A stretch of 64,000 nucleotides of DNA from Eledone cirrhosa. Taxonomy: Eukaryota. The position numbers and the translations under genes are program-made. This document shows positions 1-64,000 of this stretch, piece by piece (the first letter of the stretch is position 1; each line of letters opens with the position of its first letter). The stretch lies in NCBI GenBank assembly GCA_964016885.1, contig OZ024740.1:177196001-177260000 (forward strand), written 5' to 3'. The notes below the pieces were generated by a model that saw only the letters and a program-made list of their open reading frames with translations, made no database searches and had not been told where the DNA came from.

Positions 1-253
1 GCTATCTACAAACTTTTAGTTATGCAGACATTCAATATTTCAATGTTATTATTTACTGTCATTTCATCAGAATAATATTACTGAGGACCTATTTAGTTTT
101 TATAGAGAATATTAGGAGGGAGGGGTGAAGTTGTTAGAAGAATAGTTGAAGGAGTGGTTTTTTGATAGCAGTGAGAATTCTTGGTGGCAGTGAGTAATTA
201 GATTCCCATCTGTTGTTTTTACATTTTTTATAGAATATATTATTGGTTATTTT

Positions 254-640
254 TCTAAATCTAAGCTTTTCCAGGAGCCAAAATTTCTGCAAATTGTGTA
301 ATCTTGAGATTTATTACATAATCACACACAAGAAGAAACTGCTGAATAACAGAATTGAACGAACATTATTCTGCCGTCACAGAACTAAAACCCTTTTTTC
401 CCACTACAAGCCGAATATTACATAAAAGAGGGACATCCCCCAACTATATAAACCTTAATCAAGTTAGAAAAATATAAAAACAATCTCTTCTCAACATATA
501 TTAATAACCTTAAATTACCACACTAATAATGGAAAGATATGCTGATGAGAATAGGTGCAAATATGCGATAATGAATGTGTCTAAACACGTCCATAAGTAT
601 GTATATATATGCGAAAATGTATATAAATAAGTAAATATAT
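254..640 (+). mobile_element. Penelope-like element 3' remnant (GIY-YIG C-terminus, 3' UTR, degenerate HHR)
   Basis: ORF 243-425 reads CKLCNLE..I...LLNNRIER..CRH, matching the C-termini of the PLE endonucleases at 27404-28342 and 32240-32620; ends in a TA-rich tract. Confidence 0.75.
538..595 (+). ncRNA. Degenerate type I hammerhead ribozyme
   Basis: Stem I TATG/CATA, core CTGATGA (542-548), GAA with one A lost, stem III TGTGT/ACACG, GTC site; stem II poorly paired. Confidence 0.55.
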
Positions 641-694
641 ATATATGTTGGATGTGTATAGTTAGATGTAGGTGTATTCATGTATTAAAGTGCT

Positions 695-758
<64 letters not shown>

Positions 759-1041
759 ATATGTGTATATAGATGTGTATGTATGTGTATGTGTGTACAC
801 ATGGACTAGAGTATGTATGTATATATGTGTGTGTCTATACGTGTGTATATAAAGATAAGTTGAGTATGAAAATGTATACACATGAGCGCGTATGTATGTA
901 CATGAATACATGTGTGTATATATATGTGTATGCATGTGTATATATATGTAAGTATGAATATGTGAATTGTGAGTATATGTATTTTGTAGAGGTGTGCAAA
1001 TATATTTGTGTGTGAATGCGTGGGTGAAAGGATACGTACAC

Positions 1042-1465
1042 TTGAAAGAAAAATTTAAGTCTGAATGTTAATTAAGTGCAAACACAAAACCAACCACGCA
1101 TATCTTTACTATCTCTAATCCTTCTATAGATTTATAAAATAACCAATAATATATTCTATAAAAAATGTCAAAACAACAGATGGGAATCTAATTACTCACT
1201 GCCACCAAGAATTCTCACTGCTATCAAAAAACCACTCCTTCAACTATTCTTCTAACAACTTCACCCCTCCCTCCTAATATTCTCTATAAAAACTAAATAG
1301 GTCCTCAGTAATATTATTCTGATGAAATGACAGTAAATAATAACATTGAAATATTGAATGTCTGCATAACTAAAAAGTTTGTAGATAGCTGTTTTAGGTT
1401 ATGTAACTGTTATAGAAACACGTGTCAATAAATTCCTTTCAACTAAACTGTATCCATTCAAATCT

Positions 1466-1468
<3 letters not shown>
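1042..1468 (+). mobile_element. Second PLE 3' remnant ending in (TA)n
   Basis: Frameshifted KSE.LIKCKHK near 1057-1090 resembles the PLE endonuclease terminus; followed by an HHR, AATAAA (1427-1432) and (TA)n. Confidence 0.6.
1314..1431 (+). ncRNA. Type I hammerhead ribozyme with long stem II and palindromic stem III
   Basis: Stem I TTATT/AATAA, CTGATGA 1319-1325, stem II ATGACAGT/ACTGTTAT enclosing ~70 nt, GAAA 1415-1418, CACGTG, TC. Confidence 0.8.
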
Positions 1469-1547
<79 letters not shown>

Positions 1548-1898
1548 GTATGTATGCAGTGGCGGACTGGCCAGGTTGCCAGGTTGCCCAATGGCAAGTG
1601 GCCCACAGGGGAACAACGGTAGCATTGCAGGAGCCCACAGTAACATTGCAGGGCTCACTGTAGTATTATAGGGGCCATTGCTTTGCTTTCAAAATGTAAC
1701 CTGTAGCCTAAAACAGAGAATAAATTTAAAAAAAATAAATAAAACAATTAAGCAAAGCATTTGGCCAACTAATTCTCTACGGAATTAATAGAAAGCATGA
1801 TATATGATAGCACAAATAGCTGGAATCAGCGGTTGTACATTCTTCTAAATCTTAGTGTATTCATTCATGCAAACATACATATATAGACACACATATAC

Positions 1899-2387
1899 AC
1901 GGTAATCATTTTCAGTTTTTTTCTATGGGATGTAAAAAAAAACTGAAAAAGATTACATGCATCTCTTGAACAGGATTGAAACCCAGGCCAGGATCTCAAC
2001 CGTCTCTAGTACTTACCGCTAGTCAACTGAGACAACCACGAAAGTTTGTTGAAAATTCTTATATATAAATCTACTTTCAAAATTTTCAAAACAAAATGAT
2101 GTGGTGTGGTTCATGTCTTTCTTAATATTATTGTTCCTACTTAAGGTCGACTTCTAAATCATTTGGATGTTCCATAAACTACATCCTCGTTTTGTTTCTC
2201 ATCTATCTAGAATATATTTTAACCTGTAATCATATGTAATCCATGTTTCAATTCTGTTGCACCTCATTTCTCCCCCCCCCCATCCTCTGATGTTTGAATC
2301 TACTATAATTTGGTCATACTTTATTCCTATATATATGTTTTTGCATGTCAGTTAGATTCAAACTTACAATGAATGGCATTATATATA

Positions 2388-2437
<50 letters not shown>

Positions 2438-2657
2438 TGTTTCTACGTTTGGCACAAGGCCAGCAAATTACCCAGTGCATCACTGGTACTTTATTTTATC
2501 GACCCCATAAGGATGAAAGGCAAAGTTATAATAATAATAATAATAAATTTGAAGACTAAAATCCAAAGAGGGCGTGATAAGTATAAATATATATCAAATA
2601 TATAAGATCCTGTTAAGGGTGAAAGCAGCGATTCTTTGCTTAAATTTTAATCTGTTA

Positions 2658-2709
<52 letters not shown>

Positions 2710-3680
2710 GTTTGTTAAAATAATCAAATTAAATTAATTCGACAGTTAAACATACATAGGAATAATAAGGCTGTTACCAAAGGGCCAGAAACTGACAAGT
2801 CGACCTTAAATATGACTAATAGCTCTAGGAAAGCCATGAACGAACCATAACATTTTAACTTTGATTTTGAAAGTAAGTTTATAATTATCAATTTTAACTT
2901 TACTTTTGGAGCCCTCTAGGTGGCCTAGTCGGAGGAATCATAGACGGTGGTGATTCTTGTATGAAGTTCGATCCTGGTCGTGAGTAGGGTTCCCGATAAA
3001 CAATTTCAGTTTTCTTCTATTGGTTGTAAAATAAAAACTGAAAAAAAAGCTTACATGTACCTCTTAACCAGGATTGAACCCAAGACAAGGATCTCCACCG
3101 TCTCTAGTTCCTACCACTAGCCCACTGAGACAGTTACGAAAATCTACAGAAAATTTATACTTATAAACCTACTTTCAAAACAAAATCATATGGTGTCTTT
3201 CGTGTCTTTCTTAAAGTTATTGTTCCTACTTCAGGTTGATTTCTAAATCATTTGGGTGTTCCATAAACTACATCCTCGTTTTGTTTCTCATATATCTAGA
3301 CTATATTTTAACCTGTAATCCATGTTTCATTTCTGTTTCACCTCATTCACCCCCTCCCCTCTCTTTCTCTCTGTGATATTTCGGCGGCCTAGTTGGAGGA
3401 TTCATAGCCAGTTGTGATCCTGGTCTGAAGTTCGAACCTAATCGGGTTCACGGTAAACTTTTCAGTTTTTTCTATGGGATGTAAAATAAAAACTGAAAAA
3501 GACAGCATGAATCTCTCGGCCAGGATTGAATCCAAGACCAGAATCTCTACCGTCTCTAGTACCTACCACTAGTCCATTGAGACAGCTACAGGAATCTACT
3601 GAAAATTCATACTTATAAACCTACTTTCGAAATTTTCAAAACAAAATGATGCGGTGTCGCTCATATCTTTCTTAATCATT
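1899..3680. repeat. ~460-bp repeat unit (copies ~1899-2330, ~2917-3370, ~3383-3680) containing convergent tRNA-like segments
   Basis: Three homologous copies; A-box TGGCCTAGTCGG and B-box GTTCGATCC on +, a homologous A/B-box set on -, separated by a TTCAGTTTT/AAAACTGAA hairpin (first copy lacks the + head). Confidence 0.7.
2437..2528 (-). mobile_element. tRNA-derived SINE, 3' half
   Basis: Matches the 3' portion of the SINE at 29167-29348. Confidence 0.8.
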
Positions 3681-3700
3681 ATTGATATGGTATATCATTA

Positions 3701-3797
<97 letters not shown>

Positions 3798-4005
3798 AAT
3801 ATATATATATATATATATATTGAGTGAGTGTGAAAGACCAAAGGTCATTATAGAAAGTCTCTGGATTTCGCAAAATACATATTTTTTATTGGAGAAGATA
3901 AGATACTTTTGGCAAAAGTTTATGTTTTTTTTTTAAATGTTATTTATTCATACAAATTAAATGATAACATTCTATATGTAGGTGGACCCCCCATCATCTC
4001 CTGGC

Positions 4006-4713
<708 letters not shown>

Positions 4714-5395
4714 ATGTTGTGTCTTGATATTTTTTGATGTTTAGGATTACTAGTGCAAACTACTGTGTCGAGTTTTGAATTTACGACAAATAGTAACTTA
4801 ATGCTTTATAATCAGTGCTATATATAACAAGCATCGATTCGACTTAGAACAGAGGGCGATGTGATCACCTAAAATCTTTTATGTCGGTGTCATACTATGT
4901 CTGCAGTCAAAATAAAAATAGTGAAGAAACAACGATTTACATTCAATAACAATAAGAATTCTCCACATTGGCACATAACATTTAATCCGTAGGGAGGAAT
5001 TGTAATCGATAACCCTTTTAATACCAAACTGCCTGAAACCAAACCTGGTTCTATGACAAAAAAAGCTGTATATTTTAAAGTCTTTATATTTATCTAAAGA
5101 AAACCCTCCAACAGGTTCCTATGTAAAAACACCAAATAAATAATGAGAAAATAATTATTACATTAAATCACACCAAATTCTTGATTATATTCAAAGTAAT
5201 TTGACAGTCAGAGACTGTCTTTCATTAGAAATATGATTAGGAAATAATTAAGCAGATCATAGTATTTTAAATGTGGTCATTTACTCAGTCATGTTTCATA
5301 TCTATGAACGACAAGGCTGATCGGTAGAATGACGTATTTTATTCTGACGCTCTACTGTCTCTCATTAATGATAAAGATGACGGAAATCATGATAA

Positions 5396-5553
5396 TTGTT
5401 TCTACTTTTGGCACAGAACCATTGTATTACTGGTGCTTTATTTTATCGACCCCGTAAGGATGAAAGGCAATGTTAACCTCAGCGGGATTTGAACTCACAT
5501 CATAAAGGCCCGTAACTAATTGCTGCGTCGGAGCCTCTACCGATACTGCCAAT
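5396..5553 (-). mobile_element. tRNA-derived SINE
   Basis: Same family as 29167-29348 (B-box GAGTTCAAATCC on -). Confidence 0.8.
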
Positions 5554-5602
5554 CACGTACTCCATTTTCTGCATGTTCTCGTTCACCTTCTCCTCCTCTC
5601 TC

Positions 5603-5603
<1 letters not shown>

Positions 5604-5633
<30 letters not shown>

Positions 5634-6160
5634 CTTCTTCTTCTTCTTCTTCTTCTTCTTCTTCTTCTTCTTCTTCTTCTTCTTCTTCTTCTTCTTCTTC
5701 TTCTTTCTTCTTCTTCTTCTTGTCTTTCATTTACTTTGACGCTAAACACCGCCAGTTGCAGACTGAGCATCAACGTGACATATTTTTTTCCACAAAGTTC
5801 GATCAACACCAGCAGAGTTTAAAGAGCAAAGAACAAGTTCAGTCCATAAGTTGACATTATCAAGCCATCGTTTTGGCTGCCGGCCTCTGCTTCTCTTACC
5901 AGCCAACCTTCCTTCCAGGCATAACGTACTCACAACACGAGTTAATATTTTTATATGACCGTATAGTTTGAGTACTCTTGACTTGACAATTGATGTAATT
6001 GGTCATGTTTGGTAATGTTGAGCAGTTCACTGATACAGATATGGTCGCTGAGCCGCTTGCCAGTCATAAGTCTAATGATTAGGTTCTGGAATGTAGAGAG
6101 CTTCTGAAGTGACCTTGTCGTCCAATTAACACAGTCAAGACCATATAACACAACTGTTAA
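5604..6160 (-). mobile_element. RTE-clade LINE 3' fragment with (GAA)n tail
   Basis: Peptides LYGLDCVNW..LSTFQN..IRLMTG and LEGRLAGKRSRGRQPKRWLDNV are typical of RTE ORF C-termini; (TTC)n at 5604-5720 is the tail. Confidence 0.8.
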
Positions 6161-7354
6161 TCTTTCATATTTACAATCAAATACAAAACTACATAATCTA
6201 TAGACCTACTAGAAACAATGGCTGAATCTCACTCACATCACACCCAATCGTATTAAGAACAAAAAAAAGGAAGTACAGATTAGTTAATACACTCCTAAAT
6301 AGATTAACATGATGTCTTATAAAAAATGACTAGATGGTCACAGCGGGGACGCTGTTGATTATAGGGCTACACAGTCAAGAAAAACAGGAACTTGTAACAC
6401 AACAACGTCTGAGCAAAGTGATTTGAATACGAAGTTGAAACATTTGTGCAGATGTAAAACGGAGACAGTCAACAACAATAAACAACTAATGATAAAATTA
6501 AAATATATTTTAGAAATTGAGTACTCTGAGTATGTTTGGTCCTAAGCTATAGCTTATTTAGCTTATAGGTAAGTCCAACACTGATCTTATCATTCATAAT
6601 AGTTGATATGCAGTAACCGCAGTCATTGTCTTTGTAGTGTTGGCGAAGCTCTGACACACGAATCAATAATGAATATGCGATGGGATTTGTAAGAAAAATT
6701 ATCGCAGTGTTATGTTGTAAAAGGATTAGCTATAAGAATGTACATACATACATTAAGTGACTCGCCACCTTTACCTAAACATCATAAGCGAGCCTTCACT
6801 CTATCACTACTCCTGTTAGAAACAATAACCAAATCGTCATCAATGACCTATGATAACAGGAGCCAACTAAGTGATTCTTCGTGCTCACGTGATTTGCTAG
6901 AAATAACAGTAAAACATTTCATCAACGGAAAAGACGAGATGAACACAAGGTAAAACAAACATTTGATCATAGGGCTGCTCAAGCAGATCTGGCAATAATA
7001 AATCTCAACCATTACCATTTGCCGTCGCGACATAATACCGCGTGTATGTATAACTGTGAAGAAGCCGTACGTTGTGTATAGGAGGTGTGTTCGCATATTC
7101 TCGCAATATCGAGATTTCAAATAAGGTTTAAACACAAAGCTAATATTGTTGAATGCCTTTTATTATGTATTTTTATAACGTAAAATTTATGGTATATTTT
7201 ATGTATTTTATTCTTTTATGTCTTGCTGATATCGATAGGTGAGTTGTCAATCTCAATATGAAGTGTATTTAAGGGGTAAAGGGTAGGCCATTGAATTTAA
7301 CTGTCACAACACGACACTTTCATCAAAGGAAAACACAAATACAAATACACACAT

Positions 7355-7404
<50 letters not shown>

Positions 7405-7451
7405 ATGTATGTATATATATATATATGTGTGTGTGTGTGTATATATATATG

Positions 7452-7482
<31 letters not shown>

Positions 7483-7551
7483 GTATGTATGTGTATATAT
7501 ATATATATATATGCATATATATATATGCATAAATATATATATATATATATA

Positions 7552-7649
<98 letters not shown>

Positions 7650-7914
7650 AGAGAGAGGGAGAGTTAGAGACACGCTTTCTTTTTCATTGCGCAAATTGTT
7701 TGATATAATGCTTATTATTTTACACAGAGACAGACACATTCACAGACACAAATAACCACCTTTGCCACCCAGATATATACATATACACGCCAGAGAAATA
7801 TATAAATGTATTAATATATACACTTACAAAAAAGGGTGAGGCCTTTCGGAGTGTATGGTCGGTAATATGGAATGTATTTAAAACAGTTGCACATACATAC
7901 ACACACGCACCTAC

Positions 7915-8003
<89 letters not shown>

Positions 8004-8015
8004 CTATATATATCA

Positions 8016-8062
<47 letters not shown>

Positions 8063-8073
8063 TAGATAGATAG

Positions 8074-8270
8074 ATAGATGAGATTCTACAGGACTAGAAC
8101 TGTTTCATTCTTTAGAAATCATCAGGAATCAGGAATTAGATTCCTGATGATTTCTAAAGAATGAAACAGTTCTAGTCCTGTAGAATCTCATCTATATTAA
8201 AATGTTATACTCTGCTATGTATTGAGTACCTTACTTACTGTGGTTACCTCCGATTCAACCCGGAATAACT
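8074..8270. mobile_element. Short fold-back HHR element between microsatellites
   Basis: 57-bp perfect arms 8074-8130 and 8139-8195, each a complete HHR; then ATTAAA (8196-8201), a 70-nt tail and (TA)n; second copy at 31870-32010. Confidence 0.85.
8138..8188 (+). ncRNA. Type I hammerhead ribozyme (mirror copy on - at 8081-8131)
   Basis: Stem I AGATTC/GAATCT, CTGATGA, stem II TTCT/AGAA, GAAA, stem III CAG/CTG, GTA site. Confidence 0.85.
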
Positions 8271-8287
8271 TTATATATATATATATA

Positions 8288-9283
8288 TATAAATTAATAT
8301 GTAAGTGATGAAACACAGATACCAACACATCTGTATATATATTGCAAAAGAAAAATTTAGCCAGATTGAAGTATACTAATTATTATACTACAGTTTGTCC
8401 ATATCGATTTAAAATAATAAATCAACGGAGACGAACTGTATTGGCAAAAGGCCGTGATGTTTAGACACATTTAAATTTCAAAATCAAACCTGTTCCGTAG
8501 ATAAGTTTAGACTTTAAGATCCAAATATGTTTCGAATTAAATAAGTGTAGGAATATCATGTCCCGCTCTCCTCAGTAAACATCCAGAGACAAATTGATAT
8601 GCTTCACTTCTAAATGATTTTAAAGACTGCGTGTCGCACATGGCTTTACAGTATCTAACTGGTCTCATAACCGAACTGCTAGAAATAACAGTCGTATATA
8701 TGAGACGGTTTGCAGCTCAAACTAGGAGCAGTTAAAATTAATAAGGTAATGAATTCTTTTACAATGGAATCGGCTCGAATGAGGAAAAATATCCCCTGAG
8801 CAGTGTATAAATTAATATGTAAGTGATGAATTTTAACTGCTCCTAGTTTGAGCTGCAAACATATTAATTTATACACTGCTGAGGGGATATTTTTCCTCAT
8901 TCGAGCTGATTCCATTGTAAAAGAATTCATTACCTTATTAATTTTAACTGCTCTTAGTTTGAGCTGCAAACCGTCTCATATATACGACTGTTATTTCTAG
9001 CAGTTCGGTTATGAGACCAGTTAGATACTGTAAAGCCATGTGCGACACGCAGTCTTTTAAATCATTTAGAAGTGAAGCATATCAATTTGTCTCTGGATGT
9101 TTACTGAGGAGAGCGGGACATGATATTCCTACACTTTTTTAACTCGAAACATATTTGGATCTTAAAGTCTAAACTTATCTACGGAACAGGTTTGATTTTG
9201 AAATTTAAATGTGTCTAAACATCACGGCCTTTTGCCAATACAGTTCGTCTCCGTTGATTTATTATTTTAAATCGATATGGACA

Positions 9284-9284
<1 letters not shown>
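8288..9284. mobile_element. ORF-less 518-nt HHR monomer (retrozyme-like) with inverted copy
   Basis: Direct repeat at 8288 and 8806 (period 518); inverted arms 8395-8820 and 8859-9284; (TA)n on both sides. Confidence 0.8.
9099..9174 (+). ncRNA. Type I hammerhead ribozyme (mirror copy on - at 8505-8580)
   Basis: Stem I GTTTA/TAAAC, CTGAGGA, stem II GAG/CTC, GAAAC...GTC. Confidence 0.7.
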
Positions 9285-9370
<86 letters not shown>

Positions 9371-9371
<1 letters not shown>

Positions 9372-10807
9372 CGGCGATGAATTAGTTTTGCGAGGTTTTT
9401 TATATGAAATCGTGTGTCGAAACAAATATTGTTATACTTGGGGAGGGTCATATTTGTGTAATATTGCCAGAATTAATAACAGAACACACTCACTGTTTGG
9501 TTGGTTTTCGCTTTTCGCTTCTGTGTCTTTTATATCGGTAATCTAATTTATTCGGTCCTCAATGTTGCCATTAACTGACCAACGGTCAAAAATAATACAG
9601 ATACAATATAGACACGAACACATATATATAGTTTATCAAAGTTCTTTCGTTGCACATCTGCAACATCGTCAGTGGTGCTCTAGATTCCTCCCGTTACATT
9701 GTATTTCTACGCCATCTTTATTTAGTCTGTTTATATATTTATTTATTTGTTTGTTTGTTTATTTTATTTTGTCTTCTTTGCGCATGCGTTTGCGTGTGTG
9801 TATAGTGTTTTGTTTGATGTGTGTTCGTGATTGGGTGACTGTGTATTGGTTAATGTATTCTATGTTTACTAGTGTGTGTTTATGTGTTTGTTGTTATTGT
9901 GCTTGTGTATGTATTTATTTATTTATTTATTTATATATTTATTTATTTATTTATACTTCTCTTAGGTCAGTGTTGTTTGTTTGGGTGTTGTTCTTATTCC
10001 ATTCATTCTTTCTGTTTAGTCTTGGCCTTCTAAGTTCTATTTCGCTGGCTATCTGCTGGGTCATTTCTATGTTTAGATATTATTCTAATTTCTATGTTGT
10101 CTATGTTACCGTCGTGTTTTTGTCTGGCATGTTCGTATAGTACTGACCTGTTTACTCGTCCTTTTAGTCCCCCCCCCCCCAGTGTTGGTCTATCCTTTCA
10201 CCTATGCTACGAGCTGTCTCGCCTATGTATGTTGTTGTCATGTTTCTGCAAGTACCCTCTGTACATCTTATGCTATAGACTACGTTTCTAGTTTTACAGT
10301 TTATCCGGGGGTTTACCTTACATATGATACATTTCCTATTGGTACAGTGGGTTTTCTTAAAAGGGTAGGTTTTGCTGATCAGGGATTTTATGGTGGTTCC
10401 TGGCTTTTCTACCACCTCAATCTTTAAGTGGGTCCTTCTCAGGGCCTTTCTACACTGGTTAGCTAATTTCCCTCCAGGGGTAGCGTCCACAAACATGAAA
10501 CTCTGGTATCTCTAGTTGTCGTACCATGAGGTGGCTTTCCCTATCTTATGTCTAGCCCTATCTAAGCTATTCCAGGGTTTGATCCTGTATAATGGGCAAA
10601 TTCCTTTCATGTCCAGTTCTATGAGGGTCTTATACTTCTCCATGGCTCCTTCGTATACTCTGACTCTGTCTCTTTGGTTGTAGCCAGAGAACTGCATGCG
10701 GTTGATGAAGTGTTGGATGTGTTTTTCCATTTCTGTTGGGTCGCATATGCGGGACACATTCTTCATCACTCGTACCAAATCTGCGATCAGAATATTAAAC
10801 TTAGCAC
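9371..10807 (-). mobile_element. 5'-truncated Penelope-like element (RT thumb, Cys-rich linker, GIY-YIG, 3' HHR)
   Basis: ORFs 10512-10778 (FINRMQFSGY) and 10164-10496 (C..C..C..C, NVVYSIRC...YIGETARSIGERIDQH), continuing to LNRKNEW; 3' end at (TA)n. Confidence 0.85.
9635..9676 (-). ncRNA. Minimal hammerhead ribozyme in the PLE 3' region, partly degenerate
   Basis: CTGACGA, stem II GTTGCA/TGCAAC, GAAA; stems I and III weak. Confidence 0.6.
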
Positions 10808-11554
10808 TACTTGATCGTTTTTTTTGGCTATGCGAATGATTGTTTAACCATCGTCTCAGTGTGTTTGGCGTTTAACGTTTGTTATAGCTCTGGTTTATAT
10901 GAACCATTGAGCACTTGCCTCACATCTCGGAGGTTGTTTTTCGTTATGCGAATCTCGATCATTTATGTTTGTATTTATCCCCAGACTCTAGCTATTGACC
11001 AGTTAATTTTCTTGATTTTTTAGTTGATTCTATTGACTGATGAATAACTTATGTTAATTTTAACCCTTCTGTTGAGAACTCTATTCGATTTGTGATGTTT
11101 TTGCATTCTTGCAAACATATACACAACTGAATTTATTCGCCTGATATAGGGGCTGCCTCCCTTGCCGATCCCCACGTGGAGTCAGCAATAGTCAGTCCTT
11201 GTATTAACATTGAACTAAAACCTGTTGAGAAAGTGGCTTCCTTGTTCAATCATCTTACCAGAAGCCTGACATTATTTATGTAAGCGGACGGTACTTGATT
11301 TAGGAGCCGCAGAAACCCAAATACTGGATTTTACCAACCATCCAGGGGTCCGGTTAAATTTTCAATACCCGAATTACTTGATCATGTTTTTGGCTATGCG
11401 AATGATTGTTTAACCATCGTCTCAGTGTGTTTGGCGTTTAACGTTTGTTATAGCTCTGGTTTATCTGAACCATTGAGCACTTGCCTCACATCTCGGAGGT
11501 TGTTTTTCGTAATTTCATGGGCCGAAATGCGAATCTCGATCATTTATGTTTGTT

Positions 11555-11555
<1 letters not shown>
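10808..11555 (+). mobile_element. ORF-less ~581-nt monomer family, 1.3 tandem copies, with variant HHR
   Basis: Direct repeat 10808-10972 vs 11375-11553; homologous in opposite orientation to 17998-18747 and 45241-45943. Confidence 0.85.
11219..11355 (+). ncRNA. Variant hammerhead ribozyme (U3-A8 core TTGAGAA), long stems II and III
   Basis: TTGAGAA 11225-11231; stem II GTGGCTTCCT/AGGAGCCGC; GAAA 11312-11315; stem III CCC/GGG plus CTGGAT/ATCCAG; GTC; stem I AACCTG/CGGTT (imperfect). Confidence 0.7.
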
Positions 11556-11586
<31 letters not shown>

Positions 11587-11707
11587 TAACAGATTAAACT
11601 TTAATTTGTTATTTTAATAAATATTTGCTCTACGGTTCTTATATATTTGATGTATATTTATCCTTATCGAGCCCTCTTTGGATTTTAGTCTTCAAATTTA
11701 TTACTAT

Positions 11708-11771
<64 letters not shown>

Positions 11772-11819
11772 TAAAATAAAATAAATAAGTCAAATGTTTA
11801 AAATTTAGCTTCGTTTATT

Positions 11820-11874
11820 ACTGCTATATATATTTCGGTGACAGCCATCTTTGGCTGTGACCTCTTCAGGCAGT
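11820..11874 (-). ncRNA. Type I hammerhead ribozyme within a ~340-bp (TA)n-bounded element
   Basis: On -: ACTGC CTGAAGA GGTCACAGCCA-AAGA-TGGCTGTCACC GAAA TATATA TA GCAGT AATAAA. Confidence 0.9.
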
Positions 11875-12249
11875 CCGAATTAGCGTGGTATAGACAAGTA
11901 CATATGTTGTTGAGGTGTATAACCTTGTCAATACTCTGATATGCCCAGTTCCTGGTTGGGTTGTTATTTCACTGAGGAACTGGAGTCATATTTATTTTAT
12001 TTTATTTTACATTACTCCAGAGTAACCAAACCAACCTGCGCACTTCGTCGAGTGCTCCAATCTGCATACTGACGTATTGGTATACAACCAACATATACTG
12101 AAAAAAAAATATATATATATATTGTGTGAACGTGTGTGTGTGGAATTGTGTTTTTCCTTTATCATTTTATACTTTTTAACTTAGAATTTATTTACACCCA
12201 CGAAAGTTAAAGCTCCTAGTTGAGATCTATCGCGGGGTAACCAAACTTC

Positions 12250-13088
12250 TTGAGCCAATCTTGAGAAAGTAAACTTGGATATTATCGGACTATCAGAGAC
12301 TAAATCAAAGGAAAACAAAATCAAGATATATCAAGATACCGAATACTATCTTTATCTATCAAGCAATGAGACTCGTCGCATAAATGGAGTGGGTTTCTTG
12401 GTTAACAAAAAGTGAAAATGATTACGGACAGACTAGCCGTCCTGAGCTTGAAGGGTGAGTTTTGTAAAGTTGTACTTATCCAATGCTATTTTCCTGCATC
12501 TACACACCCAGAAGGAGAAATCAATGAGCTTTATGACAATATACAGGCCATTATAGATGACACCAAAGATTATCTCTTTCTGATGGGTAACTTTAACTAT
12601 AAAGTTGGGCAACTAAATCAATCATCCCCATCAAGTATTGGGAAATATACCACAGTCACATTTAACTTGAGAGGTGAGCTTCTAACCCAGCTTTGTACGA
12701 AGAACTATCTGCAGATCACCAACACAATATTTCAAAAGCAAGATCTGTTCATTAGGTTATCGTCAGACAGTATAACTAAGAATCAAATCGACTTTATCAT
12801 AGCAATAAAATCTTCAGCAAGACTAATCGTATTAGACAGCACTCTTCTTAACACTTCTGATATATCTGACCATCGTATGGTGGGCTCAATATTTCGTATC
12901 AACTTTGTTTGGCCACAAAGAACTAAAACACTATCAAACGTTAACTTACAAAATGTATGATACTATCTACAGAGGCATAAAAGAGGTATCTGAAGAGATT
13001 TTACCCAAGGAAAGCCACAGTAGATGTCACAACGAAGAAAGAAAGCTATATCTGAAAAATATAGAATCAGAAGAGAACGTGGCCATAC
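12250..13088 (+). pseudogene. Decayed LINE apurinic-type endonuclease (RTE-like)
   Basis: LDIIGLSETK, GVGFLV, IQCYFP, LMGNFN, NQIDFI and SDHRMV motifs interrupted by stops. Confidence 0.8.
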
Positions 13089-13467
13089 AAGCGCCGAAAC
13101 ATCTATGATTCGCAGTAAACAGCTGATGAAGGGCTACTTTTCTTCTCTTGTTTACGTCCCTATTACCATCTTATACTTTGTTTACTGTAACCACACAGTC
13201 TCCTCTTTACTTGTAATGTTTATTTACTGTTGTGACCCCCCCCCCTCTACATGTTTGCTCGATTTGTTGTCCCTCCACGCTTTCATATCAACTCTCTCCT
13301 TCTCTCTCTTCCTTTTCTCTCTCTCTTTCTCTCCCACTCTCTCTTTCTCTCTCTCTCTCTTCATCTGCTCGTTTTCGGCCTGGTTACACACATGTCGTAA
13401 ACCGCTTTTGGATTATCTCCCTTTCCCTTCTCCCCCTCTCTCTACCCTTCATACTTCCGGTTTCTCC

Positions 13468-13530
<63 letters not shown>

Positions 13531-13534
13531 TCTC

Positions 13535-13569
<35 letters not shown>

Positions 13570-13938
13570 ACACTCACTTTAATGAGATCGCACGGAAAAA
13601 CCTTGCTCCGCAGTTATACGGCTACCGGGTTTAAATGCATCGGTACGGTTTAACTTATTCTATTTTCTCCTCGGTTACTCACTTGCATATGCCATTGTCC
13701 TGTGTTCCCCCTTCTATTCGGTTTGTTTCCTTCGTTTATTCCTATTTTCCTTTTTTTAATTCTTCCTCTCTCTTCGCTATCATTTCTTTCCCTAATGGCC
13801 TTTTGATGGATAAAAGGCCTCGTGTGCGCTGCCGATCAATGTCCTGTTTTAAGCGCCGAAACATCTATGATCCGCAGTAAACAGCTGAAGAAGGGCTACT
13901 TTTCTTCTCTTGTTTACGTCCTCATTACCATCTTACAC
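13089..13938 (+). mobile_element. ORF-less CT-rich element with 88-bp terminal direct repeats (period 762) ending in (TA)n
   Basis: 13089-13177 is repeated at 13851-13938; same partial-tandem layout as the HHR monomers; strand assumed from the (TA)n end. Confidence 0.65.
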
Positions 13939-13981
13939 TATATATATATATATATATATACACATAATTATATACTACTAG

Positions 13982-14025
<44 letters not shown>

Positions 14026-14307
14026 AAGCTCTTTGATTATGAGCTTCTCTGTAATTTAATACAGCAAAAACGGCGCATAATGGGAAAATACTTTGAAAGG
14101 AAGTTGCCCCAGAAATGGCAAAACAAATGCATTAAAACAAGTGTCGCGTAAATCGGAGCACTGGTTCCCGAATACAGGGTTTTCCGGGTACCTTCATAAA
14201 TATATATATAGAGAAAGAGATAGTGGCTGTGAGAGAGTAGATTGAAAGAGAGACGTAGAGAGAAAGAAAAGGTTACAGAGAAGGAGAATAGAAGAGAGGG
14301 AGAGAGA

Positions 14308-14389
<82 letters not shown>

Positions 14390-14608
14390 TGGTGGTGTTG
14401 TTGAATGAAATTATTACAGGTAACTTTAAAGAATCGAATATAGCATTACTATATCTAGCTCTAATTCGGTGGCTGAATATTCAGTCATACGTATCATATA
14501 ACTTGTGTTAGGACAGGATGTGTGTCGCGAATATTTCCTACTGAACAATAATGGTTTCTAAGTGTGTGTGTATGTGTGTGTGACCTGTGTATATAGGTCA
14601 CAGTCATC

Positions 14609-14710
<102 letters not shown>

Positions 14711-15205
14711 CATACTCATACACACACACATATATATACACACACACACATATACATATGGACTTTCCAATTTTATTTTACATTATATACATATCAGTGC
14801 ATATTTTGATTATTTAAAAATTATTTTTAAGTGAACATGATTTTAAAAAATATTTCTAAGTGAACATGACCCACCGAGTCATGGATGGCCTAGTATATAT
14901 ATATATATTTTTTTTTTTATCTAGGCCACCCATGTTATATATACAGATATGTGCATATATGTATGTATGTATATTTTTATATGTATATATATATGTGTGT
15001 GTATGTGTGTATTTCCTTTTCTCACTAGTCAGTTCTTTCGTTGCTACAGATCACGCGGCTAAATTAGCAGTCGCTATTTTTTATTTGCAAAGCCCTTTAA
15101 ACTGTATGTTATTATTCTGAGGTCTATTCCTTGTCGAGTGTTTGGCTCCACTACTGAAAGCATTCGTTGGCTTAGCTGCTGATCGAACTTCGATTATGCT
15201 GTACT

Positions 15206-15246
<41 letters not shown>

Positions 15247-15252
<6 letters not shown>

Positions 15253-15827
15253 TGAAACAAAACGAAAACGAAACTTCACCTCTCACTCCTAGTATGGCAC
15301 TTACTTAAATGTAAGTATGCATGTATACGTACATACATATATGTATACAGACGTACAGTAGCATGCACATATATATATATACATATACATATGCATACAG
15401 GTACACATACATATATGCACGTATCAGTTTAGCGGCGCTTATTATAACGTCGCTTTGTTCGTTTGTAAACAAACTGAACAGCCTGAATTTATGCCATACG
15501 GTGTTAAGGCAACCACGTCACCTTTTTGTTCAACACTGACACAGGAACGATGTACTAGTTTCAAGCTTGTTAGCTATCATCAGCACCGTTTACCCATCTG
15601 CCAGATAGTTGAACGTTCGAAAGTATATACTTTCCTTATGAAAATTAACGGCTGAGCAGCCTAATTTGCATATTGAGTGAGTTAAATCGGTCAGGCATAC
15701 CGAAAACGATAAATTGAAACAAAACGAAAACGAAACTTCACCTCTCACTCCTAGTATGGCACTTACTTAAATGTAAGTATGCATGTATACGTACATACAT
15801 ATATGTATACAGACGTACAGTAGCATG

Positions 15828-15861
<34 letters not shown>

Positions 15862-16368
15862 CATATGCATACAGGTACACATACATATATGCACGTATCA
15901 GTTTAGCGGCGCTTATTGTAACGTCGCTTTGTTCGTTTGTAAACAAACTGAATAGCCTGAATTTATGCCATACGGTGTTAAGGCAACCACGTCACCTTTT
16001 TGTTCAACACTGACCGGTATGCCTGACCGATTTAACTCACTCAATATGCAAATTAGGCTGCTCAGCCGATTTAACTCACTCAATATGCAAATTAGGCTGC
16101 TCAGCCGTTAATTTTCATAAGGAAAGTATATACTTTCGAACGTTCAACTATCTGGCAGATGAGTAAACGGTGCTGATGATAGCTAACAAGCTTGAAACTA
16201 GTACATCGTTCCTGTGTCAGTGTTGAACAAAAAGGTGACGTGGTTGCTTTAACACCGTATGGCATAAATTCAGGCTGTTCAGTTTGTTTACAAACGAACA
16301 AAGCGACGTTATAATAAGCGCCGCTAAACTGATACATGCATATATGTATGTGTACCTGTATGCATATG

Positions 16369-16401
<33 letters not shown>

Positions 16402-16914
16402 GTGCATGCTACTGTACGTCTGTATACATATATGTATGTACGTATACATGCATACTTACATTTAAGTAAGTGCCATACTAGGAGTGAGAGGTGAAGTTTC
16501 GTTTTGTTTCAATTTATCGTTTTCGGTATGCCTGACCGATTTAACTCACTCAATATGCAAATTAGGCTGCTCAGCCGTTAATTTTCATAAGGAAAGTATA
16601 TACTTTCGAACGTTCAACTATCTGGCAGATGGGTAAACGGTGCTGATGATAGCTAACAAGCTTGAAACTAGTACATCGTTCCTGTGTCAATGTTGAACAA
16701 AAAGGTGACGTGGTTGCCTTAACACCGTATGGCATAAATTCAGGCTGTTCAGTTTGTTTAGAAACGAACAAAGCGACGTTATAATAAGCGCCGCTAAACT
16801 GATACGTGCATATATGTATGTGTACCTGTATGCATATGTATATGTATATATATATATATATGTGCATGCTACTGTACGTCTGTATACATATATGTATGTA
16901 CGTATACATGCATA

Positions 16915-16918
<4 letters not shown>
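15247..16918. mobile_element. Retrozyme-like 462-470-nt tandem monomers in a head-to-head array
   Basis: Units start at 15247 and 15709; inversion at 16014/16015; opposite-strand units with period 470; one minimal HHR per complete unit; (TA)n on both sides. Confidence 0.9.
16166..16210 (+). ncRNA. Minimal type I hammerhead ribozyme (identical copies 16636-16680 + and 15546-15590 -)
   Basis: AACGGTG CTGATGA T AGCT-AACA-AGCT T GAAA CTAG TA CATCGTT; palindromic stem III ACTAGT. Confidence 0.92.
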
Positions 16919-17011
<93 letters not shown>

Positions 17012-17012
<1 letters not shown>

Positions 17013-17691
17013 ATACAAAATGTTGAGAAGGTAACACACTAGAGAGATACAGTGCGCCATCAATAAAACAGGGAAAAACCACCAGTGTATGGAATCTATA
17101 ACCTTATGAAAGGCAGGGTAGACACGCGATAATTAAAAATATAAATTAAAGTGTATATACAAACCTCTATAACGATATAACACACGTACAAATCCAAAGA
17201 GATCGGTTTCGCCAATAATTTGACAGAAATAAATAGCCCATGGTTCATCAGCGTGTGTAAGGCTATACATTTCAGACAACTCTAAGAGAATATAAAGCGC
17301 GTGTTTAGGGCAGGGAACCAGTGGTGTCTGAGGGACGAACTGCTAGAAAGGGCAGACCAAAACCACTCAGTGAAGTGTGCTCAACCAAACAGAGAGAGAG
17401 GAGCGAAATACCACGATAGATTAACGGAGCCATAGACGTTCGCTATTCCATGTCAATAATGTGCTCAAAGGAGAAGGAATCCTGAGCTCTTTAAAATACA
17501 ATATGTTGAGAAGGTAACACACTAGAGAGAGATAGTGCGCCATCAATAAAACATTTATTGATGGCGCACTATCTCTCTCTAGTGTGTTACCTTCTCAACA
17601 TATTGTATTTTAAAGAGCTCAGGATTCCTTCTCCTTTGAGCACATTATTGACAGGGAATAGCGAACGCCTATGGCTCCGTTAATCTATCGT
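17012..17691. mobile_element. ORF-less 483-nt HHR monomer with fold-back
   Basis: Direct repeat at 17012 and 17495 (period 483); 138-bp inverted arms 17413-17550 and 17554-17691; (TA)n flanks. Confidence 0.85.
17180..17258 (-). ncRNA. Type I hammerhead ribozyme
   Basis: Stem I ACACACG/CGTGTGT, CTGATGA, stem II CCA/TGG, GAAAC...GTA. Confidence 0.8.
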
Positions 17692-17746
17692 TATATATAT
17701 ATATAAACAATTTTAAAATCCAATGTCAATAAATACACCAGGATTT

Positions 17747-17807
17747 TTTCGTTCTGATGATTGAAAGCAAAATTTGTTTGCTTTCAAGAAACAACTGGTA
17801 AATGAAA
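17747..17807 (+). ncRNA. Type I hammerhead ribozyme in a ~200-bp (TA)n-bounded element
   Basis: TTTCGTT CTGATGA, 11-bp stem II TTGAAAGCAAA/TTTGCTTTCAA, GAAA CAACTG GTA AATGAAA. Confidence 0.85.
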
Positions 17808-17899
17808 TAATTGCCTTATGTTGTTTATTACATAACTATTAAGCTCTGTAACCTACATAGAGCACTCTTATTTCCTGGACCTTTCCGACGGAATTACTT

Positions 17900-18747
<848 letters not shown>

Positions 18748-18771
18748 TATATATATATATTTATATTTATA

Positions 18772-21700
18772 CTAGCAAATGCCCCCCGTCCATTGGACAT
18801 TGTTAGTTCTTGGTAGGACTGCAGTCTTAATGGGGAAATTCCTTCTTGTCGATGTTTAACATGGAGGATAATTTTACGTGATCAAAATCTTTCAATCAAC
18901 AATGAGACGGTATTCAAAAAGAGCATGTTTTATTTACAGATATCTGTCATTAAAATGTGAAAATAGAGAAATATCGAAAATAGAAAATAGAGAAAAATGT
19001 GAAAATAGATAAAAATGAAAATATCGTTTGGAATATCGTTTAATTGACTGAATGGCTGAAGAATCGGTACAAAAAGCATAGACGACAGTTCGGTTGACAT
19101 GAAGGCAATCTGTAAGAAACTACATGTGTAATTGAATTATGAAATAACCTGGGGCATGTGGAAAGCTGTCCATTGAAATGAAAAAACGGTTGATTTCATC
19201 GATGGCCATTTGTTGGAAGAGTAACATTACCTATTGTGAAAAGTAAGTAATCGCAATAAGGACCAACCTGAAAGGGCTTTCAACTCCACGGAAAAACTAT
19301 TGGAGGGCTGCCTTGTAAACAACATTTTTTGTCAATCTTCCGGGAGCGTAGTAAAAGAGATTGCCCGAGTTTCCAACTCTTGAACATCCCACAGTTGTCC
19401 GTGTGAAAAGCATGGAGTACTGAGGTCCAGCCCAACCACTTTTAGTGACTACCCCTGGGCTTTGTTAATGGTCATTGCAAAACTTAATCGAATGGGGAAT
19501 TGGACTCTTTTCATCGGAAAGACACAGTCAGTTGGAATAAATGGAACTCGGGAAATAGAAATAGAGTCGCCAGCGCCCTTTCCGGTAATGATTGTAGCTT
19601 CGAGAACGTCATCCAACATTTGCGTTATAACCAAGCGTGTGCCATTGCAAAGCCGAGGAAGTTCCAAGTTTCTCAAGAGTATGATGGGCCTTCCAAGTCT
19701 TAGGCAGAGTTTATGCGGTGGCATTCCCGATGGCTCTTGTGAGTTTAAAAACTCTGTTGGATAAAACGTTACTTGCGTCGGATCCGTAATTGAATCAATC
19801 GAAGCATAACATCGCTCTTGGGAAGTAAGTTGACGAAGCAGACATGTGTTAGGAGCTAAGATGGCCCTTTCACACATCCATTGATGACTGACGTAATTTG
19901 TTGAGAGGTCGGGGTAAACTCTTGTGCAAATGTCCCCAGGTCTGGAGACGTAGTTACCGATGGTACCGAGGAAGTTCCAAGTTTCTCAAGAGTATGATGG
20001 GCCTTCCAAGTCTTAGGCAGAGTTTATGCGGTGGCATTCCCGATGGCTCTTGTGAGTTTAAAAACTCTGTTGGATAAAACGTTACTTGCGTCGGATCCGT
20101 AATTGAATCAATCGAAGCATAACATCGCTCTTGGGAAGTAAGTTGACGAAGCAGACATGTGTTAGGAGCTAAGATGGCCCTTTCACACATCCATTGATGA
20201 CTGACGTAATTTGTTGAGAGGTCGGGGTAAACTCTTGTGCAAATGTCCCCAGGTCTGGAGACGTAGTTACCGATGGTACTTATGTCAACCAAACCGTTTA
20301 CGTCGATTGGTAAGTTCCCATTACCAACATCCAATAATTTTAAGCAAAGTAATTGTCACCGTCTTGTTGGTGGAGAATCTATCACATATTGATGGTTAAC
20401 TTTCTCGACTGGACGAAGCGCCAAAGATGAGAATGTTTAATGCAAGCATCTATTTCATCAACTGGTTGGCTTTTGGGACAATGGGAAGTGTTTGACGAAA
20501 ATCCCCAGCAAGAAGCAGAACGACTCCACCGAACGGTTTAGAGTTGGAGTGCAGGTCTTGTAGCGTTGTATTGATTGCATCAAGTGCTCTTGTGGGACAT
20601 TCTTGCCTCGACCCAGACAATCAATTTGCATATTTGAAAGACAGCAGCCTCATCAGAATTCTTCTTTATATTGGTGGTTGGATTTTCAACATGACCGATG
20701 TTAAGGGGAAACTTAAATTTTGAATGGACTGTTCTGCCGCCGTCTAGTAGTGTTGCTGGTATTCCTGAAGGCGCTATTGCAATGGCAATCTGTCCACGTT
20801 GGCGAACTTTGGCAAGAAAGAGGTTGAGGGTAAATGTCTTTCCTGTGTCATCTGGCGCATCAAGGAAGTGGCTGCCACCGTTGGTGTCTTCAAGCATGGT
20901 CAAAACAAAAGTATAGACATCAGCTTGTTCAAGATTCAAAAGATTTTCTCTTTCTTGAACGTAGGACAGAAGCAGCACCGTAGCATGTCTCCCTTAGTAG
21001 GGGGCGGTTACAAACAGCCTAATTTTCTTCAAGGGACGGTCACCCATTTACAAAAGTATATCTTCTAGAAATATGAGACCGCAGTTGTATATTTCAGGTG
21101 TAAACTGTAAATTCATGTGTGGACGCGAAGCGAGATTGCATTAGAATGTCCAAGCACATGCTGTCGCGTTATTTCTCCCAGAAAGACTGTGGATTCCCAA
21201 GACTGCAGTACACCAGCATAACAGCGAAAAGCTTACGAAGAGCAATTTGTGACTGCAACATTGATGCTTCATGGAGGGCGGGGTCATAGTGATCATTGTC
21301 GAGAAGACCTAATTTGGAGCAGGCCTCTTTAAATGTTGAACAAATATGGCCATTGATGGTACGAAGGTCTTCAAAGGAAGTTGGAGCTTTGACAACGTGC
21401 AATAGAAGACGCAGGTGAAAGCATTCTGAATTGAGCAGGTGAACTGTATACACTTTTGAGAGGGCATCAGTCTCACGCATCGAAGCATCCCTTTGTGAAA
21501 TGCATCCTCGCTTTCTTCTTTGCCAACAGCGGGAAGATTTATTTCACGTATAGAATGTAGACAACTCCGCATAAAGAAGTGTTCTGGCAAGAGAGTCAGA
21601 AGTACAAAGTTCAAAGAATCCGGTAAGGGTCGTTCTTCGAGGTTGTCTTGCACAGTCAAGCATATTTTCTTGGTTAAAATACACCCGTTGACCATTCTCC

Positions 21701-24615
21701 AAATGAACGCTGGGGTGAATAACTGCAGGTTCACGTTCATGGATCGGAAAACCGAATATGCGCCAAAATGCCTCGTTAGAAGAGATGTAGCGTCCAGTTT
21801 GGAAAAACGTGACTTCATCTGTGGCGGTATCAGCGTTATCGGTCTTAGCCAACTCAATAACTGCTCGATCGGCACCCTTATTAACATACTTGCATATGTA
21901 TTGGATTGATTTTACGGAGTTGCAGAATTCAACATTAATGTGGGCTGAAAACATTTTACAAAGCACCTTGTTATGTGGTACAACCCATCGGTTGTCGATA
22001 TTGAAATCTTGACCACCAACCATTGTTAGAGTGGCCGTATTTCCACTCCTGTGGTGTCCTGCGACGGTATAAAGGGTAGCCATCATCACCAGTTTTGATT
22101 TCATGGATAAGTTTACGTGGGTAACGCTTTGTACATTTCCCATTATCCATGCAGATTTTGGATTTAGGTGGCCTCACGGTCCATGGATCATGTTGGCTTT
22201 TATAATTTGAAAAAAGACAGGGTCGTCTTGTGGATTTGACAATTCAGCACTTATAATGGAATCAACACCAGTTGACATGAGCTTTTTTTTAAGCCAAAGG
22301 ATAATATGGGCATGTGGGTGTCCTCTCTTCTGCCATTCTACGGTGTACATGAAACACCTTACTGGCCAAAACGTTGTCCGTATTTTATAACATCCATCAT
22401 TTTCATAAGTTTTAGGTGAAACACTTTAGATGTGATATCATGCCTGTGTGAAGGATTTTGGCCACGAAGTAAGTGAGACTGGATGTCAAACTACTTTGGA
22501 TTGCATGTGAAAGTGATGAAAAGATCAGGACGGCCACAATGGCGGACATAGGTCAGAGCATCCTGCATTTTTTCATGCATGTAACGGGGCCTCCAGTGTA
22601 TGACGATGGGAGAATGACAGAACGCCCAACACTCGAAGCAATAACCTGATCATTTCGGTTAAATTCGTCACGTAGATGGCCGTATTCTTCTGAACGCAGT
22701 TCCGTTTGATGGTGTCTTGTCCATTGGAGGCGTTCAGTGTCAATCTGGAAAAGGAAGAAATTGTTGTTGTAAATATTGAGTGAGCTAGCTAAGGAAATTT
22801 TCTGAACGAAATCATAAAATAAGAAATAGTTACCTTAGCAAATACGTCTACACAGTATTGATTGAGGAGCATCCGTGTTCTATGCAGAATGTTGATGTCG
22901 TTTTTGCGAACTATAAGCCTAAATACATAAAATTCCATTTGTGAAATGGTTTTCCGTGGTTGAAGATGCATTAAAGTTACCGGATTACACTTTGGCAAGT
23001 CAATGCGGTAGTCATCATCGCCAAAGGGGAACAGTAATGGATATTGGAGGGCATCATATGCAGGATGAAGTTCATTTATTTTTTGAAGACGCGAGTCTTG
23101 CCATTCAAGAACAATATCACGGTTTGAAGCACTCCTATTAGGACTTGTTATAAGCACCGTAACTTCATCGGTTTGGGGTCTGTTAAAGCAACCCTGATGC
23201 TGCCCTGGCGGAGCGTGGTCACCTCGAATGACAACCTTGAATTGATTGGTGTTAGCATCTCTACGCTGAAAAGCAGTTTTGAAAATGGTGACGTATGAGT
23301 TTATGGTATGAAGCATATATTGAAGGGGCTGCAACTGAAGCTCCTCGTGCAGTTTCTTCAGGTCTGTTGCCTATAAAGTAAATCTGGAGAAAACTATGTT
23401 CATCGCCATCTTGTGGAATAAGGGAGCCAATTTGATGGTAAATTTGGTCTTGCACTTTGATTGTGGGCATATACTTTCCATGTTTCATTGGTGTATTACC
23501 AAAGCTTGTCATTTGGAAAGCCGAATTGTAGGCTCTTATATTTCTAAGAAAGTGTTTAGAATCAGGGTGGTCTCCAAGCAGCAGAGAATTCAAATGTTAG
23601 GCACCGACTTGTAAATGAGGCAATCTAACCGTTCCATTGGAGTAGCATATACCGCTAGATTCTGCTGGCCACCTCATTGCGTTACAATAGACGCAAACAG
23701 TTGACATGCTACTAATGATGATATGTGGGTGGGAGGCGTAGTCCTCTTGGAGGCTGTAATGAAAAGACTTCTTAGACCAGTAACAGGAAGAAACCCTCGG
23801 AAAGACATGAGAACGCATTTTCCGATGAGAATCAGCCGCAAGCCTTGTTGCCCTTTGGTCAACAGTCTCTAAAGCACGTCTATTTGAAGTTGAAGCAGCA
23901 TCGCAAGCAAGCCGGAGTTCTGATTGTTCAGCAGTCTGTAATGCTCTGGCCTTCGAAATAGAAGTAGCATTGCTAGCGAGCCGGAGTTCTGCGTGTTCAG
24001 TTGTCTGTAATGCTCTGGCGATCGAAGTAGAAGCAGCATTGCGACCACGCCGTAGCATACATTGTTCTTCTGTCGCGCTTGCGCGCAAAGAACGCAAAGC
24101 AAAAGCATTTCTTGTTTTTCTTCCAATGTGACTCTTGCTTTTTCGAGGCATTCTATGGAAAATCTGTAATTGAATAAATCTGAAACAAATCATTAACTGT
24201 CAACCAGAGATTGATATACTACAGAACCTACTGCAAATGTTCAATGAGCTATAAAGAAAATATCATTACAAACTGACTGATCGCCGAGAAGAAATTGTGT
24301 AACACAATGCTATAAATGTTATGTATATGTCGTTTAAGGAATTGTCGCTTACAGCAACTATATTCCGTAACATCGGCAATCAAATTACTGAGTACAATAC
24401 ATGTCTACCTTGTAGGTTCTAGAAGTATTACAGTTCATCAGTGCTAATTAATAAAAGAGTCTTGTAATAGACAATATACAGCGTCATCTAAAGTGGTTAT
24501 GTTTCTTTTATAAAAACATCTCGCCTCCTCATTTAGCAATGTGTAAAATTTTAAGAGGTCGGGTGAATAATACGCAAGTTATAATACTTTACACACACAT
24601 ACAGAATGGGACTCA
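18772..24615 (-). mobile_element. Decayed autonomous Helitron
   Basis: 3' CTAG|T at 18772 with a GTCCA/TGGAC hairpin just inside; Rep/helicase coding remnants; 5' end approximate, based on homology with 31500-31610. Confidence 0.9.
19297..24151 (-). pseudogene. Helitron Rep-Pif1 helicase, frameshifted
   Basis: HUH motif YTVEWQKRGHPHAHIILW (~22295-22350), KYVNKG, LDAPDDTGKTF, LCNGTRL, RVQFPIRLSFAMTINKAQG; N-terminal 23-aa repeats; one GT-AG intron at 22745-22833. Confidence 0.9.
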
Positions 24616-24803
24616 ATCTCATCCAAAATCTGTAATTGAATGCATCTGAAACAAATCAAATTAAAGAAATTTACCTGGTTGCTGTTCATAGGACTTCTAA
24701 TGAAGATTTTGAATGCAAAGTCCGATAAGGATTAGAAAAATAGCGATATATATATATATATAAATATACCTGTAAACATATGTATGTTATCTATGCATGT
24801 ATG

Positions 24804-24895
<92 letters not shown>

Positions 24896-25513
24896 GTGTT
24901 AAACGATATTGACTGATTATGTCAAAGAATGATTTTTTCAGTAGATTGAAAGCACTCTAAGGACAAAATAATTTTCCAGAGTTATTAATATTAAAATATA
25001 AATATTAATAAAATCGATGTTCTTTTGATCAATTATATTTTATTATACATATTTCAGATGTACGTCCTCATCAGAAAAAATATAATGATCCATGACGTAC
25101 CCTGAGATGCTAAAGGGTTAAGATTTAATCAAGGTAGTGATTAACCTGAGAGAAACTTTTACTTATATAGCCTAATTATGAGAAAATGCGAAAACGTAAT
25201 AAATTCATTAGAGAATGTGTGAGTAAGAAAAAAACGTTGCTTACTGTAACTTCTAAAAAATGTAAAATGTATGATACTACGATATATCTAGGAAAAAGTC
25301 TCATGAATCATAACAGCCAGTGATAGCCACTGGAAAAGGATTTATAAAGAGGGAAAGATAAAGGGTGGGGGTGGGGTGATATATGTAGAAGGAGATTTTT
25401 TCCGAAAGTTAAACGGTTAAATTTGAAAATATTTAATTTATAATATTAGAAAAATAGCGATATATATATATATAAATATACCTGTAAACATATGTATATA
25501 TTTATCTATGCAT

Positions 25514-25553
<40 letters not shown>

Positions 25554-27046
25554 GTGTTAAACGATATTGAATGATTATGTCAAAGAATGATTTTTACAGT
25601 AGATTGAAACACTCCAGATTTCAGGATTATTTGCTGGTTATTTATATATTATTTTTATAAATTCGATAAGTGTGTTATCATTTCTAAACTTCTGAATTTT
25701 ATGAGGGTAACATTTAAAGGATTTAGCTGGCACATACAGGATGAAATATTATACTGTTGATTATGTACCTAAATTTAAACTTTAACAAAAATATCAACAT
25801 ATTAGGTATGTAAAGCTTTTGAAGTACTTATCATTATAAATATTTAAATAACTATTATGTATATAAGGTATATATTAATGAGCCAGTATGTTTAAGGTAA
25901 ATAATAACGACGAAGATAAAAATAAAATAAGATAATAGATTGAAGGTTAAGGATAAATATACACCTATGTATAATTGGGTGTAGATGTACTAATTATTCT
26001 TCAACCAAGATATCAACATATTATTAGATATAGGGAGGTATATATATAGATATATATTAGGTATTAGTAGTGTAGTATACTTTAGGTAAATGATAACAGT
26101 TATAATTTTATAAAGTAGAGTTCAACATGTTACATTTAAATACACACATATATATATAAGAGAAACAATAATGAGTGCATGGATAATTCAGAGTTCAAAT
26201 AAAGTCTATTTTTAGTTTGGATATTTTCTCTATATTTGAATCATATATATAGAAATGTGGTAGGTATATTTTAAAATATTTAAGAATATATAAAATATAA
26301 TATAAAACTACATAAATATTATAATACATTATATTATAAATAAGAGATCAAAAGCGCAGCAAAAATTCACATTTATATATAAGTTTGAATCTGTCCTAAA
26401 TTTTAGATTTTAAAGTGCAGTAAATATATTTAAGAGAAATATATGCATATACTATATTATATTATACTATAAATAAGAGATCAAAAACTCATTAAAAATT
26501 CACAGTTATAGATAAGTTTCATAAAAATTCATGGATTGGGTATTAAACTAAAATTTAAAATAGATAAAAAATGTATTCAAAATTCACAGTTATAAATAAA
26601 TTCCGTGAATATGTAAGGATTAGGTATTATAATAAATTGTAAGCATAGATAGGAAGATAGATAGAGAAATAAAGAAATGATGGTATTTATCAAAGTTAAC
26701 AAAATAATGTTATGTGTATCAATGTTCCGGCATGTTATTGAACAAGTGTCATTCATTCTAGCTTTGTTTCTTCTATAGATAGCTATACAATAGGCCATTA
26801 ATGTTTTTCACTGTTGATTATATATTCCTGGTAACCGAGTTATTATTGGTTTGGTGTTATTGCGTCTTTTTTTCTCGTTTTATGTGAGGCTAAAAAAGTG
26901 GACGTAGCTTTATGGAGGCAACTAGAGAATAATTCACTTTTTTTGTTAATTAGGGTCTCGTAGTTATTAATAATCAACAGGGTCTCCATTGTACAGATAA
27001 CGAATTTTGGACACGCTCAGATAGAGATAGAAACTTTGATATCACT

Positions 27047-28342
27047 ATGGGGGCATCTGATTCCGCGCAAATCACAGATCTTCTGGGAATTTTCATATTA
27101 AACATGATAAATAGAAAACTGCCGGAGATTACCGGTGGTTTATATAGGGACGACATTTTATTTACAGTGGTCAAACACAACAATATAGAACTAAATAGAG
27201 TTAAAAAAAGTATAATTGAATTCTTTAAAACGTACGACCTTAAATTAGAAGTAGAAAATGGTTCCAAAATAGTTTATTTCCTTGACGTTACCTTTAACTT
27301 AAACACCGGCTTCTATTACCATTTTCATAAGCCTAATGAAAACTTAAATTATGTTAGTAACTATTCAAATCACCCTAGATCTGTAAAAAAGCTATAGTAA
27401 ATAGTGTCCCAAAACGTATTAATAAAATATCAGCTAATAAAGATATATTTTATAAAAATCGCTGAATACTACAACAACGCGTTAAAAAGAGCAGGATATA
27501 TGAATAATATTGAATATGTAGATAATAATAATCCAAGTATTATTCCTAATAATAATAATAAAAATAATAACATATATAAGAGAAACTCTAATAATTATAA
27601 TTCAAACACCCATACGCTAAATAAATCGAGAATACGAACTAGATCTAAACCAGTCATATGGTTTGCACCCCCTGCTTCGGTCGCAGTTAAAACACTAATT
27701 GCAAAATTATTCTTTAAACATAAATACCATTCCATTTTTAATAGACATACCATTAAATTCTCAAATTCTTCAACCAGTAATATGGCCCAAAACATTGCCA
27801 AATTAAACGCCAAAATCCTAAAACCAAACCTGAATAATGATCATAATAATAGAGTTAACATAAATGATACTAAACCAAAATGTAATTGTAGAAATAAAAC
27901 TAATTGCCCTTTGCAAAATAATTGTTTAGATATTAATTTGGTTTATAAATGCACCGTAAAAACAGATCACAAAACATACAACTACATAGGTTCGACCTCG
28001 TCCACATTCAAAGCCCGTTTTGCGAACCATAAAAGCTCATTTTCGAACTCTAAGAGGAAATCATCCACGTCTTTATCACAGCTAATATGGTCGTTAAAAG
28101 AGAAGATTTTAAAATTCTCCATTCTTTGGACAAAACTTCGGAACTGTGGAATTTACCGCAACTCTAGTATATCAAATAACTGCCCGCTCTGTACAATGGA
28201 GACCCTGTTGATTATTAATAACTACGAGACCCTAATTAACAAAAAAAGTGAATTATTCTCTAGTTGCTTCCATAAAGCTACGTCCACTTTTTTAGCCTCA
28301 TATAAAACGAGAGAAAAAGACGCAATAACACCAAACCAATAA
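27047..28342 (+). pseudogene. PLE reverse transcriptase C-terminal half plus GIY-YIG endonuclease
   Basis: MGASDSAQITDLLG, GLYRDD, FLDVTFNL, SNHP; CNCRNKTNCPLQNNC; LVYKC...YIGSTSSTFKARFANH; CPLCTME; frameshift near 27400. Confidence 0.9.
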
Positions 28343-29166
28343 TAACTCGGTTACCAGGAATATATAATCAACAGTGAAAAACATTAATGGCCTATTTTAT
28401 AGCTATCTATAGAAGAAACAAAGCTAGAATGAATGACACTTGTTCAATAACATGCCGGAACATTGATACACATAACATTATTTTGTTAACTTTGATCAAT
28501 ACCATCATTTCTTTATTTCTTTATTTCTCTATATCTCTTCTTATCTATGCTTACAATTTAGTATAATACCTAATCCTTACATATTCACGGAATTTATCTA
28601 TAACTGTGAATTTTTAATACATTTTTTATCTATTTTAAATTTTAAATTTTAGTTTAATACCCAATCCATGAATTTTTATGAAACTTATCTATAACTGTGA
28701 ATTTTTAATGAGTTTTTGATCTCTTATTTATAGTATAATATAATATAGTATATGCATATATTTCTTTTAAATATATTTACTGCACTTTAAAATCTAAAAT
28801 TTAGGACAGATTCAAACTTATATATAAATGTGAATTTTTGCTGCGCTTTTGATCTCTTATTTATAATATAATGTATTATAATATTTATTTATATATTCTT
28901 AAATATTTTAAAATATACCTACCACATTTCTATATATATGATTCAAATATAGAGAAAATATCCAAACTAAAAATAGACTTTATTTGAACTCTGAATTATC
29001 CATCCACTCATTATTGTTTCTCTTATATATATATATATGTGTGTATTCAAATGTAACACGTTGAACTCTACTTTATAAAATTATAACTGTTATCATTTAC
29101 CTAAAGTTTACTACACTACTAATACTAAATATATATCTATATATATACCTCCCTATATCTAATAAT

Positions 29167-29348
29167 TGTTTCTACTTTAGGCACAAGGCCAGCAATTACC
29201 CAGTGCATTACTGGTACTTTATTTTATCGACCCCGTAAGGATGAAAGGCAAAGTCAACCTCGGCGGGATTTGAACTCAGATCGTAAAGGGACGTAACTAT
29301 GCTGGAAAGCATGGCGTCCGACCCTCTACCGATACTGCCAATCCACCG
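29167..29348 (-). mobile_element. Complete tRNA-derived SINE with 16-bp target-site duplication
   Basis: CCCTATATCTAATAAT at 29151-29166 and 29349-29364; A/B boxes on -; absent from the mirror arm near 26020-26035. Confidence 0.92.
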
Positions 29349-30133
29349 CCCTATATCTAATAATATGTTGATATCTTGGTTGAAGAATAATTAGTACATC
29401 TACACCCAATTATACATAGGTGTATATTTATCCTTAACATGCTTCAATCTATTATCTTATTTTATTTTTATCTTCGTCGTTATTATTTACCTTAAACATA
29501 CTGGCTCATTAATATATACCTATATACATAATAGTTATTTAAATATTAATAAGTATTTCAAAAGCTTTACATACCTAATATGTTTAATATTTTTATTAAA
29601 GTTTAAATTTAGGTACATAATCAACAGTATAATATTTCATCCTTTATGTGCCAGCTAAATCCTTTAAATGTTACCCTCATAACATTCAGAAGTTTAGAAA
29701 TGATAACACACTTATCGAATTTATAAAAATAATATATAAATAACCAGCAAATAATCCTGAAATCTGAAGTCTTCCCCCTAATATTATAAATTAAATATTT
29801 TCAAATTTAACCGTTTAACTTTCGGAAAAAATCTCCTTCTAGATATATCACCCCACCCCCACCCTTTATCTTTCCCTCTTTATAAATCCTTTTCCAGTGG
29901 CTATCACTGGCTGTTATGATTCATGAGACGTTTTCCTAGATATATCGTAGTATCATACATTTAAATTTTTTAGAACAGTTACAGTAAGCAACGTTTTTTT
30001 CTTACTCACACATTCTCTAATGAATTTATTACGTTTTCGCATTTTCTTATAATTAGGCTATATAAGTAAAATTTTCTCTCGGGTTAATCACTACCTTGAT
30101 TTAATCTTAATATCTCAGGGTATGTCATGTATC

Positions 30134-30196
30134 ATTATATTTTGTCTGATGAGGACGTACTGTTGTACATCCGAAATATGTATAATAAAATGTAAT
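30134..30196 (+). ncRNA. Hammerhead ribozyme at the PLE 3' end (mirror copy ~25031-25086 on -)
   Basis: 12-bp stem I ATTATATTTTGT/ATAAAATGTAAT, CTGATGA, stem II GGACGTAC/GTACATCC, GAAA TATGTA TA; overlapping AATAAA. Confidence 0.85.
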
Positions 30197-30245
30197 TGAT
30201 CAAAAGAACATCTATTTTATTAATATTTATATTTTAATATTTATA

Positions 30246-30285
<40 letters not shown>

Positions 30286-30803
30286 AAAGAATAGAGGTGT
30301 AACACACAAGTTATTATATATTGGTAAACGGAATAGAAAATGCTGACAAATTGTTCACAGTTGGAAAATGGTTTAATTAGGAATAAAAGAGTATTAGTGA
30401 TTGTATGGGTTAGTATTCAGTTGTGGTTTTAAGTTTTTAAGTTTTTACCGGTTGCGCATTTCTAAATGCTTTTCAAAAATAATTTTGAGATAGAGTGTCC
30501 GTGCTGTTTGCTCTGATCTGATTAGTTTTGGGAATTCTACCTAAAATGGTAGAATTCCCAAAACTAATCAGATCAGAGCAAACAGCACGGACACTCTATC
30601 TCAAAATTATTTTTGAAAAGCATTTAGAAATGCGCAACCGGTAAAAACTTAAAAACTTAAAACCACAACTGAATACTAACCCATACAATCACTAATACTC
30701 TTTTATTCCTAATTAAACCATTTTCCAACTGTGAACAATTTGTCAGCATTTTCTATTCCGTTTACCAATATATAATAACTTGTGTGTTACACCTCTATTC
30801 TTT

Positions 30804-30873
<70 letters not shown>

Positions 30874-30930
30874 TATAAATATTAAAATATAAATATTAAT
30901 AAAATAGATGTTCTTTTGATCAATTACATT
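30190..30930. repeat. Near-perfect palindrome centred at 30542-30547
   Basis: 30281-30541 mirrors 30548-30808 with no visible mismatch; symmetry continues through (TA)n into the last ~60 bp of the neighbouring PLE. Confidence 0.9.
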
Positions 30931-30940
30931 ATATATATAT

Positions 30941-30983
<43 letters not shown>

Positions 30984-31196
30984 GTAAACACATGTATGTA
31001 TTTATCTATGCATGCATACATATATAAAATATTGTCATATTTACCAAAATATTTTTCTAATATCGTGTTTATTATTTAATATTGTCGTCTGCTTTTCTTC
31101 TCACATGTGGTTACTTACTGTCTCACTCTCTTTTCTTTCCCCTCTCACACAGCCTCTTCTTTCTCTCTCTTTTTGCCAGTCCCTTCTCTCACGCAG

Positions 31197-31263
<67 letters not shown>

Positions 31264-31499
31264 CCTTCCTTTATTTGTCTATTTCTTTCTGTCGTTGTTT
31301 CCCTCCTATAGGCATTCCCTCTCTTTCTTTTTCTGTCCCTCTCTCTCTTCTACTCTGCACTTTCTACTTCCTTCTCTTTCTCAACCGCGTTCCTGCTTAC
31401 GGCAGTTCTAATAGAGATGTTTTAACGCAAAGTCACACAAGGATTAGCAAAATGGCGATTATCACTTTGAAAGAAACAATTATGCAATAAATAGTTGTT

Positions 31500-31610
31500 C
31501 TTGACACGTCTCGCATCCTCCTTTGGCAATGTGTAAAATTTTAACGAGATCGGGTGAACAATACGCAAGTTATAATACTTTACACACACAGACAGAACGG
31601 GACTTATATA
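31500..31610 (-). mobile_element. Helitron 5'-terminal fragment
   Basis: Strong similarity to 24515-24614. Confidence 0.6.
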
Positions 31611-31828
31611 GTATATATATATATAATTGGAAATCAGTAAAATCGAATCTCTGTCGGTTTACAAGTAAATTCGGCCTACTTATATGAAGTGATGAGTTAG
31701 CAAAGCACTTGATAAGATAGGTCTCAGAGTTATAACATACGTTTAAATAGCTTGACAAATCGAACATTGTGGTAGGCTAAACTAACACACAATACATACC
31801 AAAGTAACGAAAAAACTAATCAGGTTGA

Positions 31829-31869
<41 letters not shown>

Positions 31870-31874
<5 letters not shown>

Positions 31875-32010
31875 TTCTACAGGACTAGAACTGTTTCATT
31901 CATTAGAAATCATAGTCCTGTAGAATCTCATCTATATTAAAACTTTTATACTCTGCTATGTATTGAGTACCTTACTTACTGTGGTTACCTCCGATTCAAC
32001 CCGGAATAAC
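31870..32010. mobile_element. Second fold-back copy of the 8074-8270 HHR element
   Basis: Same 3' tail and similar left end, but a different inversion junction that breaks the HHR. Confidence 0.85.
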
Positions 32011-32011
32011 G

Positions 32012-32042
<31 letters not shown>

Positions 32043-32050
32043 ATATATAG

Positions 32051-33895
32051 TTGAAAAAGTGAAGAATAACATGGTCAACAGTACAAACAAGGACATTTAT
32101 TTACAGTCTAACAATTGTTTCCATGATAGAGCTGTCTAGAAATTGCTAAACACTGAAGGTAGTGGCACTGAATTTAAAATACATGCAACCTCCATCATTT
32201 CGTCAGAGATTAATAGAAAATACAAAATATATGCGTAACAAATGCCCTTTACTAAACAGATGCCTAGAGAAAAATGTAGTATACCTGTGTACTATAAATT
32301 CAGGCGGTCTGGCATGGTATTACATTGGTTTCACAGCTGGTGAATTTAAAAAAAGGTGGTACGTGCACAAACATTCTATGATTAATGAGAATCTATCAAA
32401 TACAACAACTCTCGCCAACAAAATCTGGCAACTCAAGAATATAAGCATTGAATACGAGATCAGTTGGACAATATTGTCAAAAGCAAAGGCCTATCAAATT
32501 GGAATGTCCCATTGCAGGCTCTGTAATATGGAGCTTTTCCAAATTCTTAATTTCAACAAAACCCTTCTTAACAGTAGAATTGAACGAACTATTTTCTATT
32601 CCTCATCCCTTTTATATCATTAGAATCTACTACATTATCACATTATCAGCAGCATCGTCACCATTATAATTACCAAAGAACAACATCAGAACATCTTATA
32701 TTGACATTCTTATTTTATACACCTCGATCTTTCACCATTGTCTTTGCTTTTCTCTACTTTAACCTATTTCATCTCGATCATTTTATCCTATCATATAATG
32801 CATCTTAAACTAGTTAATTTACTTACTAAAATATCCAAATCACACATAAATATATCCAATATTATGATATTTTCAACTTAACATCTATCCACATTTAATA
32901 ATCATCAATAACTATTCACAATAACATTAACAACATTAATATTACTCTTATTAGTCTCTTCAACGCATTTATTTATTTATTTATTCTCATCTCTACGTTT
33001 CAGATACTATACCATTTTATATAAAAATAGATGTAAATTGTTTATTCACTCATCTATCTTTTTATTTATTTATTTATCCTTTTATTTATTTATTTATTTA
33101 TTTATTTGTTTCTATGCTTAAATCTCTATTTTTACTTGCTTTCATTCTTGTATTAACGTATATTCGTCTGTCTGTTTATCTTCCTTCTTCTCTCATTCAT
33201 CAACAATTACTCATATGGTCGCACGCCTTAAATCTTCTGTCTTCCACATGATGTCTCTACCTGTTTTTCTGTTTCCCCCTCTTCATCTTTCTCTATCTCC
33301 TCTTTTTCCATATTCATCCTTCTTTTTCTCCTCTACCTTTACTACATCTACCCCCCCCCCCCTTCTTTCTATGTGTATCTTTATTATCAATATTATTTTT
33401 ATTTTGATGTGATAGTTTGATTTCGTAATTTTGCCGGTTGTGCATTTTCGTTTTCTCTTTCGTCTTTCTCCCGCCCTCCCCCCTCCTTTCCATCTGTCCC
33501 CCTTCCTTTATTTCTCTCTATATATTTATTATTAATATCATTATTGATGTGGTAATTTGAATTTATAAATTTACCGTTACGCATATATTTTGTATTTTCT
33601 ATTAGTCTCTGACGAAATGATAGAGGTTGCATATATTTTAAATTCAGTGCCATTACCGTCAGTGTTTAGCAATTTCTAGACATCTCTATCATGGAAACAA
33701 TTGTTAGACTGTAAATAAATTTCCTTATTTGTAATGTTGACCATGTTATTCTTCACTTTTTCAATTTGATCACTCCAAGATATAGTTATATGGGAATACA
33801 AGTGAAGTCATTAACTCGCCATCCACGTAAACCTCTTGTTGAGTCACACAACGCCGTACGCTTAAACTATCCATGATAAGTAGTTTTCACTACCT
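32051..33895. mobile_element. PLE remnant (GIY-YIG plus 3' UTR) with 190-bp inverted 3' copy
   Basis: CPLLNRC..NVVYLC..YYIGFTAGEFKKRW..H..CRLCNME at 32240-32620 (+); arms 32051-32240 and 33576-33764. Confidence 0.88.
33604..33710 (+). ncRNA. Hammerhead ribozyme with long stem II (mirror copy 32105-32211 on -)
   Basis: AGTCT CTGACGA A ATGATAGAG...CTCTATCAT G GAAA CAATTG TT AGACT, then AATAAA at 33714. Confidence 0.85.
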
Positions 33896-33932
33896 CTTAT
33901 CGGATTACCTTTAACGATATATTGTTTTCCTC

Positions 33933-34038
<106 letters not shown>

Positions 34039-34401
34039 TATTGAAGTTTGCTTGAAGCATTGTGGAACAATAAGTAAATATCTTTAAGTCGTTTGGAAGC
34101 CTCGACAATGCAAATGGGTAAATCTCCGGGTAACAAGGTCCGGTGGTGGAGAGAGAGATGTAAGTGGGTGTACGTTGAGATGCGTGGTGTGTATAAAATG
34201 TGTGAGATGTGTAGAATGAAGGGAAGAGTATAAAGGATAAAATAAAAATAACAACACAAGAGAGAGTTACCTTGGGAGAGATTTAATAGTTCCTATATAT
34301 TTCGGATTCACATCCATCAACTGGGTTTTTTCCGGGGTGGGGGAAAAGGCTGTCTGTCGGACAAGTCCGGAACGCGTCCTTCGCTGTTTGTTGTTTTGAA
34401 T

Positions 34402-34453
<52 letters not shown>

Positions 34454-34520
34454 TGCACTTTATGCTAATACAGATAAATGTGCACACAAATATAGTCGCA
34501 AAACGCATTCAAGTGTATGC

Positions 34521-34565
<45 letters not shown>

Positions 34566-35116
34566 CACACTATTTCTTTCTCTTCACAGCTGAACAAGAT
34601 TTTAAAGGAGAGCCAAATTTTGGTAGCTAAATTAAATAAAAAATATTTCTATACATTTTCATAGAAGAATGAACGACTGTAGGGAAGGCCTGTTGTTGGT
34701 GCGCTTTGTGGTAGATTTCAATGGATCAGAGGAAAGACCGCAATATCTTCACCGTTGAATTAAAGAACAATTATTCAGTGGTTAAGGATTGATAGATATG
34801 ATTATTTGCACGTATGCTGTATATGCGTGTATATTTTTTATTAGTAATTTGCTATTAGTAAGCTTCTGTAAATAGGCTTCACACTTTTTTTGTGGAATTC
34901 TATAAGGTATTGTGGTTTTGTTAATTTAGTGATTTCACCTTCAGCAAGTATTTTCTACAATAATATCGAGTTGATCAACGACTTATGAGTGAAACTTGGC
35001 AGACAGAAATTATAAAAGCCCGTCGGGTTAAAATAGGAAAAGTCATTAATAAAATTCTTAAACTCATACACTAGCATTTCTTATATATAATATATTTGAA
35101 AGAAGTAATTCCCTAC

Positions 35117-36116
<1,000 letters not shown>

Positions 36117-36153
36117 TATGTATATATATATATCTCATGTCCATAAATAAAAC

Positions 36154-36191
<38 letters not shown>

Positions 36192-36718
36192 GTATTTTAC
36201 TTACGGACATGAGACGAACTACTCGAAAACGAATAGAGTTTAAATATTCATTTATTAAGGGTAGGCAGTCTGTCCCGTCTTGTGTTCCTGCGAGTGCTTA
36301 TGTGAAACTCTTGATAGTCATTTAAACTCATGTATTTCTTCATTGTGCTGTGTTGTTTGCGCTGTTATTTCTATTCATGAAATATTTGCAAAATGTTGAA
36401 ATTTGAAATGTACAAGACCCAATATAAATGTCTATAATAATAGTCGTTCTCTGTTACTGATATTTGAGAAAACCTGATAAATTCCCACGAAGACGGAAAA
36501 TAATTAGAAAGAAGTGCCTTCTTTTTATAGTAATTGATTATGTGTGTGTGGGTATGTGTGTGTGTATGTGTGCGTGTGAGTGAGTATGAGTGTGTGCGTG
36601 TGTGTGTGTGCGTGTGCGTGTGCGTGTGTGTGTAAGTCCATCCGAAAAGTAAACCGAAAAGCAAATACAGTACAGTTAACGTACATATTAGTTTAACGCT
36701 TGATATATTAGAAATATA

Positions 36719-37808
36719 TCTATATATAAAACAGAGGATGTCTGTCTGTGTAAATCCCTAAAACTCGAGAGGTACCCGACCGTTTTTTTCCAAATTTTAC
36801 ACATGCGTTACTTATATTTCTTGAAGTGTAATGGGCTAATTTGCTGTGGACAAAAAAAAATTTCCGATTCCTTTAATAGTTTCTAGGAAATTTACGAATT
36901 AGCATTGGGCATTACATGACATTTTCATTTTCAATATAAACGCTACTTAAACATCGTAAGTAGCGTATAATATTTCGTTAAAAATTTGGTTTATTTAACA
37001 GAGGACACAACACTTACTTACTTTTAAGCAGGACCATTTTCGGGGGATTGGGGAAATGAGAGGACCTTAAAATTTTTGTCGGCGCCCTGTTGACGCTTCG
37101 TGCTTTATCACGCGCAAATCCAGGCCCTGTGTACGTTACCGTATTATTGACACCGTAAAACTCACGTCTCTGCTACTTCTACTAAGACCCCTTTTGTTGC
37201 ACCTACACCGCAGTATAAACGCCCTGTGCAAGTACGCTGAACAGCGGTTGTGCTAATTCCGCGGTGACCTCCTACTTGAAATTGTTGATGGTGACCCCAA
37301 TAGTAATTCCGAAGTGTTCGGCATCCGATATAACAATTCGGTCTGTATCAGATTGGGTAGATTTACGAAGATGTTATGGTCTCCTGTGGGGAAGGCCCAA
37401 CATGATGTGCGGTTGCATGACATGTCTTACTCAAGCATTGCAGGCTTTACTCTGTACAGAATGCCTGCAGGTGCAATAGAGATAACTGATGATGTCTGAC
37501 TGGATGACTGGGTGAGAATCTATAAAACTCGAAAAGTACCTAACTGATATTCTCCAAAGGGAAGAAAAGTCATACTCTAAGATTTAGTACGCTTAAAGAG
37601 TATCCAGCTGATTTTCTTCAAATTTTGCACATGCATGCAGATGTTTCACGATTCGGGCCTGCTGGTGCTCTACATTTGCAGTAGATGAACAATCATTCCC
37701 TGAGAATAAGGGAATTGAAAAAGTACACAGCTACATTCCTCAATCTTTGCATATGCATGTTGCTCTTTAACGTTTCCTACCCCGTTCAACGCCGGGTCCT
37801 GCTGCTAG
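36719..37808 (+). mobile_element. Non-autonomous Helitron
   Basis: A|TCTATATATAAAA start; subterminal ACCC..GGGT hairpin (37779-37797); CTAG|T end. Confidence 0.75.
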
Positions 37809-37877
37809 TATACACTAAGACATATATTTATGTGTATATTTACATATGTACATATATGTGTGTTTTTGTGTATATGT

Positions 37878-37917
<40 letters not shown>

Positions 37918-38350
37918 TGTGTTGTATGTATATGTATGCGTATGTGTTATGTGTATGCATGTGAATGTGTATACAAATGTGTGTTTTTATGTATGTATTT
38001 CTGTGATTGCATTTAATGTTTATATACTTATATATATATATTTAATGTTTATATACTTATATATATATATTTAATGTTTATATACTTATATATATATATT
38101 TAATGTTTATATACTTATATACCTTGTGGCTCATATTCAATTTTTGTTTGTTGAAATAGAAAACTATCAACTATTAAACAAATGGAAAGAAAGCAAACAA
38201 ACTGACAAAACCTCACATAAATAAACAAATACAAACATAAACATACGCCACCCACACACATATACACCTACACATATACACACGTACACACACACACTTA
38301 TTTCATTGGTTATAAATATTTGAAGTCTGCATGTAAGTATCTATACAATA

Positions 38351-38389
<39 letters not shown>

Positions 38390-38873
38390 GTACGGGAGAT
38401 GTATATATATATATTTATTCATACATACAAGCCGCAACATGATAGCCTGAAGCCCTCATATAACATCTACAATCACAACGGTGACATTTCTAAAACATTT
38501 TGTTAACATGACAGGCCTCAAAAGCAAATGCCGATACCCAATACGAGTGTTTTTGTCCGGATTACTGGACACATATCAGACCCCCTGTGACCATAACAAG
38601 CTTTCCTATTGACCAGTCGAACAATAGATCACTCGGTGAAAACAATTAAACTTGTTTTTGCTGTCGTTGTCAATGTTGTGCCTGGGGTCTAGAAGCTATG
38701 ACAATTTAACGCATATCTTGTCGGTAGGTGTTCCTGTGCGTATGTAAGTATTTCGAGTGTGTATGTATATGATCCGTGTGCGATATGTATAATGTACAAT
38801 GCATTCCTTTGTGGGTGAGTATGTGAGCGTATCAGTCTGTATTCATGTGTATAGATATTTGTATAGATGTATG

Positions 38874-39000
38874 TCGCGTGGCATAATGGTTAGCATGTTC
38901 TGCTCACAATCGTGTGTTCGATTCTCGGCAGCAAGTTGTGACCTTGAGAAATATGTTTTTTCATGTTGTTCCAGTTCAGATGGCAAAATTATTTGTAGTG
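38874..39000 (+). mobile_element. Degenerate tRNA-derived SINE head
   Basis: TGGCATAATGGTTAG (A box) and GTTCGATTCTC (B box). Confidence 0.55.
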
Positions 39001-39220
39001 TATTTCCAATAGCTAACCTTGTTACACATTGTGTCATGCTGGAAGAAAGAGAGGGGCGAGTGTGAGGAGATGTATATCGACAAACAACAGATACATAAAA
39101 AGGGAATGAGAGAAAGAAAGTTAACAATATAAAGAGTTTTTTTTTAAAAATGAGAATTAAATGGTGACACGCACGTATGTATGTATGTATGTATGTATGT
39201 ATGTATGTATGTATGTATGT

Positions 39221-40026
39221 ATTGTCAAGGCAGAATTCTAGAAGGAAAACTCTGATATAACACCTGCAACTCTGATGGTATCCAATGATGTTGACTTGTT
39301 CTTCTTTTTGGTAAATATCATCTTGGTTAAGAGAGTGGAACTGGCTTTGTGCAGTGCCTTTGCTCACTATAAAAGCTTCACGGCACAGGCATTGCTTTGT
39401 ATCTGGAGATCTCTCTGCACTTGTTGTCACATGGTACCATGGGCCCAGCACTATGTGTCAATAATTGTCACAAGTGTAGTGTTTGTACCAGAGTTTTTAA
39501 GTCGCTGGCTGGACTAAAAGTCACACTCGTTCAGCGCATCGGTAGGGGTTCTCCTACATGGATATAAAGTAGTGGCCGTACTCGAAAACGAGTTGGCAGC
39601 CACCATGTATGTATGTATGTAAGTATGTATGTATGTATTGTCAAGGCAGAATTCTAGGAGAAAGAAAACTCTGATATAACACCTGCAACTCTGATGGTAT
39701 CCAATGATGTTGACTTGTTCTTCTTTTTGGTAAATATCATCTTGGTTAAGAGAGTGGGACTGGCTTTGTGCAGTGCCTTTGCTCACTATAAAAGCTTCAC
39801 GGCACAGGCATTGCGTTATATCTGGAGATCTCTCTGCACTTGTTGTCACATGGTACCATGGGCTCAGCATTATGTGTCAATAATTGTCACAAGTGTAGTG
39901 TTTGTACCAGAGTTTTCAAGTCGCTGGCTGCACTAAAAAGTCACACTCGTTCAACCCATCGGTAGGGGTTCTGCTACATGGATATAAAGTAGTGGCCGTA
40001 CTCGAAAACGAGTTGGCAGCCACCAT
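39221..40026 (+). repeat. Two ~416-bp tandem units embedded in (TATG)n
   Basis: 39221-39606 vs 39637-40026, high identity, each bounded by (TATG)n. Confidence 0.9.
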
Positions 40027-40193
40027 GTATGTATGTACGTATATATGTAAATATGTATGTTCTTCTGGTTTCATTGTCTTATAATGTCTTACCAATAGTG
40101 AGAGAGCCGGTTTCTAACATAGACACAAGACCCTTTCATTGGAATTTGACAACTATGTAAATATGTATGCCTGCGTGCGGGCGTGTGTATGCA

Positions 40194-40283
<90 letters not shown>

Positions 40284-40591
40284 TGTGTGTGTGAAGGTAT
40301 GAATGTATGTGTGTATCTGTATGTATGTAAAAAAACCCTGCGGCCTCGGTAGCCGTTGACCAATTCTCCTTTTCGGGTAGTGTTTTCGATGCTCAGAGAG
40401 TGGGATTGGTCGAGTGCAAAGCCTTTCCCCGTGTAAAAAAACCTTCAAAGCACAGGCATTGCTTGCTCAGGATATGTTACAGGTCCGTCTGGCTGGCCGT
40501 AGCCTAAAAGTGCACCAAACTCTATAATCTGACAATCGATTACAATACTCTTAGCAGAGTTTGCAGCCACCAATTATGTATGTATGTATGA

Positions 40592-40870
40592 AACTATAAT
40601 TTCTGGTGCAGTCGTAAGGGATGCCCTTAGTGTCTGGCGCATTTTTAAAACAGCCTATTTCTTCCAGAGGAGAATAGAGATTGATAGAGAGAAGATGCAA
40701 GAAAGAGATACAGAGGAAGAACCGATCCCAGTATTGGACTGATACTTTTTATTGACCTCGAAAAGATGAAAGGCAAAGTTGACCTCAGTGGCGTTTGAAC
40801 TGAGTGTGTAGAGAGCCAGAAAACATATGGTAAAGCAATCTATCCGACGTCCGATCGAGTCTGCCAATTC
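40592..40870 (-). mobile_element. tRNA-derived SINE, long-tail subfamily
   Basis: Homologous to 53938-54295 and 54333-54662. Confidence 0.7.
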
Positions 40871-41384
40871 GACGATCGGAGACATGATGGGAACCATGAA
40901 ACGAGAACGAAAATATTGAGAGAGAGTGAGTCATAAATAGAGATATATAAAACGAATGAAAGTGTTGACGGACGAGAAAGAGATAAGAAAAAAAAGCAGA
41001 GAGTGAAAGAGCTATGCAACTAATCGGAATGTCGGGGGGATGTAAATTTGATTATATAGAATTTATGAAATGTAGCTTTTCACTGGTGCTGTTGGCAATT
41101 TTGATGTATTCTATAACCTACCGAGTTTCAACATTATACGAGTTGTGTCAGAAAAGGCAAAAATTGATTAGATTTGACTTAAATTCGTGGCAAGCCGGTT
41201 GGATTTTCGGTGGTACGGAAACGTGTCGGAAAGTTAGAAAATTTCAGATTGAATAGAAGCGTGAGCTTGTTTGAAGCCATTGCTCTCATAATTATAACTA
41301 ATTGAGCAGGTAGTGCTAGAAGGTATGAAACCAAATTGTGTGAGGAAGAGAACATATGAATGTTTTGAGACGAAAATATAATTC

Positions 41385-42201
41385 ATCCTCTTCATCATTT
41401 ACATGAACAGGATTGAAATGCGAGGCAGGGCTGGAAGTGGTATCATGACTGGTGGGTGTAAAATCAGTTGGCTGGAATTTGCAGACGACATGGTGTTACT
41501 TAACTCGACAGAAGGTGATCTCCGACTTGCATTCGATAGGTTTGATGCCGAGTGTTGCATGGCTGGAATAAAAATCAATGCTGGGAAGACTGAGACAATC
41601 GTCCTCTCAAGTAAGCCTGTGCAGTGTACTCTAATGGTCTTCCACTGAAGCAGGTAAAGAAGTTCGAGAATCTCGGGGCCGTGTTCATGAGTGATGAAGG
41701 ACTACATCTGGTGCAGTAATGCGCCAGTTTCAGCATTCAGTAATCAGAAGAAAGGAGGTAGGCGTAAAAGCCAAACTCGCTATATTCAATTCAGTATTCG
41801 TGCCAACCCTTACCTATGATCATGAATTTTGGGTATTGACCGAAAGAATACGATCACAAATACAAACGGCTGAAAGGTTTTGGGAGTTACTTGATAGAAT
41901 GCGTAGCTCGGAGATCAGAGACTCACTCCAGGTAGAGCCACTACTTCTCCGAAATGAGAGATCACAGTTTCAATACAATGGGCATGTGGTTAGAATATAT
42001 CAGGACAGAATCGCTGGACAGATTTTACAGGCAAAACCAACCGGCAGGATAACATCCATGAGCTTGTGGCTGGTCTCGCTTGGGGATCCAACCGGATCAG
42101 TTGGAGTCGGTTGCTACTGACAGGAACCGTTGGAAGGAGTGTCTGAGGACTCTGTCAAGAAGAAGAAGAAGAAGAAGAAGAAGAAGAAGAAGAAGAAGAA
42201 G
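41385..42201 (+). mobile_element. RTE-clade LINE 3' fragment with (AAG)n tail
   Basis: LEFADDMVLL, INAGKTE, FVPTLTY.HEFW, EPLLL..ERSQ..GHVVR; tail at 42157-42201. Confidence 0.85.
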
Positions 42202-43043
42202 ATTTGGATTAAATGGTGTACGCTATTGTTCCAGCTCTCTGTGTTGTGGTTTCAAATCAAGCCTATAGAGACATGATAGAATTGTTGTTCATATAAAGAA
42301 AGAAGGAAAAAACATCGACGAAATCCCTTCTGAGATAAAACTTCATAGGAAGTCAATTAAAACTACAAGTGGTGAGCCGTGACAACAATAACGAGTTACA
42401 TTATTGAATATGAAATGAGGAAAAACGAAGTTTACTACGTGTGGATTTGAACCGGGATTGTAAAAAATATATATGAAAAGGCAAATGGGGCAAAAAATGT
42501 TGATCTAATCTCATTTATTTGACAGTTGAGATGATCTTAGAGCGTGTGTTAAAACTAAAACAATTTTGTCGTGAAAGAGTCGTTTTAGTCTTCAAAACCC
42601 CATAAAAACTATTAACATGGCGTTATATTTATCATATATTTTGTAGTGTCAAAAATATCGTCGTAAGAAGTTCCATGAAAATTTTATCACGAATAAATAA
42701 ATGATAAATATGAAGTAAACTTAATAAATTTGGTGCTGTTTTGAATGGTTAAACGACTCTTTCACGATGTAATTATTTTAGTCTTGTATTTCGCAGGATC
42801 CAAAACTTCCATCACTTCTAAAAGGTAAAATCTTAGGAATCAGAGAGTAACAGAGGAAGGTTATTGAAGGGAGATAGATATAGATAGAGAGAAAGGTTGG
42901 AATAAAATAAATGAGAATCAAATCTAAGTAAAATAACGATAGAACAACCAGCAAGAGACGAGCGGGTGAGTGGGGTAGAAAGTAATTGAAAGTATAAAAG
43001 GTGTGAGACTATGTTTGTGTATGTGTATGGAAGATATAGAATT

Positions 43044-43128
<85 letters not shown>

Positions 43129-43274
43129 AGTTTGCTTGAAAGGGTAAAAAATGGAAACAGAAAAAGTGAGAAACGGAGAATGATAGAAAAGTAGAAAGAA
43201 TGAGTGAAATTTTTAGATTGTGCTTGTGTGCGAGAACTAGTCAGAGAAAGACAGAAAGGTCACAAAGAGTGAGT

Positions 43275-43345
<71 letters not shown>

Positions 43346-44098
43346 AGAGAGAGTGGGACAGACAGATAGACAGAAGGGGAGAGAGTAACGAGAGAGCGTC
43401 AGAGTGAGAAAGAAAGAGACATAAAGTGAGATAGAGATAGATTATGTGTGCATGTGTGAGGTACAGAGTCAGTGAAGAAAATAGGCAAAGAGAGAGGGGG
43501 TGGGTGGGTGAGAGAGAGATACAGACAGAGGGACAAACAGAAAAACAGAAAAAGAAAAAGAGAAAGCGCATGTAAATAGAATATATATGATGTAGTGAAA
43601 GAAGATAATGTGAATTGAATGACAAGTAATACATTATATTGATATTTTAACAATAACATCAAACAACAATAACACTAATAACAACAACAACTACAGCAAG
43701 CGCAACAACAATAACTACAATAACAGCAATAGCAGCTGCGAAGTCCTGTTCTAATTTTATTTTATTTTTCATTATTTTTTTATCATTTAACAACTATAAA
43801 CTTATAGGATTTTGTAATTACTCTTTCTCCCATTATACAGAATTCCGTCTAGAGTTATCCTGAAAACAAAAACTGGATGATGATGCTGGAACGACAGAAA
43901 GACGCCGAGGCATGATGGCGACAGTAAGAAAAAAAAAGTGAAGAGAATTCTGCGTCGTGAAGACGCCGTAGCGAGTAGGCGGGTATGTGTTGCGAGCAAA
44001 GATTTATTCAGTGTTTGCGTTATAAACTGCTTATTTATTATTATTTTTTTTACTTCTTCTTCTCACCCCGTCCTGGCGAGAGACCGATAGAGCGAGCA

Positions 44099-44171
<73 letters not shown>

Positions 44172-44984
44172 AGATAGGGAGTAAAGAAGAGGTTGAGCAG
44201 TGATCGGGCAAGTTGTAAAGGAGACGCTCCATAAACACCTTCTCGAATGTCTCCCACCTCGTTCTTATGACCTGAAGATATAGAATTAAAATGAAAGGTT
44301 AAAGGGCAAGATGATCAATCTTTAAAGAAAGAAGGCCTACCTCCAAAGCAACAACGTCAACGACAGCAACAACAACAATAAAAACCAACAACAACAGTAA
44401 CCGTACCGCCATCAACAACAACAACAAAACAACACTAAGATCAATAACAAGACTCAATCTTCATATTTTATCTATCGTTCTTTCAGTAACATTTTCGAAG
44501 AAATGTTAAAGATAGGCGCAGACATGGCTGAGTATTCAAGATCTCTTCGCAGCCTTGTGGCTCTGGATACAATTACGCTGTGCGGCGCCACGGACAAGTG
44601 AATTCTCAAATAGCCTCAAGTTAACCAATGCATTGGGTGTGGAATTCAATACAATGGAACCCCATAACTCCATTACAATATATATATATGAATGAAAAAT
44701 AGAGCGAGAAACGGGACTGTCCATCATCAGTGATCTTCTGACTATCATCGGTATTTCTTCGCATTAAAGACCAGACACCTCAAAATCAGTGCGAGCTATA
44801 ACTAAAATAAGTTATTGGGACAGAGCGAATTGGATGGAGAAAGTGGGACAGTAAACAAACAAAAATAGTAATGCAACGTAAAGAGAGGAAATGAGAGACA
44901 AGTCAATGATACATGTGAACTTAAGTTCGACCAAATCAACGACGAGAGACGGCAGACGCATCCGAACCCTGCGAAATATATATA

Positions 44985-45175
44985 TATCCATAATTAAATT
45001 AAGGGTGTCTTGTCCGACACATATCCACCGTAGAATAAGCTCCAGGATTCCAATGAATAGATCCGAGCATTACCTACCTAGCTGTGTGTGCTTACACACT
45101 TTACAAATTATCCCCTGTGATTGTTTCATGTGTTTATTTTATATATATATATATATATGTCAATCAATTTCTAGT

Positions 45176-45180
<5 letters not shown>
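44985..45180. mobile_element. Rearranged head-to-head copy of the 62530-62885 element
   Basis: 44985-45060 is the reverse complement of ~62793-62870; 45071-45180 matches 62677-62780. Confidence 0.75.
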
Positions 45181-45240
<60 letters not shown>

Positions 45241-45246
<6 letters not shown>

Positions 45247-45943
45247 CAGCGAGATCGTATTTCGGTGGTGGCCAAAAACAAAACGGAACGCAAATTTCGA
45301 GACATGCGGAAGCGCTCAATGGACTAAAAGAAGACCAGAACAATTAACATACGTTATAGAGTCCAGACAAAATGAAAACTGTGGTCGTGAATCTATCAGC
45401 CAACCGAGCCAAAAAAAAACGAAGTAAGCTAAACAGGTTAACAAAACAATTTACCTGTTTCTGACCTCCTGGAAATTGATGGTAGAATCCAGTGGGAGGT
45501 TTCTGTGACACCTAAATCAATTATACTGCCTGCTTTCGTTGTAAGCTTTTGGTATAACGATGGAACAAGGCTGCCATTTCGTCAACAGGTATTTTGTTCT
45601 CAGCCGGCCAGCAGGTTCTAATGCAGTAGTAAACTACCCCACGTGTTTACCCTGCAAGGGAGGTAACTCCGATTTTTGGCGGATGCATTCAGAATGTGTA
45701 AAAATATTGCAAGAATTGCAAAAAACAGCACAAATCGAATTAAGCTCTCGACCGGGTTATTTTTAAATAAACTTAAGCAATTAATCAGTCAATAGAATTG
45801 TCTAATAGAATTAACTAATTAATTGCTAGCCCCGGGAGATTAATACAAATATAATTTCAGCGAGATCGTATTTCGGTGGTGGCCAAACACAAAGCGGAAC
45901 GCAAATTTCGAGATATGCGGCTCAACATACGTTATAGAGGCCA
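45241..45943 (-). mobile_element. ~611-nt monomer family copy, 1.15 tandem units
   Basis: 45241 onward is repeated from 45852; homologous to the 11-kb and 18-kb copies; starts at (TA)n. Confidence 0.85.
45453..45590 (-). ncRNA. Variant hammerhead ribozyme
   Basis: ACCTG TTGACGA A; stem II TGGCAGCCT/AGGTGTCA; GAAA; stem III CCTC/GAGG plus CTGGA/TCCAG; TC; stem I register disturbed. Confidence 0.65.
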
Positions 45944-46018
45944 TATATATTTATCCTTATCGAGCCTTCTTTGGATTTTAGTCTTCAAATTTATTATTAT
46001 TACTATATATATATATAT

Positions 46019-46156
46019 ATTCATTTATTATGGCTATTGGTGAGCTTTGTTACTCTAAAGTTCCCCCTGAGCACTCATAGGATCACCAGTCTTGTCTGGT
46101 GAGTACGTAGGTAGGTGAGACTCCAGAGTAACAAGGCTTAGCCATAATAAATGAAT
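46019..46156. repeat. Imperfect fold-back element next to (TA)n
   Basis: ATTCATTTATTATGGCTA/TAGCCATAATAAATGAAT outer arms, TTGTTACTCT/AGAGTAACAA and TCACCAG/CTGGTGA inner arms. Confidence 0.75.
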
Positions 46157-46479
46157 AATTAAACTCTACTTAGGTTTGAGTTTTCATTTTTACGTCTGCC
46201 AACCCCTCGGTTTTTATTCCATCCGCTTATTAAATATTGCTAGTCTCTCTCCGGCGAAATGTTATTGTAAGTGATTCATATTGATACAGTAGCTGGAAAA
46301 TCAAATAATAACTTCATTTTACATTTAAAAACATTATATATGACAAAAGAAGAAAATTACAAGAAATCCCATGTTTATGAACGTGCACTATACAAATACT
46401 GGTTTCCCAAGCCCATATTTATTGCCACCGCTCTTTTAATTTGGGACCTGAGTGTGCCACCAATCTTTCCTCCTCTCTA

Positions 46480-47177
46480 TGTCTATCACACAAAGCTCTC
46501 TTTTAATCCCCCTCTCTGTATCTAATAAAACCAAACTCTACCCTCTCTATATCTACCATGACACCGCCTCTCTTATCCCACTCTCTATATACACTCTCAC
46601 ACTATAAATATCTACATTTATCTCTCCTAATCCCCCCTCTCTATATCTACTCCACGGTACTTTCTTGCAATATCAGTTAACATCAAACTATCCCTATCTC
46701 TATATCTAATACACGGAACTCTCTTCCAGTCCTCCTCTCTATAACAATAAACACCAATCTCTCCCCGCTCTCTATATCTAATATGCAACACACTCTCCCA
46801 ACCCTCTCTCTATATCAATTACCACCAAACTATCCACCTCTCTATATTTATCAATACCTATCTCTATCAATCCTCTCACTCTATTCATTACCACTAAAGC
46901 TCTCCCCCTCTCTACATCAACCATACAACGGTCTCTCGAAATCTCCCCTCTATATCAATTAACACGAAACTCTCCTCCCCCCTATATCTACTACTAGGAA
47001 CTCTCTTCCAATCCCCCTCTCTATATCAATTAACACCAAACTCTCCATCTCTTTATATCTAGTACACAGAACTCTCTTTCAATACCCCTCTCTATATCAA
47101 TTAACACCAAACTATCCCCCTCTCTATATCAAATACAGTGAACTCTCTTCCAATCTCCTCTCTATATCAATTACCAC
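46480..47177. repeat. CT-rich minisatellite (~32+36-bp dimeric unit), resuming at 52757-52880
   Basis: Recurrent CTCTATATCAATTAACACCAAACT and CTCTATATCTA...GAACTCTCTTCCAAT units. Confidence 0.85.
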
Positions 47178-47378
47178 TTGATATAGACGTGAATTACTTC
47201 GCTCCGGATTTTTACGGATTATTGTAAAAAAAACTGTGAGTTCATTGCTCAATTTAATAGCATTGTTTAGTTTAACCCCTTGCCTGGGCCTTCAGACGTT
47301 GAGTCAACTAATTTTCACCCCTTTCTGGGGCGAAATTTTCATTTTCATCTCAAAACTGTGTAGACTTGGTAGTCAGCA

Positions 47379-48512
47379 ATGGATGCCATTTCCGCCTCGC
47401 ACACTGTCGTGAGTGCCACGCCCACTAAGAAAAGTGGTGGAGGGAAGGTAGGAGTACAAAGCTTGCAGCCTTCCCCCATCGCATTATCGAAAAACGTTGA
47501 AAATATTGAAACCACGAAACCAAACCCGGTAAATAATACCAGCACCAACAACAAGAACAATGACAATAATACCACAACCAACAACTGCAACAATAGCAAC
47601 ACCAAGGAAAACATGAACAATATTACCAACAGTGACAACAACATCAAAACAACATTCGCACAGACTTTAAAAAAAAACGAACTATACACGCCAATAGACA
47701 TAACAAATGCTAAACAACTATTACAAGACGCAAAACAATTAGTGACTTTTGGCAAAAACGGTACATTTAGCATCAATTCTCCACAGGAATTACGTAGAGA
47801 GGCTGTCCTGAAAATTGTGGTTTTCAGGACAATATCGAACGAAACAAGAAAACCAGCTCAATTATCACAAAATGAAATTGAGCTGGTTCTAAAAGATGCA
47901 ATGAAGGACATAACCTTCATTCAAAAAGGTAAACTGTTTGGTAGCATTTCGGTGCTAATGAACAACCAGTCAACAGCACAAAAGTACTCGCTATCACCCA
48001 TTGTGTGTCCCCGCTTCACCTTTTTCCCCACATACAGGGGAAAAAGGACACAAAGAATAAAAATAATGAGTATCACACCAAATGTAAATATTTGGTGGAT
48101 ACTATGTGGAATCATTGACTTTGATGAAGATAAGATAATTTCAATAGGAAAGTCCTCCGGAGGTGTATTTGGTGGGACCAGCGTAGAAGTTCTGGTACAA
48201 ATGAGCCCAGAACGAATAACGAATATCCCACAACGCGTGCCTCTGGACGGGCTAACTTATATAAACATTTCAGTGGAGGGAAGGCGGCCGTCATGTTACA
48301 ACTGCTTAAGAAGGGGTCACCTTAGGGCTGCCTGTCCTCAATTAACGAGTAAAAAAAAAAGGCTCTTCTGCCAACCCCGAACACAACAACACAACCACCA
48401 CCACCACCACCACCACCACCACAACAACAACAACAACAACCACAACAAAACCCCAAAATATACCCCTCCCCAACAACACGGAAGAGGACTCCGTATCAAC
48501 GTCACCCAGTGA
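47379..48512 (+). CDS. LINE ORF1 protein with CCHC zinc knuckle (3' part probably frameshifted)
   Basis: 377-aa ORF with VEGRRPSCYNCLRRGHLRAAC; low-complexity tail follows an A10 run. Confidence 0.8.
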   Translation: MDAISASHTVVSATPTKKSGGGKVGVQSLQPSPIALSKNVENIETTKPNPVNNTSTNNKNNDNNTTTNNCNNSNTKENMNNITNSDNNIKTTFAQTLKKNELYTPIDITNAKQLLQDAKQLVTFGKNGTFSINSPQELRREAVLKIVVFRTISNETRKPAQLSQNEIELVLKDAMKDITFIQKGKLFGSISVLMNNQSTAQKYSLSPIVCPRFTFFPTYRGKRTQRIKIMSITPNVNIWWILCGIIDFDEDKIISIGKSSGGVFGGTSVEVLVQMSPERITNIPQRVPLDGLTYINISVEGRRPSCYNCLRRGHLRAACPQLTSKKKRLFCQPRTQQHNHHHHHHHHHNNNNNNHNKTPKYTPPQQHGRGLRINVTQ

Positions 48513-49100
48513 CGACGAGGGAGAACCCTTTCAACAGGTGAAAAGGAAAAAAAAAGGCACCACATTAACAAAAATGCTACAAACACACAACCACCAGCAC
48601 AAACAGAACAAACTTCACAAACAAAAAAACCCAGCCTCCCCAAAACATAACACAGTACAAAACGCAAACACGCACAAGAACAACAAACAAAAACAAACAC
48701 AACAAAAACTCTATACATACATTAACAAGAACAATAAAACGTTGATGAAAGCAATAGAAAATAACGCTTCGGTGGAAACCGAGGGGACCACTTTCACCTA
48801 CGCAGCGAACAAACCGCACCTAATGATGATTAGGGTCCCAACGGAAACCTATGTAACTTTGAAAAAGAACCATCCAATGCATGTGGGGACCAACTGCACC
48901 AAACCACTTAACCACGTCCTATTGAGATGTTTCCCCACCCCCACACCCCACCAAACACCCTAATCCCACCACACACTGATGTCCTCACCCCACCAAACAA
49001 CCCTTCCAACGCCCCCATGGAAATTGTGCAGCCTGGTCCCCAGGAGACGAAGAGGTAAGTAATTTCCTTTCCTCTTCCTTTTTACCTCTTCAGCACCAAC

Positions 49101-52100
49101 ATGGCCAATATAAGAGTTGGATGTGTGAATGCACGCGGCTTGGGGATGTCCTGGAAACAGGGCAATCTCTTAAATGACCTCAGGTCGCACAGAGTGGATG
49201 TAATGGTTATTTGCGAGTCCAGGATCAGCAGCGAGCGCCAACTGGCCCCCATCTTCGACGACTTTGAGATCTACGCATCTCTCTGTCAGCCGAGGGGTGG
49301 GGGTGAGGTTGTCGTTCTGCTGCGAAAATACCTGGGTCTTGCCACACAGAAGGTACACCTGGAACCGGAGGGTCGACTGGTGGTTTTAGACGTCGGCAGT
49401 GGTGAAGGTGGAGCTTTCAGGCTGGTGGCAGCGTATGCCCCATCTGGGACACCGCGACCGGACTTCTTCCGACGCCTGGAGAATTTCCTGGGAACGTCTC
49501 GCTCCTTGCTTTTAGTGGGGGACTGGAATGGTATCCTGGATGCACGTTGGGACTATGTAGGGGCATGTCCCGATAGAGGGGGTGTGTAACAGCCTCAAAC
49601 GATTAATCGGCCGATTTGATCTGGCCGATAGATATCGACTAGATTTTTCCGACTGTGCCACGGTGGACGTGGAGTAATCGCAGCGAAACATCTTGGTCGT
49701 ATCTAGATAGGTTCCTAGTTAGAAATAAGGATAGGGACATATTAAGCTGTCCACGAATGTTCATGGTTGACTATTCGGATCGCAAGTTGGTGACCGGAGT
49801 GGTCAACCTTGATAGAACTCATAGACAGGGACCCGGTTACTGGAAGCTAAACTTGTCTTTACCGACAAACAAAGCTTACAGTAAGCGTATTAGCACACTA
49901 GTTAAGCAGCGTTTGACGGGGGCAATTGTCAACAACAGGTGGTGGGCTCTCTCAAGAGAGAAATTAGAATAGAATCGATAGGTTTTAGTCGGGAATTAGC
50001 ATCAGATAGGAATAGAACTGAAAGGGAATTAACAAATAGAGTAGAAGAGGCGATTAGGAGTGGCAACCTGGCCGGCGTGCTGGCGTCAAGAACGGCCCTA
50101 AACCAGTTATTTGATGCGAAGCACGAGGGCTGCGTTGTCAGGAGTAAAATACGTGCTCTGTTAGCTGGGCCCGAGTGACAGAGGCAAAAAGTGGAAACAA
50201 TTCCACGATTCGGTCTTTGAAGGACCAGGATGGACGCGTGATCCTTGAACCTGAGCGGATGAGCGCGGCCTTTCAACGGCGCTTTGCACGACTGTTCGGG
50301 AGGGGCGGCGGGCCGGGTGGGGCCATGGATTTCGGTCCATACCTCGACGGTCTGGCGCGGCTCTCAGACGGGGAGGCGAAGTCCTGCGAGAGGCCGATTT
50401 CAGCCGCTGAAATAGGGGAAGCGCTGAGCCAATGCGGCAAACGCAAATCTCCGGGTCTCGATGGTCTACCATACGAACTTTATGTAGCGATGCCGGGCTT
50501 GTTCTCCGGTCTCCTCGAGGGGGTCTACTGCAAATGGCAACAGAACGGGAGAATTCCCAGATTTGTGACCAAGGGCGTAGTCACGCTGGTGAGGAAGGAC
50601 GAGAACAAGGGGGATGACATAGATAACTTCAGGCCCATAACTCTGCTAAACACAGAGTTAAAGATTTTGGCCAAGGTGTTAGCGAAGAGGTTGGCGCTTG
50701 TCGTCGGGAACCTGGTGGGAGAAGCGCAGACATGCGCAATCCCGTCCAGGTCCATACACGACAACCTCCACCTCATGCGATACATCGTAGAGAGGGTAGG
50801 GAACGAACCCGGCTTTGGTGGGGCCCTGATCAACTTGGATCAATCTAAAGCGTTCGATAGGGTTGACCATCGGTACCTGGATGCGGTGCTCGCGGCGGCA
50901 GGATTCGGACCCGTTTTCAGGGGCTGGATTGCTGCAATGCACAGCAGCAACACCTGCTCGAGGGTCAAGGTGAACGGCTACCTCTCGGAGCCGTTCCAAA
51001 TCACGCGATCCATTCGACAGGGATGCCCTCTCTCCTCCCTCCTGTATGTGCTGGCTCTCGAGCCACTACTGCGGAAGCTGGAGCTGTTGCAGGGCATCCC
51101 CTTGGAACCGGGATTGCGGAAAGCGGTGTCGGCCTACGCCGATGACGTGACAGTAATGGTGTCGTGCGCCTCGGAAATCGGGCAGATCGGCACCTTACTG
51201 GAGGAATATGAAAGGTTCACAGGAGCCAAGCTGAACCGGGACAAGTCAGTCGGTTTGCAACTCGGGACGTGGAGGGGCAAAACGATGCCCTCCGACGGCA
51301 TCGTCGGACGCTGGACGGAGGGACCGGTGAAGCTGCTCGGGGTCTGGTTCGGACCGGACCTCCAGGTGGAGAAAAACTGGGACGAGGTAACGGGCAAGGT
51401 GTTTGCACTCGCCCAGAAGTGGGCCGAGTGCAAACTATCCCTGAAAGGTCGAGCGAAGGTGGCGAACGCTTATATAGCGTCCGTCATCTACTACCGCTTG
51501 ACCGTCGTGCCTTGCCCAAAGAAAACACTCGCCAAAATGGAGCGCGCGCTCTTCCGATTTCTTTGGAAGAAGCGGGCTCCTTTGGTGAGAAGATCCATCT
51601 GCTGTCAACACTCTTCGAACGGAGGGCTGGGGATGCCGTGGCTGACGATGCGTAGACACGCATTAAGGCTACGGCACCACCAGGTATTCCTCACCGGTCA
51701 GCCGGTGTGGGCCCTGTTTGTGAGGCGAGCCTTTCCGAGACTCGTCTCACTCACCGAGCTGCAATCCTGGGTCAAGCAAAGACCGAGAAAAGTGGGCGAC
51801 TGGCACATTGAATGTGCTCAGGCGCTCACGGCCCTCTGGCAAGCGGATTCGGCAATCAGTGGAGACTCAAGCTCAACAGTCTATAGAGGGTTGGTGCGCA
51901 GTAAGTGCGACGACGCTCTCAGAGAGGCTCTGGGCATGGAGGAAGACGAGCTGGCCAGTCTGTTCGGTCGGACGTTTGGCCCGGGACCGATGGACAACTT
52001 CCAAAAGTCCCTGGCTTGGCAATGTTACCGAGGAGCTCTACCCGTTCGGGACAAGCTCTACAGACACGGGCGCCCGGGTAGGGACCCCTCGAAGAAGATC

Positions 52101-52517
52101 TGCCCAAGATGCGTGCGTGACGAGGAAACCGTCTCGCACGCATTCGTACACTGCCCGGGCGTTGCTGACCTGTGGGGCTATGTAGAACGACTACTGTCGC
52201 GGGTGGGACCAATCCGGTTGACAACCGAGAACCTTGTCACAATCAAACCGCATCCCCCTTTCAAAAACGAAGGAGAGGCGGTTTTCCTCTGTGTGATAGC
52301 TATGGCGAAAGAAGTTGTATGGTGGACAAGGTTGAAAGGGCTGAGGTCAGACACCTTTCTCTCCGGCCAACAACTGGTCTTTTTTTTCAAGTACCACTTT
52401 AGAAGAAGGATCAGAATGGAGAGAGAGGTGCTCTACCCCAGCAAGTTTTATGAAAGATGGGTGAAAGTAGCGAGAATGGCCCGAGTGAATGGGCCTTCTC
52501 TCTATATCAGCCTGTAG
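49101..52517 (+). pseudogene. LINE ORF2: APE endonuclease, reverse transcriptase and C-terminal zinc finger (few frameshifts in the 5' third)
   Basis: GCVNARGL, GDWN, YLDRF, GYWKLN; KSPGLDG, FRPITLLN, KAFDRV, RQGCPLS, AYADD; CPRC..ETVSHAFVHC; 780-aa open segment 50175-52517. Confidence 0.93.
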
Positions 52518-53506
52518 GTGAGAGAGGAGAAGAATGAGAAGAGGAAGGAAGCACCCGCTCTTTGTGCTCCTGAAGAGGAGGGTTGCACATTTTTTCGGGG
52601 GTGTGTGCGACTCATGTCAACGCCCCTCCCTATTGAGGACATCGATTGTTAAATTTAATTTGTTATATGTTTTTTACACGTCTTTTTAAATGTATGTAAA
52701 CTCCCCCCTTTGTATTTGTCCCAATCTTTGATGCCCTGGTGGCAAATAAATAGAAATATATATCAATTAACACCAAACTCTCCCCCTCTCTATATTTACT
52801 ATATGGTACTCTCTTCCATTCCCCCTCTCTATATCAATTTACACCAAATTCTACCCCTCTCTATTTCTATATCTATCTCTCTCAGCTGTCTCTACATAAC
52901 ATGTACATACATTGTAGCGCATATACAAATAGATGTGTGTTTTGGTAGTTTGGGGAAAAAAATATTAGGTCACAATATATATATATATATATATAACAAG
53001 ATAAATATATATATATCTTCTTTTGACCTAAACTTTGGGAATAGTCTTAACGAGTCTACGGTGTCCAACCTACCCTAGTGAACATATATTTATATACACG
53101 ACAAACTATCGGATGACCGTGGACTCGCCTGAGTTCCTCCGCTTTTTGACGAATTTTAGTTTTTTATCCCGCAAGGTGCCTAAACTTATCACTCCTCACC
53201 AAGCAAACTTAGTAGGGTTGCCAGTTTAGCAGCCCAACACTTTCCTGGCACCGGCACCACTGAACATGCCCTTCTTCTAAGTCACGAACTAAAAGATGTT
53301 CCAGCATTGACCAGCCTCTATGTTGTTCAGATATTATATAACCAACGTGTCCGATTCTGTGAAAAATGTTGCAGGCTCTCAATTTAGCTCTTGTATCTTA
53401 CTTATTTAAACCACAATAATACGTTGGGACTATAATAATTGACTTGTATATTATCAGTAGCCATTGTAACAGAGGAATATCGTTATATATACTTATATAA
53501 TCTATA

Positions 53507-53860
53507 CTCTCGGGTCCCAAATAATAGGTGGGGTTAGAAAAGCAGTAATATTTCTATGTTATTTTTTTATTTTTTTAAAAAGAAAAACAAATTTCATATA
53601 TTGAGACCCAAACCCACCATGTTTATTTTATAATGTATGAGATTTCTTGAAATGTTCTTTTTTGTCATGTATACATTTTTTTTAATGTATAAAGAAAATT
53701 AATTGTCACAGGAATGCTAGCACCTAAAATAAAATTACGCCGGAGATAGATTAGCAAAAGTTAATAAGTGGGGCGGTTGGAACGAGGGCGGGTAAAGATC
53801 TGTAAAAATAATAAGTGGTGGTGTTGGTGGGGGGGGGGGGGATTATTCGAGACCCGAGAG
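53507..53860. mobile_element. MITE with ~19-bp terminal inverted repeats (Tc1/mariner-like)
   Basis: TA|CTCTCGGGTCCCAAATAAT ... ATTATTCGAGACCCGAGAG. Confidence 0.7.
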
Positions 53861-53937
53861 AATATATTTTAAATATCAAACTTTTAAACTACAATATAGT
53901 TTGGGGATTATAATAATTGATTTGTACATTATATGTA

Positions 53938-54295
53938 GGCGGCGAATCTGTAGAGTCACTAGATCGTCAGATAGAATGCTTTGCGGTATTCGTTTCGACT
54001 TTTTGCTCTCTGAGTTTAAATCACATTGAGGTCAACTTCGCCTCTCATCCATTCAATGTCGATAAAAGAAGTACCAGTTTAGTACTGGGGTATATTCTGT
54101 CTTTATATATCTTTGTCACTTCTATTCTCTCATTCCCTAGCCTTCTCTGGAAGAAATCTACTGTATTCAAAATTGGAGAAGAGATAGGCTCCGACAAGTT
54201 TAAAAAGATAATGCCCTAGAAATGCTGTCAATACGGTGAAATAGAAATGTATGTCAATACGGTGCCCCTACTACTCCCTCAAAAGTTACGGGACC
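53938..54295 (+). mobile_element. tRNA-derived SINE, long-tail subfamily
   Basis: Homologous to the adjacent copy at 54333-54662. Confidence 0.75.
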
Positions 54296-54332
54296 ATGAA
54301 TATGATTTTTAGCCATTGTAACAGAGGTACAT

Positions 54333-54662
54333 AAGCGGCGAATTGGCAAAGTCGTTAGAACGTCAGATAGAATGATGTGTGGTATTCCTTCCGGCTCTCT
54401 GCTCTCGGAGTTTAAATCCCGCCGAGGTCAACTTTGCCTTTCATCCTTTCGAGATCGATAAAAAAAAGTACCAGTCTAGTACTGGGATAGATTCTTCCTA
54501 TATATTTCTTTCTCATTTCCTCTCTCTCAATTTCTATCTTTCTCTGTAAGAAATCTGCTGTACTCAGGCCTGCAGAGGGATGGGCTCCGCTAGGTTTAAA
54601 ATGCCCTAGAAACGTCGCATGTCAACACGACGCCCCTACGATTCTGTCAGGAGTTACGGGAC
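54333..54662 (+). mobile_element. tRNA-derived SINE with 14-bp target-site duplication
   Basis: TAACAGAGGTACAT at 54319-54332 and 54663-54676. Confidence 0.85.
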
Positions 54663-54800
54663 TAACAGAGGTACATCGTTATGTACATCTTTATGATATG
54701 TCTATGTACATTCTTCTACTAATTGATACTCTGCTACGCTGCCTACATTTATTTCGTTATCATGCAGAGCCGCATACATCGTGCATGTTATGAAATTTCT

Positions 54801-54863
<63 letters not shown>

Positions 54864-54960
54864 AGGGGGTGTAACTTGGAGTTACTGCAGGTTCACCCGG
54901 GAGAGCACTCGATGTTTAGGTTCACTTCTGTGATGAGGTGTAGAGCTATACAGAGTGTAA

Positions 54961-55192
54961 TATATTGAAAGGATAACTGGGACGATTCGTTACTCCTTCA
55001 TTACATTCATTTGTAGGTGACGCGCGTGAATGCTATATTTTTCTTATAGCATTTTAAAGGGTCCGTCGAGCTGCCGATCATTGAGTCAGGTAAGATCGAT
55101 ACAGATCGAACCTTGAGCTGATCAGTGGCGAAACGCGCGTCACCTACCAATAAATGTAATGAAGGAGTAACCAATCGTCCTTGTTATCCTTT

Positions 55193-55200
<8 letters not shown>
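54961..55200. mobile_element. Fold-back element with degenerate HHR (55059-55145, +)
   Basis: Arms 54961-55027 and 55133-55199 with several mismatches; GGGT CCGTCGA, stem II GCTGCCGATCA/TGATCAGTGGC, GAAA CGCGCG TC ACCT, AATAAA. Confidence 0.7.
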
Positions 55201-55232
<32 letters not shown>

Positions 55233-55234
<2 letters not shown>

Positions 55235-55397
55235 CGAAGGAAATGTGGTAAGGAACCAGATGGACCATAACGCACACCAAAGTACTCAATACTTAGGGTA
55301 GTAGAGTGGGTAATAGGAATGAGTAGGACCCCGACGGCTGAGCTCAAGCCGTCGAAACGGCTTGAGCTCAGCCGTCGGGGTCCTACTCGTTCCTATA
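55233..55397. mobile_element. Fold-back element retaining only the 3' half of an HHR
   Basis: Arms ~55312-55351 and ~55356-55396; GAAA CGGCT-TGAGCTC-AGCCG TC at the junction; (TA)n on both sides. Confidence 0.7.
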
Positions 55398-55600
55398 TAT
55401 ATATATTTACCCCCCTTTTATTTCAGTTTATTTTGATCATGCCTTTATTTTTAAATTTTCTCATTCCTTGTATTTTGATCATGCTTTATTTTTATTTATT
55501 ATTTATTATATTTTTGTCTTTATTTGTTAATTTTTCATTCGCACCGTTTCCTTTCGCTATATGTCTCTCCACCACTCCCCTACACACCTTTTTGTACTCT

Positions 55601-55634
55601 CACCTGAAGAAGGGCTTATGCCCGAAACGTCGTC
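55601..55634 (+). ncRNA. Minimal hammerhead core in a (TA)n-bounded element (~55410-55720)
   Basis: CTGAAGA A GGGC-TTAT-GCCC GAAA CG TC; stem I only 2 bp; AATAAA downstream. Confidence 0.65.
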
Positions 55635-55744
55635 CCCCACCTACACCCCACTCTCCTGAGCGTGAATTTAATAAACATTTATCGTACTGCCTCTCTGTTC
55701 TGTCCCTGTTCAATTTTTCATTATATATATATATATATATATAT

Positions 55745-55814
<70 letters not shown>

Positions 55815-55832
55815 GTATATATATATATATAT

Positions 55833-56368
<536 letters not shown>

Positions 56369-56747
56369 TGCGTGTGTGGTGTGTGTGTGTGTGTGTGTTT
56401 TGCATTTTCATGATAGCTTAAGTTGTATTATGTACAGAAATAGCGAAATAGTCATAAGTTTGTATGTTTATTCTTTCAAAAAGTAGTTGGTATATCTCGG
56501 TACCACACCTTAGGATAACCACCACATATAACTGTTATCAACACTCACACACATGTGTGCGTGTATGTGAGTGTATGATACATGTATTATTTATGTGCAT
56601 AGGCGGGTGTGGTTGTATGTAAGAGACTGGCCGAGTGACTGTGTATGTATCTTTGTATTATCAAAATGTTCTGCAATGCAAATGAAGTATTAACAATATT
56701 AATATCTCCCTTTATTTCTCCCTATCCTCTCTCACTCTCTTTCTCTC

Positions 56748-56840
<93 letters not shown>

Positions 56841-57630
56841 TTATATATGTGTGTGTGTGTACTGGGGTGTATATACTTATGTACATACATCATGCACACA
56901 CTGACACTCACACACAGGGAGAGAAAACGATGGGAGATGGTAGAGAATGAGAGTTTATGTGTCAACTAGAATTCAAGGAGACTTAAGGGACGAGCGAATC
57001 TTAACAGTTCCTTTTGAATGAGGCCAACAAAGACATCCCCTCCCCCTATCATTGCTATAACACCCCACCTTCCCCTGCCCCCAAATCAACACCAATTACA
57101 TACACTGCTTCCACTACATCGCCACCACAGCCATAACAATCGCCACCAAACTCATCACCTCAATCACCATCATGACGATAACGATCACTGTAACTGTCGT
57201 TACTTCAGTCAACGCCACAAAATAAAACAACAATGAGAACAACAATTGCCATGAAAACAATGACCATCACGACAGCAAAATGTCACTGCCCCTCTCTTGG
57301 TTCACCGCAAGAACCACAATCACAACAACAATAATTGTAACCACAATCACAACTATTTCATATAACCTACAGACAACGCGGGAATCTCTATATGGTACTG
57401 CCATTTGTTAGAAATAGCAGCCAAATATCTTTCAAATTATGAAAAGAAAGGAAACATTGTAAGATTGTAGTCTTATATACGGCTAAAAATACGGAACGGC
57501 CATGACTGAAATATCTTTGATTATAGGCTGTTGAATTTGAAGAGTGGTTAGGGCGTCGAATTAAATGCCTCAAGGTTTGTTCCGAACTCTTGGCGTTCTT
57601 AGTTAAAACCTGCTGAGAGTTATTTTACCG

Positions 57631-57920
57631 ACGCGCATTGCCTAATGGTAAGGATGTCACAATGTCACGTATTCGATTCATGGATTGTGTTGTGTGTTGT
57701 GTTCTTGTACAGAACACTTCATTTCACGTTGTTCCAGTATACTCAGCTGACTATAAGTACCAGCAATAGCTTGAAGTTTAACCCTGCAATGGACTAGCGT
57801 CCTGTCAAGGGGGTGGGGGTGGGGATACTGTACTCTTAGTCACTTAACGTTACGTTAACCGGGATAAGCACCGGCCTGATGAGCTTTCGGCCTCAAGACA
57901 GACTTTAGACTTAGTTACTT
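57631..57920 (+). mobile_element. tRNA-derived SINE with a conserved central domain (Meta/V-SINE-like, from recall)
   Basis: TTGCCTAATGGTAAG and ATTCGATTC head; CCCTGCAATGGACTAGCGTCCTGTCAAGGGG and AACCGGGATAAGC blocks; GACTT-type tail. Confidence 0.55.
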
Positions 57921-58367
57921 TGTCTTTCAACCTCCGAGTCCGCTATATAAAGAACCATTCAAGAGCTTTCTATTACATCCCACCACCGCCACCAACATCA
58001 ACAACACCACAACCATCACTACCAACTCTACTACCACAAGAGGACCCCTCTAATAAAAAAAAAAATCAACACCACTCTTTTTACAACATCACATCACTAC
58101 CGATACCCCCACCACCTCTACTGTTACCGCCGACAATCTTCACTGCCAACACCAATACCACAACCACTACAGGAATTACCACAGGAATTACCACAGGAAT
58201 CACCAATCACCACCAACACCACCATCACCACCATTAAAGCTATGTGCTTCAAGCTACTCACATATGAAAATCGGAAATATAGCGTGAACTGTATTTCATG
58301 ACAATTCTAATCATTTTTTTTTTCAATTGTGTCTTGTTATTTTACTTTTTATTCATCAAATTTTAAT

Positions 58368-58418
<51 letters not shown>

Positions 58419-58790
58419 GTTATATATATATATTTATTTATATATATACATAAATTCCGTTATAACGAAATTCACAGGGTAATAAAAATTCGTTGTAACG
58501 AAAAACTCTTTATAATGAGATCGACCGAAATAAATCGACCGCTTGTTTGTTATTACCTCGGGAATTGAAAAAAACATTTTGAAGGGCATTTGCTATGAAT
58601 TCGGCAGAAGCGAAGGGGTATGGAGTTTTGACAACCACTTACAAGTGAGAAACGGTGACTGTCGATTACTCCGCTTTGCTTTTGCTGAGACTAGGTATGT
58701 GATGTTAGTCACTATTTTAAAATTCATAGCGAATGGCCTTCAAAATATTTCAAAATAAACATACATTATTATGAGGGTCTATTTATTTAG

Positions 58791-58826
<36 letters not shown>

Positions 58827-59489
58827 CAAAATAAATAGACCCTCATTTTGAGAAGAAAAAAAACACATAATGCAGGCGATATTCTACAACAGCAAAGCAT
58901 TATGGGATATTTCGAGTGATACAAGAACTGATAATTTAAGATCTTTTCACGTATTGTCTGTAACATTGTTTAGTTTAGTTACTGGGTGTTTTACATTTTT
59001 TTTATTTCATTGGATAGTATTTATTTTCCTTTATCTATCGTATTTCATTCATTTTCTTATTCTCTTTACGATCAGTCGTAATTCTAATTTCACTATAGAA
59101 ACATCTACAACACCAACAAGGAATAGAAATGGCTTGTCCCATGTCATTGTCCTTCTTTTGATATTTTGCTTTGTTCTTTAGTTTCGTTATTTTGTAAATA
59201 TTTTTTTCTCATTTGTTATTTGTTATTTCTTTTATTGCTATTGTTGTTCTTGTGTCAGTTGTCGCCCCCAATGTCATGTTAACGTTGTATAGATTCTCAT
59301 TTTCCCATCACCACCATCATTATCACAATGGCTGTAATCAGAAACAGATTTAGTTAAATAGTTATACCTGCTACGCTGTAGCTATGTGGACAGATGGATT
59401 GACAATTTTCAAGGAATGCATGCATGTATGTGTATACTTATGTACGTACATGTGTATGCATATTTGCACGCATATGTATGTATGAATGC

Positions 59490-59535
<46 letters not shown>

Positions 59536-59599
59536 GGGGTGGGGCATGCATATCCACACACATACATACACGCACGCGCACTCATACATACATATGATT

Positions 59600-59797
59600 A
59601 GCAGCGTAGATAGAACGTCGGACGCCATGCTTCGCGTCATAGAGTTAAGACCCATTTCGTTCTGAGTTCAAATCCCGCCGAGGTTAGCTTTCATCCTTAC
59701 GGTGTCGATAAAATAAAGTACCAGTAATGCGCTAGGGTCGATTTAATCGACTTTCTCCTCCCCCAAAATGGTTGTCCTTGTTCTTAAATCAGAAACC
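59600..59797 (+). mobile_element. tRNA-derived SINE
   Basis: Same family as 29167-29348. Confidence 0.8.
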
Positions 59798-60769
59798 ATT
59801 ATCATAAGTTGGAGTGCTTATGAATAAATATTTAAAAAATCATAATCACCCTTCAGGTATAGCAAATCTATAATATGGGAAATTAAATATTTTAGGCAGT
59901 TGGAAATGCCCCACTAAATAGCGATTTAAATATTTCCGAGAATGTGTTGATTCCGATTCCATGTCTAAAATTACAAAAGTTTGTAAGAGAATGTAATACT
60001 TCTTTTGGGGCCTAATATCATAATAGGTTGATAATTAGCTGATATTTTAAAACTATTTGAGCGTTGGCTCATTTTCTCGCTGTTTGCCTGTCTGTCTGTA
60101 AATATATATGTAGCTGTTCTGGACCCTTCTAAACCGAAATGGTAATAAAAATGGTTTCAGCCACGAAGTATCTCATGATATCTCGACATAAAAAGTAATA
60201 ATTTAGTTTGTTTCTCTCAAATCCCACCCACTTGAGATGTTTTCTATACATACGAATGTAGTCATATGGAAAAAGAAAACAAATCCCGATAGACACGGGC
60301 TGTGATCATAAGTCTACTCGATGAGCTATGACCTGCGGTAAAACAACATCAACACCACCACATACAACAACAGCGGCACCTGCAGGATTTATTCTTGCTC
60401 TTTCTCCCTAATTATCATCATGTTCTCTATTATGCACAGAGCAACTTTTTCAAAGTGAGTGTGACGTTATTCACAAATACGACTGAATTCTCGTGTGTTT
60501 GCAGGTCTCTTAATCCGCGAAGATTGTTTTAAAAGCACGCAATAAAGAAACAGACAAGGTAATTATAAAATGAAACCCCAAGGCAAGACAGAATCCGAAA
60601 TACTAAACACTCAGACAAGACACAGCTAATTTAAACACATACACACAAAGGGCAGAACACTTAGTGAACGTCCGCTTCATGGTCATTTGTGATATACAAA
60701 TTAATCTCAATGTCGCCTACTTTGTCTCTGTGTATTGTATATATAGATTAGTGCTGGCTCATATAAATA

Positions 60770-60801
<32 letters not shown>

Positions 60802-62529
60802 CAAATGTATGTGTGTATATATAAATATATATATATTGTATAAATATGTATGTGTGTGTGCGTGTTTGTGTGTGAGTGTGTGTAAATACATATGTATAAA
60901 TATATATATGTATACGTGTGTGCGCGTGTGTGTGTGTGTGTGTGTGTGCGTGCGTGCGCGTGCGTGTGTGTGTGTGTGTGTGTGTATTTAATCATTCTAA
61001 TTTGGACGAGTTATGTGGTTATCATATGTCGTTTAGCTCGAAAATTAGAGCTGTGAGCCTGTATCTGAAGGATTCGAAGTTCGATTCTCCATAGAGACTG
61101 CTGTCCATTTTTTCCATCCATAAGGGTAATTTACCCGATTTTCTAAGCTATTATTCATAGCAATCGACCGTACACGTGTTTGCGGTTATTTCTGCGTTTG
61201 AGTTCCTATGAATATTATTATTATTATACTTTATTTTATTTAACTTCTCCACTTTATATACTTTGTTAAGCAACCCAGTGTTGTTGGGTCGGACAAGCAT
61301 ATTTTTCAGTAATCACATCGTTTAAACACTTTTTTCAATGTCTTATTTGAGAGCTGGGTTTTTTATTTCTATTTCTCTTCTTCAAATTAAATATATATAT
61401 ATACATATACACACACGCGCACGCACGCACACGCACGCACACACACATCATATATATATATAATTATTTTGATTTGGATAGGTTAGGGGGTTATCAGATG
61501 TTTAGCTCGAATATCGGAGCAGTGAGCCAGTATCTGAAGGATACGGAGTTCAATTCTCTTGTTACAACAGTCTGTAGTTCTTTCCTAAACTACATTTCTT
61601 CCTCGTCCTCACCAAAGTATATAATGGTACTCTTAGGAAGATTAATTTCAGCGTTTTTCATCTCTGTGGCTGTGTGTGATGTAGCTTTGATAACTATCTC
61701 AGAGGATGATATAGCTTTCCCTACTACCTCAAAAGTACTTCACCATCTTCCGCTTCAGGGCCCAAGGAGAAATCAGATTTTCTTGTTATTCGCAGAAATG
61801 GAAATGATTGCATGACTGATGGAGCTACAGGAATATTAGATTTAGGAACTTGCTTATTATTTGGTTTTCTTTTGAACCACTCAGGGTAGAAAATCCTCAA
61901 GTGTAACAGCTTTAGAGGCTGTGTCCGTAATGGGACGAAGTTCTGGAACGGCTTTGTGCTGCCGAGGAGTCATCAGTACGTGAAAGTTCATACTGATCCT
62001 TCCCGAGCAATGGCACTTATTACATGCAAATACTGTTTAACAATGTAGACTATGACTCACTCAGGGGTTAATATCGTTGGCTATGTCTCTGACTCTTAAA
62101 TTTTGCGTTACCCCCTCCCCCCCCCCCCCCTGCCCTATATATACGGTGTTATAAGCCTATGAGCGAGATTTTGAGAGCTATTATATAAAGTCAAATATCA
62201 CTTCTTAACTTCGTATTTTGAATCGAAAGCTAACACAGTTTCTATTCTCTCACGTCATAGACATGAGTCAAGAGGAGTATGTGCGTACCCCCTGACATTG
62301 CATTTCTATGTTGTATTTTTTGCGCAACTCCTAAAGGACTCTTTTGCATATATACACGGCTCCTTAATTGTAGAGCTAACTTAGTTGAAAGGACTCGGCT
62401 GCTATTTATAGCTGTCGATCACCCTATTCACGCCACTGGGATGACGCTAGCATGTTGTTAGTAGTTTTAGAATTGCAACACGTGCGATGGGTCAGTCGCA
62501 GATTTACATTTGATGTGTAAACACAGGTA

Positions 62530-62885
62530 GTTAAATCCCTTGCTGAAATCCGAGATTTGACTACTGTGACTTTACGGACTAATGGTGAAATATATTTTTT
62601 TAATGAAATATATACAAGGAAGATTAATCATTTTTTAAAAGATAATATTTGAAGCTCTAGTTAAACTTTAATTAGTTACCTACCTCGCTATGTGTGATTA
62701 CACACTTTACAAATTATCCCCTGTGATTGTTTCATGTGTTTATTTTAAATATATATATATGTCAATTTCTAGTTGATATAAAATGTTCTTCTCTATTCGT
62801 TGGAATCTTTGAGCTTATTCTACGGTGGATATGGCGCATGTCTCTGACATGACTCCCTTAATTTAATTTCATTAAATTAATTTTG
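62530..62885 (+). mobile_element. (TA)n-terminated element with a degenerate HHR-like motif (62538-62619)
   Basis: CCTTG CTGAAA ... GAAA TATA TA CAAGG; second copy at 44985-45180. Confidence 0.55.
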
Positions 62886-63687
62886 TATATATATATATAT
62901 ATATATATATAAACGCGTATATATGAATATCAAACATTAGATAATTTGTCACCAATATACATAATATCACAATGGAAAGATCGCTAAAATAAATCAAATT
63001 CAGAGAAACGTATACATATATAATATGTTATACAAAATCACTAACAGTTAGATTTCCAGAACAAAAATCTGAAACAAGAAAACTTCACAAGCATCTCACC
63101 CTAGGGTTAGATTCATAAGTAAGCAACCTAAAATAGTAGCTTCACTAAGTCCGTTTCGAGAACTAAGAAACAGTACTTACGATCTTAATGGATTAAGACC
63201 GTTCATCTTGCAAGAAGATTTTTAATTAGAGGTTTTCTCTTAAGGTGTAAAAAAACTTTATGTTCTACGTAATAATTGTTAATTTATAGAAAATTCTTAA
63301 TTTATTGAAATACCTTTTGAAATAAAAATAGTAATTAAAATCTACTGAGAACTCTTGGCGACTCTCAAAGAAAAGACATAATTTTAAGAATTTGAAATAC
63401 ATTAATTTGAATGACTTAATTAGACTTACAAGCGCTCGCGTCCTGTGGCGCACGAGGCAGCCAAAGTGCTCCAATTACCACGGACTGTTGCATAAGGATG
63501 AAATTTATATATCTAGGAGAGTTATTTGTTTGCTGTGGACATAAAGGGACATGAGTTTCGGTTAATTTGTCCGGACTACATAGTACAATGCTACAGAATT
63601 TACCGATCTGTAAATACATTTTAGACAATGATTTGTATAATTATAATAAAAATAGTGTCATCTCTCTCCCCTTCTCAGTACATTTAC

Positions 63688-63724
<37 letters not shown>

Positions 63725-63791
63725 CGTGTGAGTGTGGGTGCGCGCATGCGTATATGTGCGTGTGTGTGTATAACAGCAATGATATAATTAA

Positions 63792-63970
63792 TTGTTTCTA
63801 CTTTTGGCACAAGGCCATCAATTATCTCAGTACATTACTGGTACTTTATTTTATCGACCCCCGTAAGGATGAAAGGCAAAGTTAACCTCAGCGGGATTTG
63901 AACTCAGAATGGCAAGGGCCGTAACTCTATACGTCAAATCATGGTGGCCGACCCTCTAGCGATACTGCCA
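63792..63970 (-). mobile_element. tRNA-derived SINE (another begins at ~63987)
   Basis: Same family as 29167-29348. Confidence 0.8.
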
Positions 63971-64000
63971 TGATATAATTAATATAATTGTTTCTACGTT

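What the first reader, a model, noticed from the sequence alone, without database searches (positions are those of the whole stretch)
9371..11555. Chimeric insertion: a coding PLE fused head-to-head to the variant-HHR monomer
Seen: one (TA)n-bounded block holds a 5'-truncated PLE on minus (9371-10807) joined directly, with no microsatellite or spacer, to 1.3 units of the ~581-nt non-coding monomer on plus (10808-11555). Both 3' ends face out. Inference: two different RNAs were reverse-transcribed at the two ends of one target cut, which would be physical evidence that this PLE family mobilises the retrozyme-like RNA in trans.
Basis: inference. Interest (0 to 1): 0.78.

Follow-up and report, generated by a model that had tools for sequence, protein, structure and literature searches.

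The report
Two jumping genes fused head-to-head
A broken Penelope-type jumping gene and a small non-coding repeat with a predicted self-cutting ribozyme are joined back to back here, most likely because one inserted into the microsatellite beside the other and erased the spacer, so the joint does not by itself show that this jumping gene moves the repeat.

Summary
In detail: a 5'-truncated Neptune-like PLE (minus, 9371-10811) meets 1.3 units of a 581-nt repeat (plus, 10808-11555) through a 4-nt overlap (TACT), 3' ends out, (TA)n outside. The repeat carries a U3-A8 hammerhead-like motif, and its 5' ends pile up just past the predicted cut (19 of 102). The inference is weak. A second PLE/monomer join exists (L090), but the same architecture also occurs with a distant Poseidon-like PLE (L136) and several other (TA)n families. 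In 6 of 13 such joins the halves differ significantly in divergence; 7 of 13 look age-matched, about the share of young neighbours across (TA)n tracts (38 of 67). Orientation is not significantly biased (13 of 20). The monomer's 5' join can delete target DNA (about 100 nt in L124). The PLE's usual second arm is itself (44 of 79); the monomer has none (0 of 151). Best reading: sequential insertion into one (TA)n tract with a microhomology join (0.55). One event with two RNAs remains possible (0.30), but would show promiscuous capture, not a dedicated partnership.

The parts
9284..9370 (.). (TA)n tract, left boundary and likely target
9371..10811 (-). 5'-truncated Neptune-like Penelope-like element (called PLE-A here): RT thumb, Cys linker, GIY-YIG-like endonuclease, 3' UTR; one premature stop, one frameshift
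9371..9425 (-). Optional 3' tail of about 55 nt (second likely RT start site); most copies end at 9426
9639..9672 (-). Minimal type I hammerhead-like motif of the PLE (CUGACGA, 6-bp stem II, GAAA, predicted cut after CUU at 9639)
   Evidence: motif scan, fold; activity untested
10808..10811 (.). 4-nt overlap TACT shared by both halves (6 of 7 with TACTnGA)
10808..11555 (+). 1.3 units of a 581-nt non-coding tandem repeat (retrozyme-like), fixed 3' end; 5' end 33 nt past the predicted hammerhead cut of the upstream unit
11221..11346 (+). Variant hammerhead-like motif: stem I CCTG 11221-24 with CAGG 11343-46, core UUGAGAA 11225-31 (U3-A8), long stem II, GAAA 11312-15, triplet AUC 11340-42
11555..11581 (.). 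(TA)n tract, right boundary

Best explanation
The block is a PLE fragment and a retrozyme-like repeat joined directly through a 4-nt overlap, most likely by two successive insertions into the same (TA)n tract in which the later one erased the tract. Shown: both families end in (TA)n, crowd into the same tracts, and form direct joins with many other families. Inferred steps: (1) one element, probably the PLE, inserted first; (2) a PLE-type endonuclease nicked the (TA)n beside its 5' side and reverse transcription started at the second element's fixed start site; (3) the cDNA, for the monomer copied to within 33 nt of its predicted self-cleaved 5' end, annealed by TACT(n)GA microhomology inside the neighbour instead of in the tract, deleting the tract and any sequence between; (4) repair sealed it. 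The monomer is likely moved by some PLE-type protein, but this locus does not name which.
For: Of 13 outward-facing direct joins (window included), 6 have halves of significantly different divergence: L136 10/1321 vs 24/780, p=1e-4; L113, L163, L322 p about 3e-4, L283 p=0.001, L259 p<1e-7. The age-matched share (7 of 13) equals the share of young repeats lying across (TA)n from a monomer's 5' end (38 of 67 repeat neighbours, 118 examined). Seven further direct joins have the partner's 3' end facing in, tract lost; 13 vs 7 is not a significant bias (p=0.26; classes). L124 is a monomer nested in a tRNA-like SINE with about 100 nt of target lost on its 5' side. This PLE sits within 100 nt of 5 of 151 monomers across (TA)n, in mixed orientations. 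The window site is a pile-up of repeats separated by (TA)n. PLE 5' joins by microhomology without a TSD are described in PMC3846280 (passages).
Against: This locus and L090 are both age-matched (p=0.63, 0.33). Partner ages rest on few sampled copies (6 to 23 for five discordant cases; 30 for L136), so subfamily structure could inflate them, and an RNA from an old source copy could mimic discordance. In two-armed PLE copies the far end is nearly always a true start site, and in L090 an internal PLE piece is capped by the monomer; sequential insertion there needs a deletion of up to about 1.6 kb. No head-to-head PLE/monomer pair with the (TA)n still present was seen (0 of 5 neighbours). The two selected PLE/monomer cases were found through a family co-eval with the monomer, so age has little power for them.
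Confidence: 0.55

Rival explanations
1. One event, two RNAs: a PLE ribonucleoprotein (or two at one break) primed reverse transcription at both DNA ends, one on PLE RNA and one on monomer RNA, and the two cDNAs annealed at TACT. This is the first reader's model, as occasional promiscuous capture rather than proof of a dedicated partner.
For: Two-ended insertion is the family's habit: 44 of 79, with one tailed and one untailed arm in 30 of 32 pairs (pairs, counted). Second arms do switch template (L222, L245, L262). Halves age-matched here and in L090. Monomer cDNA nearly complete to the predicted cut. PAc cleaves and extends both strands and is predicted dimeric (PMC11167929).
Against: Self-arms share rare variants 0.0029 per site vs 0.00017 +/- 0.00014 in 500 resamplings (38 pairs), so the second arm usually comes from the same source (gene conversion not excluded). 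No monomer has a second monomer arm (0 of 151). No excess of age-matched or outward joins. Same architecture with unmatched ages exists (L136).
Confidence: 0.3
2. Two complete, independent insertions on either side of a (TA)n tract were fused later by a microhomology-mediated deletion, or by collapse of the tract, unrelated to either insertion.
For: The overlap contains TA; L043 starts at the same base after (TA)n; microhomology deletions in Penelope copies are reported (PMC3846280, passages); both halves carry small deletions.
Against: Pure tract collapse does not explain the extra CT and GA matches. Monomer 3' ends are almost never trimmed and fused (147 of 151 end in (TA)n; part of the sample was selected for an intact 3' motif), while 5' ends often are, which points to the insertion step.
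Confidence: 0.11
3. Assembly artefact or templated repair (gene conversion) copied one half from elsewhere.
For: No junction-spanning record was demonstrated in four public runs, of uncertain relation to this genome.
Against: Each half has its own private changes (10 and 9), ends at its natural 3' end in (TA)n, and similar joins recur with different breakpoints (L090, L136).
Confidence: 0.04

Closest known systems
Inverted (head-to-head) insertions of EN+ Penelope-like elements, Neptune clade (PMC8557442; PMC3846280)
   Same: 5'-truncated copy with an adjacent oppositely oriented 3' piece, optional tail on one end, (TA)n target without visible TSD, CX2-5CxxC linker before the GIY-YIG domain, hammerhead motif near the 3' end.
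   Different: The opposite arm is an unrelated non-coding repeat, not the element's own 3' end; the tail is about 55 nt rather than 30-40; clade was not tested by a tree.
Metazoan non-LTR retrozymes (PMC7229834; bioRxiv 10.64898/2026.07.22.740005)
   Same: Non-coding, low-GC tandem unit with one type I hammerhead-like motif per unit; dispersed monomers to multimers; coexists with PLEs.
   Different: 581 nt (the first paper's animal circles are about 170-400 nt; the preprint's range is 51-972); U3-A8 core with an A.A or C.A mismatch at the base of a very long stem II and an inserted hairpin in stem III; no detectable similarity to the pLTR region of the two PLEs tested; circular RNA and cleavage untested.
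Poseidon PAc mechanism in vitro (PMC11167929)
   Same: Two start sites that give tailed and untailed ends downstream of the hammerhead; activity on both strands would explain two-armed copies.
   Different: Different clade; use of a foreign RNA at the second end is not reported in the two of four parts read.
LINE-1 twin priming and retrotransposition-linked target deletions (recalled; search listing only)
   Same: Microhomology 5' joins, loss of target DNA, inversions.
   Different: Twin priming splits one RNA into non-overlapping parts; here arms each begin at a 3' start site.

Membership tests
EN+ Penelope-like element | RT followed by C-terminal GIY-YIG endonuclease in one ORF | tested here: met
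   Copy L067 has one 492-aa frame with RYVDD and VVY..YIGET..H motifs; RVT_1 E=5e-5 to 3e-3, below cutoff; no Pfam GIY-YIG hit for this family; Atlas 0.95-0.98 to clusters, some carrying RVT_1, GIY-YIG and HTH_animal.
EN+ Penelope-like element | Inverted or tandem terminal repeats with optional tail | tested here: met
   44 of 79 self-inverted; one tailed arm in 30 of 32 pairs.
EN+ Penelope-like element | Hammerhead motif in the terminal repeat | tested here: met
   Minus 9672-9639; below Rfam thresholds.
Neptune clade | CX2-5CxxC linker upstream of GIY-YIG | tested here: met
   HCTNRKCIIC; criterion from PMC8557442, which says Nematis shares it.
Neptune clade | RT phylogeny | not tested
Non-LTR retrozyme | Non-coding tandem repeat, one type I hammerhead per unit | tested here: met
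   581-nt period, arrays up to about 3.9 kb; motif conserved in 32 rows, U3-A8 in 25, U3.G8 in 6; non-canonical core.
Non-LTR retrozyme | Self-cleavage | tested here: inconclusive
   Indirect only: 19 of 102 5' ends lie 0-40 nt past the predicted cut vs 3 in the 40 nt before (p=9e-5 against uniform); a TA-rich spot at +12 may add to it.
Non-LTR retrozyme | Circular RNA expressed | not testable with these tools
   No raw RNA reads were offered.
Non-LTR retrozyme | Homology to the pLTR of its partner PLE | tested here: not met
   Local alignment scores to the 3' regions of PLE-A and PLE-B within the range of 50 shuffles; other PLE families not excluded.
Single two-ended insertion event | One TSD around the whole block, or empty-site allele | tested here: inconclusive
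   (TA)n target hides any TSD; no relatives held; reads uninformative.

The most novel reading that the evidence does not exclude
PLE proteins in this genome prime both ends of one (TA)n break and sometimes load a foreign RNA at the second end, so this block and L090 are single-event fossils of a retrozyme RNA being copied in trans beside a coding PLE RNA: the first physical record of PLE-driven retrozyme mobilisation, here with an unusual U3-A8 long-stem hammerhead.
Probability: 0.3. Interest if true: 0.7.

Novelty: new member of a known kind. Interest (0 to 1): 0.36.

Why it matters
PLE mobilisation of animal retrozymes is proposed from co-occurrence and pLTR similarity (PMC7229834; bioRxiv 10.64898/2026.07.22.740005), without junction evidence in the parts read. 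A proven one-event chimera would be direct evidence and would name a protein/RNA pair to test. As it stands the result is a caution: in (TA)n-rich genomes successive insertions can mimic such chimeras, and they occur with many partners. The lasting value is a testable set: two PLE families, a 581-nt repeat family with at least four subfamilies and a variant hammerhead whose predicted cut is marked by insertion ends, and listed chimeric loci for population typing.

Tried and rejected
Rfam at gathering and E-value thresholds: no ribozyme. Pfam on the window's two ORF pieces: nothing; PDB sequence search: nothing meaningful. CTGATGA at 11037 as the hammerhead core: rejected, not conserved in subfamilies B and C. 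The conserved GCCGAAATGCGAATCTCG near the 3' end as a hammerhead: no matching 5' core and a weak consensus fold. The single-sequence fold of the variant motif is no more stable than shuffles (z=-0.8); its support is comparative. Nesting of the monomer inside the PLE: no further PLE sequence in the window. L376 looked like a third chimera but has (TA)n and other DNA between. Hammerhead direction as a polarity check for partners was confounded by two-armed copies, so polarity rests on fixed (TA)n ends and reading by eye; L335 and L339 were left out as unclear, and SINE partners (L034, L039/L117, L052, L124) and partners without copies in my loci were left out of the 13 vs 7 count. Public runs: the junction was not shown in X1, X20, X21, X22 (at most 2 reads might cross); the relation of those samples to this genome is unknown, so no conclusion. 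A search for a coding PLE carrying the monomer's hammerhead in 1.6 Mb of fetched loci found none. Literature searches for such chimeras listed none; the preprint's supplements could not be seen.

Full report
Observation. The window lies at G000:C1:177196001-177260000 of a 3.0-Gb genome. Between (TA)n tracts at 9284-9370 and 11555-11581 sit two high-copy repeats. The minus-strand part translates to an RT thumb, a C-x4-C-x2-C linker and a GIY-YIG-like domain, with one stop and one frameshift. A longer copy has RT and endonuclease motifs in one frame, weak RVT_1 hits and Atlas neighbours at 0.95-0.98, some with RVT_1 and GIY-YIG. I call it PLE-A, Neptune-like by the linker criterion in PMC8557442 (passages seen). 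Twenty-eight of 29 other copies follow the window to 10811 and go on with GGACATTG; the last does so after a short duplication. Monomer copies read GAAT-TACT-TGATC, so the join is a 4-nt overlap, 6 of 7 if extended.

The monomer. The unit is 581 nt. Alignment of three subfamilies shows a type I hammerhead-like motif: CCTG, UUGAGAA, a long stem II, GAAA, and a UUC or AUC triplet before CAGG. In 32 diverse rows the 3-8 pair is U-A in 25 and U.G in 6, and the helix pairs hold in 23-32 of 32 rows with some double changes. U3-A8 cores are known from PLE hammerheads (PMC4209133, passages). The base of stem II is a mismatch and Rfam finds nothing, so activity is unproven. In 102 insertions from queries within the last 170 nt, 19 have their 5' end 0-40 nt past the predicted cut and 3 in the 40 nt before it, as expected if self-cleaved RNA is the template. 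The window copy stops 33 nt past that site. The predicted cut lies about 210 nt before the main 3' end in both the monomer and PLE-A, but the two share no detectable sequence.

How each family inserts. PLE-A copies were sampled by an exact 33-mer (3,036 hits; 100 listed, 87 rows examined, 8 ran off the locus): 44 of 79 have an inverted piece of themselves at the 5' junction, 19 a microsatellite and 16 other, at least two of which are also self-inverted on inspection. In 30 of 32 two-armed copies one arm has the 55-nt tail and the other not, which fits the two start sites found for a Poseidon PLE in vitro (PMC11167929, parts 1-2 of 4 read). The arms share rare variants at 0.0029 per site against 0.00017 for arms from other loci (38 pairs), so they mostly come from one source. 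Of 151 unique monomer insertions, 120 abut a microsatellite at the 5' end and none has an inverted monomer arm. A single start site could explain that, so it does not exclude PLE-A as mobiliser, but it argues against free pairing of two RNAs at one cut.

Other chimeras. Among about 135 PLE-A loci one more is joined to the monomer: L090, (TA)n - PLE-A minus - 285-nt internal PLE-A piece on plus - 1.2 monomer units - (TA)n, with different breakpoints. Among the 151 monomers none is joined head-to-head to PLE-A, but L136 has the same architecture with PLE-B, a Poseidon-like element at about 30% RT identity with a Pfam GIY-YIG hit. Further direct joins to other (TA)n-bounded families occur for the monomer (L055, L059, L158, L036, L113, L163, L322) and for PLE-A (L210, L283, L259). 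Seven joins have the partner's 3' end facing inward with the tract lost (L053, L154, L199, L048, L126, L246, L279). Thirteen against seven is not a significant bias (p=0.26). These classes were assigned by fixed ends and by eye, and unclear cases were left out.

Age test. One event requires equal divergence in both halves. The window passes (24/1157 vs 18/734, p=0.63) and so does L090 (7/836 vs 10/673, p=0.33), but PLE-A and the monomer are co-eval families (medians 1.4-2.3% and 2.1%), so this has little power. L136 fails (10/1321 vs 24/780, p=1e-4), as do L113, L163, L322, L283 and L259 (p from 1e-3 to below 1e-7). L059, L158, L055, L036 and L210 pass, some on short pieces. The matched share, 7 of 13, is what sequential insertion predicts, since 38 of 67 repeat neighbours across a monomer's 5' tract are young (a different, rough measure). 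Partner families were thinly sampled, which could inflate their apparent ages.

Is tract loss plausible? L124 is a monomer inside a tRNA-like SINE with about 100 nt of the SINE missing on its 5' side. PLE-A lies within 100 nt of 5 of 151 monomers across (TA)n, once with only about five TA units left (L330), though none of the five is head-to-head. PLE 5' joins by microhomology without a TSD are described for rotifer Penelopes (PMC3846280, passages).

Mechanism. Most likely (0.55) two successive target-primed insertions into one tract, the later cDNA annealing by TACT(n)GA inside its neighbour. One event with two RNAs keeps 0.30: two-ended priming is normal for PLE-A, second arms do switch template (L222, L245, L262), and L090 reads naturally that way. 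Later deletion has 0.11 and artefact 0.04. These odds are my judgement from the counts above. Public reads did not settle whether the junction or an empty allele exists elsewhere.

Comparison. Inverted 5'-truncated arms, tails and (TA)n bias are standard for EN+ PLEs (PMC8557442). PLE mobilisation of animal retrozymes is proposed from shared hammerheads and co-occurrence (PMC7229834, passages) and from pLTR homology (bioRxiv 10.64898/2026.07.22.740005, parts 1-3 of 5 read, supplements not seen). Five searches listed no report of PLE/retrozyme head-to-head chimeras. Earlier scan notes describe a different, 311-nt retrozyme in this genome as two-armed (unchecked AI notes), a contrast with this single-armed monomer.

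Verdict. Real structure, recurrent but promiscuous, and not specific evidence for trans-mobilisation by this PLE. The monomer is a new retrozyme-like family with an unusual hammerhead. Interest 0.36; 0.7 if single-event capture is shown.

Noticed in passing
L090 = G000:C4:52765724-52767854: Second PLE-A/monomer join with an internal inverted 285-nt PLE piece between the halves; 3-5 nt microhomology; both halves young. Best candidate for one-event capture.
   Followed up: partly
L231 / L136 = G000:C1:130111000-130119000: Poseidon-like PLE-B joined head-to-head to the monomer by a 2-nt overlap; halves differ fourfold in divergence. PLE-B is young (about 98% between copies) and has a conserved non-canonical hammerhead-like motif near its 3' end.
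   Followed up: partly
window 17997-18747 and 45206-45905 (minus); L264; L376:47-890: Older or divergent subfamilies of the same monomer (about 65-82% identity). Three share the 3' end motif and the variant hammerhead with compensatory changes; the fourth (L376, L358) was seen but not aligned.
   Followed up: partly
monomer copies, e.g. L033, L040, L145, L146, L156, L157: Fifteen of 151 5' ends fall exactly 12 nt past the predicted hammerhead cut, giving lengths near 205 and 786 nt.
   Followed up: yes
window 11343-11555 and 9426-9638: Predicted hammerhead cut to main 3' end is about 210 nt in both the monomer and PLE-A despite no sequence similarity; may be chance or a spacing rule.
   Followed up: no
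L147, L302, L068, L246: A sister Neptune-like family (about 58% RT identity) shares PLE-A's 3' tail region and a similar hammerhead; one copy is fused to PLE-A through 9 nt of microhomology.
   Followed up: partly
L152, L158, L159: A tRNA-like SINE has inserted three times independently at the same ATTATTT site inside the monomer.
   Followed up: no
window 8395-9284, 15205-17015, 24983-30245, 30181-30939: Many palindromic or two-armed (TA)n-bounded repeats; 8395-9284 is an 890-nt, 96% palindrome right beside the finding.
   Followed up: no
L069:2897-4795 minus: The PLE-A N-terminal region has a long asparagine-rich low-complexity stretch, recalling N-rich inserts in rotifer Penelopes (PMC3846280); this copy also has a (TA)n between a partial terminal repeat and the ORF start.
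   Followed up: no
G000:C12:17006000-17470000 (L002-L007): Six near-identical two-armed PLE-A copies about 60 kb or more apart, suggesting a large tandem segmental array.
   Followed up: no
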